Origin: Somniosus microcephalus
Taxonomy: Eukaryota
NCBI GenBank assembly: GCA_052327205.1
Contig: CM126226.1
Coordinates: 48,360,001 to 48,424,000 of the forward strand
Direction of reading: 5' to 3'
Length of the DNA stretch: 64,000 nucleotides
The notes beneath the pieces were generated by a model that saw only the letters and a program-made list of their open reading frames with translations, was not told the DNA's origin and made no database searches. Below, in pieces: positions 1-64,000 of the stretch. Made by a program: the position numbers and the translations under genes. Every line of letters begins with the position of its first letter. Positions within the stretch are counted from its first letter, which is position 1.

Positions 1-38
1 ATTTCAGATTTCCAGCATCTGCAGTATTTTCTTTTTGT
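1..38 (+). mobile_element. Penelope-like element terminal fragment (runs off the window start)
   Basis: atttcagatttccagcatctgcagtatttt is the reverse complement of the terminus seen at 61944-62073, 59380 and 32322. Confidence 0.6.
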
Positions 39-242
39 AGCAGAAGGATGTACTTAGGTGTGTAACCCTTTGTCACGGGCTGAAATCTGCCTCACTTGAT
101 TAACAAGTTTTCACAACTGCTTTAGTCCTTAGCAGCTGACAAAGCTTGTGTGCAAGAGGAGGCGTACCAGAGCCAGAAAGATGAAACCAACAGACCAGAA
201 ATTAGATCATTCTTATTCTTGGTTCCCCTAACTGTGGAACTC

Positions 243-332
243 ATCACCTCCAGGCTAGATCATTTCATTGGATCACCTCCAGGCTAGATCATTACATTGG
301 ATCACCTCCAGGCTAGATCATTTCATTGGATC
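243..332. repeat. 29-bp tandem repeat, about 3 copies
   Basis: atcacctccaggctagatcatt(t/a)cattgg repeated at 243, 272 and 301. Confidence 0.95.
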
Positions 333-2069
333 CAATCAGAGCTTTAAAAAAAATGTAATTCTACTACAAAGTTGTAGGTGGCAGAATATTATTTTTAAAG
401 AAAAATACACCCAGATACTCACCTGATACATGAATTAAGAGATTTCAAAATTATTATACAATATTCATCTGGAAGGAGTAAATAAGCTTACAATGAAAAT
501 TACTAACAAGTGACCCAAAGTTTTAGGTACTATAGTGATGCTATATATTATTTATGGGAACTCACCATTTAACATTTTTTTTTTAAACAGCAACACATAC
601 TAAAATTTTAATGGGCACTATAGTCAGAAATTTATGGCTTACAAGCCAAATCCTGTATGCTTTCAATGGGTTTATGATGTACCTGTGGCTTAAGGGGTAT
701 AGCAATTCCCTTTTCATAGCCATATTCTCACTATGAAAATGTCATGGATGGGAAAAAAACCTTCCTTGAATAACAGATCTAATCACAGGTAAATCACGGG
801 ACACAGAAACATGCATCATTTAATAACACTTGGTAAAAATTGAATTCAATTGATGCTATCACTTGTTTAACTCTCTTGAGCCCACTTTTCACTCAGATCA
901 ACCAGTGCAGAAAGCCCAAAACTAAGCCCCTCTGATTGCTAAATTGAGAAAACACTTTTTCTTATTCTGAAAGAAATCCAGGAGCGGATTTAAAGCTAAA
1001 TGAATTTGGTCTGCCTGGGTGGGAATTTAAATTCCTCCCAAGACTTTGTTACTTTTCTTCAAAGGAAAGCTTTTACCACTTATTTACCCAGTAAAGACAA
1101 ATATAGGACCACCACGTGAGTCTTACATAGCAGACAATGAGCCAACCAATAAAAAGAGAGAGGGAGAAAGAGAAAAGGAGAGAGCAACGAGAAAGAGAAA
1201 CAGTACTTGTTTTGGAGAAACACTACAATAGGTAATTTCCCTATCTATTTCTTCTGCAAATCAAACCCTCCGCACAAAATTAAGCAGACCATCAAAGGCT
1301 AACCTAGTTTTCACAAGGTGACATCAAACAGAGAAAGTAAAGAAAAACATAAAAAAGTCAATATGATTTCCATCCTGCAGTGAGCTCCTGCCTAAAGAAA
1401 CAGACTGACTTCTAGAGCAACAAATATCGATTTAATGTAAGTATTTTTACTGGGAGAGAAATAGATAGTTTAAAGGTTCTAAAACCTATCATGCTAAAAA
1501 CCTGGATATAAATTTTACCATCACCTGGTCCTTCACAATCTGGATAAAATCAAAGGTTCATGACAAGCATTCCATACTCACCAATTTGCTTAACAGAAGT
1601 TGTATACAAGAAAGTCAAACAATTTTAACCACGAGTCCAGTGGATGATGGAATGCAAACATATGAAAAGCAGAGCAAGAAAAGCCCATCAAGCTCCTAGT
1701 AATGCAAACCCTGGGGGAGGCAAATAAATGACTGCCACATTTTGCCTTTTAACAAAAACACAAATCCAGAATCAGAATATGAAACTATTCTGTTCTAATG
1801 ATTTGACAGAGTACCACAAGAATACTAGATTCCATTTACTTTACAAACATTGCTGGAGAAAGAGAATTAGAACAATCGTCATGCAAATTAGAAAAGTTGA
1901 TGCCCCACCTGAGACAGCAGATTCCCAATCTATGTGAGGCAACACGGGATGTGGCTGCCCAGAAAGTCCATGATTTATCACTTCCTGGCCAATAATGTTC
2001 TATTAGAATGATTCATCAGAACAACAAAGATCAAAGGGAATGTGAAAGAACAAGTGGGTGATTAACGGG

Positions 2070-2455
2070 AACAGTGGCACAGTGATTATGTTATGGGACG
2101 AGCAATCCAGAGGCCTGGACTAATGATCCAGCGACAGGAGTTCAAATCCCACCACGGCAGCTGGGGAATGTAAATTCAGTTAATTCAATAAATCTGGAAT
2201 AAAAAGCTACTATCAGTAATGGTGACCATGAAAGATTGTCGTAAGAACCCAACTGGTTCACTAATGTCCTTTAGGGAAGGAAATCTGCCGTCCTTACCCG
2301 GTCTGGCCTATATGTGACTCCAGACCCACAGCAATGTGGTTGACTCTTAACTGCCCTCTGAAATGGCCCAGCAAGCCACTCAAGGGCAATTAGGGAGGGA
2401 TGGGCAATAAATGCTGGCCTAGCCAGCGATGCCCACATCCAATGAATAAAAAAAA
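2070..2455 (+). mobile_element. tRNA-derived SINE sharing its 3' tail with the LINE at 22275-22994
   Basis: A-box-like tggcacagtg, B-box ggagttcaaatccc, and a tail gggcaataaatgctggcctagccagcgatgcccacatccaatgaataaaaaaa nearly identical to the LINE end. Confidence 0.8.
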
Positions 2456-4791
2456 TTAATTCGAGTCATTATTGATAACACTAATAAGTGATCTACTTGC
2501 AGATAGTTCAACTGTGTTGACAAATAAGTCCATCGTAATGTGACGGAGCTTCTAAAAGATTGGTCAAATTACTGACCTGAAAATACGTCAAAATCTCTCA
2601 GAATAGACTAAGAAGTTCATTGCCACCCATTTGGCAGTAAACAATCAATTGAATTTGTCTTTCAAAAGTATAAAAATGTATTCAATATGGTTAACTGAGA
2701 ATGGCATGCCCATTTTTTTGAATCACAGAATCATTTTGGTCACAATGTTTTCTGCCATAATGTCCATTACCCTCAAGGGCAAAAGTGATTTCTGAACTAT
2801 AAACTGTTATTTCAGATAACTTGAAAACCTTCTCCTGCTCATCATCCATCTCGAATTGCCTGACGCATCAAGTGGGTTCTTTGCTCAAGGAAATCATTTG
2901 TAACCAGTGTCAACTAAGGAACTTGGTTATGCTTTCTCTCAAACTAAGTAAATTGTAGGGTTGCTCATCTTAATGACAATTCTGAACATTACAATCTACT
3001 GGTGGAAAGGTGGAGTTGCCAAAGTAAGAGGCAATAGGCTTGCAAGTCGTGTAGAAATGTATATGTCGGAGTAGACTGACGACTAGCCATGCTCCTGGGC
3101 AGAAAATGCCTGACCATCAAATATAGCAATAAAAAGTAATCTTTAAGAAGCAGCACTATAATTGTGCTCAAGAACCCTACCCTGCACAAAGTAACTTTGT
3201 AGGGCAAAATGGTAGCTTTTGGTGGGGGGGGGGAAACAAATGGCAACTCAACAGTAATGGAGGTTGATTTTCATGTTCACAGTCCTAGATAGATGAGAAA
3301 TGATAGTTCCTAGAAAGAAAAGGGTATAGATTGAAATACAAAATAGTGCTGTATTTGATTTAGAACGCATGATTTTTAAAAATCTCCAAGGACTGGGTCA
3401 CAAGAGCTGAACAAATCACACCTATGAAGCAAAATCACCAATTTATGTTAGTTCTTGTTAATATGAACGGGTCAACTCTGATTGCATTAAGGAGGGATGT
3501 CACATGAGGGAGAGTAAACACAAAGTTAAAAATTCCATGTGTTGATCTTATATGAACAAGTTTTCAAATGAGAAGACCTTATGTGAAGAACAGGCAGTCA
3601 ACACTGCAGGCAAAGGACTCAAACATGATACCTACTCAAGTTGAGTAATATTCAAATGGAAAACCTCTTATGAGATAAGTCAACATCAATGCTATTCCTT
3701 TTTTTTCATATTTGCAGTGCACAAGGTGATAAACTATTAATTAAATGATGCATGTCAAAAGCAATTTATGCACTTAAAAATCAAACTAACATAATGCAGC
3801 AACCACAACCTGCGAACTATTCGATGTTCCCTTCCATTTGTGGAGTGACAGTCAAAAACCACACTGTGTAAAATGAGGAGAGAATATGCATCTGCTCCCT
3901 TATTTTAAATTGTTTTAGTCCATTCTCCCTTCACTCTAATACAAATTTTAAAAAGTCAACATTTACATGTATAAAATAAATTTGCAGGTCATCTTGCATT
4001 CATTGTTGAAGACCTCAGATGGTGCTACAATGGTAGCATGCTCTGCAGACCATAAAAGGGAGCATTTTCAATGTTGTCCCGCACAACTCAAGCTGGAGTT
4101 TCTGGCTACAGAGTTAATCATTTCTTCATCACTCAAAAATCTTCATCTAACAACATATGCTCATGAAGGGCCTCCCTTGACCCAGTCAGCAGATTTATCA
4201 GCAACATAAAACAATTTTCATCTTAGCGCTGTATGTTGTGACCTGCTGCACGGCACAATGCTTGCCAGGAAAACAAGAAAAAATACCTAGAAATATATAG
4301 GTAGCTTAAACCGCACGCAAGAAGCTGCTTGTACAGTGGTAAACATGTACATTCTTCCTCCCATATGGTTGGCAATGCTCAAACTGTTTGCCTGTTCAGC
4401 TAATGTCAGCTCCTGCTGAGCACATTCCAAGAACGCTGTGGACCCTCATTTCAAGAGGGAAATAAAACTGACATCCAAACATGACAGTAGCTAATGAATT
4501 ATGTTGTTCAGCTGTAACACGGCGGTGGTTGCATGAAAAAGTTCATTCATTATGGCATTATTTTGCTTTTATGCTGGCACTCACATAAGGAGCAGTAGCT
4601 GCAGACAGTAAATTTAATGTGACTTTCCCCCAGTTTTGGCTCATTAGTGTATTTGAAGAACGATTTGAAAATATCAGCTTGATCAGGGATATTGTTTTTG
4701 CTGGAGGCCTAAATAATATATTTGAATAGTGTTATGTTTCCAATTTAAATCAATATTTAGCGGCTCAACATCCCAGTATTTTCTTGAAGTA

Positions 4792-5225
4792 CAGGAAACT
4801 CTCGTTTAAACGGCACCTAAATATCCGAAATTCTCTATTAACCGGCAAAATTCATACTCCGAAATCAACACCTCAATAACCGGCAATGTTGCAGAATCTG
4901 AGTCCGAGTCTCCCGCGGTGGCCGAGTTAGTCAGTGGGGGTATTTCTCCAAACTGCCACTACTCGGCTTCTTGGCGCTGTCGAAGTCATTAGTTATGGAT
5001 TACCCTCAACTGGCAGTACTGTACTTAATCAAGCATCTTCCACCATCCATTTAACACAACATTCTGTAGGTGAGTACCCAATTACTGTATACTGCACATT
5101 TCTTGATTTTTTTATTTTTGTTTGTTAAAAATAGCCTTGGTAGATAACCCTCTCCGTCATCCGGAATTTTTAATCAACCGGCAATACGCCGGCCCCGTCT
5201 GTGTCGGATACCAAAGAGTTTCCTG
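4792..5225. mobile_element. Tc1/mariner(pogo/Tigger)-type MITE, copy 1
   Basis: TA|CAGGAAACTCT ... AGAGTTTCCTG|TA, with repeated subterminal (t/a)a(t/a)ccgg motifs. Confidence 0.85.
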
Positions 5226-6050
5226 TATTTCTATCTCGTCTTCCTTTCCCCCATTAGATCCCCACTGTTACCTCCCACTGCCATGCTTTTGCCCTTTATC
5301 TAGGATGACTAAATGTTCTGGGATGCAAAGTTCTTTGAGGTAGAGGTCAATGCTACTCTCATGGTATAAAGTAATTGGCTAAAAGGATCTGTATTTATTT
5401 AGGGCAACAATTGGCTCTGATCATTTTTACTTACTTGAGATGGAATGCTCCGATACTACTTAGTGCAACATCCAGAAGCCTGCCACTGCCTAACAAAATT
5501 TACTCATCGAGAGGAAGAGAGTTAGAATCGTTGCGTCTCGCTTCTATATTCTTCCCAAGCAAAGGCTTGGGCCCATGTTAAATTGACCAAATTCAATCTG
5601 AATTAGTTCATCTCATGGTATATGACTTCACAATAATTGACTTCCTACACAAAAGAAAAAACATTTCAGGACCCCAAAGAAATAAGCCACATTCACACAA
5701 CAGTTGTAAGCTGAAATTTGTTCAGACATTACACTGGCCCAAAAAGTAGTGCACCTTTGCTTAGACCAACTTAGCACAATAATTCTGCCTTTATGATAGC
5801 CAACTGCAAGCACTATATGAAACAACTTCTTCCTCAATCAGGCTGGAATTAGCTGGGTTGCTTAAATCTTGTTCCTTCTGCCCTGAAAGTCACACCTTCG
5901 TACCTGTATTCCTTCTTTGTATCAGATGACATTCCATTCAATGCTCACCTGATTTAATGAATTATATATGTTAGTTATATTGGATTGAGTCTAATTCAGA
6001 TCACAAGATGGTTTTTAGCAGGACCCATACTTTATAGATATGCTTACATT

Positions 6051-8450
6051 CTCTTCTTCTCATTCTTCTTAGGCAGTCCCTCGGAACCAAGGAATGACTT
6101 GCTTCCACACTAAAAATGAGTTCTCAGGTGACTGATGAGTCCAATGTGGGACCTACAGTCTGTCACAGGTGGGGCAGACAGTGGTTGAAGGGGCGGGTGG
6201 GTGGGGTGCTTGGGTTGACGTATGCCTTCTGGCGAAGAGACTCGAGGTGTTCGGCGCCTTCCCGGATGCTTCTCCTCCACTTTGTGCGGTCTTGGGCCGG
6301 GGATTCCCAGGTGTCGGTGGGGATGTTGTACTTTTTCAAGGAGGCTTTGAGAGTGTCCTTGAAGCGTTTCCTCTGCCCACCTGGGGCTCTCTTGCCGTGC
6401 CGGAGCTCCGAGTAGAGCACTTGTTTTGGGAGTCTCGTATCGGGCATGCAGACGATGTGACCCGTCCATCGGAGTTGATCAAGTGTGGTCAAAGCTTCGA
6501 TGCTGGGGATGTTGGCCTGAGCGAGAACACTGTCGTTGGTGCGCCTATCCTGCCAATGGATTTGCAGGATCTTGTGGAGGCAGCGTTGGTGGTACCTCTC
6601 CAGTGCTTTGAGGTGCCTGCTGTACATGGTCCATGTCTCTGAAGCATAGGAGGGCAGGTATCACTACTGCTCTGTAGACCATGAGCTTAGTGCTGGGTTT
6701 GAGGTCCTGGTCTTCAAACACTCTCTTCCTCAGGCGACCGAAGGCTGCACTGGCAGACTGAAGGTGGTGTTGGACTTCGTCGTCTGCCCTTGTTGACAGT
6801 AGGCTCCCGAGGTATGGAAAGTGGTCCACGTTGTCCAAGGCCTCGTCATGGATTTTGATAATCGGGGAGCAGTACTGTGTGGCAGGGGCAGGCTGGTAGA
6901 GGACCTTTGTCTTACGGATGTTTAGTCTAAGGCCCATGCTCTCGTACGCTTCGGTGAAGGTGTTGACGATGGTTTGGAGTTCGGCTTCAGAGTGTGTGCA
7001 GACGCAAGCGTTGTCTGCATACTGTAATTCGATGACAGAGGATGGGACGACCATGGATCTGGACTGGAGATGACGGAGGTTGAACAGTTTCCCATTTGTT
7101 CTGTAGATTAGCTCCACTCCAGCAGGGAGCTTACTGAGGGTGAGATGGAGCATTGCAGCCAGGAAGATCGAGAAGAGCGTTGGTGCGATGACACAGCCTT
7201 GCTTGACCCCGGTCCGTACGTGGATTGGGTCTGTGGTGGATCCGTTGGTCAGGATCATGGCTTGCATGTCATCGTGAAGCAGGTGGAGGATGGTGACAAA
7301 CTTTTGAGGGTAGCTGAATTTGAGGAGGACACTCCATAATCCCTCACGATTAACTGTGTCGAAAGCCTTTGTGAAGTCAAAGAAAGCCATGTACAGTGGT
7401 TGGTGCTGTTCCCTGCATTTCTCTTGTAGTTGATGCGCGGTGAAGATCATGTCCATTGTGCCCCTTAGTGGGCGGATACCGCATTGCGACTCTGGGAGGA
7501 GCTCTTCAGCCACTGGGAGAAGGCGATTGAGGAGGGTTTTTGCAATGACTTTCCCTGTGGCAGACAGCAGGGAGACTCCTCTGTAATTACCGCAATCGAA
7601 CTTGTCACTTTTCTTGAAGATGGTCACGATTATTGAGTCTCTGAGATCCCCTGGCATGCTCTCCTCTTTCCAAATAAGAGAAATGAGTTCATGAATTCGC
7701 GCCAGTAGTGCTTCTCCGCCATGCTTTAGTGCCTCGGCGGGGATTCCATCTGCTCCTAAGGCCTTGTTGTTCTTCAGTTGTCGGATGGCCTTTTCAACCT
7801 CATGCCGGGCTGGGGTTGTGCTGAGGTGGTGGCGGGTAGCATGCTGTGGGATGGAGTTGAGGACACTCACGTCGAAGGCAGAGTCGTGGTTAAGGAGATC
7901 TTCGAGGTGCTTCCTTCCAGCAGGCACCGACTGCCTCTCTGTCCTTGATGAGTATCTCTCCGTTCTTGGCCCACAGTGGGGTAGGACCTTGGGTGCTTGG
8001 GCCGTAGATGGTCTTGACTGCGCTGAAGAATCCACGCACGTCGTGGTTGTCGGCTAGCTGCTGGATCTCCTGCGCTTTCTCCACCCACCATCTGTTCTTT
8101 AGGTCGCGAGTTTTTTGTTGGACCTCGGCCGTCAGGCGTCTGTAGCGCCGCCTTCTTGCTCTCAAGTTCTGTTGCAGTTTCCAGATCAGGAATGCCTTGC
8201 GCTTGCGGCTTATTAGCTCCGGGATCTCCTGGTCGTTCTCGTCGAACCAGTCTTGGTGTTTCCTGGTCGAGTGACTGAGCGTCTCTTCACAGATGCTGAT
8301 TATGGAGGCCTTGAGTGCAGACCAGACGCTGTGGACACTCTGTCTCTGAATCACTGGGAGCCGTCAGGTTGGTTGTGAGGCGCAGGCTGAATAAGGCTTT
8401 CTTAACAGGATCTTTCAGTGCTCCAGCGTTGATTTTCCTGCGGCGGGGCT
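6051..8450 (-). mobile_element. RTE-clade (BovB-like) LINE, 5'-truncated and frameshifted
   Basis: ORFs 7890-8354, 6545-8035 and 6163-6627 join into an RTE ORF (WFDEND, GNYRGVSLL, FDFTKAFDTVNR, GVKQGCVIAPTLF, QYADN, QLRWTGH, GGQRKRFKDTLK, IGLISHLRTH). (GAA)n-type 3' tail at about 6051-6070; visibly GC-richer than the flanks. Confidence 0.92.
6545..8035 (-). pseudogene. Reverse-transcriptase domain of the RTE LINE (inactive)
   Basis: RT motifs present, but catalytic YADD reads YADN and there are frameshifts on both sides. Confidence 0.85.
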
Positions 8451-8639
8451 ACGTTGATGGAGACATTAGGAAGGGCGTGATGCACCCACAAATATCGCTT
8501 AGCAAAGTCACTGACAGATAATATTGTAAGAATCAGTCAAAATGTAACTGACAACTATAAAAGGTCAAGTTTCCAAAGGACCATCATCTTTGTGCTATAT
8601 TAACCTCTGCACTTTTCTCTTGCAAATTTCTCCCCACCT

Positions 8640-9050
8640 CTCCTGAAGGCAGTGATTCATTCTGGAATATAGCCCATGCACAGTAGCAGGTGCTATATTA
8701 CAGCATAAATATTACACCAAGTGATCATTTTCATGCATTAACCTAGACTGTGAATTTTGGAAAGCCATTCTACTGCAGGGGGGACAATCACAGCCAAGTG
8801 CAATCCTGTCCTCAACCAACATCCATCCATGTACTTTCCAATGGGGATCAGTGGCTGGGAATCAGATGCAAGGATCCTGATTGATTTAACACCCACCCCT
8901 ATCACGCCGCACCCCCTAAGCCTGGGTACTGAAGTCAACTGTAGCAACCTCACTGCTGCTCCTGCCTATTTCTCACCAAACTCAGCACAGCACAGATCTA
9001 TGCGACTCAGTGTCACACCACAAGGTGCAATCACTCAGCTATCGAAGGAA
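8640..9050 (-). mobile_element. Old degraded SINE-like repeat, related to 36735-37135
   Basis: By eye, patchy reverse-complement similarity to 36735-37135 and to fragments near 29490-29700, 45620-45930 and 58430-58640. Confidence 0.4.
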
Positions 9051-9738
9051 CCAATGTCTGAAAACACATTTAAAGATATGCTTAATAAAAAATGCTTAAG
9101 AGTATATGGTTTTCATTAACTCATTGCACAGGGAGGGCACGTTTCTTGGGTTACACTTCAGAATTAATGAGGAGACATATGTTCAGAAATGGTATCAAGG
9201 CAGCCCAATTAACTTGTGAGGAATCATGTCATATTACAGAAAGTCCATTGCAGGGATTGATAAAAATCTGACTACACACTTATTTGAGATGGTGAATTAG
9301 TATTCAGGTCAAAGCATTCAAACACGAGGTGCAATGCATAAATGGTCCTCAGCATTTTCAAGTTCATAAACAAGCCAAAGGATGATGAGAAGCAGTCAAG
9401 TTTGAAGACAACCCAGAAATTAGAAAGCTATCGAAGCAACAAGTCTTTTGGGGAGAATTTTTCATGCTCAATAAGACAAGGGCCTCAAGGTTTCGCTGAA
9501 TAAACATTTTTGCACATCTGGTGCCTAGTGTCTTATAACAAATTATACCAGGTCAAGTATAGCATTCATAGATGAAGAGTAAAGCTTTCTCTGTTCTATT
9601 CGAACAATATGCCCAATTCCCATATTTTGAGCAAACCTACATCATTGCTAGTGTTGCCAACCCTCCAGGCTTGTCTTGGATTCTCCAGGGATTGAAGATT
9701 AATCTTCAGGACACTGTTGCGAGCAAACCAGGAAAAAA

Positions 9739-10027
9739 ATAGAACCATAGAAATTTACGACACAGGAGGCCATTCGACCCATCATGTCTGTGCTGGCCCA
9801 TAAAGAGCTCTCCAGCCTAATCCCACTTTCCAGCTCTTGGGCCGTAGCCCTGTAGGTTACGGCACTTCAAGTGCATATCCAAGTACTTTTTAAATGTGAT
9901 GAGGGTCTCTGCCTCTACCACCCTTTCAGGCAGTGAGTTCCAGACCCCCACCACCCTCTGGGTGAAAAAAGTTCTCCTCAACTCCCCTTTAATCCTCCTA
10001 CCAATTACTTTAAATCTATGCCCCCTG
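9739..10027 (-). mobile_element. CR1 LINE 3' fragment
   Basis: ORF 9817-10071 RGHRFKV...FFTQRVVGVWNSLP is the CR1 ORF2 C-terminus, followed by the hairpin/(ttctat) tail. Confidence 0.9.
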
Positions 10028-10081
10028 AAATCAGAGACTTCAAATAAAATTGTGCTTTTCCACACTTTCATTTATTAGATA

Positions 10082-10712
10082 CTAGCTGGGGGAGCCCGGG
10101 TTTGCCAGGGCTGTTTTGGGCCGGGCGGTTTAAATCGAGTCCCAGGCTTTTGGGCCCTGTCTGTGTCCCTCTCTCAATCTGCTGCTGGGCAACATTTCTA
10201 CCTTTTAACACCTTGAAAGATGAAAGTGAAAGTACTTATAAAACGTTTTTGGTAAATCTCTTAAAAATAACATAAGAGATACTAACTTTTTCGAAGCCGG
10301 ATGAGCAGATTTTGAGCTGGAAGTAAATGGGGTTTTTAGCTTGAGGCAATGGCTGCCACATCCCGGAGATGAAAACGATTAGTCCCGCCCACAGACGCAG
10401 CGATTGGCCAGCCATCAGGCGACTGAACTGTAGGATTGGTCAATCGTGACGGCACAGGATTGGTCGAACCTTGACGTCAGTCAATCAATGCTAAGTAGCA
10501 GATAATGAGTTTAATTTTGAAGGTTTTTTGCATAAGGCGCGAACAATTTTCGTCCGACCGAAAAGTAAATACGCTTACGACTGTCCCGGAACCGTAAGCT
10601 TTCTTTGGAGGTAACGCACGCGTAGGAACGCTCTAACTTTCGAGCGCATAGCCGGACAGACGCACACCGGAGGACAGAAGGACAGACAGACAGACGATAA
10701 AAATATTGGAGA
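10082..10712 (-). mobile_element. Non-autonomous Helitron (631 bp), both termini present
   Basis: Minus strand: A|TCTCCAATATT... then a (ctgt)n microsatellite near the 5' end. The 3' end has a GC hairpin ccctgg-caaa-cccggg about 10 nt before CTAG|T. AT target, no TSD. Confidence 0.78.
10345..10545. promoter_or_regulatory. CpG-rich promoter-like motif cluster inside the Helitron
   Basis: YY1-like aatggctgcc at about 10349, GC box gtcccgccc 10382-10390, ATTGG at 10403/10435/10459, TGACGTCA 10472-10479, TTTGAA 10516-10521, GGCGCGAA 10536-10543. Confidence 0.55.
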
Positions 10713-12877
10713 TGGGGGGGGGGGGGGGGGGGGGGCTGTTTCACAAACAGTCACGATTAATCTAATTAATCTAAAAGAGTCTGTTCCCTTTCCAATTGGC
10801 CGTGGGAAGGCAGTGCACCTGGAGGATGGACCAGTGGCAGGAGTGTGGGGGGGGGGGGGGGGGCAGGCTGGTTTGAGGTGGGAGGTCATGTGATGAAATC
10901 TCCAGGAATACACCCAGCCAGAGTTGGCAAACCCAATCACTGCACTAGCATACATTTTCTGCTTTCCCATCAGCAGGCCATTGTTATGTCCTCTCTGCAT
11001 GAGATTGATAATTCAGAGCCAAATTATTGAAATGTTTTGAACTATGTACCCATGCCTATTAGGAGATTGGTTGAGACTGCCCAAACTCAATCCAGGTGAC
11101 TGGACAGTGTTCTCGCCTCCACTTCACTATACAGTCCCCCAGCAATACATTACTTCTTAAAGGTATGCCAACAAAACAGCATGTTCGTTTTGAGAACATT
11201 GTCCTTTCTGCTCCTCCAAAGTGCAACTCTGAAGGAGGAGAAAGGTCAATACGCTGCTAAAAATTTACCTGTAAATACGGTGAGGCATGTTCAGCTTATT
11301 TAAAGTGACATTTAAAAGTCAATAGGGGCTCCCAATTTTTTTTTATAAAATGAGATCAAGGAACACGCAGGTACGAAAAGCAATTTCGCAAGATCAATTC
11401 TCTCAGCTGACCAAGACTAACACAAACATAAAACAATGGACATGAATTTCAAAGCAACGTTCCCCCTTCAACACATTTACTGTTATGTGCTTCAATGTTA
11501 AAACACACACACTTAACTTAGAAACTGAGTGACCTCTTATGTTCCCGTTTGGAAGAAATGCATCAGCTGCAAATGTTACTAATAGTCGCTTTAGAAAATG
11601 TAATACATGGCTGATTTTGTTGGCTTTTTATGGCACTTCAAAGTATTAGTGGCACTTTGAAGTTTGTTTACCCTTGAATATATCTTCAGTATTGAGTAAT
11701 TCAGATTTGTTTTGGTTTTTGCTTGCTTGGTATTTATAAAAACATGTTTGGATACGTGATAATAAATATTGACCAGCAGTGCAACAAAGGATCAATGTGA
11801 ATATATTAACTACTCTATTTATTGCAATAACCTCATCTGGGAATATATCCAAGAAAGGTCAGGGTTTTCAAACCTATTCATTCTCAATGGTTACAAACTG
11901 ACTGCTACTTAGCCACAAAGTCCTGCATATATGCCAGGTTTTCCTTGAAAGCAACAGTTTTTCATTTTGACATCTTTTTGATTAAGAAAAACAGTTTTGT
12001 ACTAAGAATAATTATGATTCAACAATTGCTGGGAGGCGAAAATGAGAAATACTAAAAAAAGAGATACTGATAAATGCCACGTCAGCAGCACATTTCCTGC
12101 TGGCATATTAACATGAAATAAGACCCTGGTGCATTTGTCCATATTTTTATTCTGACTTTGAATTCCTTGAAATAAAATGTAACTGGATTATAACATCATG
12201 GCAGTATAGTTTGTAGTGACATGTTGTCATATCCTGACAGTAAATCCGGTATTGCAGTGAGTGAAGTTAAAAGGAAAAAAGGTTGTTTTAATCATTACTC
12301 AAATTCACAAGGTATTGCAATGCATCACAGAATGTGAAATACAAAATTTAGAAACTATTTTTAAATCCAGCAATTAAATGGAGTATAGCACATAGGCATT
12401 TTGCACAATCGCTACTTCATGTTACTACTATAGTCAAACAACATCACTATGATTATTTTAAAGCTTTTGATACCCATCCTCACTCACAAATGAAATACAT
12501 CAATTAAATATACAAAAATGAAATACACAGCATTTGATTTCTAATCAAAGAGCTGCTACTTTGAATATAGCCTCCTGACATTTTCAAAGCCTGCCTAATT
12601 GGACAGCTTTCATAATTTCTTGGTACAACCACTAGATGGAGCACCACACAGTAAAGGTATAACCAGCAGTAAAAGGCCCCATCACATCGTAGCACACCTG
12701 TCACTGTCAGCTGATGAAGTTTGCAGCCAAGAGTGCCCTGCCTTCCCAGTTGAAAGAGGAAGTGTGGCAGTTGGAGACAGCTAGAAGGAAGGACAAAAGA
12801 AATTAAAATTACCAGACTCACTCTACATGTGAGCTGGATGTAACTTAAGAACATGCAAAATGATAAGACTGATAACC

Positions 12878-13660
12878 ACAGCAACAACTTACATTTATGT
12901 AGCGCCTTTACCATAGTGAAACGTCCCAAGGTACTTCACAGGAGCAACTATCAAACTAAATTTGACACCGAGCCACATAAGGAGATATTGGGACGGGAGC
13001 TTGGTCAAAGAGGTAGATTTAAGGAGTGTCTTAAAGGAAGAGAGAGGCGCGGATAGGCGAAGAGGTCCAACGAGGGAATTCCAGAGCTTAAGACATAGGC
13101 AGCTGAAGGCACAGCCACCAATGGTGGAGCAATTAAAATCGAGATGAAGAAGCCAGAATTGGAGGAGCGCAGAGATCTCTGAGGGGTGTAGGGCTGGAGA
13201 GGTAACAGAGATAGGGAGGGGCTAGGCCATGGAGAGATTAGAAAACAAGGTTGAGAATTTTAAAATCGAGGCGTTGCCGGACCGGCAGCCAACGTAGATC
13301 AGCGAGCACAGGGGTGATCGGTGAATAGGACTTGGTACGAGTTAGGATACGGGCAGCAGAGTTTTGGATGAGCTCGAGTTTATGGAGGGTACAAGGTGGG
13401 AGCGAGAGCATTGGAATAGTCGAGTTTAGAGGTAACAAAGGCACAGAATAGTGTTTCAGCAGCAGATAAGTTGAAGCAGGGGTGGAGACAGGTGATATTA
13501 CGAAGGTGAAAGTACACGGTCTTGGTGATGGAGTGGATGTGGGGTCAGAAGCTCAGCTCAGGGTTAAATAGGGCACCAAGGTTGTGAACAGTCTGGTTCA
13601 GCCTCAGACAGTAGCCAGGCAGAGGGACGGAGTTGGTGGCTAGGGAACGGAGCTAGTGGC
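12878..13660 (-). mobile_element. L2 LINE 3' fragment
   Basis: ORF 13238-13444 LHKLELIQNSAARILTRTK..ITPVLADLRWLPVRQRLDFKIL, plus the L2 tail gcgctacataaatgtaagttgttg. Confidence 0.9.
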
Positions 13661-14732
13661 GGATAATATAACAGAGCTAGTGGCGGATAGTATAATTACT
13701 ATGATTTTCTGTACTAAGTGTAACTGTTGCATTTAGATGTGAAATTAGTTACTTTGTTTACCCTTTAAGTACTGCAAACTTTGTTAAGCTTTCAAAATGT
13801 ATTTTTTTCAGATGTCCAAAATCTAGTTTTCAACAGGTTTGTAAAGAGAATTAAGGGACCAAGAATACCGACGTACAGTATTTACATGCTCAAATGAGCT
13901 GCTGCGCTGCTTTCTAAAATTGCAATTTTGTGTGGTGAATTAATTCCACAATACTCTCTCCGGCTTCTTCGTCTTCTGTGGCTCAACCTCTTCCAGCACT
14001 GTCCCCAAAACCTAGAGGCCTTGGGTCAGCAACAGAGAAGCATTTTCCTCCTGTGGTGTTAACCTCCCAACATCTGCTGCTACTCATATTGCCCCTGAAG
14101 TACTGTGTTTTGCAGAGATACACTATAATGAAATGTCAGACACAGGACAAAGCTACTGCAAATTAAGTACCTTTTGATGTCAGTACATTTCGCTTCATTT
14201 CTACTCTTCAAAGTTATTTTCTCCTCTCTCTTCTGGTCTCTCCAGATCATGTACAAACTACAGCTGTGAGGGTTGACAGGCGACCTGTTCTCAAGCCTGG
14301 CACCAGCTGGCACTGAGTAAGTGTGGTCCTTTTGACTCTTCAGCTGATTCCACCACCCTCCCGTAAAGCATCTGACCTCCACTCAGCACATGCCAAATCA
14401 GAACAAAGATCAGCATGTCATAAGAATAAGCACAACCCCACCATGTTCTGCCAAAATGTATCAGTTCACATCACCTCCAAAACTTTCCATTAACAGCACC
14501 GAGATATGTGCACAAGCTAATTTTAATATACATGATACTGAACTATAAAATTCAACAGTCCACTGGATGGCTTCTTGATGAGTGCATTCAGACTTCACTA
14601 AAAGGAATTCCAAACCAATCAAAACTAATCAGAAAACAAATCATTTCCCATTGATATTTGCAATTAACAGAACCATTCATTTAGTAGCAGATCTCCCATA
14701 GTGTTGCTCACAGTAAGTACATTGTTTTATTA

Positions 14733-14812
14733 AGACCAGATTACACGTAGCTGAAGTTTAATAGCAGAGTAATATATTTGCTATTTAACTTCAGCTACGT
14801 GTAATCTGGTCT
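14733..14812. repeat. Near-perfect inverted repeat (about 36-bp arms, 8-nt loop)
   Basis: agaccagattacacgtagctgaagtttaatagcaga ... tttgctatttaacttcagctacgtgtaatctggtct; 2 mismatches. Confidence 0.95.
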
Positions 14813-14834
14813 ATTTTGCCTGAACCATAGGAAT

Positions 14835-14886
14835 TGGAGGTTAAGTCTTATCTCCATGGAGGTCAAGTCTTATCTCCATGGAGGTC
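14835..14886. repeat. 22-bp tandem duplication
   Basis: tggaggt(t/c)aagtcttatctcca x2 plus a partial copy. Confidence 0.9.
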
Positions 14887-15079
14887 CTTAAAAAACTAAA
14901 TCTGTGTTCCTGACATAATGGAATGGTTATCTTCTGGCTTTGCCCCATCACGTGTTAGATGGTTAAAGGGCTAAGCGGCACCTGGGCAGACTCTTCATGG
15001 GCACAAGTTAAAACGGAGGGACATGATGATGTAGTCTTGATCAGTAGTTGGCTTCAGCTGGAGCAAAACTGGGAACTCA

Positions 15080-15453
15080 TTGATAGAGATGTTTAAAATC
15101 ATAAAGGGTTTAGATAGAGTAAATAAAGAGAAACTGTTCCCATTGGCGGAAGGGCTGGTAACCAGAGGGCACAGATTTAAGGTGATTGGCAAAAGAACCA
15201 GAGGCGACAGGAGGAAAAACTTTTACGCAACGAGTGGTTAGGATTTGGAATGCGCTGCCTGATAGGGCGGTGGATACAGATTCAATAGTAGCCTTCAAAA
15301 GGGAATTGGATAAAGAGTTGAAAGAGGAAAAAATTGCAAGGATATGAGGAAAGAGCGGAGGAGCGGGACTAACTGGATTGCTCTTTGAAAGAGCCGGCGC
15401 AGACTCGATGGGCCGAATGGCCTCCTTCTGTGCTGTACTATTCTATGATTCTA
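15080..15453 (+). mobile_element. CR1 LINE 3' fragment
   Basis: LIEMFKIIKGLDRV...RGHRFKV-type sequence ending in the tail gggccgaatggcctccttctgtgctgtactattctatgattcta. Confidence 0.9.
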
Positions 15454-15606
15454 AGTGGCGTTAGGTGCTCCAAAAGGACCAATTCCCAACTAGTACTCAC
15501 TCGGGGCGCACCACTAAAATAACTGGTTCTAACAAGCTAAAAATGTGTGCGCCAAGTTAGAATAACATTATGTGTAATGTGATATCAAAAAAAAGCTAGA
15601 AATAAC

Positions 15607-15705
15607 TCGGTTTCTCTCTCCACAGATGCTGCCTGACCTGCTGAGTATTTCCAGCATTTTATGTTTATATTTCACATTTCAACAGCCGCAGTAGTTTGCC
15701 TTTGG
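15607..15705 (+). mobile_element. Penelope-like terminal fragment
   Basis: tttctctctccacagatgctgcctgacctgctgagtatttccagcatttt; same family as 27522 and 61944. Confidence 0.65.
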
Positions 15706-15940
15706 TAGAAATAACTGGCTTGATTTCTCTCCTTAATGCTAATTTTTAATATAAAAGTGTACGCTGAAAAAAATACTATATATGCAAGCACACATATGCA
15801 TACATATTCACCCATCCATACATGTAGAGTATTTACTTTCAAGTCCTTTCACTTTTTATATAAAGTGTTACATAGCAACATGCTGTGCAAGATGTACTAG
15901 GTAGATGCTTGGTGTTTAGATGCATTGAAGTGGGACAGGT

Positions 15941-16137
15941 AGGATTTAGCAGAACTAAGGACGTGGTTCTGGGATTTAGCAGAACTAAGGACGTGGTTCT
16001 GGGATTTAGCAGAACTAAGGACGTGGTTCTGGGATTTAGCAGAACTAAGGACGTGGTTCTGGGATTTAGCAGAACTAAGGACGTGGTTCTGGGATTTAGC
16101 AGAACTAAGGACGTGGTTCTGGGATTTAGCAGAACTA
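15941..16137. repeat. 30-bp minisatellite, about 6.5 near-identical copies (one more unit at 16601-16634)
   Basis: gggatttagcagaactaaggacgtggttct repeated head to tail with no spacers. Confidence 0.97.
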
Positions 16138-16146
16138 GGACTAGCT

Positions 16147-16597
16147 GTCCCAGCTGTGGCTCAGTGGGTAGCACAGTCGCCTCCGAGTCAGAAGGTTGTG
16201 GGTTCAAGTCCCACTCCTGGGACTTTGAGCACATAAAGCTAGACTGACTCCAATACAGTGCTGAGGGAGTGCTGTCTTTCGGATGAGATGTTAAACCGAG
16301 GCCCCGTCTGCTCTCTCAGGTGGACGTAAAAGATCCCATGGCAATATTTCGAAGAAGAGCAGGGGAGTTATCCCCGGTGTCCTGGCCAATACTTATCCCT
16401 CAACCATAATAACAAAAACAAATTATCTAGTCATTATCACATTGCTGTTTGTGGGACCTTGCTGTGTGCAAACTGGCTGCCGCGTCGCCCACATTACAAC
16501 AGTGACTACACTTCAAAAAGTACTTCATTTGCTGTAAAGCGCTTTGAGACGTCCGGTGGTCATGAAAGACACTATATAAATGCAAATCTCTTTTCTT
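16147..16597 (+). mobile_element. Near full-length tRNA-derived Deu-domain SINE (SacSINE1/AmnSINE-like) with L2-type tail
   Basis: A box tggctcagtgg, B box ggttcaagtccc, core tcggatgagatgttaaaccgaggccccgtctgc...gatcccatggc, tail ctatataaatgcaaatctc. Confidence 0.85.
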
Positions 16598-17717
16598 TAC
16601 GTTCTGGGATTTAGCAGAACTAAGGACATGGTTGTGGGCTGTGGCAGTTCTGGGGCAACAATTTTGGTATTTGGGAGCACTGGGTCCCGGAGTTTGGTGT
16701 GGGTGGGGCAGGAATGTCTTGTGGTTTAACAACACTGTGGGAGGAGAACCCTAGGTCTGGCAGTATTGGTTTGTAAGTTTCCAATAGATCTCTGCAAATA
16801 TTGAGTGAATTGTTTTTTTGATTGATTCCTGGAATAATAGTGTGTGTCAGATATCAGAGCTGCACAAATAACCATCTTAGTGTCTTTACCTCTCTGCAAT
16901 AGTAAATAACAATGGCTGCTTTCATTTATATTTATTTTCAATTAGCAAAATTCAGTTAGCAATTTTTGCATCTCTTCGAAAGGGACAGGTCTTGCAACCA
17001 ATACCCCTTGCAAATGACCAGTCTTCCTGTCGATCACAAACATTCCCAAAAATGACCTCAAAAATATTTACCACCGATAAGAGTCCCAAAACATTTCTTT
17101 TTGGAACTGAAAACCTGAGAAATGGATTACATGTTTTCTCAGGTTAATATACAAAAGAAGCATGTTAAACATCTTCCAGGATTTTCCACTCAATAGCAGC
17201 TCTATAAACAAATCTCATGTAAACAATAGGACAGTGTCTCTCTCTTTCAGTCTGACATGCTTCCTGAAGTAAAAAAATGAAGTTAACTTTTATTTAAAAG
17301 ATTAGCTGAAGCCCTACTCAAACTCCTTGCCCAGTTGAATTCAAATCATTTTCAACAACTATACTGTTACACAGAGCCACTGTGTTACCAGAAAAATAAC
17401 TGATTGTTCATTATTCAAACAAAAGATGCCATAGATGTGCAATCAGTACGGGCGGTCATGAAGTGGGTCTTCGCATATTTTGTTTTTTCTCTCTTTTGCT
17501 CTTAACCCTTTTGCTGTGTGTGTATGTTTTGTGCCCATGTTTTAAAAAGTCTGTTTAAACTTCACCTGAATAAAACTTCAGATGTGTTCTCTAGCTTCTT
17601 TTTCCAAGTAATTTTGAAAAACAGCGAACAGGCACGGTTAAAGACTGAAGAGAAACATTGTACCAGGCTAAATTCTACAGATGCACATTGGGAACACTCA
17701 AGACTGCAAACCTGTCT

Positions 17718-17832
17718 TCAGCTAACAATTTGCTTTGTACAAATTGGCCACCATGTCTGGGTACAGAACAACACTGCACTTCAAAAGCAATTCATTGGCC
17801 GTGAAGTGCTTTGGGACGTGCTGAGAATGTGA
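17718..17832 (+). mobile_element. Degraded Deu-SINE 3' fragment
   Basis: cacttcaaaagcaattcattggccgtgaagtgctttgggacgt resembles the 3' part of the 16147 SINE. Confidence 0.55.
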
Positions 17833-18087
17833 GGGGCTTAATAAATTTCTAAAAGTGCCACAGCTCTGGGCAACAATAACAAGTCCAAGCCAAGGCTTTA
17901 GGGAGAGGTTGAGGCCTTCAAGTACAAACATTAATGAAGGTATTCAAAAACACAATGAGAAAAATTTATTAAATTTAACCAGGTTATTGTGAAATATGTA
18001 ATTTTACCAAGTCTTTACAAACCTTATTTTGGACGTTAGAAATTTCAGTTAGAGAAAACAAATGTTTTCCAAGAGTGTTTTGAATTA

Positions 18088-18420
18088 CAAGAAACTTTTG
18101 TTTATCCGGAGGTTGTCGGTCCGGAATACTCGATCTAACGGCAAAAATCAGGAGCCGTTTTCTGTAAGTTTTTTAAGTTCTCGTTCTTTTTTCCCCCCCA
18201 GTCAGGCACTGCAAGGTCTGTAGCTATAGCAACAGCTTCAGCTTGAGACGCTTGCAGCTGCAGCCGACTCTTTAGAAGCTGTTGCTAAGCAACAGTGTTT
18301 GTTGTCAGATACGGAGATGAAAACCTCCGTATGCTTCAACATTAACTTTGTATGTCCGGCAGTTTTGATAGATCGGCAACACGCCGGTCCCGTCGCTGCC
18401 GGATATCACAAAGTTTCCTG
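18088..18420. mobile_element. Tc1/mariner-type MITE, copy 2 (two RFX X-box motifs)
   Basis: TA|CAAGAAACTTTTG ... CAAAGTTTCCTG|TA; interior alignable to copy 3. Confidence 0.85.
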
Positions 18421-19462
18421 TATTTGATTGGATCACCTTCTCCTTGCTTTAGGTTCTCTTGATTGATCATTCAGGTTTGGTTGCCTTCATAAATCCTTAG
18501 TAGTTTCTCACTGGCAGTTTTCTAACCACCTTCCTCACTTCTGATTCCTATCTTCCCCACCTGTTCAGTTTTGATTTGCTGCTATTTTACTTTGAGCCAA
18601 TCAACAAATGTGACAGTAAAAGTGTGCTGTGCGGAGGTGAAAGTGCCCATCTCTGGTGGCAAAGTGTAACATCCGACAGCGAAACAATGACGTGACAGGA
18701 TCAAAGTGTTACACAACAGGCATGTATGCAGGCACAGGATTTTTAACATATTAAATTAATCTGCTCTGCCTATTTATTGCTGTCGGATGCTGCGGTTTTA
18801 GGAAGTGCAACTAATTTTAGGAGGAAGAGGAATTTCTGTCTATTTTATTAAATAGACAAAGAGCCAGAAGAAGTTTGAAATGAAATTAATGCAATAAATT
18901 TAGAGAGGGTAAGAATGTGAGGATCGAAGTGTTTTACAGACAATGATATTGTTCTATTTTATTTGGTTTAGTTCAGTGTTCAGGTTCACAGCAGTTATTA
19001 GTGGCTTGATCTGTGCTTCAGATGGTGAACGCTGCTGGGGATACTATTTATATTATTTTTGCCACGTGCTGTTGGAAGCAGCCCAGATTTTGACAGTGCT
19101 GAAACAGGCTGTCTTTAAATTACAGTAAATTAATTTTGAGTGGCTTAATATAAAGTACAATGTATTGGGGGTAATTATAAAGTAACTTGCTGCAATTTCA
19201 TTCCACATGTAAAGTACAAGGGGAAAAAAAACATTAGTTTTTGAGTTACCTCTAAACCTCTTCCTCATATATGGATGCTCCTGGCTTACTTGTTGGAATT
19301 CCCTGCTTCCCCAAACCCTCCCGCCTCTTTGCCTTTCTCTTCCAACCTTTAAAAGCCATCCTTGCAACCAACCTTTTGTTCACCTCTCTTAACACTCCCA
19401 AAATGTCAGCTAGCATGGGGAGTCAGGCTGGGAAGTTGAGTGGTCAGCAGTTTTGCAGGAAT

Positions 19463-20141
19463 AACATAGAAACATAGAAGATAGGAGCAGGAGTAGGCCA
19501 TTCGGCCCCTCGAGCCTGCTCTGCCATTCAATGAGATCATGGCTGATCATCCAAATTCAGTACCCTGTTCCCGCCTTCTCTCCATATCCCTTGATCCCTT
19601 TAGCCTTAAGAAATATATCCAACTCCTTCTTGAATATATTTAATGAATTGGCCTCAACTGCCTTCTTTGGTAGAGAATTCCACAGGTTCGCCACTCTCTG
19701 GGTGAAGAAATTCCTCCTCATCTCAGTCCTAAATGGCTTACCCCTTAGCCTTAGACTGTGACCCCTGTTTCTGGACTCCCCGACCATCTGGAACATCCTC
19801 CCTGCATCTAGTCTGTCCAGTCCTGTCAGAATTTTATAAGTTTCAATGAGATCCCCTCTCATTCTTCTAAACTCCAGCAAGTCCAAGCCCAATCGACTCA
19901 ATCTCTCCTCATACGTCATTCCTGCCATCCCAGGTATCAGTCTGGTGAATCTTCGCTGCACTCCTTCCATGGCAAGAACATCCTTCCTCAGATAAGGCGA
20001 CCAAAACTGCACACAATACTCCAGATATGGTCTCACCAAGGCCCTGTACAACTGCAGCAAGACATCCTTGTTCCTGTACTCAAACCCTCTCGCTACGAAG
20101 GCCAACATACCATTTGCCTTCTTAACCGCCTGCTGCACCTG
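19463..20141 (-). mobile_element. CR1 LINE 3' fragment
   Basis: QVQQAVKKANGMLAF..LYRALVRPYLEYCVQFWSPY..RRMRGDLIETYKI..FFTQRVANLWNSLP, with CR1 tail. Confidence 0.93.
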
Positions 20142-20375
20142 AATGGAGTCAAGAGAGCAGGAAGTGGGTCTTGTGGAGAAGATGAACTCAGAGAGGGCAT
20201 GAGGGGAGAAACTAGAATAAGACACGGATTTGAGGCTGGGGCACTGGGCAATTCTAGGAAAGGTTTGTCTTGGTGGGCAATGTTGTGCTGGCTGGAATTC
20301 CAGGACCATTCTAGGGAGCGGATGGAGGAGAGGATAAGAATTACACAGATTAACAGTTGCCAAATAAAAACTACC
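20142..20375 (-). mobile_element. Degraded internal L2-like ORF2 fragment abutting the CR1
   Basis: ...FSPHALSEFIFSTRPTSCSLDSI resembles the L2 motif (K/R)PTSCSLDPIP upstream of the RT domain. Confidence 0.55.
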
Positions 20376-20634
20376 ACCATTGGTGATTAACCTTGGTTTC
20401 CTAGTCTCTAGTCAATAATCTTGATTTTCACCATCCTATTGGATACCAATACATTTTGCTTTGGCTGCAAGTGTTATGTGAAGGACCTTATTAAAATAGT
20501 TCCTGAAAGTCAAAACACGTTATCCACCAAGTTACCATCATTCATCCACAATGGTACATCTTCAAGAAACTGCAATAAATTTCACCCTGGCCTGCCTTTC
20601 ATAAATCCAGGTTGGCTCTGAGTTATTACCTTCA

Positions 20635-20659
20635 ATATATATATATATATATATATATA
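20635..20659. repeat. (AT)n microsatellite
   Basis: Direct sequence. Confidence 0.95.
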
Positions 20660-20811
20660 TTCTCACCATCTATGTCAAACTAAGTAACCTGTAACTCTCT
20701 GGATTTTGCTTCTGGTCTTTTAAAGCCGAGGTCACATTAGCTATCTTACATTCTTGCTGTATCAGCCTTATGTTCAATGAGACAGCTTAATTTCAACCAC
20801 TACACTCCCTA

Positions 20812-21682
20812 TTATAGGATTACATGGGTTTACATAGGATATACAGCACAGAAACAGGCCATTGGGCCAAACCAGTCCATGCCGGCATTTATGCTCCAAT
20901 CTTTCCTCATCTAAATCCATCAGCATAACCCTCTATTCCCTTCTCCCTCATATGCTTGTCTAGCCTCCCCTTAAATGCATCGATATATTCGCTTCAACCA
21001 CTCCCTGTGGTAGCGAGTTCCACATTCTCACCACGCTTTGGGTAAAGAAGTTTCTTCTGAATTCCCTATTGGATTTCTTGATGACTATCTTATATCAATG
21101 GCCTCCAGTTTTACTCTTCCCCACAAGTGGAAACATTCTCCCTGTGTCTACTTTTATCAAAACCTTTCATAATTTTAAAGACCTCTATTAGGTCACCCCT
21201 CAGCCTTCTTTTTTCAAGAGAAAAGAGACCCAGCCTGTTCATCCTTTCCCGATAGGTACAACCTCGCATTTCTGGTATCATCCTTGTAAATCTTCTCTGC
21301 CCCCTCTCCAGTGCCTCGATATCCTTTTTATAATATGGCGACCAGAACTGCACGCAGTACTCCAAGTGTGGTCTAACCAAGGTTCAATACAGGTTTAGCA
21401 TAACTTCACTACTTTTCAATTCTATCCCTCTAGAAATAAACCCTGATGTTTGGTTGGCTTTTTTTTTTTAAATGGCCTTGTTAACCTGTGTCACTATATT
21501 TAGTGATTTGTGTATTTGTACTCCGAGATCCCTTTGTTCTTCTACCCCACCCAGACTCGCACCCTCAAAGTAATAAGTGACTTCCCTATTTTTTCTACCA
21601 AAATGCAATACCTTACATTTATCGGTGTTGAAATTCATTTGCCAATTATATGCCCATTCTGCAAGTTTATTAATGTCTTCCT
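20812..21682 (-). mobile_element. CR1 LINE 3' fragment, same subfamily as 41725 and 61605
   Basis: ORF 21111-21380 VRPHLEYCVQFWSPYYKKDIEALE..RLRGDLIEVFKIMKGFD, with tail (atcctatgta). Confidence 0.92.
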
Positions 21683-21847
21683 GAGTTGATTAAGAAACAT
21701 TCCTTTTGGGCCAGTTCCTACGGACTTCAGGTACTCCAGTTCCTTAATGATCATTTCATTACTGACCACTATATTTTCCAAATACTCTGATGAATTCTCC
21801 CATTAATTCAATTACTGCATTGAGAATACTATCAGCATATTTTACAG

Positions 21848-21976
21848 GTGTGAGAGTGTTTGTGTGTGCGAGTGAGTGTGCGAGTGAGTGTGTGTGTGTG
21901 CGCGAGTGCATGTGTGTGAGTGTGCCACTGAGTGTGCGAGTGAGTGTGTTTATGTGCGTTTGCATGTGCGTGCGTG
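21848..21976. repeat. (GT)/(GAGTGT)-rich compound microsatellite
   Basis: Direct sequence. Confidence 0.9.
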
Positions 21977-22274
21977 CAGCTGTAAATGACTGTAGTTTCT
22001 TCAATACGCGGCTTGCAACAAATATTGCCAAATAGTCTCTTTTCATTTCCTTCGTTTGTTGCAATTTATTTTTCAAATGGTGCCTTTTGTTCTCTAATTT
22101 TAGAATCTCTTGTACTAATTTTCCAATCTTCCTCCTTACCAATTTTTAAATCATTTCAAAATATTTTTCTTTTTGCTTTACGCTTACTCTAATCTCTGCA
22201 TTGGATGTTAATTTTGATAACTGGTGTGCTGGTGGTAAGCCGTACAAGGCTAATAACCAGGAAGTTTAGTGTAA

Positions 22275-22994
22275 TTGACATTCAATGGCATTACCATCGT
22301 CGAATCCCCCACCATCAACATTCTGAGGGGTCACTATTGACCAGAAACTTAACTGGACCAGCCACATAAATACTGCGTCAACAAGAGCAGGTCAGAGGCT
22401 GGGTATTCTGCGGCGAGTGTCTCACCTCCTGACTCCCCAAAGCCTTTCCACCATCTACAAGGCACAAGTCAGGAGTGTGATGGAATACTCTCCACTTGCC
22501 TGGATGAGTGCAGCTCCAACAATACTCAAGAAGCGCGACACCATCCAGGACAGAGCAGGCTGCTTGATTGGCACCCCATCCACCACCTTAAACATTCACT
22601 CCCTCCACCACTGGCGTACCGTGGCTGCAGTGTGCACCATCTACAAGATGCACTTCAGCAACTCGCCAAGGCTTCTTCGACAGCACCTCCCAAACCCGCG
22701 ACCTCTACCACCTAGAAGGACAAGGGCAGCAGGTGCATGGGAATACCACCACCTCCAAGTTCCCCTCCAAGTCACACACCATCCTGACTTGGAAGTATAT
22801 CGGCCGTTCCTTCATCGTCGCTGGGTCAAAATCCTGGAACTCCCTTCCTAACAGCACCGTGTGAGTACATTCACCACACGGACTGCAGCGGTTCAAGAAG
22901 GCGGCTCACCACCACCTTCTCGAGGGCAATTAGGGATGGGCAATAAATACTGGCCTTGCCAGCGACGCCCAGATCCCATGAACGAATAAAAAAA
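22275..22994 (+). mobile_element. CR1-group non-LTR retrotransposon 3' fragment, distinct from the HER1-like CR1s
   Basis: LGVTIDQKLNWTSHI-like sequence and ORF 22417-22851 LSTIYKAQVRSVMEYSPLAW..SLHHWRTVA; ends in gaataaaaaaa. Confidence 0.85.
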
Positions 22995-23883
22995 GTGAAT
23001 TGAACCACTGTTTCTGGAGGGAGCGCGTTACAAAACAATTTGACTTTGTTGCCCACTGAAGGCAATAAATGGGACAATGAACAAATTTACCAGGGATTGG
23101 GAAAGTAAAGAATTAAAAATCACTTTAAAGCCTTTTCACAATGTTGATTTGCTTGATCATATTAAGCAAGTATGTGGATGTATACTGCTATATCTTCTTG
23201 GTTGGACTGTACACTAACTTAGTCAGAAAATACAGAGCACTCATCAGCTTGCAAAGCATTTCTGGAAAAGGAAAGGTTACCTGCAAAAGCAAGCAGCTTA
23301 AACCTACGTGGCTGTGGTTATTTATAGAACAGGACCTGTTGATTCACGCATGAATGATGATGGTCCATAATGGTTTCAGTGTCCAACCTGGAGCAATGGA
23401 CGAAGACAGTTCAACACAATTTCTCCATTTAGTCCTATGAAATAGTGCCTCGAGCCTCATCATTCTCGTCTTAAATGACCTGCCAAATGTCATCAAAAGT
23501 GGCAATTCTCTTGCTGATGATAGCACCCTCTGCCAAATTCTTAGACATCACTCCCTTTCTGAAAGGAACCAGCGACCAAACAACAGCAGGCACACAGACT
23601 AGACAGCGAGCATCTTCAATGTTTACAGCATCAAGTCAATAATCATCCAATAAAGGCTGACCAAATTTCTGCCAACTCACATTTACTTTAAAGATGGAAA
23701 TCTATCTTCAATTACAAACATTCAGTTCCATAATTATATTTGATTTAACATACAAAAAAAGTGGTGAAGCTGGCTGAAAAGGTCACTATCAACAACTTTA
23801 GTGTTCTACAAAGTCAATACACGTCCAGTGATCAAATATTGTACCTTATCTGACCAATGGAAAAGAAACCCCATCTTTTACTT

Positions 23884-24190
23884 CATAGAATTACACAGAA
23901 ATTACAACATGAAAACAGGCTATTCTACCCAGCCAGTCTATATTGGTGTTTATCCTCCACACAAGCAGTAGTCTTAATCCCATGTTTTTATAAATTAACT
24001 GCCTTCAGCTGCTCTGAATATAATAAAATACTTAATCCCATCTTCCTTTATTTTCCCTTTCCTTCAACTACCTATGTAACCTATTCTTCAATTTGACATG
24101 GTCTCTGCTTCAATCATCAACTCCGGTACTGCATTCCACAACCAAACAACCTCCGTGTGAAAGCTCCTCCTCTCTCGATCCTAAATCTCT
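23884..24190 (-). mobile_element. Old degraded CR1 3' fragment
   Basis: catagaattacacagaa... tail remnant plus degenerate ORF2 C-terminal sequence. Confidence 0.5.
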
Positions 24191-25954
24191 TGCATTTAAA
24201 TCTCTTATGTTTAGGTCTCCTCATTCTAGACAAATACGGCCCCGACAGCCAGAATTCTGTCCCTTACCAGCAGGCATATAACTTCAGAGTTAGCTATCAC
24301 TTGCTGGACCATGGCTACATGTGGCCTGGACAAATCTGTGAATTGCCCATCGATACTCCAATTCAACTTTACCCAACTCTTGGTGGTTCCAGGAACCACC
24401 AGAGTCCGATTCGTGAGATGTGTGCTGGTTATGGTTATCTCCCGGTTATCCCACCTAGCAAACAAAAAACAAGGAATAACCAGCTGCTAGTGAGACAAAG
24501 AAGCAGAACCAATGCCATATTTATGGTTTTTATAGAGTGAATGGAGAAACCTTGTGAACGAGGTGAGTTTTTGATCTTCTCGTCGAAAACCCAGAAGAGT
24601 CAGTGGTCAAACAAATGGAACTATCGGAGCAAGATTTTTTTTTTTATATACTGAAATCACTGCAGTTTTGACATTTTTCCTCAACTGGTACAGTAGTAGA
24701 GTCTAAGGAGCATGCAACTTGCAACTGGCTTCAAAATTGGTTAGTACAGAATCACAGGATAAAATTACAGACTAATAGTTCCTGGAATTTGTTAAATTAC
24801 AGTATTCGAATTGTACCACTAGGACCTGAACTACATCATTACAAAAGAACCAGCCCTGTTCAGCAAAACAACATCACCCAATAATCACAAAAATGGTTTA
24901 AACAGAAGAGATCTTCTGCATAGGCATGTATTACCACCAAAATAAAAATGTGAGCATGACATGCTTAAATACCATATTAGCTACACTAAAGAATAGCTTC
25001 ATTATGTTAACCCCTGGGGTATCTTAAATAGAGCAGACTTCATCCAAACCTTAAATTACAAAAAGCAATGAATAAAACCAAACAAGAGTCTTCTTGTTTG
25101 CAGCAATGTAATGTACGACATCTTATATAGCTAGATGACATCTTATCTGCGTTACGCGATTAAATATTTTCAGTCTTTTGATATTTCTGACATTTTAATG
25201 GTTTGGTAGGCTGAGCCGAAATGGACGGGAACATGACTGAACTGCAAATAGCCCTCTATGTTTCCATTTTACATTTAAAATGGCACAGAATACTGAAGAT
25301 TTAAGGTGCTAATGAATGAGAGTGTGTGCATTTTAATTACGTCAGAGACAATTCTATAAATGCAGCAAAACTACAGTGAAACAGTGAAACAGATCCTGGT
25401 GAGTCCAAGTCTAGACACACACACACTGGTCCATCATTAGAATGATACATGTATTAATTTTTCTTTGACAAAATATATTATTGTTGCTGTTGTCATTCAT
25501 TATTTGGTTTACTTCAGTGCTGACAGTTCAATCGCAAAATGGAAGTTTCTGTTGCAAGGTCAAATCAGGCAATTACTGTGGAATTTTAAACATTTTACAA
25601 TTGTATACATATATATTTTACAATGTTATAATAGTGATCCCAACCAATAGCCTAATCTTAAATTAGAAAGCAACCAATCTAAAGCAACAGTGTCCTCCTT
25701 TCCTAATGATATCTCACCACTTCCCTAACCCAAGAGGCAATCTACCTATATTAAAAGTCTACCGTATAGCACACAATTCTTCCAAGTGTCACACTCTCTT
25801 GAACACTTTTACAATTATTGATGGATTGATTTGATGGGACAAGATTCAACTTCTTCCATCACTGTAAATCAGTAGTCCTGATAGTACATTAAGCGTTACA
25901 TAGCATAATATCTCTATTGTTATAAAACAGTGTTATAACAATAATTAATTCTGC

Positions 25955-26463
25955 ACTCCATAAACTTGGTCATCCAAAAATCTGCCGCTCCTTTGCTAAC
26001 TCGCACCAAGTCCCGCTCACCCATCTCCCCTGTGCTTGCTGACCTACATTGGCTCCCAGTTAAGCAACGCCTCGATTTTAAAATTCTCATCCTTATATTC
26101 AATTCCCTCCATGGCCTCACCCCTCCTTATCTCTGTAATCTCCTCCAGCCCTATAATCCCCCTAGATCTCTGCGCTCCACTTATTCTGGACTTTCGAACA
26201 TCCCAGATTTTAAATGCTCCACCACTGGCGGTCGTGTTGCCTAGGTCCTAAGCTCTGGAATTCCCTCCCTAAACCTCTCTGCCTCTCTTTCCTCCTTTAA
26301 GACGCTCCTTAAAACCTACCCTTTTGACCAAGCTTTTGGTCATCTGCCCCAACATCTCCTTAAAAGGCTGAGTGTCGATTTTTTGTTGTTGATAATACTC
26401 CTGTGAAGCGCCTTGGCACGTTTTATTATGTTAAAGGCACTATATAAATATAAGTTGTTGTTG
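25955..26463 (+). mobile_element. L2 LINE 3' fragment
   Basis: ORF 25966-26244 ISPVLADLHWLPVKQRLDFKIL, with tail ctatataaatataagttgttgttg. Confidence 0.9.
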
Positions 26464-27519
26464 TCCCCCGGCTCACCATGAATGACGCCATGGGAGATCT
26501 GAAACTAAGATGCCAGGAACCATTTTCAAACTGTGGAGAATTAGGATACAAGATGTAGTGTGCAGTTTATAAAATTAGTCCACCTTACATTTGACAAAAT
26601 CAGTCCCCTTTGCAGTGGTGTGCAAATTCCTTTTATGGAACTTCTATTGCTCTAGAAGGCAAAAGGTGGAAGACTACTGCCCTGAGGGACAGCAGCAACC
26701 CAAAATCCACTGCATGTTTTAGTTTGTTCCTCAAAAGGGAATAGTTAGATATTCAGTATGACAGGTTAAGAGAAAACATGTGAGCCACGAAAAAAATGTC
26801 TGGTTGCAGTGGAGAGCTGCATCTGGAAATGCTGAAACTGTCTGTGACATATAATTTGTGCATTAGAAGTTGAAAATGTCAATATCCATGATTGGCTTTT
26901 TCTTTCGCAGAGTACGTATAGGCTATGTATTTTGGGCACGTTTGTCATTAGTAATTTGTAGAAACATTCCGGTGGAAGAAAGTTTCCTAAGTGACAGAAT
27001 TATTACTTACCTTGTAGGGGCTACTTCATTCTTCAAATTCCGGGTACCCCAAACGCCACTAGAGTGGGCTGGCACAGACTGTCTGGAGATCAATACAAAG
27101 ACACAACCTCCCTTTGAGGCCACGTGATTTCCCCAAGCTGTATAAGAGGGCCATGTCAATGAGGCAGGATTGTTTTTGTCAAACTAGTACCTATAAATAA
27201 GGGCCCCTGAAAAGGCCCGAGTGGTCAGCCAGCTGGCAGCGCAATGCAGGATTGATTAGTGGCTCAGTGATATCTGTTCAGTTGTCAGTCAGGTTTCAGT
27301 AACTCGTAATGGAGGACTTGTGAAATTTCTGCACTGTCCACTTAACTGCAAATAATAATGATCAAACATTGATTGTATCCTTCCAAATGTGGATTTGGTC
27401 TGAAGAAACCATTTTCCAAGCTATACAACACCAAAGTGAAGCACTGATGGTGGAATATTTTGAGCTGAAGAATTGAAAACATCACACCAGAGACATAATG
27501 GCACAACATTAAAGCGTAA

Positions 27520-27632
27520 AGAGTTCTGACGAAGGGTTTCGACCTGCAACGTTGACTCTGTTTCTCTCTCCACGGATGTTGCCTGGCCTGCTGAGTTTTT
27601 CCAGCGTCTTCTGTTGTTATTATGGTTTCAGC
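27520..27632 (+). mobile_element. Penelope-like terminus with a degenerate minimal hammerhead ribozyme
   Basis: agagtt-CTGACGA-a-gggt(ttcg)acct-GCAAC-gttg-actct; the GAAA core reads GCAA. Confidence 0.7.
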
Positions 27633-30600
27633 ACTGTTTTACAACGAGCATATTAATACCAATACACTAAGTAAGCCAAGTGACAGCACTGCAGTAGATC
27701 ATCCAGCTCTCATGCTCAGAGTTTTACTCCAAGGTGCCCTCTGGGAACGGGAAGTCTCTGAGCAGAAATGTCAAGGAGGGTTGAGAAGGAACAGCGGCTA
27801 TGGATAGGAGGATAACTATGCTGATATAAACTTGCAAATAGGGGTGTTGATGGAGTCAAAACACTCATCACCAGAAGCTGGCACTGGAGCACAGATGCAA
27901 CCAAAACACTCAAAAGCTTTCCTACCTGGACTACCTCAGAAATTGCAATGAGTGCACTGAAAGCAGACACAAAGGATGAGGCCAGAGAGCAACACCTGGA
28001 ATAAACATGCAGTAAAGATCTTATCATCCTTTTTCTACTGCAGATTTTACACTCAGAAGGGAAAACTCCAATGAAGTCGCCCAAATCCTCAAAAGTAAGA
28101 TGCCCCAAACTATAAAAGTATTAAAAGGGGCCAATAGACGATGGTAGGGTTGATGCAGAGCGAGACAAACAACAGGAAGTTCTATGAAGGTGACTAGCTG
28201 CAGCATTTGGGTGTTGTCTCTGTACCGTCTCAATATGGCCAATGCCAGATGACAACTCCCCTTTATGTTGCTTCTTCAGCACTGGCTGGTCCTGGATCAA
28301 TCCACACTCTCACGTCAGTGCAAATGAACTGAAGTAAAAGCAAACAGGAGTCAAAATGGGCTGGCGAGAAGATGAAAACAGTTCACTCCTATCCACATTA
28401 ACAGTGCTGAAGCTGGAGCATATTACTCAAGGTCAGCTAATAGCAAAAAGACTCTGGGTGGCACTAGCTGAAGTTGACCTTGTAGCCAGGAGTATCTCTA
28501 AAGCCAGTGCCATGTGGTTTAGGACCAACTTGATTGGTACAGGGCCAAAATGGTTTCTTTGTTTATACGTCTCTCTTCACTTAGGGGCCCCAAGATGCAC
28601 GTGTGATGACTCCAAAGTCTCATTCGTAACTTTCCTATTTTTGCTGTAAACCTTCACTGATCTCAGAAGATCTGTACAGCACAGTTAAAAAGCTCAGCCA
28701 GAATAAATGACCAACAATACATGTGGTTGCCCTTTGCTATTCACAGCATTTTGCCTCAAGAAGACAGAGAGCCAAACCACCTTGCGAGGTATGCACACCT
28801 CCTCTGAAGGCAGCAGCATTGTAATAGGAGTGGGATATCAGGAGGCATCTTGTCATAACAGAAGAGATTGAATAGTTTATACAATCACGTGAACCCAGGC
28901 AATTGAATCAGCTTTGAGTTTTCCACTTTTCCCAAATTCTGAGCTTTCCATTTTGTCTTGGAATTTCCATTTACCATTACTGGTAGCAATTAGTGCTTAC
29001 CACTACTGCCTTTTGCTGTGCTTCACCAGAGGTGGTGGTGGTGATGATGCTACGCCAGCACTGAAATAACAACTGAAAGGTAGCATTAATTAACAATATA
29101 TGGGTTCATTAAGTTATACCATTGTAACCACTTGCAAGGCACTTGATTTCTCAATCAATTGGCAGGTTTTCTATGTTAAAATGCGCAATATAAATGAAAG
29201 CTGTTGTAGGAAACTGAAATTTAAAAATAAGGGTTCTTCTAAACTTCATTCGGTGTGTAAAGTGGCAGCTTTCATTCTGCAACTCATTTAATTTCAGTAC
29301 AATCTACATAATCTGTCAAATTTATAGATTAGAAGTCAATGCCCGTATCAAAGAGACAATAACCTGCAGCTTCCAATTACAGTACATCTGTTCCAGTGAA
29401 AAAACTTGAAAACTGCAGACTAATAAAACCTATCTTGAGTATAAAGTGATTAGAAATGGTTCCTAAAACGGAGTGGCATCGTGCCCTTTCACCCCTGACC
29501 TTGACAGCAGTAGAAGCACTACAGATAGCCTCGATGTCCCTGAACTAAATCGGCCAGTGCCCCCACTCCTGATCCCTAGCCAGTGATCCCTGCTGAAAAG
29601 AGGTGTGTGGACATTGAGGATTGATTCAATCACGCTCAGCTGTGATGCTTCCCACAGTCAAATCAGCTGCTGATTTCCTAGGCTCAAACATTAAAAATGG
29701 GGACTTAGATTAAGGTACTGCAGGGCATCTCCTCACTCTTTCCCAGCACGAGGAAGTGGTTTCAGGAGAGGAAGAACAGAAAAAAATAAGGCGTTTCAAG
29801 AATTTTGACCTTGTTCTGACTGATGTGGATCCACAGCTCAGCACAAGTTGGTATTTACACACAGAGGAGACATAAGGGTGGGCAGTGGGAAAAGTGTAAA
29901 GTTCACACTGGTGCAGCATTCGGAGACTAGAATTAAGTGATGTTGTTCAGGCAAGAGTGCAGGGCTTTACTCTGCATCTACCGGTGTTAGATCAACTTCA
30001 CAATTTCTGACATGGACTGGCTGTCATTTAGCTGCATTAATATCGCACCCCAATGAGCACAAAATTCACCAGAATAAATTTTAAAACGTGCAACTACTAA
30101 CTTGAAACGGCAATATGTGGCTCCACAGTAACTTTAATAAGTGCTGAAACATTGCCGGGGGGGGGGGGGGGAAATGTTCATGCAGGCAATGGGTGCGTGA
30201 AAAACTTCCAGTTTCAACCAGAAACATTCAAAACATCTTTACACAATTCAGGATTAGAAATTAACATGCTCAATACAAGTAAAAAGTCCAAAACTCCAAA
30301 TTTGGCTTTCTTCCCAAAATTATTTAGCATGCCAGCAGAAAATGTGTTGAGGTAGAAGGATTTTCTGGTACACGAGAGAGAGTGCCAAGTGACAATTTAC
30401 TGCATTCCATTTTATGATTACTAGACACAACATTCCAACACTGAATTATCATTTAAGTGCTATATACACTGCAATATTTTCTGGAAATCAAAAAATTCAA
30501 TAAACTGCAAGTAATTAAGTCAATTATTAGACCTTTAGGAAGATCATCATTACACATTAACTGCATGAAGGCGATGTCATCACAATACCTATTACTGAAG

Positions 30601-30785
30601 GGGAAAGAGCGACACCAAAGTGATTTCAAGGCCATAATCTTAAATCAGGGGTTCCAGTGACAGTTAAAGATGGCTTGTTGTACTGGAAGTTTATGACATC
30701 ATCTGAACCCCTTGACAAGACTTGTAATCTTGGCATCCATTATTGTCTTTTTAAACATCACCCAGAAAATCAATCATGAAGTACT

Positions 30786-30794
30786 ACTTGCCTC
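30786..30794 (-). promoter_or_regulatory. Non-canonical GC 5' splice site (GAG|GCAAGT)
   Basis: RERE similarity stops exactly here (orthologues continue ...YRPG-DCVYIE). Reading through hits TAG two codons later. The site matches the U2 donor consensus at every position except +2. Confidence 0.75.
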
Positions 30795-31092
30795 CAGGCC
30801 TGTAGACAACATCATCCTCTGTTACAAATGAAGTTATATCTCCGGTCTCTGCTCTCTCATAACGCGATTTCTTTTTAGGTGGTTTCTTTATTTTTGACTT
30901 TTTCCCAGACTCCTCGTTAGTAGCACTGTCTTTGTCGTTGTCTTCATCTTCAGTGTGGTCACTTTCCGCATAATTCTTCGCACCTCCTTCCAAAGTGCAG
31001 CTGCGGCGCGGCCTGGAATGTTCATTCTCTCGTTTATCCCTTCTATCTCTCTCCTTGTCCCGGTCACGATCTTTCTCTTTATCTGCTGTCAT
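30792..31092 (-). CDS. RERE: First coding exon of RERE (arginine-glutamic acid dipeptide repeats protein / atrophin-2): 100 codons + 1 nt, running into the start of the BAH domain
   Basis: Translation [53 protein letters not shown]...[31 protein letters not shown] matches the recalled vertebrate RERE N-terminus. There is an in-frame upstream stop near the exon start and no upstream ATG. The exon ends in phase 1 at GGAG|GCAAGT. Confidence 0.95.
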
Positions 31093-31237
31093 GATTCGCC
31101 ACGTTCCTTCCTCTGTCCTCTCACGGCTTGGCCTCCGTGAAAGGTAGACAGTAAGCCTGGGCTTCAGTCTTCTGAATTTAATGCTCAGTTCCAGGAAAAA
31201 TCCGGCCACTCCAATAACCCCAAAATGTTAGAAACGG
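31093..31237 (-). other. RERE: 5' UTR part (145 nt) of the RERE first coding exon, with its 3' splice site
   Basis: Minus strand reads tttcttttttgctttttttccAG|ccgtttc: a strong polypyrimidine tract with AG at 31239-31238. Full exon is 31237-30792 (446 nt). Confidence 0.8.
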
Positions 31238-31911
31238 CTGGAAAAAAAGCAAAAAAGAAACAGATTACAAAATTATGTTCACAAAGCAGTATGTTCCAAA
31301 TATGTGCCTCGCCACTGTGATTTGCTGAAAGGGAGCAGAAAGGAAAGGAAAAGTTGAACAAAGGGATAGATGTGTTACCCATCATGGTGACAATGTACCT
31401 TCAAAGAGCTTTGTCAATAGAAATTCACCATTTTTCTCCCCAACCCAAGTACCAACTATGATCAAGGTGGAGATCATCCAGGTACTGTAAATTATTGAGC
31501 TGTACAAGGATACCCTAAGAGACATTTCTCCCTATTGATAAATGCATCACCTTCATTCAGTTTCACCATTGACAAAGATTAGGATCTCAGCAGAATAAAG
31601 TTGTGTTCCAACACTCATTTACAAAGTGTGCTTACACACCAATCCACAGCACCACATTCCTACAGCAATCACTGTTGCTGATCACAGCGTTGATCATTAC
31701 TGATAAAAAAAATTTACATCCTTGCCAAATTCTAACCACCGCCTAAACATGATCTGGTGGACTATTGGATTCCACTGTCACAGAATAGGTGTGGAGGAAA
31801 TAGTCATTATGTTAATCTAGCAACTGTTGATATAGGACTCCTTTTGGTTCTGTTTCAATCATGTTCAGATTTTATTACAGGCTAACAGTGCTGTGCTGTC
31901 ATGTATAGTTA

Positions 31912-32318
31912 CAGTCAGCTTGGCAGCATCCTCACCTGAGTCAGTAGGCCATGGGTTCAAGCTTCATTCCAGGACTTGAGCATGTGGCCCAAGCTGAAAC
32001 TTAGAGGGTGCGCTGCATTGTCAGAGGTGCCATCCTTCAGAAGACACGTTAAAACAAGACCCTGTGTGCTGTTTCAATGCTCCAGGTGCACATTAAAGAT
32101 CCCATGGTACTATGTGAAGAGGAGCAGGGAGTTCTTCCAGAGCACTAACCAAAACCAACACCACCAAAACTAGATTAGCTACTCATCTCATTGCTGTTTG
32201 TGGGGCATTGTAGTGCACAAAATGGCTGCCACATTCATCTGCATATTGTATGTGAAGTGTTTTTGGACTTTACCGAGAGATGCGATAAGGCAGTATATAA
32301 ATGAACATTCTTTCTTTC
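31912..32318 (+). mobile_element. Degraded Deu-SINE
   Basis: B box gggttcaag, aaagatcccatggtac core and gcagtatataaatgaac tail. Confidence 0.7.
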
Positions 32319-32321
32319 TAC

Positions 32322-32745
32322 AATAGCAAAATACTGCAGATGCTGGAAATCCAAAATAACAACAGAAATTGCTGGAAAAACTCAGCAGGTCAGGCAACAT
32401 CCGTGGAGAGAAATTTGAGTTGACGTTTCGGGTCGAAACCCTTTATCAAAACTGGAAAGAAAAGAAAATAGATCGAAGGCAGGGCTGCGATCGAACAAAA
32501 TAAGTAAAAGAGACAATAAAAGGTATTCGAAACCAGACGAGATGGTAATGGGCCAGTGGAGACAAAAGACAGCTGAGATTAGGTGTGAAGTGTACTGGCA
32601 GGATAGGAGACAGCTGCCAGGTGGGAGAGAGAAACAAAAGGAAAGGGGGGGGGAAAAGGAAGACCCAAAACAAAGGGGTGGAAAAAATTATAAGTAAAAA
32701 AGTAATATGGGCCGAGGTTATGATCTGAATTTCTAATTGTGTCGA
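32322..32745 (-). mobile_element. Penelope-like element 3' region with a degenerate hammerhead
   Basis: Minus strand: cagtt-TTGATAA-agggtttcgaccc-GAAAC-gtcaact, followed by the shared terminus. Confidence 0.65.
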
Positions 32746-33684
32746 AGAGCCTGTTCTTGTACTTCCATGAAGGAATTAACTGGATGCCTGCCACCTTGTG
32801 ACTAAACTAACAGGCTTTTTCAGGTTGAACACAGTATTCTGGTTTTATGCAAACCAGTGTTAGATGAGATCGATGGGATCCTGGACACCCTGTATTATAG
32901 CATCACTCTATATGCCTGTTGAGAACTCCACAGTTAATGAATAATGCCTCTACTGATTTAAAAAATGGTCTCATGGAGCGAAATTACTACCAATTGCCAG
33001 ATAACGTTTTCTGGAATCTAAATAAATCAAAGGCTTTTTTTTCAAAATACAGAAGAAGACTGGCAGTTGTAATATATGCAATACAATCATTAGCCCAGGG
33101 TATTTTAGTGAACTTGTTTCCCCCCCCCCTCTAGTTTTATCCACGCGCAATACCCCACCCCCGCCCCCCCCCCCCCCCCACCCCCACCCCAACCTCAATC
33201 CCGAGAAGTCTACTCCTTGCTGGGATGCAGTGCCATGGGTGATGGGCACCCTCTAGTGCCTCATCCAACTTGCTATTAAACATATGTGTGCTTTGACAAT
33301 GAAAGCCAGTGGGCTATTCAATAATTGGGGCCATCACAACTTGTTCAAGATTTTACATATTCATGAATATGTCAAGTACTTACTATTACCCGATACTACA
33401 TAATATATATATTATAATAATAAAGTCCATGAATTCAATTGTAAGGCTGTCACATGATTTGGATAATGGTCACTACATGAGTTTCAAAGATTCAAATTTA
33501 CACAGTTAAACAACATCTAACCCATTTTGCTGGAGATTTCTGAAACAGTATATGCTTTAGGGCTAATCTGTTAAGCACATCTCCAGCCATTTAGCCCAGT
33601 TTCAAAAAATATTTAAAACCAGACCAATATACAATCGGAAAAGTTTTAAGAAGCCTTTTAGTTAAAAAAATCTAGGCATAACAC

Positions 33685-34050
33685 TACAGTGCAGTGCTGA
33701 GGGAGTGCTGCACTGTCGGAGGTGCCGTCTTTCAGATGAGATGGTAAACCGAGGCCCTGTCTACCCTTTCAGGTGGATGTAAAAGATCCCACGGCACTAT
33801 TTCAAAGAAGAGCAGGGGAGTTATCCCAGGTGTCCTGGGGCCAATATTTATCCCTCAATCAACATCACTAAAACAGATTATCTGGTCATCATCACATTGC
33901 TGTTTGTGGGAGCTTGCTGTGCGCAAATTGGCGGACATGTTTCCTACATTATAACAGTGACTACACTTCAAAAAGTACTTCATTGGCTGTAAAGCGCTTT
34001 GGGACATCCGGTGGTCATGAAAGACGCTGTAGAAATGCAAGTCTTTCTTT
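33685..34050 (+). mobile_element. Deu-SINE, 5'-truncated
   Basis: Alignable by eye to 16255-16597. Confidence 0.85.
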
Positions 34051-34766
34051 TTACATTTCTACACAATCCCTACTTATGTCTGTAAACCTATTTTTCCATA
34101 TCCTGTAAAATGCTGCATTATTGCAGTCATGCTTCCGAGAGTTTAAAAAATATATACTATACATGTCCAATCACTGCACAGCCTGTTGAAAAGAACTTGG
34201 TCATACATTCAGCCTTTGAAGTAAATCAAAATAGACCAGCTGCTGCGAGTTGAGCAGAATAGGTAAATAAAAAATATACGAGAATGAACATAAATATACT
34301 TTATTAGTTAAAGATATATGGAGACACAAAAATAAATCCACCTCGACATATTCTTTACAACTTCTGGAATCATACTATCAGGTACAGGAATTACTGGTAT
34401 CACAGTTATTTGCAAAACAAAAATCTACTTACTGCGATGCAATTTTGAACACCAAGCAAGAAATGGGATTTAAATATAATTGAACGACTCTGGGATTCAG
34501 TGTAAATATTAAATAGCTGTGTGACTGGCATGCTTTGCTACATTATGTTTTTTGTAATCACATTTTGAGGCAAGTTCCATCTCTGAATATGCATGTAAGG
34601 AGTGTTGGGGTTTTTTCCTTTTGAACTGTAAATAGCATCTCTGACACCAAAACTGAAATACTATAAAAGGAACCAACTATACAAATAGAATCCAAGCAAG
34701 TGTTCATATGTTTCTGATCATTTCTTTAATTTATAATTTTCAGCAACAGAATTTATCTTTCCTTTC

Positions 34767-34850
34767 AACAACAATAACTTGTATTTATATAGCGCCTTTA
34801 ACGTAGTAAAACGCCCCAAGGCGTTTCACAGGAGCGTTATCAAACAAAAT
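34767..34850 (-). mobile_element. L2 3' tail fragment
   Basis: caacaacaataacttgtatttatatagcgcctttaacgtagtaaaacgccccaaggcg. Confidence 0.75.
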
Positions 34851-35809
34851 GTCCTCCCCAATGGTGTTTGGTAGGGAGAACGAGACAATCCAGTTGAAAA
34901 ACTCCAAGGCTGGAGCCAAAGGGAACCTTTCTGAATCGTTTCCTTCCCTCCAGCCAAGTTTATCCTCAAAGGGAATGCCAAACACAAATGGTAATCGAGA
35001 CTGAGACAGTACAGTGCTCTAGTTTTGGAACCATCGGGCCTTACAAAATGAAAACAATGTAATTATTGAACAATGTAGGTGACGGAACCTAAGTTCCAAT
35101 TCAGAAAACTAAGAGAGTTTAAGGCCCCATCGGTAAGTAAACGTGGGGACAAATTGCAATGCTGATCAATATAACATTTTAGTGATGTCCAGATCTGAGC
35201 GATTAGATGCATATTCATTTGAATCAGATTTGAAATGCCTGTGCCAAGCAGTGTTTATAGAAGTCTGATCTTTTCATTAATTTTAATGATCCACAAGGGT
35301 AGTGGAGTTTCCAGTGAATATTACTGTCTGGCAGACTACCCTCTTTACTCTGGAAAATAACTAACAAAGCAGCTGGCTGTGTCGTCAAACATAATCCAGA
35401 CCCATTTTATCTGCATCTCTCACAATCATGGTAGGTCAACCAAAATTAATCATCCTTACTTAAGTCAGTGTTACATATTTTACAACCATTTTGTCATGGG
35501 ATTACCTGGAACAAATCCTTAAGGCCTGTTAAATGACGCCACAACGAATGAAAGAAGTGTACATTTATGTTGCACTCAAATATCCCAGAATCTACTTCAG
35601 CAAGAGGAAGTACAGCTGGTAAAGGAGGGCCTGTTGCAATAAAAAGTATCAATGTAAACAGACGCCATCTCAGATTGAAGAATTTTTCAAAATTATTTTT
35701 TCGTTACTTAGCTACTTTTTTTCTTAGAATTACTGCTCCAGCAAAACATGTTCTGCTTAACCATGCCCCGCTTAACCATGCCATTTTAGACAAACCATGT
35801 GATGCAATA

Positions 35810-36585
35810 AAGAAAGACTTGCATTTCTACAGTGCCTTTCACGACCACCGGATGTCCCAAAGTGCTTTACAGCCAATTACAGGAAACTTTGGTTTATCCG
35901 GAGATTATATGTCCGGAATACTCGATCTAACGGCAAAAATCAGGAGCCGTTTTCTATATGTTTTTTTAGTTCTCGTTGCTTTTTTATTCCCAGTCAAGCA
36001 CTGCAATGTCTGTAGCTATAGCAACAGCTTCAGCTACAGACGCTTGCAGCTGCAGACTGTTTTGAAGCTGTTGCTAAGCAACAGGGTTTGTTGATTCACA
36101 CGGAGCTTCTCAGTTTCGTACGTTTAAACATTAACTCTGGTATGTCCGGCACTTTTGATGTTACGGCACCAGCTCGGTCCAGTCAGTGCCGGATAGCAGA
36201 AAGTTTCCTGTAAGTACTTTTGGAGTGCAGTCATTGTTGCAATGCAAGAAACGCGACAGCCAATTTGTGCACAGCAAGCTCCCACAAACAGCAATGTAAT
36301 AATGACCAGATAATCTGTTTTAGTGATGTTGATTAAGGGATAAATATTGGCCAGGACACCGGGGGTAACTTCCCTGCTCTTCTTCGAAATACTGCTATGG
36401 GATCTTTTACCTCCACCTGAGAGGGCTGACGGTGCCTCAGTTTAACGTCTCATCCGAAAGACGGCACCTCCAACAATTCAGCACTCCCTCAGCACTGCAC
36501 TGGGAGTGCCGGCCTAGATTTTTGAGCTCAAGTCTCTGGAGTGGGACTGGAACCCACAACCTCCTGTGCTACCAACTGAGCTACA
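35810..36585 (-). mobile_element. Full-length Deu-SINE split by MITE copy 3
   Basis: Reverse complement of the 16147 SINE; the sequence resumes in register after the MITE (gccaat[TA-MITE-TA]agtacttt). Confidence 0.85.
35880..36210. mobile_element. Tc1/mariner-type MITE, copy 3
   Basis: TA|CAGGAAACTTT ... AAAGTTTCCTG|TA, inserted within a SINE. Confidence 0.9.
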
Positions 36586-36734
36586 ACAATATACCAAGCA
36601 TGATCACATACTGAACGGCATTCTTTCCACTATTGTGGGGTGGTAAGTACTCTGGTGTATTTAATGACACATATTGAGGAAAAGGGCTGGAAAGGAAATT
36701 GATCAGGATTTCATAAAAACTGCAGGAAGCGTTT

Positions 36735-37135
36735 ATCCAGTGAATAGCTATGCCATACAGACTAGGAAGGTCCCAGGTTCAATTCCTAATCTATGCTGAA
36801 CTGGTTAATCTCAACTGGAGCAGGAAAAAGGATGTTATAATTGGCCTCTGCGCTGCTTGGTGACAATGGAAGGAGGAGACAGTGAAGAAAAGGGAAAAAA
36901 TGGGCAGGATTCCCACTCTTGCTCACTATCCATGAATCCCTCTTTGAAGTGCACAGCTGCGTCATCAAGCGAGTTGGATGCGGCTCCCCTTCAGTAGAAA
37001 AGCCTGTCAATACTAACCGTCAAGACTCGCAAATGAATAAGTAGTACCCGGGTAAGGTACTACAGAACAACTGTCACAATCGTAATTCAGTCTGCGGAAT
37101 CATACCCCAGCAGGGGCTCAACACCTTCATGAATA
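36735..37135 (+). mobile_element. Old tRNA-derived SINE-like repeat (family not named)
   Basis: B-box-like ggtcccaggttcaattcct; degraded relatives occur elsewhere in the window. Confidence 0.45.
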
Positions 37136-37863
37136 GAGGAGAGAAAAGTGGTAGGGGAAAAAAAAACTGGATAAGTCTCAAACTCACGCTGGTTATTGAA
37201 TTACATATTAGGTTAAATATTTCTTCAATATTTTCCAGGTGTTCAGAAAACCTCGGCCAAATTTTTTCTTTGTCATTATATTTAAATTATAGCCATTTAG
37301 AACCTTGCCTGCAATGTATAGCAACATCATTGCTATGTCAACTTAATGTAACCATAGCTGTAATTTATTGTAAATTTTAGCACACTTGTTTAATCTACAT
37401 CAATCACAGTTCTGTAGCCTACTCCCTGGAGCTCCTCTTAGTCTGCTTGCAAACAAAGATCCCAGCTGTATACAACAGGCATTTTGATATTTTCTGTACA
37501 ATAAAACTGTATTACAGTATTACACTCCAGTGATATACAAATGTATCCCATTGTGTGATATCATAAATAGAATGATTGCACCTTTCTCTGATACTTTGTT
37601 AGAAGATTTTCTTTTACGCTCGAGTCAAGCCCTTTATCAACAGCACAGAAAATGAGTAATTAGCAATTGTTTTCTCATTTAGGATAAACAACCATTGTTT
37701 GGTTTTCTTTCTCCATGAAGTAAGATCAAGCAGAAGAAACCTAACCCGCTGAATATGAGACTTGGATCAGTATTTACATATTGAATAGCAAAAAATTCAG
37801 AATTGAATTTGGGGGGGGGGGGTCTAAAACTAGGAGCCATAAAAATGATAGTCACCAATAAAT

Positions 37864-39198
37864 CATGGGATTGGGGGGTACTATATAAGCATGGATTTAG
37901 GATTGGTTAATGGACAGAAAACAGAGAATAGGAATAAACGGGTCATTTTGGGGTTGGCAGGCTGTAACTAGTACCACAAGGATCAGTGCTTGGGCCTCAG
38001 CTATTCCCAATCTAGATCAATGATTTGGATGAGGGGACTTAATGTAATATATCCAAGTTTGCTGATGATACAAAGTTGGGGGGAAATTAAGTAGTGAGGA
38101 GGATGCAGAGGCTGCAAGGGGATATAGACAAGCTAAGTGAGTGGGCAAGAACATGGCAAATGGAATGTAATGTGGAGAAATGTGAAGTTATCCACTTTGG
38201 TCAGAAAAATAGGAAAACAGAGTATTTTTTAAATGGTGAGAAATTGGGAAATGTTGGTGTTCAGAGGGACCTGGGTGTCCTTGTACACGAATCACTGAAA
38301 GTTAACATGCAGGTACAGCAAGCAATTAGGAAAGCAAATGATATGTTGGCCTTTATTACAAGAGGATTTGAGTAAACATAGAAACTAGGAGCAGGAGTAG
38401 GCCATTCGGCCCTTCGAGCCTGCTCCGTCATTCAACGAGATCATGGCTGATCATCCAAGCCCTTAGCACCCGGTCCCTACACCGACAGCCATCCCACCCA
38501 AGCCCTATCCCCGTAACCCCGCGTATTTAATCCCCCCTAACACTAAGGGCCAATTTTTATCATGGCCAATCAACCTAACCCGCACATCTTTACAAGAGTA
38601 AAGACATCTTACTGCAATTATATAGGGCCCTGGTGAGACCACACCTGGAGTATTGCGTACAGTTTTGGTCTCCTTACCTAAGGAAGGATATACGTGCCAT
38701 AGAGGGAGTGCAACGAAGGTTCACCAGACTGGTTCCTGGGATGGGGGGATTGTCCGATGAGGACAGATTGAGGAGACTAGGCCGATACACTCTGGAGTTT
38801 AGAAGATAGAGAAGTGATATCATTGAAACATTCAAAATTCTTATAGGGTGACAGGGTAGATGCAGGGAGGATGTTTCCCCTGGCTGGGGGGGTCTAGAAC
38901 GAGGGGTCACAGTCTTAGAATAAGGGATCGGCCATTTAGGACTGAGATGAGGAGAAATTTCTTCACTCAGAGGGTGGTGAATCTTTGGAATTCTCTACCC
39001 CAGAGGGCTGTGGAGGCTTAGTCGTTGAGTATATTCAAGACAAAGTTCGATAGAGTTTTGGATATTAAGGGAATCAAGGGATACGGGGATAGTGCAGGAA
39101 GTGGAGTTGAGGTAGAAGATCAGCCATGATTTACTGAATGGCGGAGCAGGCTCGAGGGGCCAAATGGCCGACTTCTGCTCCTATTTCTTATGTTCTTA
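37864..39198 (+). mobile_element. CR1 LINE (RT to 3' end) nested in an older CR1, itself containing a SINE insertion
   Basis: PQGSVLGPQLF, ISKFADDTK, LQGDIDKLSEWARTWQM motifs; taaatc repeated at both junctions; the older CR1 at 37812-37863 resumes at 39199. Confidence 0.9.
38375..38591 (-). mobile_element. 5'-truncated HE1/V-SINE body joined to a CR1-type tail
   Basis: 38500-38591 matches 47280-47363; 38375-38455 matches the CR1 tail at 19463-19550. Confidence 0.75.
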
Positions 39199-39425
39199 AA
39201 TCCAATAAGGAGTTGAAGAGAAATTTCTTTACTCAAGACAGTGGTCAGAATGGTGAACTTGCTGCCACATGGAGTAGTTAGATAAGTACATGAGGGAGAA
39301 AGGAATAGAAGGATTTGCAGATAGGGTTAGATGAAGTAGGGTGGGAGAAGGCTCATGTGGAGCATAAACTCCGGCATATTTCAATTGAGCCAATTGGCCT
39401 GTTTCTGCGCTGTAAATTCTATGTA
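39199..39425 (+). mobile_element. Older CR1 3' fragment
   Basis: RNFFTQ-type sequence and 3' tail. Confidence 0.75.
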
Positions 39426-39746
39426 CAGGAAACTTTTTTTTTTTTTAAATCCGGGACCGACGTGGTGCCGGTTCATCAAAAATTCCGGATAACCGAACGC
39501 TATAGTGAAAGATACAGAGCTGAGAGCTCCGTATAAAGCAACAAACCCTGTTGCTTAGCAACAGGTTCAGAACAATGGCCACAGGTTCCAAGCATCTCTG
39601 TAGCTTAGCAACAGCTGCAGCCACACCCTTGCACAGCAACAGATCGAGGAAGGCAAGTAATAAAACTTACCTGAACCTACTCCTGAATTTTGCCGGTTAA
39701 CCGAGATTTCCGGTTATTTAGGTGCCGGTAAATCAAAAGTTTCCTG
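39426..39746. mobile_element. Tc1/mariner-type MITE, copy 4 (opposite orientation, diverged interior)
   Basis: TA|CAGGAAACTTTT ... AAAAGTTTCCTG|TA; X-boxes at 39550-39562 and 39600-39612. Confidence 0.85.
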
Positions 39747-39749
39747 TAA

Positions 39750-39940
39750 TTGAGTAGAATAACATAGATGCATTTAAAGGGAAGTTAGATATGTGTACGA
39801 TGGAGAAAGGAATAAAAGGATCTGTTGATAGATTGAGATGAAGCAAGATGGGAGGAGGTTCATGTGGAGCATAAACACTGGCATAGACCTGTTGGGCCAA
39901 ATGGCCTGTTTCTGTGCTGTAAATACTATGTAATATGATG
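39750..39940 (+). mobile_element. CR1 3' fragment
   Basis: atagatgcatttaaagggaagttagat...gggccaaatggcctgtttctgtgctgtaaatactatgta. Confidence 0.8.
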
Positions 39941-40667
39941 TAAATACAATTCCATGGTTTGAGCATTAATCTATCATCAATTGAATGGAACTGAACTATT
40001 ATAGTTTGTCTTTCCAAACTAAAGCAGTGAACATCAAGACATTTTAATTATTTGCGTGTATTAAGTCAGTCATCCATCCATACCTTACTAATGAAAGTAG
40101 CATTTAAAAGCAAGACGAACCCTCAATTTAAGTCTAGCACAATCTCTTAGTTTGGGAATTTTAAAAAATGGTGACCATTTAAGCTTTGAAAAGCAGTTCA
40201 ATATGTTGAGTACTGAAGCATTTTCCTCCATCAAAACAAATAAATTAATACATTATTTGTGTTTGCTGGGGTTCTCCTCATTCTTTGAACTATACCCATA
40301 ACATACCATGTAGAACAATGGAACGTAGAGTGCAAATGGCACAATTTAAACTCGGAATCCAAGCTAGACAGCTATCTTTACAATTCTCTTAGGATCAAAG
40401 GCAATAATGCAGACCCTGGCAAAGACAGGCAATATATCTTTCTTAATATACTGTAAGATGTTAAACTGGAAGCATTCATTTGGGAGAGATTTTTTTTTAC
40501 CTTTGATCTGGCCTAAATGCTCATATAGATATCCAGAGAATAGGATAAACAGTACTGCACAGTGAATGTGTGACTGTCCAGGAGACTGCCTCACATGTAA
40601 TTATACAGCAACTTCCGTCTACGCCTCTTAATTCAAAGTCACAATTCAAATTAGCTGTTAATTTAAA

Positions 40668-41038
40668 TTACTGGTTCCAGGGATGAGGAAATACAGTTAC
40701 ATGGATAGACTAGAGAAGCTGGGTTTGTTCTCCTTGGAGCAGTGAAGGCTAAGAGGAGATTCATTCGATAGAGGTGTTTAAAATCATGGCGGGTTTAGAT
40801 AGAGTAAATAGAGAAACTGTTTCCAATGGCTGAAGGGTCGATAATGAGAGGGCACAGGTTTAAGGTGATTGGCGAAAGAACCCGAGGCGACAGGAGGAAA
40901 ACCTTTTTACGCAACGAGTGGTGAGGATTTGGAATGCGCTGCCCGATAGGGCGATGGGTACAGATTCAATAGTAGCCTTCAAAAGAGAATTGGATAAATA
41001 CTTGGAGAAAAAAATCATCTGTGTTGTACTATTCTATA
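40668..41038 (+). mobile_element. CR1 fragment, same subfamily as 15080
   Basis: RLEKLGLFSLE..RLRGD..IEVFKI..RGHRFKV motifs. Confidence 0.85.
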
Positions 41039-41441
41039 AATCCCTATGTGGTTATGTTAATTATACTGCTTAATCCAAATGATTGGATCATTCATTTTCT
41101 TAGTACAAATGAACATCAACTTTCTAAAACTGTATGCCTCCCGCCAATACATACAATAAAATACATTTTGCAAACGACTGAACAAGATGACAAACTGGTT
41201 TACTCCACGGGCTGTAAACTGCTTTGGGATGGCCTGAGGACATAAGATGCCATTATAAAGGCATTTTTTTTCCTTCTTTTACTCAATATTCCAAAAGAAT
41301 CTTTTTAAAAAGTCCTCAGTTTATGAATTTGGGTTTTGTCCACCTAGGAAGAGCTTAGTTTTTATCTGCATTCCAATTCAGATTGATGGAGTTGACTAGA
41401 ACAAAAGAAGAACAATCTGCTGAGATGAAAGTAAAGCCAAA

Positions 41442-41700
41442 ATTATTTTATTTAGCCAAGGGATGAGGATTAAGACCACTGTTGCTCACAATTTATATTA
41501 ATGATTTAGACTTTGGGATCAAAAACACAATTTCTAAATCTGCAGATGACACCAATTTTGTGGTGGGGGGGGGGGGAATAGTCCTCATCCCTTGGCTAAA
41601 TAAAATAATGTTGCCATTTCCACATGACCCTGCCTAGTATAATTCATACACAGGATCATGTGGAAATGGCAGTTGAAGGACGATGAACTGTACTAGTACA
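41442..41700. repeat. Cluster of inverted repeats just upstream of a CR1 5' junction
   Basis: About 31-bp IR at 41442-41472 / 41579-41609 around a CR1 RT piece; 21-bp IR hairpin 41612-41671; palindrome tgtactagtaca 41689-41700. Confidence 0.88.
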
Positions 41701-41724
41701 TGCCCTGATGGTACTTGCTGAATG

Positions 41725-42817
41725 AAAGCTAACTGGTTTCAAGACCGAAAGCAGAGAGTAGGGGTAACGGGTAGCTATTCAGAGTGGTGGAAAGCGGGGT
41801 CCCACAAGGATTCGTGCTGGGACCACAGTTGCTCACAATTTATATGAACGATTTAGACTTTGGAATCAAAACACGATTTCTAAATCTGTGGATGGCACCA
41901 AATTGGGGGAAGGGGGAGATAGTCAATACTGAGGAGGACTGCAACAATTTACAAGGCATTAATAAACTTGCAGAATGGGCATAAAATTGCCAAATGAATT
42001 TCAACATAGAAAGTGTGAGGTATTACATTTTGGTAATAAAAATTAGCAGGTCAACATTACTTGGAAAATAAGAATCAAAATGGGGTAGAGGAACAAAGGG
42101 ATCTTGGAGTACAAATACACAAATCAGTAAAAGTAGCGATGCAGGTTAATAAACCAAACCAAGTGCTAGGGTTTTATTTCTAGGAGGAATAGAATTGAAA
42201 AGTAGAGAAGTTATGCTAAACTTGCATCGAACCTTGGTTAGACCACACTTGGGAGTACTGTGCACAATCCTGGTCGCCATATTATAAAAAGGATGTAGAG
42301 GCACTGGAGAGGGTGCAAAAAAGATTTACAAGGATGGTACCAGAAATGCGAGGTTATACCCATCAGGAAAGGATGAACAGGCCGGGTCTCTTTTCTCTTG
42401 GTGGAAAAAAAAAAGAGAAGGCTGAGGGGTGACCTAATAGAGGTCTTTAAAATTATGAAAGGTTTTCATATAGTAGACGCAGAGAGAGTTTTTCCACTTG
42501 TGGGGAAGAGCAAAACTAGAGGCCATCAATATAAAAGATAGTCATCAAGAAATCCAATAGGGAATTCAGAAGAAATTTCTTTACCCAAAGAGTGGTGAGA
42601 ATGTGGAACTTGCGACCACAGGGAGTAGTTGAAGCGAATGGTATAGATGAATTTAAGGGGAGGCTAGACAAGCGTATGAGGGAGAAGGGAATAGAGAATT
42701 ATGCTGAGTTAGATAAGCAAAGATGGGAGGAGGCTCAGGTGGAGCATAAACGCTGGCATGGACTGGTTGGGCCGAATGGCCTGTTTCTGTGCTGTATAGT
42801 CTATGTAATTCTGTGTA
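41725..42817 (+). mobile_element. CR1 LINE (RT to 3' end), frameshifted
   Basis: SGVPQGFVLGPQLLTIYMNDLD, NKLAEWA, VRMWNL motifs and CR1 tail. Confidence 0.9.
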
Positions 42818-44838
42818 AGCCTCATACTGGAGATCTCCAGGATAACTGTAACAAGTGACAGATCAGAATTGTCGGAACTGCATCAGAACCAAATCTTTTC
42901 CATTAAACACTGAATAAAGTTTTGGGAAAGGTTTTCTAAATGTCATAAATGCCAAGATTATTTCTACTAGAGGATAAAAGTTCTGTGTTTTACATTCTAT
43001 CCCTTGCAATCGAAGAACTGCTAAGTTACAGCCAAAGTCTATACTTCCAGTTAAGAAGGAATAGTGGTTGGTTCAAGAACCAGACCATTTGTGGTGTATT
43101 ATCAACACAGCAGGACCAAAGACCCTGAACAGGCTTTCAGCAACATCTTACTGATCAAAGTCACTGAATCTGGGTTACCTTAGTGGTACAATTAGTTCAC
43201 AGACATACTGACTGGCTCCAGATAGAAATATATACATAACACTCAGTTGCTTCTAGTATAAATATTAGCAATCAAAACAGTGGCAAAATTGAAGCTTTGA
43301 CTACATACATCAAGTACCTGCGAACTTACAACTTTTCTCAGATCCATTTCTGTCATTATTAGCCATAAGCAAAAGATGATTTAAAAAGATCCGCCTTTTT
43401 AAAATGCCCAACTATTAGCACCAGCTGTAAAACTTTTTAAATGAAATGCAATTATTCTGTCAAAACTTCAGAAGTTTTCAGAAAAAGTTTATATGATGCC
43501 TCATGCGAGAGCTTCTGGGACAATCCTGAAACTACAAGGCGTACTAACATACTGATGTTCCAGAAAAGTGGAGAGAGAAAATGGTGGGAAAGTCTTTTAT
43601 TTGCTGCTTGGAGAAGGCTGTGCCCTGACCTTCCCAACAAGCAGCACGGATGGGAATGAATTACTGGCTCCGAGCACTTTGCAACACAAAAATCCACTTG
43701 CTGCATAACAATTTTAAACATATAATGTTCAAATTTATTTGAGTCTCTCAGAACCTTGGTAGTATACCTGTGAAATTGCTACACATAAAATTACTTCAAA
43801 TGTTTCCATACCTGAGCAGTCAACACAATGGTGTACAATGTAGTTCTCTGGGCACCATTTTTGTTTCACGTCAGAAAGTGATTTATAACAATTGCATTGT
43901 CACTTGTGTGTAAAATCAATGACTGCTAAATACGTAACAGAAATACCTTTACAGTCTTTCAAAGGTTGCCAACATCTTAACAGTGGAAACTAAGCACAGC
44001 AAAAGCAGTACATTGGGTTTCCTGGGGTTGTGGTGGGAGGGGGGGGGGGGAAGGAGAAGAGAGGTAGTGAAAGGAAAAGGGAGGAATTATGATTGGTGTA
44101 AAATCCCCTATCTGGACAGTACTACCCTGTAGTAAGCTGAATGTTATAATGTCAATCTGGAAGGACACCAAGGGGGGGGAAAAAAGTACCAGAGTGTAGC
44201 ATTTAAAAACTTTGTTGAAATGAGGGTGTAAACAACCGCCACTGTGGAGAAAATGACTTTATTTATTTCAGGGTTAGGCAATTAGTGGTTCTTTGTACAA
44301 GTTACTTCAGGCTGGTTGTAGAAAGCATCACAAATTTAACAACATAGGGCTAATGTTGCTGGCTTTTAAACTATACTGCATCTATACTTAAAATAGTTTT
44401 TTGCTTGCAGAGCTAAACAATAACCCAGTTACAGGAAACTTCTTATATTAGCATATCCCAATTTGTCAACCAAATTAATATTGAAACAAGCTGTGTTACG
44501 TAGCAAGCTTGTTAAAGTACAGAATGAGCAAAAAACAGAACTGAAATCAAAGAGCAGACACAAAATTACCGTAAAGACATAATAGACGATGGTTATAAAA
44601 ATGTTATATTGAACAGGTAAAGAAGGAATGCAAAACATAATTTGAAAGGCTGGTACTGTTCACATGCCGGTGTATTTGTGGAGCAATTAGATCTTATCTG
44701 CATTGTAGACTGTAGAAAAAAAATTAAATAGATTTTTACATTAGAATCATAGAAATTTACAGCACAGAAGGAGGCCATTCAGCCCATCGTGTCTGTGCCG
44801 GCCGAAGTGTCAGCATGCTAGTCGACTGTAGTCTGTGC

Positions 44839-45077
44839 CACTCAGAGGGTGGTGAACCTGTGGAATTCTCTACCACAGAAGGCTGTGGAGGCCAAATCAT
44901 TGAATATATTTAAGAAGGAGATAGATAGATTTCTAGACACAAAAGGCATCAATGGGGTATGGGGAGAGAGCGGGAATATGGTATTGAGATAGAGGATCAG
45001 CCCTGATCATATTGAATGGCGGAGCAGGCTCGAAGGGCTGAATGGCCAACTCCTGCTCCTATTTTTCTATGTTTCTA
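44839..45077 (+). mobile_element. CR1 3' fragment nested in the opposite orientation
   Basis: TQRVVNLWNSLPQKAVEA motif and tail ctcctatttttctatgtttcta. Confidence 0.88.
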
Positions 45078-45205
45078 AAAAGAACTGTCCAGCCTAATCC
45101 CACTTTCCAGCACTTAGTCCACAGCCTTGTAGGTTACGGCATTTCAAATGCATATCCAAGTACTTTTTAAATGCGATGAGGGCTTCTGCCTCTACCACCC
45201 TTTCA

Positions 45206-45326
45206 TGGTGTGGAGATGCCGGTGTTGGACTGGGGTGGACAAATGTAAGAAATCACACAACACCAGGTTATAGTCCAACAGCTTTATTTGAAATCACAAG
45301 CTTTTGGAGCACTGCTCCTTCGTTCA
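45206..45326 (-). mobile_element. Second Penelope-like terminus family with a degenerate hammerhead
   Basis: Minus strand: cCTGAaCGA-a-ggagc(agt)gctcc-AAAAGCTT-gtg; ttca repeated at the junctions. Confidence 0.55.
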
Positions 45327-47164
45327 GGCAGTGAGTTCCAGACCCCCACCACCCTCTGGGTGAAAAAAGTTCTCCTCAACTCCCCACTAATCCTTCTACC
45401 AATTAATTTAAATCTATGCCCCTGGTTATGGATCTCTCTGTTAAAGGAAATAGGTCCTTCCAATCCACTCTATCTAGGCCCCAAATCATTTTATACACCT
45501 CAATCAAGTCTCCCCTCAGCCTCCTCTGTTCTAAAGAAAACAACCCCAGTCTATCCAATCTTTCCTCATAGCTAAAATTCTCCAGTCCTGGCAACATCCT
45601 CGTTACCCCCAGGTCCCAGCCCATTTTCCCCCTTCCCTCCTGAAGGAACCAATTCCTGCTAAGCTAAGATTCCACACCCACCGTCAGCACTCTGGCAGCT
45701 CTGGTGATTCTTTGTGTCCAAGCTTAGACACCGAGTGTCAGCATGCTAGTTCACCGTAGTCATCAGGAGTGGAAATCCTGGTTGATTTTTCCCCATCCCA
45801 GTCTCGAGATCCTGAGGCATAATAACCCCACCGCTGCTCCTGCTGGCATCAGCTACCTCAGCAAGGAATAGGCATCAAACCTGGGAGATTCTGGAGCAGA
45901 TGACTTAGTCTGACTCTGGGCAGTGCCTTATCCAGGGCACATAACATGATCATTTCCGTCGTAAGATTCTCTTTTGAGATTCCAAAAGATTCGACGTTCA
46001 CATTTCTTGATTATATACTGTGTTTCAAATTATGTAAGATACAATGTATTGTTGCATCACATTAAATCTGTTGGTAGGACAGTATGCAAGGCCTGTCTGT
46101 TACTTAAGAAGATTTCTGTTTTGCACATGAGCAGCAATAGTCTTGCAGTGTGCCAACTGATTTTGGCAATTGCACTCCTATTGATTGAAATGACTAAATA
46201 AAGTACTTGCTTGATAGACTCTAAAGGACAGAAAATGATACTGTTTTTAAACTGGTGTTGTACAAGTTATGAAAACAGTCAAGCAACAGCTTGTTGTAGT
46301 AGTTATACCATGAAAGCACTGATGTAAAGTTTTCCGAGTACAGCATTACTTAAAAAACCCACCAAATTAAACATGAGTACTGCTTCCATCAATATCTTAT
46401 GAGTCAGTCCAACAAGCACATGTACTTTTTTCTCTCTACTGAGTCATAACAGCATCATAAGACATCTCACCATGGCTGGTTGGGCCATCACCAAGGCACA
46501 GGGGTAAGCAAAGGTCGTATTACTCTGGATTGACTGGCACAGGGCACATTTACAATACAGTTACACTACAATTTAGGCAATTTCTAGTAGGGAGTGCTCT
46601 TCTGATGTTGGAGCTGGGCCTATTGTTGGGACAGTGACATGAGAACTTGATTCTGCATCTAGCTGTGCTGCGCCTGACCCAAGAATGTTCGATACTGACA
46701 ATGAATGCCTTAAATGTAGGTGTTTAATTCACCTATATAAAGACCTTTCATGTCAATTAGCTCAAAAATTCACCATTTGAAAAAACAAGTCCCTCGAGTA
46801 ACATGTATTAACACCAGATTATTTTAATTACATTTTCAGTCAAAAATGTATTTATGCAACCTATAAAACAAACATAAGTGCTTTTCCTGCAATCACAATT
46901 CCCTCAGTTTTCAGTGATACAGCATCAAAATGACCAGACCAAGTGTGCACACAGCGCTGTTATGGCCAGTGGTGACCCAAGAACAGGCCAAACAATTATT
47001 ATACATTTATTATCAAATCATTAGTAAAACTACAGATGATCCAAGCATAGTATTCATAAAATTATAAATTCACAACTAAAACCCATTAGTGCTGTACCAG
47101 TATCGATGGTGGTATAACTTTCAGAAACTTGGACTGATATTTCAGTATCAATTGCTAATGTGTT

Positions 47165-47510
47165 ATCACAGAATCACAGAAACCCCACAGTGCAGATAGA
47201 GGCCATTTCGGCCCATCGAGCCTGCACCGACACATATCCCACCCGATCCCCGTAACCCCTACACCAACACATATCCCACCCTATCCCTGTAACCCCACGT
47301 ATTTAATCCCCCTAACACTAAGGGTCAATTTATCATAGCCAATCAACCTAACCCGCACATCTTTGGACTGTGGGAGGAAACCGGAGCACCTGGGGGAAAC
47401 CCACGCAAACACGGGGAGAATGTGCAAACTCCACACAGACAGTCACCCGAGGCCGGATTCGAACCCGGGTTTCTGGCGCTGTGAGGCAACAGTGCTAACC
47501 ACTATGCCAC
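47165..47510 (-). mobile_element. Full-length HE1-type V-SINE
   Basis: tRNA head (gtggcatagtggttagcac...ggttcgaatccgg), V domain (gtgtggagtttgcacattctccccgtg...ggtttcctcccacagtccaaagatgtgc) and CR1-like tail. Confidence 0.9.
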
Positions 47511-48620
47511 AGAGCAAAATTTCAAATTTGTATTTTCAAAATCAATGCTAGCTTTCCTCTGTAATTAACACATTGTAGGCATTTGCAATTAGTTGTTTAA
47601 AGGTAACAGGAGAGACTGCACGAGTGAAAAGTGAACCAGTGTTGCTTTTTGTAAAAACTCTGGGATTAAACATTTAGCTTCATACAAACTGTGAGAGCGC
47701 AAACAGATAAACTCCTCTGTGCCTACTTCTAACAAAACCTATGAATTCAATGTATAGTAAATATCGCAAAGGACTCCGATACTACAATAGACTAAAGATA
47801 ATTAAGAGATTATTAACACTGTAATTGCCTATTACACTGTTTGAAAACTCATGCAATACTCGTTGAATTTTGTTCTCTCTTCACTCCTGAGAACTTTTTG
47901 CCCAGACCTCGTGATTATTGACATTATAGACTGAAGTACATTTTATGGATTAGCTTTATAGGATTTGAAATCTAAAAACTCATATGCAGCTGAGAATAAG
48001 GGTTCACGGCAGAAATGAACATGGTGTTACCATACCAAAGGTTCTCCTGTGTAAGTAATAGCTGTAGCATCAACTTCACCTCAAGGCAAAATTACATCAA
48101 TATGGTAAAACCCTGATGATCTGTGTGCCTTCTCACCCTTCATTACCGAATTTCACTCCAGGTTCAAGGTGCAAAATCATTTTTTTAAATCCAAAATGTT
48201 GCATACAGCTTTAGTATGCATAGCTGACTTTTATTTTTACACATCATTTTGCTAGAATGAAAAGACACCCTACTCGGGTATGCAACATTGTCCATTCTTC
48301 CCAATTAAATTTACAAAATGATGTTGATCCCTTCACATTTGCTGACTTTTTTTTTAAGATAGTGGGAAACTACATTGAATTCTATGCCTGATGCACGTAA
48401 TCTGTGGGGGATGTTTTGGTACCATTGTGGACTTGCAGCACATAGCACACTGCACATTCAGGCTTGGAAAAACAAGGCAGTGATTGATTCAAAAAGAAAA
48501 CAGCTATTTTAAACTACACGGTACATCCATGCTTAAAAAGGAGTTACAGTGCCTAAACAACTGAGTATAGAGAGTACACGTAAACAGCATGCCACTGATA
48601 CAAAGAATCTGCTTGTTAAA

Positions 48621-49080
48621 TTCAGTGCTGGGGGAGTTCTGCACTGTCGGATGAGCCGTTAAATCGAGGCCCCTTCCACCCTCTTAGGTGGATGTAAAGG
48701 ATCGCATGGCACTATTCAAATAACAGCAGGCAGTTCTCCCAGTAATCGGGCCAATATTTATCCATCAACCAACATCACGAAAAACAGATTATTGGGTCAT
48801 TATCTCATTGCCATCTGTGGGACCTTGCTGTGCACAATTTGGCTGCCGCATTTCCCTACATTACAATAGTGGCTACATTTCAGAAACAATGTTCCCCCTA
48901 AGGAGTGCGGTCACGCACCAAGCGTGAGGTCCTGCGCAGGCCACTCACCTGCTGCTGCCGCTGGAAGATACCGCGCATGCAGCGGCCGCGCACTTAGACC
49001 ACAAATTAGAGGGATCATTGTTCATAAGTACTTCATTGGCTGTGAAGCACTTTGGGAGGTCGTGAAAGGTGTTTTTTCTT
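48621..49080 (+). mobile_element. Degraded Deu-SINE split by a small hAT MITE
   Basis: Core gtcggatgagccgttaaatcgaggcc; resumes at 49021 with agtacttcattggctgtgaagc. Confidence 0.8.
48887..49020. mobile_element. 134-bp GC-rich hAT-type MITE
   Basis: 15-bp TIRs caatgttccccctaa / ttagagggatcattg; degenerate 8-bp TSD ttcagaaa / ttcataag. Confidence 0.75.
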
Positions 49081-49254
49081 CAGTTTTAAATATTTAAATT
49101 AAGATTAAAAAACCATTGCTGCAGGAGACTTGGGTTTCTCACAAGATGTTAAAATCCATTCCACTTAGCTCTTCTTTATTATATTAGTTGAAATAAATCT
49201 AAGCAGAATGTGCCAAAGTAAAGAGAAGCATAAGTTGGAGCCTTACTATTTTCA

Positions 49255-49562
49255 CCCCCGGAGCCCTCCGTTCCTCCAGCTCTAGCTTCTTTTGGATCCT
49301 ATCCCTCCCTTCGCCCCACCATTGGCGGCTGGGACTTCAGTCATCTCTGCCCCACACTGGAATTCCCTCGATAAACCCCTCAGTCTTTCCACCTCCCTCT
49401 CCTCCTTTAAGCTCACCTCTTTGACCAAGCTTTCGGTAACCCCTCTGCTCCTAATATTCCCCTCTTTGGTCAGCCTACATTTATGTCTCATTACACCTCG
49501 GTGAAGATCCTTGGGGCATTTCTATGTTAAAGGTACTAACTATATAAATGCAAGGAGTTGTT
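49255..49562 (+). mobile_element. Degraded L2 3' fragment
   Basis: Similar to 26170-26463; tail ctatataaatgcaag. Confidence 0.75.
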
Positions 49563-50133
49563 TGTAGTAAACAAACATCCCTGCCCAAGCTCAGTCAATG
49601 ATCCTATCTCATCTTCTGGCCAGTCTAGTTTAATCAATACTGCTCAACATTATGCTGCAACCTGGGACAATTCATTTTCAGCAGTATAGAACAGGGATTT
49701 CTATCTACAGTGAATTGAAAGCCTTCATTCAAACAGCACTTGTATATTACAAAAGCAACAGAAGTTCAAGCAACCTCTGGCAGATTAGGTAATAAATTCT
49801 GAACATTCAGCGATCCATTTTACTCAACTATTGTTTATTTAAAATATAGTTGGTGCGGCCAAGGGCAGAAAACAACCCCCTACCTATATTGTTCATGTTT
49901 AGCACTGATGCAAATTTCAACTTAAAAAAAAAATTAGATGGCAGTATGTAGAAAACTCCAAACATTTCTTTACTAATTTGTCTATTCAAAAAGTAGCAAA
50001 CGGGCTCCAGACAGATGTAGATTTTTTTAATGTTTCCAATTTTCACCTGTTTCCTCTCCTGAAAGCACTTGCTCCGCTGGGATATAAATGCATGGCACTG
50101 GTAGCCTTCTAGTACCTCAGCCATGTAACCATT

Positions 50134-50560
50134 CTTCATAGGCATTGGAATTCAGAAGAATGAGAGGCGATCTTATCGAAACATATAAGATTGTGAGGGG
50201 GCTTGATCGGGTGGATGCAGTGAGGATGTTTCCACTGATGGGGGAGACTAGAACTAGGGGGCATAATCTTAGAATAAGGGGCTGCCCTTTCAAAACTGAG
50301 ATGAGGAGAAACTTCTTCACTCAGAGGGTAGTAAATCTATGGAATTTGCTACCCCAGAGAGCTGTGGAAGCTGCGACATTAAATAAATTTAAAACGGAGA
50401 TAGACAGTTTCCTAGCAGATAAGGGAATTAGGGGTTACGGGGAGAGGGCAGGGAAGTGGGCGTGAGTCTAGGTTCGGATCAGCCATGATCCTACTGAATG
50501 GCGGAGCAGGCCCGAGGGGCCGTATGGCCTACTCCTGCTCCTACTTCTTATGTTCTTATG
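50134..50560 (+). mobile_element. CR1 3' fragment
   Basis: ORF 50145-50465 EFRRMRGDLIETYKIVRGLDRVD..FFTQRVVNLWN; tail ttcttatgttcttatg. Confidence 0.92.
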
Positions 50561-50637
50561 TGTGTGTCAACCAGTTATTCAACTGTGGAGGGCATCATAG
50601 CCAAGCCAGATGTAGATTTATTTTACCCTGTTCAGTG

Positions 50638-50832
50638 CAAACAACTTGCATTTACATAGCGCCTTTAATTAGTAAAACATCCCAAAGCGATTCACAGGAG
50701 CATTTTCAGACAAAATTTGACACCAAACCACGAGGAGACATTAGGGACGGGTGACTAAAAGCTTGGTCAATTTTAGTAGGTAGATTTTAAGGAGCATCTT
50801 AAAGAAGGAGAGGCAGAGACGTTTTGGGAGAG
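50638..50832 (-). mobile_element. L2 3' fragment
   Basis: acaacttgcatttacatagcgccttt...; matches 12880-13080. Confidence 0.8.
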
Positions 50833-53800
50833 AATAGTCTACATTATTAGACATTTTCTAACTCATTTCTATTTCACAGTGGCTTATCCGATGTCAGCCA
50901 ACACAACATCACTTTACTAGCTTGAAACACCAAAATCCCATTTCCCTGCCCGAAAAAAACACATCATAATGGACAGGGCAAAAAATTGCCATCTCTTCTT
51001 GTACAATTCAGGTTTAATTGCAGCACTTTTTTTTTAAGAAAGGGGATAGTGTCTAAACTTACTTTCAGTTTGGTTTACCTTTAGCATGTGTAGAAGTGTG
51101 CAGGTGATGTAATAAGAATGTGATGAAATTTCAGACACCTCAGTAAAACTCTTTCTATTCTGACTTTTACTGAATTAAAACAAAGTTTAAAAAGAGAAAA
51201 TAAAGTCACCTGGCTGCTTTTGCATACCGCTTCATTTGCAAATCATTTGCTCAACCTCCCAGCCACGGCTGGAGAAAAGGTTTATACAAAAAATATCCCT
51301 TCACTGAAAATATATAAAGTAACAAACAAACATGTCCAAACTTTACACGGCAGGATGATAAACCTGCATAGTTTTCTTCTGCTTTTTCCAATTGTACCTT
51401 ATGAATAAAAATTACTTTTGCAATAAGAAAATCCTTTCATATACATCAATAGTTTTGAACATGTTGCAGTCTGTTGCTTTGTATTTGCATATTTCTCATC
51501 AACCCAACTAATTTGCATTTAGACAATAGAAATTCCTTACTTATAGAGATGTCAAAAGTAAACATGGGTTTCAGTGACTTGCTCCATTAATTACAGAACA
51601 CTCTTTACCTGGACACCATGCAATTAAAGTAGAAATCATCATGGCTGGGCATAGAACAGGACTTGTTCAATATCTCCACTGAAAATCTTTCACAATTTTG
51701 AAGGCTTGACAATGTAACTGACAACAGAATGAGTGGAAATACATCATAAAGCTTTAAAACTTCAGGATTTCAGTTAACATAGACTGACACGGTCATATTC
51801 TTGCAGTATATAAATGGTCTAATCGAGTTACAACTTTTAAATATGCTCCTCCCAATCATAGTTTGTAAAACAATATGTTACCTTTTTGAAGCTTTCCTCT
51901 GGAGTTTCACCAGAGTTTGTGTCTTCAATTGCCACTGTTAACTATCACTGTCGCTTTGTGAGGTTTTCAATGTGACTCCCAGACATGTGACAGGAAGTTT
52001 GTATGTGTTACAGTATTATGCCTCCAACCCAGAGGTACAATTTGATCAGCTGATCAGAACCAAGGGTTTTATTGAGTAGAGAAGTCATTTAAATTTCAAA
52101 CCAGCATCCCTAAAACATGCACATGTTCACTGGTCTAATTTTTATATTAATGAATCATGTTTCAATAATATATTTAATACTGGCAGTTCAGAGAATAGAC
52201 CTAATTCTTAATCGTACAAAAGGGAAACCTTGCTTTGAAGAAGCTTCACCTCATCAAATTCATGGCAGATTATATGTGAAAACCCTGAATGGGAGCACTA
52301 AATCATATTAATATATAATTAGAAGCAGCAAAATCAAGGTGTGTTTTTCTTATCTTAAGTAAATATATAATTACTTTGCACAAAAAGGCACACTGCTCAT
52401 TGGGAACAATCATGTTAAAATAAACAAAATTACTGTACAACCTAGTTTCAGAAAGTCCTGCACCACGAGTGCACTTCACAGAACTCAATAGCTTTTAAAG
52501 AACCACATGTTTTCAATCATATATTCCTTAGAGATCAGAGATGCTTTCCAGTATATTTGCCGTTTATGCTTCGTAAGTGCACATTATCATTAACAGCAGT
52601 CATAAATCAGATAGCTGCAAGAAACAATATATATTTAACTAATCAAAATGTACCATTTTCTTCAAGTGATTCAAAAATCTTGTCCATATGCAAAACTAGA
52701 AGGAAGAAATGTACTCTATTTTTCAGCAACAAACCTACTGCATGAAGTGAATTTTATGAGAACTAATAAAGACATCTGGCAACTAGCAGTTTATTATTGT
52801 GCATTTTGTTTGGGGGGGGGGGGTGGTGTGGGGTGCAAGCATTCATTGCAAGATGTCCAGGGAGTCTAGCAGTTGTATAAAAACAGCTTCCACCTACAGG
52901 TTGCACAGTAACTGTCAAATACACAAATCCAAAATTTAGACACAACACAATGTGTGGGCACCAAGTTCTTGCAGAAGAAAATCCTTTTTATTTTGTGGCT
53001 GGAGATGGAATTTAAGGGAGTCCTTTAAAAGCATTTTTGCTTTCAGCCAAAGCTTCATAATTTCAGTTTTAACAGCAGTTCAATAACAAATCTATATTTA
53101 GCGTGTCTGAAAATTACATGCACAAAAAAAAAACTATATTGCTTCCAGTGATTGAGATTCAAGTCAATGCTTTTTTTATATCTGTTTTCAGTACATCAGA
53201 TGAAACTAATGCAGTCTAAGAGAATGCTGTCTACATATCCGAGTTACTAAATGGCAGTCAATGCAGAGGATTCCCTACTGAAAGAATTATTACAAAAAAT
53301 TGAAGGCACAACTTTTTAATCGAAAACTTGAACCAGTTCATATGCATTACTAACAATGGAGGGAAGCCATAACAATATTTGTTCACCAAATGATTTACAG
53401 TAATCTCCTTTTCATTTAATATTTAGAAGCAGATGTGCGGAGTATAATCAACACCACATGAGCCTGAAAACCCATCTATATTTAAACCCGTGGCAGTAAC
53501 CCCCACCCTGCCTCCAATTATTTTGCTTCTGTGACAGACATTTGTACCAAACAATTACACTCCTTGCTTTTGAACCTGAAATGTAACTTATTATTTTAAT
53601 TGTTGAAATATTGTTGCTTTTAACCCTCGGGGAGCTTCGTCTCAGTAAATCCTCTCATTTCCCCACAAAAATCAATGCAGACTATGGAATGGAGAGCAGT
53701 GCGGTTAGTGATTTGCAAAACTCCACTGTGACACAATGTTAAAACATCTGTAGCAATGCATGTGATACAAATTCAGTTCAGAGCTTCAGTGCCTTGCAGG

Positions 53801-53941
53801 CTGATTTACTACACACAAAAATCTTCAAAAATATGTATAGCAATTTCTATCAAATCATAACTTTTAAAAATAATCTCTGTCCCTGACTCAGACCAAAACC
53901 TGGTTGATTGGCTATGATAAAAAAAAAAAAAAAATTAAAAA

Positions 53942-54108
53942 AAAATTGACCCTTAGTGTTAGGGGGATTAAATACGTGGGGTTACGGGGATAGGGTGGGA
54001 TGTGTGTTGGTGTAGGGGTTACGGGGATCGGGTGGGATATGTGTCGGTGCAGGCTCGATAGGCCGAAATGGCCTCTATCTGCACTGTGGGGTTTCTGTGA
54101 TTTCTGTG
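53942..54108 (+). mobile_element. 5'-truncated HE1-type SINE
   Basis: Near-identical reverse complement of 47165-47330, including the internal duplication. Confidence 0.88.
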
Positions 54109-57006
54109 AAAACCAATATTGGACACAAGTAGGAGGAGACTGCTGACAGTTCACTATTCAAGCTGTGCAAACACACACAGCAGTTAATGTTACAGACACT
54201 TGTGTGCAATCTCTGCCAAACAGATAAAAAAATGACCTTTTAATCACTCAATTTTAAAACTTTACCCAAAAGGTACTCATTAGGACTAAGTGCCTGCAAT
54301 GCAAAACAGATTTTAATGGAAAGCTTTTTCCCTCCAGTTCTCCAAACACACAGCATGCAACCAACTCAATTAGTTAAAAGCAGAACTGAGTATTTTAAAT
54401 ATTGAAAATAGTTAAACCGTGGCTATACAACTTAAAGTAAATTGTACAGGATTTTAAGCCAATTGCTGTTGTCTATTCAAATGAGAGACTTTCCCAGGGT
54501 CAGTTTTCCTCTTGGATTTATAGGAGACTTACACAAATAACACCAAAGGATAAACATTTATGGCCACTTAGCTTTTCACGGTAACACTACTCACCAAAAC
54601 ATTAGCAAACCTCACAACAGATGTGTGCGCATGTGTATATAAGCAAGCAAGACACTACAATTAGTACAATGTTACGATGTTAAAATTAATAACCGTCAAT
54701 CCAGTGGACCCCGTTTAAAATGAATTTAAATTCTGTCAGAACAGTCTAAATGGGGTGGTACAGAGCATTAGACCACTATGCTTAGTGCCATGGACTTATG
54801 ACAAATGTGGATTCTATCACTGATCAGCTCAGTCACACTTTACAGTTCATACGGCCTCATAGTGGCTGGCTACAGGGGGCATTGGCAGCAGTACTGGATC
54901 CGACTAGCCAACCAGCCTCCCAGAACAGATGGTCCATGTTGATAGTGGTTCCACTTCCTAATCCACAGAAATGGACAGAGACCAGGAAGCAATAGTCGCT
55001 TGATTTGCTCCTGTTTACTACACTGGAGATTACACTGGATATTCAAATGTGAATTTCAGAGACATCCCATCCAGACTGTTTTATACAGACACATACATCT
55101 AGCCCTGCTCATGTTGCACTCCTTCCCCTCTCAATGTTGCTACTCTCCTTCCCAAGGCTAATGCTTCGTTACCCACTGTTCTCTTCCATTACAGATAGGA
55201 CTTCTTTTAAATAAAACTGCAACATGGCATCTGCTGCCTACACATTAACTATTTTTGTACTTCTGCAAAAATGCATTTAAATTGACCAGCAGTAGATACT
55301 CGCCACCATAAACTCAATTTGCTGCAGCTCTCACGGGAGCAATGCCAAAAAAGAAATCATGAAGTCAACAATGCACAGCTAGTTAGTGAAATTAATCTTT
55401 ATGCTGGTGGACAAGTTATCCATTTAGAAATTCTTTTGGGAAGTTGATTTGAACTCCTCAACCTTATGACAAGCTTCAAAAAGGCACTTTTCCTCCTCCC
55501 AACATTTTGGTCATCACAACATACTCAGAATAGAATCAATTTATTTTCAATTATGTTATGGTCTGGGAGTGTGAAAGTGCCTAATTTGTTTAATATGTCA
55601 AATTGGCACAAGCACTCCGAGTAACAATTCCTTATCTGCTCTTAAGTCGTTGCCTTTTTGTTCATGTGTAATCCGAAATGATACTGGCCACCTCTAATTG
55701 GAGTTTTAATTCTTCACAGCTCCTTTTATTGTTTAAGGGGGAATGTCAAAATGGGTTATATCATCATTGAAAGGGTAGAAACAAGCAAACCATTAAAAAA
55801 AAGTAAAACTCAGTCTTACAGGCAGCGTCTTTAAAAGTGACAGACTACCGAGGTAAGCTGTTAACTAATTCAGGACTAATGAAACAACCACAGGTGTAAT
55901 GCATTGTAAACTAACTCAAACAAGAATGCGATCAACTGATAACAGTGTGTGTTAAAAATACAAATCTGTAAATACGCACAATGGGTAGTGTTCACACCAA
56001 GCATTCTAATTTTCAGTATTAATCCAAAACCATCAGTTAAATGAAAGTCAGGGTTTTGAAAGTCAATAAATGTGAAATACTTTTCTCTTTAAAAAGGCAT
56101 CATCAAAATTTGCCGAGATCAAAATTTAAACCAGGGATTTGTTCTGATTTATTATCATGCCCTACTTTGTTTTATAGTGTAAACGAGGGATATTATTGCT
56201 TCTAATTACATTTCACAGAATAGCAGCATATAAAGTCAAACAGAAATCCAAACTCTTCTTAGTAAAATGCTGCCTTTTTAAAAACACAACTCCAACCTGA
56301 AGATCATCACCGTCTATTCATATAAGAAACTGGGGCTAGGATTAACAGTCCTGTACAAAGGGTGCAGCTTCTGAAGGGGAAAAACAGGAAATCAGCCCTA
56401 ATGTTACTGGCATTTTTCATAACACGCCTCAAAAGGCCAATAATTACTGAAAACCAATCAATTCAATTGATACACCAAAGTATACACGGCACCTTAAATT
56501 TGCATTGTATTGCTGGCAAATTAATCAAAGCTAAAAACACACTTCTGAAACATATTAAAGTCAGACTAATGCTTTGATATGAAAATCATGTAGGATTGTT
56601 GAGAAAGGTCAAGCCTTTCAATTACTGATGCAAGCTGCACATACTCTTTCCATTCATAATTTATTATAAAAGGAGAGCCTGCGCCAGCTTCTGGACTGAG
56701 AACCTTTGCCAGATTCCACACAAGAGCTTTCAAACATTCCGTGGGTCCACTCTCAGCCTAGTCTACGGTTTCAAGCAATTTGTTCCAACTTTAGATAACC
56801 ACAACTGGTGCTTTATTTTAATTTTTTACAAATATTTCCAACAACACTGACAGAGACCTGTTTTGTGCACGACTTGAGCAACCCAATACCCTTTCTGCAT
56901 CCACAGCTGCAATTCTACCTAAATTAAAATGGATCCATCTGCAACAGTGGCATCCCCTTTAGACGTACTCTGTTTTTTGTTCTGTTCTTCCATTGAGCAT
57001 ACTCAG

Positions 57007-57912
57007 TCATAGAGTCATAGAGTTTTACAGCACAGAAAGAGGCCCTTCGGCCCATCGTGTCTGCGCCGCCCATCCATCCCTGTCCAGTCTAATCCCATTT
57101 TCCAGCATTTGGTCCATAGCCTTGTATGCAATGGCATTTCAAGTGCTCATCCAAATGCTTCTTGAATGTTGTGAGGGTTCCTGCCTCTACCACCCTTTTA
57201 GGCATTGAGTTCCACATTCCAACCACCCTCTGGGTGAAAAAGTTCCTCCTCAAATCCCCTCTAAATCTCCTGCCCCTTACCCTGAATCTATGCCCCCTTG
57301 TTATTGACCCCCCCCACTAAGGGGAAAAGTTCCTCTTTATCTACCCTATCTATGCCCCTCATTATTTTGTACACCTCAATCAGGTCCCCCCTCAGCCTTC
57401 TCTGCTCCAAGGAAAACAACTCCAGCCTGTCCAGCCTCTCTTCATAGCTGAGGCGCTCCATCCCAGGTAACATCCTGGTGAATCTTCTCTGCACCCTCTC
57501 CAAAGCAATCACATCCTTCCTATAGTGAGGCGACCAGAACTGCACACAGTACTCCAGCTGTGGCCTCACCAGCGTTTTGTACAGCTCCATCATAACCTCC
57601 CTGCTCTTATATTCTATGCCTCGGCTAATGAAGGCAAGTATCCCATATGCCTTTTTAACCACCTTATCTACCTGCTCCGCTGCCTTCAGGGATCTATGTA
57701 CATGTACACCAAGGTCCCTCTGACCCTCTGTACTTCCTAGGGTCCTACCACTCATTGTGTATTCCCTTGCCTTATTTGTCCGTCCAAAATGCATCACCTC
57801 GCACTTTTCAGGGTTAAATTCCATTTGCCACTTTTCCGCCCATCTGACCAACCCGTTTATATCGTCCTGTAGCCGGAGGCTTTCCTCCTCGCAATTTACC
57901 ACCCCACCAATA
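57007..57912 (-). mobile_element. CR1 LINE 3' fragment with a long open ORF2 C-terminus
   Basis: ORF 57288-58019 LQDDINGLVRWAEKWQMEFNPEKCEVMHFG..RDLGVHV..LEYCVQFWSPHY; tail (ctctatga)2. Confidence 0.93.
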
Positions 57913-58959
57913 CACTGCTCCAACATTTTAAACATTACCATCATGGTTACTGAAGATTTTAGATGATCCTCTCTTGGCACTAGTATTTGGCAGAATGGAT
58001 TTTTACCACTCAAAATCATTTAAGTCATAAAATATCCATTTAGAAGAGTTTGAGGTATAAAATACATTACCAAAGAATATATGCTCTAAATTTATTATCT
58101 AACTATGCTTTACAGAGGATTACATATAGTCTGGAGTGTGTTAGATAGGGTTTAAATGGCATGACAATCTTGAAGTGTTCACAGAGAGAGAAAAGAAAGA
58201 TTTTTGTCACTGCCAAACTACCTACTCCTGCAGCTACACAAAGAAAGCAATTTACTAGAAAGAAAGCAAGAAAGACCAAAAGAAAGAAATTTACTAGAAA
58301 TTCAGGAAAAAAATTCAAGAATACAAAAGACGTGCATTTATATAGCGCCTTTCATGGCCTCAGGACCTCCCAAAGGACTTTACAGCCAATTGAGTAAATT
58401 TACTCTTAATAGAAGTTAGCATCTTTTCACCCTTCCTCAAGGTGACACTGAAGGAAGCTCCACGGCCAGCAGAGCTCCAGCATCTCATCCAAGTGACCAA
58501 TCTTAACATGAGCATCACTGAGCAGTTTGAAAGATACTGCAACTACACCGGATCCTATCCTCACTTGACCTCCACTTTCTAGCAAGGGTTACTGGCTAGG
58601 GATCAGGGGTGAGAATCCTGGCTGAACGTTCCCTGTTTTTGCCCACTTGTAACTTATCATTGGAAACTCACGGAGATTAAACGTCAGCTTTGCTCCTTCG
58701 GATGTTGACCTTTCAAAAAAGTGGGCTGCAGTTCATTTTTGACATCTATTGCGGCAAACAGTCAAATTGGGCACTTATTTGCTTTGCGTATATCACACAC
58801 ATCAAGTAAGTTTGCAACCATTTTCTTAAACTACACAAGATTACAGTGCAATTCAGCGGACTGCACTTTCCTTTTATTCGGATATACAGCCAACGTTTTA
58901 AACACAAGTGTCACAATCAGCATTGGGAAAATTTAAAACTTATAAATTATAACATTTTC

Positions 58960-59372
58960 ATTTATATAGGGCATTATCATGTCAAAACAGCATAAAGCAC
59001 TTCAGACAATTAATTACTTTTCGACAGCACAAATCAGCTGTTCTGCACAAGGAACATCCCACAAACAACAATGACCAGCTAATCTCTTTTTTTGTGTGGT
59101 ATCAATTGAAGGAAGAATGTTGGTCAGGACACAAAGACAACTCCCATATCTCCTTAAAAAGTGCCATGAGGTCTTTTAGCTTCCAACTGAACCTGGATAG
59201 GACCTTGATTTAAGATCTTTTATCCAAAGGCACCTTCAACAGTGCAGCATTCCTTCAGTGCTGTAGCACTGGAACACCAGCCTAGATAGTGAGCTCAAGT
59301 CCTGGTTTTGGACTCAAACTCAAAAACCCTCTGACTCAGAGGTGAAAGGACTCCCAACTGAGCCAAGATGAC
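58960..59372 (-). mobile_element. Highly degraded Deu-SINE
   Basis: Patchy match to the reverse complement of the 16147 SINE (ctctgactcagagg...ccaactgagcca). Confidence 0.55.
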
Positions 59373-59379
59373 ATTATTA

Positions 59380-59445
59380 CAAAGGCATAATACTGTGGAT
59401 GCTGGAAATCTGAAATATAAACAGAAAATGCTGGAAATACTCATT
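59380..59445 (-). mobile_element. Penelope-like terminal fragment
   Basis: aatactgtggatgctggaaatctgaaatataaacagaaaatgctggaaatactca. Confidence 0.65.
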
Positions 59446-61604
59446 AGGCTTGCAAACATAAATTATTGGAATAAAATTCTGTAAGTCTCCGAAAGTACTC
59501 ATGAACCTATTGCATTAACCAGCATGGGGTGTCCATCTTTTCACACTTACTGGTATAATTTGCATTAATGTGATAGTTAAACATGAGAACAGCTCATTGA
59601 GACAGTAATTGAGACCATGAGAATTTTCAGGCACAGCAATCTAGGTAGCATTACATTCCAGTTAGATAAAGAGACCAGCACTGCAGCTACATGAATACCT
59701 TAACACACAGCATATTTCCTTTGTGCCATATCTGACACTAGTCGTTAAAACAGCTTGGCTATTTATGCAAATATAGCCCAGTATCCTTGTGATCAACCCT
59801 TTACATGGAGTTATGTCTTAAATATAACCACAGCAGAACTCTTGAACTCAAAGAAATGTGCAAGTGGTCTAATTTTACATTTCTTCTCTCAAAAATGTAT
59901 TAGTTGCAATAGAATCACAAAATAAGCACATTATATAACTCTCCATTAACTAAATTCCACTTCACCAAAAAAGTGTAATTTAGTGGATTTTTAAGAAAAA
60001 GCAGCTCCAGTAAGCTGATACTGAACATTAAAAAAGGTTAAAACTTCTCCTAACCTGGTGACATCCAACCCAAGCATTCCCATTACAAATAAATACAGCA
60101 CACTGGTTTTGTATATTTAGCGATTTATAATTTAATACTGAAATTATGAAACGTACCAGATAAAAAAGCCAACACTCAGGAATTATCCTTTGTTAAGCTC
60201 CAGACAAACATCAGCTTATTAATTTTCATTGCTGAGGTGTACTATTCAACATAAACCATGCAATCTTGTTTGCACATACAAGATATAGATCGGTCCTGAT
60301 AATACCTACTGTATACCTAAATGGCCTGGGCTCAGGCCAATCTGTTAGAAAACAGGATAGCTGCTGGATATCAGAAGAAAATAATGAGGTTCGCTGGAAT
60401 ACTGTGAGCGCTAATGAGAATCAACACAATCACTACTGACAAGATAAATCATGCAGAAAATGCACATATCTCAGAAAAATAATAAACTTGATTTGAAGCA
60501 TGATCAACCATAAACTGGCAGTCAACAAGGATATCCTGTTAGGACTACATATACATCAGGCATGGTGCACTTCCAGTATGAAAACTGCAGAACAAATTTA
60601 ACTCCTTTGTAGATTAATGCAACTTACCCCTTCAGTTAAAATGTCATAATAGTGATAGGCATTCCACTCCTACACCATTATAATCAGCCTGCCACCAACT
60701 CTATTTCCCTCGTCGTATCATCTTTCTAAACCCCTAGAGTCCCCACTGTTTTTTTTTTTTTAAAACCCTCGTCTTCTACCAATTATTTAAAAATATCTCA
60801 AGCTTACAATTAAATGCTGAAACTACATTCTCATAACACGAATCACATTGGGAACCTCACCCAAGTGGCCATTATTCACGTTAGCCTTGAACGTTTTACA
60901 GGATATCCGACTGCAGAGGACATCACTCCTAATCTTAATTCCATCCTCATGTCCCTCATCTTCCAGCAGGGATCACTGGATAATGACCAAGTATGAGACC
61001 TCATTGAGTTTCTCCTCCCGAAACCAGAGGTGATGAGACAAATGTGAACGCCCTACTGATGTCCCAGCTGTGTAGTTAACTCCGAGACTGGGGTTTAAAC
61101 CTGGCTCTTTCTGGTGTGTATAGCTCAGCTACTCACTGGATAAGCCCACTGAATAACCAGGGGAGCCTTAGGTCCGTTAATATATATACACATCATTAAT
61201 TTATTACCTAAAAGAGTCAATAACTGATAACTGACTTGCTGATGAGCTCTATAACACCATCAACTCTTAAAAGATCATTAGCATGGCATGTATTTATACA
61301 GAAATAATGTACTCTTCAGGTACCAAAGAGTAGAACATTTTAAATCAGTTTAAAACTATTGTCAGAAGCTTGAAACTAAATTGACAATTCAGCCTTCCCC
61401 AACAGAAAAGCAAGAGCAATTCAAAGTTCAGCGCCGTGTTTAAAATGGTCATATCTCGCCCTGTATAAATAAAATGCACCCAGTGATCCAATGATGGAGA
61501 TAGTCAGTACTCATGGTTTGTGGCCTCAAAACTTAAACCCCAATGAGCTTCCAAACATGCATAAACAATTCTCTTGGTAAACAGCTGATTAAGGCAATAA
61601 GTAT

Positions 61605-62636
61605 ACCTAACTTGCTTCAACATAGAAAGCAGAGAGATGGGGTAAAGGGTAGCTATTCACAGTGGCAGTAGGTGGGTAGTGGTGCTCCACAATGATCAGT
61701 GCGGCGACCATTGTAATTCACAATTTATATTAACAATTTAGACTGTGGAATCAAAAACACAATTTCTAAATTTGTAGATGACATCAAATTGGGGGAGGAC
61801 AGTCAATACTGAGGAGGACTGCAACAAATTACAGGAGGAGAATAATAAACTTGCAGAATGGGCATATCATTGGCAAATGAATTTCAATACAGATAAATGT
61901 GAGGTATTACATTTTGGTAGGAAGAATAAGGAGGTCACTTATTCAAAAAGAAAATACTGCAGATGCTGGAAATCTGAAATAAAAACAGAAAATGCTGGAA
62001 ATACTCAGCAGGTCAAGCAGCATCTGTGAACAGAGAAAAAGAGTTAACGTTTCAGGTCGATGACCTTTCGTCACTTATTACTTGGAGTACTGCATACAAT
62101 TCTGGTCACCATATTATAAAAAGGATATAGAGGCACTGGAGAGGGTGCAGAGAAGATTTACAAGGATGATACCAGAAATGCGAGGATATACATATCAGGA
62201 AAGGATGAACAGGCTGGGTCTCTTCTCTTGAAAAAAGGCTGAGGGGTGACCTAATAGAGGTCTTTAAAATTATGAAAGGTTTTGATAGAGTGGATACAGA
62301 GAGAATGTTTCCAATTGTGGGGAGGCGCATAACTAGAGGCCATCAATATAAGATAGTCACCAAGAAATCCAATAGGGAATTCAGAAGAAACTTCTTTACC
62401 CAGAGAGTGGTGAGAATGTGGAACTCGCTACCACAGGGAGTGGTTGAAGCGAATAGTATAGATGCATTTAAGGGGAGGCTAGACAAATATATGAGGGAGA
62501 AGGGAATAGAGGGTTATGCTGATAGATTTAGATGAGGAAAGACGGGAGGAGGCGCGAGTGGAGCATAAACACCGGCATGGACTGGTTGGGCCGAATGGCC
62601 TGTTTCTGTGCCGTATATCCTATGAAATCCTATGTA
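61605..62636 (+). mobile_element. CR1 LINE with an internal deletion and a nested Penelope-like fragment
   Basis: Colinear with 41725-42817; ORFs 61778 and 62272 carry CR1 motifs. Confidence 0.9.
61944..62073 (-). mobile_element. Penelope-like terminus with the best-preserved hammerhead core in the window
   Basis: Minus strand: TGACGA-a-aggtc(atc)gacct-GAAAC-gttaact; gtcacttatt duplicated at 61934-61943 and 62070-62079. Confidence 0.75.
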
Positions 62637-64000
62637 AAAAGTAGTTAAGCCATGCGAAGCAGAAAGCAGCAGGTAGGGGTGCGACGAATGGCCTTGGCAA
62701 GATTCATCTGTGGAGGACGGGGGGCGGGGGGGGAAAGAGAAGAAAAGAGCAGAGGGAAACAGTCACTGTCCAGCAATCCCTGCAGTATGCATTTGTGAGT
62801 ATTGGGAAGAATACTGGGTGACCTCCCACCTTTACTTTATATATTAAATACAATCAGTACTCAGAGCTCGGGGTGCTTAGCTCACAGGATGGGACAGAGA
62901 AGGGGTGTAAAATATAGAGTATTAGTTACTCCAATCATATTTCGGAAAACAGAGTAAAAATGTAACCTCTGATTTTAGACACAGTACAAAGCAGAACATC
63001 CACACATAGCGAGTATAAATACATGATGCAAATCTGAAGATTTAGATATTTCAATAGATGAATCCTGCACGAAACATATGTAATGTATTACTGCTGATCT
63101 ACAAAACTATCTTGGGCTATCTTCACTTAAATGTAGGGATACAGGAGAGAGATTGCCACAATTCAGATAGCATTAGCTTCAGGACAGACAAGATACTCTT
63201 ATCTCAGGGACTTAAAAGTATAAAACAAGGTTTCAAAAGCACCTTGGACAGACTACTGATGGAAAATCAGAGCAGGCAAAGACATACGCTAATGCAAGTA
63301 GAAGGTGTTCTTGTGAGTCTGGAGGTCAGTCACACAATAAGAGAGGGCAGAGAATCTACCTCTCCTATTTTACTGGACTTCTAAATGAGGAATGCACCCC
63401 ATATCAAGACACTTTTTTTTAAACATAAAAAATGAACGAGCCAGTTAAAAAGAATTAAGTTTAACATCTTTGATTCTTGCCCCATAGAAATATAGAACAT
63501 AGAAACCGCCCCCGTCTCTCTGCTTATATGTTCATGACACTTGAGGAAAATTTCTTGGAGTGCACCAACATAAAGAAAATTCTTTAACATATACATAGCG
63601 GAAGAACCTTGCAGGAATTTTACTTGAATTGATTAACTCATCTCCCCAATATTGCACTTTTTGGTGCAGCCCCACCAGCATGTCTGCAGTAATTTGAGTA
63701 AAGAGCACGCAGTCCGACTGCTTACTCGCACCATTACTGTGGGGGCTGCAGTAGACTGCATTTTTCCTCATCACCTACATATGCAGCCAACAGGTACCAC
63801 CTCTCAACTCCAGTGGTTCCACTCAGACCTTCATCCACTGACGTTCCTGGCTTCGGTATTGCCTCTTTTCCAAATCTCTTCCACTGCCAATGTTGGCTCC
63901 CTGAAGCAGTTTCCCTTTTGCGCCAAGAATTTCTACCTTGAACAACTGTTAACTTTCTATAAAGTCTGCTGAATTTTGTTCCAATATCTTGGATAGCTCT

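What the first reader, a model, noticed from the sequence alone, without database searches (positions are those of the whole stretch)
10082..10712. Complete non-autonomous Helitron in a cartilaginous-fish RERE intron
Seen on the minus strand: 5' TC, a (CTGT)n tract followed by gtccggctatgcg, a 3' GC hairpin then CTAG, inserted between A and T with no TSD. The interior is CpG-rich. Known: this is canonical Helitron structure; microsatellite-bearing 5' ends typify insect Lep1-like non-autonomous families, and Helitrons are patchily distributed in vertebrates with documented horizontal transfer. Inference: possibly an unannotated, young or horizontally acquired family.
Basis: partly seen in the sequence, partly recalled or inferred. 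Interest (0 to 1): 0.7.

Follow-up and report, generated by a model that had tools for sequence, protein, structure and literature searches.

The report
Clipped Helitron copy in shark intron
This is one of more than a thousand related copies of a rolling-circle jumping gene (Helitron) in a cartilaginous fish genome; this copy has lost its front end and likely cannot move again, and the family tends to land in sequences that resemble its own front end.

Summary
Real Helitron, wrong 5' end, not complete. The element spans window 10697-10082 (minus strand, 616 bp), in sense within a RERE intron of a cartilaginous fish. The copy lacks the family's TC(TA)nAAA terminus, so it is likely immobile. The family is large: 1,119 exact 3'-end 25-mers; this copy is 1.3% from the consensus; CpG is decaying sixfold faster than other sites. 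RepHel elements with a related 5' end and hairpin exist, some with long open frames; none carries this exact 3' end as its own. Insertions favour A|T-N5-6-ATAA (11 of 30; 1.6 in shuffles), like the element's own start, and 10 of 40 copies abut another Helitron. Horizontal transfer is unproven: the best outside RepHel is 58-61% identical. Lep1 kinship is not supported. The scan already noted Helitron stacks and promoter-like cassettes elsewhere in this genome. New family of a known kind.

The parts
10082..10697 (-). Non-autonomous Helitron1 (HLE1) copy, 616 bp, lacking the first ~18 nt of the family terminus; longest ATG frame 59 aa
10082..10085 (-). 3' terminal CTAG, followed by host T
   Evidence: T follows CTAG in 40 of 40 and 42 of 43 other copies
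10094..10111 (-). Subterminal hairpin; one G>C change weakens it (-5.7 kcal/mol against -7.2 in copy L020)
10129..10197 (-). One unit of a ~69-bp subterminal repeat that most close copies carry twice
10349..10479 (-). Promoter-like motif cluster: TGACGTCA (10479), CCAAT x3 (10463, 10439, 10407), GC box (10390), GCCAT core (10353); the CCAAT-CCAAT-GC box-GCCAT order is shared with autonomous elements, whose splice donor is lost here. Motif names are recalled; no activity shown
10645..10697 (-). Clipped 5' region: internal TC, (CTGT)n-type tract, gtccggctatgcg
10698..10930 (-).
10040..10081 (-). Same host repeat continuing after the insertion; begins T-N5-ATAAA, the family's favoured target
30793..31092 (-). 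RERE coding exon with the start codon; the next coding exon lies at G000:C25:48,354,795, 5.2 kb beyond the window start, so the element sits in a ~36-kb intron, in sense

Best explanation
The stretch 10697-10082 is a non-coding copy of a large canonical Helitron family, inserted between A and T without a target duplication in an older repeat inside a RERE intron; it was likely pasted there by a RepHel transposase made by a related autonomous element, and it likely cannot move again because its 5' terminus is missing. Shown: boundaries, empty site, family size, missing 5' terminus, RepHel elements with related ends, target motif, head-to-tail neighbours, CpG decay. Inferred: (1) the family arose from an autonomous element by keeping its first ~350 bp (terminus, microsatellite, promoter-like motifs) and gaining a new interior and 3' end; (2) RepHel in trans nicks the TC terminus, peels the strand to the hairpin-CTAG and joins it into A|T; (3) the protein prefers targets that read like its own 5' end (A|T-N5-6-ATAA), which would explain why copies pile up head to tail; (4) this copy lost its first ~18 nt either by starting at the internal A|TC or by a later deletion between two ATC triplets, which give the same sequence; (5) the CpG richness is inherited promoter-like sequence that has had little time to decay and is methylated.
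For: Family: 3,725 candidates, 40 scored, best copies 92-97%; 1,119 exact 3' 25-mers, reversed-pattern control 0; 181 exact hits of an internal 29-mer. Ends: T after CTAG in 40 of 40 copies taken in chromosome order. Empty site: 23 of 24 paralogues. Partner: 407 Helitron_like_N candidates, 150 scored, all over the cut-off; 7 of 7 long frames examined keep HUH, Y2 and Walker B, 6 of 7 the usual Walker A; elements A and H (12.0 and 10.3 kb) begin with the family's terminus, match the window copy at 80-82% over ~215 bp and 73-74% over ~100 bp, and end in a like hairpin plus CTAG; dN/dS 0.46-0.64 between RepHel subfamilies. Target: T-N5-6-ATAA in 11 of 30 non-Helitron flanks, shuffles mean 1.6, maximum 8 of 2,000, 64 of 5,050 AT sites in the window (a set fetched after the motif was noticed); 18 of 32 in the earlier sets. 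Stacking: Helitron start right after CTAG in 10 of 40 and 11 of 43; CTAG right before the start in 7 of 25 and 9 of 48. CpG transitions 7.2% against 1.2%. The clipped start did not spread: 2 genome-wide pattern hits, the other being inside a full-length start. The 5' terminus is essential for Helraiser (PMC4778049 section 8).
Against: No autonomous element has this family's exact 3' end as its own: among 9 RepHel loci it appears only in family copies joined to the tail (A, E), and 0 of 6 further upstream stretches held RepHel. Only 9 of 407 candidates were read to their ends. The hairpin alone is not significant (z -1.2 to -2.0). Some flanks counted as non-Helitron are (TA)n runs that may be worn Helitron starts, which would inflate the motif count; 19 of 30 flanks lack the motif. 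Copies were chosen by likeness to the window copy or by exact words, so divergence is biased low (median 1.1% in one set, 5.1% in the other). No mobility, expression or methylation was measured.
Confidence: 0.9

Rival explanations
1. The whole RepHel lineage entered this fish lineage once by horizontal transfer, probably from an invertebrate, and then radiated.
For: All 30 Rep loci compared are one lineage, 85-100% identical; synonymous distance among 7 frames is at most 0.15, on a long stem (0.38) whose nearest row is an unnamed ENA protein. No chondrichthyan name among the 240 listed RepHel hits, although the database holds at least eight chondrichthyan genera. Near-identical DNA was found in only 6 runs of 3 organism labels. 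Helitron transfer among vertebrates is documented (PMC12001565 passages).
Against: No donor: the best outside hit is 58-59% (full length) or 61% (fragment). Only about a quarter of proteins are named and gene annotation often skips transposons. A long stem with a shallow crown also follows from vertical descent with turnover. Sharks mutate slowly (PMC10587355 passages), so 0.15 can be old. Helitrons are listed in the whale shark and as likely ancestral in vertebrates (PMC4350176 passages). The tree is FastTree on 36 chosen rows, unrooted.
Confidence: 0.35
2. Head-to-tail stacks come from rolling-circle over-replication (concatemers) or plain AT-rich preference, not from a target that mimics the 5' end.
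For: Precise CTAG-TC junctions form in Helraiser circles and Helraiser prefers AT-rich 3' flanks (PMC4778049 passages and section 10). Some arrays hold near-identical neighbours (L017, L118/L119).
Against: Most neighbours are other subfamilies at 70-88% identity, or autonomous 3' ends, which one round of replication cannot give. The motif count exceeds shuffles that keep each flank's base content.
Confidence: 0.25
3. One reading: a complete element from TC at 10712, of Lep1-like insect origin.
For: A|TC does stand at 10713-10711; 5' microsatellites in insect Helitrons are recalled, not checked.
Against: 10712-10698 is host repeat; no other copy matches from position 1; named insect RepHels are 45-56% identical and the insect rows of the tree are not the shark rows' sister; Lep1 ends in CTRY.
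Confidence: 0.03

Closest known systems
Non-autonomous canonical Helitrons (HLE1/Helitron1); definition in PMC11417382 (passages)
   Same: 5' TC, 3' hairpin plus CTRR, A|T insertion, no target duplication, no terminal inverted repeats, RepHel partner in trans.
   Different: New sequence family; this copy lacks the 5' terminus; the extended target motif is not in the passages seen.
Helibat/HelibatN and Helraiser of vesper bats (PMC4778049; passages, sections 8 and 10)
   Same: TC/CTAG ends, AT target with AT-rich 3' flank, Helitrons inserted next to each other, 5'-truncated copies, cross-mobilised non-autonomous families.
   Different: Host is a cartilaginous fish; no captured host gene seen; activity not shown; no bat protein name among the listed hits.
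Heli1Xen1 of Xenopus and other vertebrates (PMC12001565; passages)
   Same: Young vertebrate Helitron1 with TC...TATATAAA start and CTAG end, many short non-autonomous copies.
   Different: Hairpin differs (GCCC.GGC...GCCGGGC here, CCCGTTA...TAACGGG there); amphibian RepHels found are 52-54% identical and fall in other clades; horizontal transfer is shown there, not here.
Lep1 Helitrons of Lepidoptera (PMC4038834; passages)
   Same: Short, non-autonomous, 5' TC, A|T insertion, often intronic.
   Different: Lep1 ends in CTRY and is defined by a 134-bp core; no sequence comparison was possible.

Membership tests
Helitron1 (HLE1), non-autonomous | 3' CTRR terminus | tested here: met
   CTAG at 10085-10082; 1,119 exact 25-mers ending in CTAG
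Helitron1 (HLE1), non-autonomous | Subterminal hairpin 10-15 nt from the 3' end | tested here: met
   18-nt hairpin, 12 nt from the end, same place in family and autonomous ends; energy alone not significant
Helitron1 (HLE1), non-autonomous | 5' TC terminus | tested here: met
   Family starts TC(TA)nAAA, blurred by (TA)n and stacking; the window copy starts at an internal TC
Helitron1 (HLE1), non-autonomous | Insertion between A and T, no target duplication | tested here: met
   Empty site in 23 of 24 paralogues; T after CTAG in 40 of 40
Helitron1 (HLE1), non-autonomous | Autonomous RepHel partner with shared ends | tested here: inconclusive
   Shared 5' terminus and 73-82% 5' region, similar but not identical 3' end
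Helitron1 (HLE1), non-autonomous | No coding capacity | tested here: met
   Longest ATG frame 59 aa
Complete (mobilisable) copy | Intact left terminal sequence | tested here: not met
   First ~18 nt absent
HLE2 (Helentron/Helitron2) | Short terminal inverted repeats | tested here: not met
   Only an internal 78% pair of 18 nt
HLE2 (Helentron/Helitron2) | T|T insertion | tested here: not met
   A|T
Lep1 | 3' CTRY terminus | tested here: not met
   CTAG here; Lep1 feature
Lep1 | 134-bp Lep1/LSCS3 core | not testable with these tools
   No Lep1 sequence available from a tool
Heli1Xen1 | Hairpin CCCGTTA...TAACGGG | tested here: not met
Horizontally transferred Helitron | Element divergence far below host-gene divergence in a distant taxon | tested here: inconclusive
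   No close distant-taxon relative among listed proteins; organism names in runs are coded

The most novel reading that the evidence does not exclude
A single, horizontally acquired Helitron1 lineage has radiated in one shark group, still has full-length RepHel frames, and homes to a sequence-specific site (A|T-N5-6-ATAA) that mimics its own 5' end, so that it targets itself and builds composite elements: a natural, possibly still active vertebrate Helitron with a defined target code.
Probability: 0.2. Interest if true: 0.6.

Novelty: new member of a known kind. Interest (0 to 1): 0.3.

Why it matters
The copy itself is ordinary and likely dead. The family matters modestly: cartilaginous-fish genomes are described as poor in DNA transposons (PMC6817897, PMC5381603; passages), and here one Helitron lineage has over a thousand young copies and several hundred RepHel candidates, some with long open frames. 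If the extended target motif holds, it would give a simple rule for how RepHel chooses targets and why Helitrons stack, testable with about a thousand natural insertions. The corrected boundary also shows how a chance A|TC in AT-rich host sequence misleads Helitron calls made from one locus.

Tried and rejected
5' end at 10712: rejected by family alignment and empty site. Clipped start as its own subfamily: rejected, 2 hits, the second not clipped. Autonomous element ending in this exact 3' end: none in 9 RepHel loci or 6 upstream stretches. Close donor for horizontal transfer: none above 61% in two protein searches. Structured RNA: two weak Rfam matches outside the element, far below cut-off. 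Locating RERE by the Atrophin-1 family gave no answer; done by exon homologues and neighbouring DNA instead. The careful tree did not finish; FastTree used. Runs: X1-X3 carry the unique flanks nearly unchanged and are not independent; X4-X6 cover only repeats, so the orthologous site in organism C could not be read; X7 covers the neighbouring repeat but not the Helitron, with library unknown, so this is no evidence of absence. Summed contig depth was not used as copy number. Papers: searches (Helitron with shark, Chondrichthyes, elasmobranch, rolling-circle) showed no family-level description in their listings; two showed no title on this target motif. Kosek et al. 2021 is not held and may bear on target choice. 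No supplements were read; whale-shark Supplementary file 20 may bear on novelty. A look-up of earlier findings by this sequence was empty.

Full report
Observation. On the minus strand the window shows CTAG at 10085-10082 followed by T, an 18-nt GC hairpin at 10111-10094, and (CTGT)3 then gtccggctatgcg near 10693-10645. CpG o/e is 1.03 against 0.37 for the window. The hairpin alone is not above chance (26 of 200 shuffles fold as well); the case rests on the family.

Family and boundaries. A search of the own genome gave 3,725 candidates, 40 scored, the best at 92-97%. The 3' 25-mer occurs 1,119 times exactly, its reversed control 0 times; it is shared by several subfamilies of about 600-970 bp. 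Other copies start with TC(TA)nAAA(A/C)GGATCG(A/T)TCTGTCTG. The left flank 10698-10930 is a separate, older repeat (3,367 candidates, best copies 78-84% identical). In 23 of 24 of its paralogues, read by eye, the sequence runs from ...CCAATATTTTTA directly into TAACTAATAAATGAAAG or a close variant, which is what follows the window's CTAG with one mismatch. So the element is 10697-10082, 616 bp, inserted at A|T with nothing duplicated or lost from the host, and it lacks the first ~18 nt of the family terminus. It begins at a TC that is internal in the family. An internal start at A|TC and a later deletion between two ATC triplets give the same sequence, so I cannot separate them. The clipped start is a one-off. 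Since the left terminus is essential for Helraiser (PMC4778049 section 8), this copy is likely immobile. By eye, a few other copies are clipped near the same place (L013, L014, L124, L134).

Context. A coding exon at 31092-30793 (minus) has cartilaginous-fish RERE proteins as its 12 best hits (92-99%). The next coding exon lies at C25:48,354,795 and further ones follow on the same strand. The element therefore lies in sense in a ~36-kb RERE intron. Nothing suggests an effect on the gene.

Age and CpG. Over a 529-bp core covered by 54 of 57 copies, the window copy differs from the majority sequence at 1.3% of non-CpG sites; medians are 1.1% (set, including the window) and 5.1% (set, which mixes subfamilies). 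CpG transitions stand at 7.2% against 1.2% for other C and G sites, which points to methylation with little time for decay. Both sets are biased towards the window copy. Young is relative: at the epaulette-shark rate of 7e-10 per generation (PMC10587355 passages; another species, tenfold interval) 1.1-1.3% is about 16-19 million generations.

Partner. Helitron_like_N has 407 candidates; 150 were scored, all over the cut-off. I read 9 loci of 20-30 kb. Seven hold long frames with HUH, Y2 and helicase motifs, one of 1,700 aa from its first ATG. The 30 Rep loci compared are 85-100% identical; between subfamilies dS is 0.10-0.15 and dN/dS 0.46-0.64, so the lineage radiated while transposing. Elements A and H start with the family's terminus, match the window copy at 80-82% and 73-74% over two 5' blocks, and end in a like hairpin plus CTAG. 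None has this family's 3' end as its own; in A and E a family copy is joined to the tail of the autonomous end. After a lead from earlier scan notes I checked the CpG-rich interior: the order CCAAT, CCAAT, GC box, GCCAT is shared with the autonomous 5' regions, where a splice donor follows the GC box; the family has lost that donor. The motif names are recalled and no activity is shown.

Target choice and stacking. In 40 copies taken in order along C1, T follows CTAG in 40; another Helitron start follows directly in 10; CTAG precedes the start in 7 of the 25 where my pattern found a start. Of the 30 other flanks 11 read T-N5-6-ATAA, against a mean of 1.6 and a maximum of 8 in 2,000 shuffles, and 64 of 5,050 AT sites in the window. 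I noticed the motif, so one search is the independent test; the earlier sets give 18 of 32 (55 copies examined, 43 with a recognised 3' end; dropped beforehand: the window copy, L113 as a duplicate, L017 and L119 as arrays, and L125, which was not in fact fetched twice). The window's own flank fits the motif. The element's start, TC(TA)nAAA, fits it too, which would explain stacking of unlike subfamilies. AT-rich 3' flanks and adjacent insertions are known from bats (PMC4778049); the fixed spacing was not in the text I saw, but the structure paper most likely to discuss it was not available.

Horizontal transfer. The RepHel's best outside relatives are 58-59% identical (unnamed metagenome proteins; a rotifer at 57%), 61% for a fragment; none of the 240 listed hits is named as a chondrichthyan. 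In a FastTree tree of 3 shark and 33 chosen rows the shark proteins sit on a long stem beside an unnamed protein, apart from amphibian and insect rows. Near-identical DNA appears in 6 runs of 3 coded organisms. This fits one old entry by transfer, but also vertical descent with turnover; no donor is identified. I give transfer 0.35.

Comparison and novelty. The element meets the HLE1 definition (PMC11417382 passages) and fails HLE2, Lep1's CTRY end and Heli1Xen1's hairpin. Helitrons are already listed for the whale shark (PMC8455134, one passage); searches showed no family-level description for sharks, but repeat libraries could not be searched. The scan holds 12 other Helitron notes for this genome, covering stacks and promoter-like clusters (8 shown). 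For all papers I saw search listings, passages or the named sections only; no whole text and no supplement.

Verdict. A real, 5'-clipped copy of a young, abundant non-autonomous Helitron1 family; new member of a known kind; interest 0.3. The target motif and the RepHel radiation are the parts worth following.

Noticed in passing
window 30792-30786 (minus): The RERE start-codon exon appears to end in a GC splice donor (GGAG|GCAAGT) rather than GT; not checked against transcripts.
   Followed up: no
window 9700-10081: The host repeat is interrupted twice: by the Helitron and by a ~290-bp piece of another abundant repeat (about 9740-10027; LINE-like by recall); its far half resumes near 9740-9675.
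   Followed up: partly
L197 (G000:C1:19298882, minus): A solo 3' end: only the last ~39 nt of the family (hairpin plus CTAG) flanked by unrelated sequence, with no RepHel in 10 kb upstream.
   Followed up: partly
L061/L062 and L069-L071: Autonomous-type elements carry family copies joined CTAG|TC at their tails; by eye 2 of 11 listed C1 RepHel loci have the exact family end within 14 kb downstream, with 79 such ends on 465 Mb.
   Followed up: partly
L074:4646-9745 (minus): Uninterrupted 1,700-aa RepHel frame with all catalytic motifs; lies in a C4 region (135-145 Mb) with many near-identical Rep hits; its ends were not found in the fetched stretch.
   Followed up: partly
L061-L079: The RepHel N-termini carry variable tandem peptide repeats (ASETP.Q.QARQ type), and long pyrimidine-rich minisatellites lie between the 5' end and the ATG.
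   Followed up: no
window 6163-8363 (minus): Broken reverse-transcriptase frames of a LINE (RTE-like by recall) in the same intron.
   Followed up: no
window 47221-47296 and 53978-54053: Two 37-bp-period tandem repeats in opposite orientation 6.7 kb apart, possibly the ends of one element.
   Followed up: no
L181, L192, L193: Further, more divergent Helitrons of the same lineage (70-83%) lie in other RERE introns within 200 kb.
   Followed up: no
run X7: Covers the neighbouring repeat deeply but shows zero depth over the Helitron, despite sharing a species label with X2; library type unknown.
   Followed up: no

Follow-up and report, generated by a model that had tools for sequence, protein, structure and literature searches.

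The window analysed here is a 64,000-bp stretch of contig CM126226.1 from Somniosus microcephalus, and all positions refer to it. Its host gene is RERE. An exon at 31092-30792 on the minus strand matches the RERE of sharks and rays at 96-99% identity, and a protein search placed further RERE exons on the same contig and the same strand, the next one ~5.2 kb past the window start. The Helitron copy described below sits in the ~36-kb RERE intron after the first coding exon, in RERE-sense orientation and ~15.6 kb before the next exon, which bears out the original prediction that it lies inside RERE. This intron opens with GC (GAG|GCAAGT, window 30792-30786, minus strand), and joining the exons across the GC donor gives YRPG-DCVYIES, the same as in shark RERE; to judge from its sequence, it looks like a GC-AG intron. 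A search for ELM2 found no exon on contig CM126226.1, and a protein atlas search with the RERE exon returned no match. Elsewhere in the window, a LINE fragment at 6100-8400 (minus strand) carries a reverse-transcriptase domain (Pfam RVT_1), and 19557-20411 and 57288-58019 are presumably LINE fragments as well. The features of the locus are listed here, where counts out of seven refer to aligned autonomous (RepHel-coding) elements.

30792..31092, minus strand: RERE first coding exon, from the ATG to a GC-type donor (protein identity)
9648..10933, no strand assigned: older dispersed repeat hosting the Helitron (empty paralogous sites)
10082..10697, minus strand: non-autonomous Helitron1 copy, 616 bp, on the RERE strand (ends and empty sites)
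10082..10111, minus strand: 3' terminus, a GC-rich hairpin (10094-10111) and CTAG, then a host T (DNA fold -5.7 kcal/mol)
10130..10344, minus strand: 3' half of the element, with no match in 20 RepHel stretches bar one 26-nt match and a sister non-autonomous copy
10345..10697, minus strand: part homologous to the 5' end of RepHel-coding Helitrons (71-78% identity, ending right after GCCAT)
10346..10356, minus strand: degenerate YY1 site GCAGCCATTGC (by alignment; GCCATCTT in 7/7 autonomous elements)
10358..10368, minus strand: dead splice donor CCG|GGATGT (AG|GTGAGT in autonomous elements), 29 nt from the GC box; GT in 0/36 copies
10385..10390, minus strand: GC box CCGCCC, 15 nt past the last CCAAT (6/7 autonomous elements)
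10403..10463, minus strand: three CCAAT boxes of NF-Y type (32-bp pair, 10435 and 10403, in 7/7 autonomous elements; third in 4/7)
10472..10479, no strand assigned: perfect CRE TGACGTCA, the sole one in the window (0/7 autonomous elements)
10516..10543, plus strand: CHR-like TTTGAA (10516-10521) and E2F-like GGCGCGAA (10536-10543), 14 nt apart, chance-level
10608..10616, plus strand: donor-like GAG|GTAACG with GT at 10611 (6/9 match to the U1 consensus)

The ends of the copy confirmed that it is a non-autonomous Helitron1 (HLE1) element. Its 5' end, fixed by empty sites, is the TCG at 10697 after a host A. It lacks the family's (TA)n-rich first ~17 nt and starts at an internal TC; most sister copies begin TCTATATATATAAA, which is absent here. 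At the other end, CTAG|T after the hairpin closes the element at 26 of 30 loci, the remainder being three ends missed by the search pattern and one that reads CTAT. Insertion was at A|T without target duplication, as 89 empty paralogous sites read straight across, and the junction of the copy with its flank is unique in the genome. Among the open reading frames of the copy there is no RepHel ORF. Using the defining criteria for HLE1 given in the accessible text of PMC11417382, we found a 5' TC, a 3' hairpin with CTRR, A|T insertion and ends in common with RepHel-coding elements; hairpin-CAGCTAG 3' ends like those of this family occur in the RepHel-coding stretches L063 and L068. The call of a Helitron in the original prediction was correct on the strength of the TC and hairpin-CTAG ends, the A|T insertion and the 89 empty sites.

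The host of the insertion is itself a repeat, which contributes an AATAAA at 10076 (minus strand) immediately beyond the Helitron end. We also observed a second, different family variant (L143) at the same A|T of another copy of this older repeat. Because the L143 copy has the same flanks, the site is part of the older repeat, and the use of the same A|T in two of its copies suggests a favoured landing site. Close to the 3' end, most sister copies have a duplication of ~67 bp, which is missing from the RERE-intron copy. Family copies often stand head-to-tail behind the CTAG end of another Helitron, autonomous ends included (L003, L007, L019, L021, L022, L025, L026, L028, L072, L075 and L076). 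An own-genome search gave 3780 first-look candidates, a figure that includes sister families and is not the copy number of this family; 40 were scored, the best of them at 92-97%. With an exact 35-mer searched genome-wide, we counted at least 450 copies of the donor-dead family and none with the reversed control. Such a number of dispersed copies points to mobilisation of the non-autonomous family by RepHel.

Next to the 5' end lies the motif cluster at 10345-10620 that the original prediction had described as a promoter cassette. All of the motifs named there were found where it had placed them, and the YY1-like site at 10348-10353 lacks the CCATNTT core. ATTGG (CCAAT on the minus strand) occurs at 10403, 10435 and 10459, giving spacings of 32 and 24 bp, and the CpG o/e of the cassette is 1.28, against 0.37 for the whole window. 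Scoring used the known motif consensuses and the U1 consensus. In 5000 dinucleotide shuffles of 10345-10620, we obtained p=0.0006 for three strict NF-Y sites, p=0.028 for three plain CCAAT boxes and p=0.006 for the CRE, values that flatter the motifs because these were chosen after the fact. Three CCAAT boxes, a GC box and a CRE occurred jointly in 0/5000 shuffles, and three strict NF-Y sites were present in 0/1257 other 276-bp windows. Taken singly, the GC box (0.11), CHR (0.30), E2F (0.21) and the plus-strand donor (0.09) were at chance level. Sites in the same 6/9 U1-match class as this donor occur 3.5 times per kb in the window, and the plus-strand GAG|GTAACG is likely incidental. An Rfam scan of 9500-11500 gave three weak matches under the gathering scores, none of them inside the cassette. 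We regard the NF-Y/GC/CRE cluster as a real promoter-type cassette by its motif content, with putative activity in the RERE-intron copy.

The cassette was then followed across the non-autonomous family. Among 36 copies from the 30 best loci, the CRE was present in 36, the three CCAAT boxes in 35, 35 and 34, the GC box in 31, CHR in 35, E2F in 30 and the plus-strand donor in 31. A further set of 79 copies was taken from the first 100 places, in genome order, of the 35-mer matches, leaving out known copies, tandem second copies and the last rows. It had the CRE in 70, the CCAAT boxes in 71, 75 and 77, CHR in 73, E2F in 52 and the plus-strand donor in 48; the GC box and the dead donor were fixed in this set by the 35-mer pattern that picked it. 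Both counts show the motifs to be a property of the whole family, spread by transposition, as had been proposed, and the motif content of the RERE copy is nothing special within the family. The donor position reads (A/C/G)G|GGATGT in 36/36 copies, with GG in place of GT. The perfect CRE was likely gained in the non-autonomous lineage, since it is family-wide (70/79 and 36/36) yet found in 0/7 autonomous elements, one of which has TGACGTCG.

The retained CpGs had been listed among the promoter-like features, and this part of the original prediction did not hold as a sign of protection. In the 79 copies, CpG transitions numbered 256/3823 (6.7%), compared with 261/11274 (2.3%) at other C/G positions. 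The RERE-intron copy is average in this respect: 3 of its 50 CpGs have decayed, and 48/79 copies have no more than that. It is 1.1% divergent from its nearest group at non-CpG positions, and its CpG richness reflects youth. The family-wide decay indicates germ-line methylation of the family on average, a sequence-based statement that says nothing of a single copy or tissue; the RERE-intron copy probably is methylated and serves RERE in no special way. Protection of the CpG in the CRE was considered separately and rejected: none had decayed in the first 36 copies, but 5 had in the 79 genome-order copies, like several other CpGs.

We found the source of the cassette among the RepHel-coding relatives. 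RepHel copies are plentiful in the genome (150 of 407 candidates were scored, all above the Pfam cut-off), and 20 stretches around such copies were compared with the RERE-intron element. Its 5' part was matched at 68-83% in 11/20 of them, upstream of the ORF and on the ORF strand. Of the nine stretches without a match, some have their 5' end outside the stretch, and three (L061, L077 and L079) show a different CCAAT array and donor. Read out, these elements run from the TC end through the CCAAT boxes, GTGGGCGGG, AG|GTGAGT, GCCGCCATCTT and a pyrimidine-rich stretch to TTTTCATAACAG, followed by a single base and the ATG. Seven of the 11 matching elements were aligned with the RERE-intron copy, at 71-78% identity up to GCCAT, the point at which homology ends. 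All seven autonomous elements retain the last two CCAAT boxes, 32 bp apart in five and 33 and 41 bp apart in the others; the GC box is kept in 6/7, and 7/7 have both the YY1 core CCATCTT and a donor placed 29 nt from the GC box. The same elements have E2F in 0/7, a perfect CRE in 0/7, CHR in 2/7 and the plus-strand donor in 1/7. Invariant positions made up 20/21 in the NF-Y pair, GC box and GCCAT, 115/252 in the background and 10/31 in the CRE, CHR, E2F and plus-strand donor, counts that are indicative, the aligned rows being related, and carry no probability. The donor at 10610 put forward in the original prediction is thus not the one that was maintained; the conserved donor is on the minus strand and is dead in the family.

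Downstream of the cassette, the acceptor TTTTCATAACAG precedes the RepHel ATG in 14/20 stretches, the donor is present in 12 and both in 10, at donor-to-acceptor distances of 502-3646 nt. Fixed splice signals around so variable an intron suggest a 5'-UTR intron that is used. CT-rich repeats of low complexity enlarge this intron in L062, L064, L072 and L076, to as much as several kb. In one autonomous element, L074, the ATG opens an N-terminal STPR-repeat piece, followed by a frame break and then a 1389 aa ORF with Rep and PIF1 (domains Helitron_like_N and PIF1). In a second RepHel subfamily (L079:890-1460), a 69-bp tandem repeat holds five or six CCAAT boxes, alongside a GC box and another donor; the acceptor and ATG are those of the first subfamily, and loose X7 read ends match the second. 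The donor-intact GC box-donor module gave 9,289 exact matches genome-wide, with none for the reversed control.

No RNA run was listed with a match to the RERE-intron element, a result that favours neither side, and RNA evidence was sought on L074 with reads from ~24% and ~31% of two RNA runs (X7 and X8) whose species label is that of the best DNA match. Reads in the RepHel frame were almost wholly sense (L074 bins 4394-4561: 46-59 vs 0-1 in X7 and 19-43 vs 0-2 in X8), which indicates that RepHel is transcribed. Read depth was highest on both strands at the GC box-donor bin, which is fed by thousands of copies. In X8, the balance of reads shifted at ~3385 from antisense to sense (peak 665 vs 328), a strand switch near the cassette that X7 did not cleanly repeat. 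Sense depth in X7 rose from 5 to 33 in the bin with the acceptor. No donor-to-acceptor spliced read was among those listed for L074 in X7 or X8; a first exon of ~13 nt would be too short for the tool. Many unspliced reads crossed the donor (303 in X7 and 518 in X8, with loose ends at 3544/3547), for which the gene-less copies, numbering in the thousands, may be the source. We infer that the RepHel 5'-UTR intron is spliced.

Because the cassette matches the front end of RepHel-coding elements, we consider it highly probable that it is the 5' region of the Helitron1 family, likely the promoter of the RepHel transposase, left behind in a short copy that has no gene and a dead donor. NF-Y and Sp-type factors would start minus-strand transcription slightly past the GC box, and a very short non-coding first exon (~13 nt) would be spliced to the transposase exon. 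The non-autonomous family has kept the NF-Y pair and the GC box; in place of the donor GT it has GG, its YY1 core is broken, it likely gained a perfect CRE, and all that lay downstream has been replaced by a different 215 bp and 3' end. A transcript from the RERE-intron copy would be RERE-sense, would lack a strong donor and would meet the AATAAA ~290 nt on. Transcript fate is known to depend on the balance between U1 and polyadenylation sites. Between 10400 and 8500 we found no minus-strand site with at least 7/9 U1 matches, and given the dead donor, the lack of a strong replacement and the AATAAA at 10076, such a transcript would probably be short and unstable. A RERE isoform or an antisense RNA from this copy is unlikely, and the cassette is probably an ordinary one without a special role for RERE. 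Of the original prediction, the Helitron in a RERE intron and its family-wide promoter-like cluster stand, and the promoter capture, the cell-cycle label, the plus-strand donor and the CpG protection find no support.

Capture of this promoter by a Helitron from a host gene, to which the original prediction alluded, is not supported, the cassette being continuous with the 5' end of RepHel elements, ahead of the transposase. In an older event, the ancestor of the whole Helitron lineage might have captured a host housekeeping promoter, with its short first exon, donor and YY1 intron start, which now serves as the transposase promoter. The layout, with its short first exon, does resemble that of a TATA-less vertebrate promoter, and one RepHel subfamily is arranged differently, which implies that 5' regions are exchangeable. 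HelibatN3 with its NUBPL promoter offers a precedent, and bat Helitrons are described as having taken the promoters of 15 genes (accessible parts of PMC4224331 and PMC4778049). We nevertheless hold ancient capture to be unlikely: the motifs run on from the terminal sequence instead of lying between the ends as cargo, and both RepHel subfamilies contain the CTCATTAG..GACCAATC and GTGGGCGG units. No donor gene turned up among the best-scoring of the thousands of Helitron copies that the genome searches return.

The original prediction also read the cassette as a DREAM/MMB-type promoter firing on the plus strand, where it would give RNA antisense to RERE or couple the element to proliferating or germ cells. 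On that strand the CCAAT boxes do come before TTTGAA, with one 32-bp spacing, as in cyclin B2-type promoters, where, according to PMC3287175, the requirement is limited to a conserved CHR and three CCAAT boxes at ~33-bp spacing, and CHR can act without a CDE. The accessible text of PMC12001565 reports Myb ChIP peaks at the 5' end of Xenopus Heli1Xen1. CHR is found in 73/79 family copies, although motif presence in young copies reflects only their age, and the antisense lean of X8 reads upstream of the L074 cassette was not repeated in X7. Against this reading are the motifs themselves, with shuffle values of p=0.30 for CHR, p=0.21 for E2F and p=0.09 for the donor, and with 2, 0 and 1 of 7 autonomous elements retaining them, respectively. 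In the accessible part of PMC5716687, the CDE lies 4 nt before CHR and the CLE 4 nt after E2F; here the CDE position reads TGAGTT, and the gap between E2F and CHR is 14 nt where 4 are required. Like cyclin B2, then, the cassette has several CCAAT boxes, one pair ~32 bp apart, and TTTGAA nearby; unlike such CDE/CHR promoters, it has no CDE, the wrong E2F-CHR spacing, an unconserved CHR and a second CCAAT spacing of 24 bp. We regard this DREAM/MMB reading as very improbable, and the cell-cycle label for the family is without support beyond chance.

Co-option of the RERE-intron copy as an intragenic promoter or enhancer, for instance for a transcript skipping the first coding exon, is a reading to which we give very little credence. 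The copy shares the RERE strand, the next exon follows at ~15.6 kb, the NF-Y boxes, GC box and CRE of the copy are intact, and bat Helitrons make truncated transcripts of this sort (PMC4778049, in the part accessible). The donor is dead throughout the family, however, with no strong replacement within 1.9 kb and an AATAAA after the element, and the copy is young (1.1% non-CpG divergence) with average CpG decay. It is just as doubtful that the lineage, having seeded more than 9,000 NF-Y/Sp promoter-plus-donor modules, saw its donor-less family reshaped by loss of the donor and gain of the CRE and E2F-like site into a germline- or cAMP-responsive mobile promoter or enhancer, whose RERE copy would drive, via a cryptic donor, an isoform missing the arginine-glutamate repeats as well as the beginning of the BAH domain (the following methionine is residue 132 in P0003).

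Several known systems are close to the shark family. This family shares with non-autonomous HLE1 elements, as described in the accessible text of PMC11417382, the 5' TC, hairpin and CTAG, A|T insertion, RepHel-shared ends and head-to-tail stacking. It differs from them in that ~350 bp from the 5' region of its partner is retained, likely transposase promoter included, and the RERE-intron copy also lacks the usual first ~17 nt. Spread of promoters by Helitrons is already known from bats, by capture: HelibatN3 of Myotis bats is likewise a short Helitron by which a promoter was spread to sites in the hundreds or thousands, some of them intronic, and its promoter and donor were captured from NUBPL, the donor being a working exon trap (PMC4778049 and PMC4224331, accessible parts). 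In contrast, the shark cassette traces to the Helitron's own coding relatives: it is present in autonomous elements, and the donor, intact at 9,289 sister-family sites, is dead in this family (GT absent in 36/36). Heli1Xen1 of Xenopus laevis, to which we liken the shark element by description, is likewise a vertebrate Helitron1 with a presumed 5' promoter, deduced from Myb and Foxn4 ChIP peaks, and with low RepHel expression; the accessible portion of that article (PMC12001565) does not mention sharks. The literature listings that we searched, which covered work outside subscription journals, showed no account of a CCAAT/YY1 promoter or 5'-UTR intron belonging to a vertebrate Helitron itself, and none of shark Helitrons.

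For RERE, the insertion probably means nothing. For the interpretation of similar loci it counsels caution, as a promoter-like cassette inside a Helitron has not necessarily been captured. For transposon biology, the comparison outlines the likely anatomy of a vertebrate Helitron transposase promoter: an NF-Y pair, a GC box, a tiny first exon, a donor, a YY1 site and a 5'-UTR intron. The donor-dead family would be unable to trap exons via the ancestral donor, and exon trapping is better sought among the 9,289 donor-intact modules, with those lying in sense orientation in host introns as candidates.
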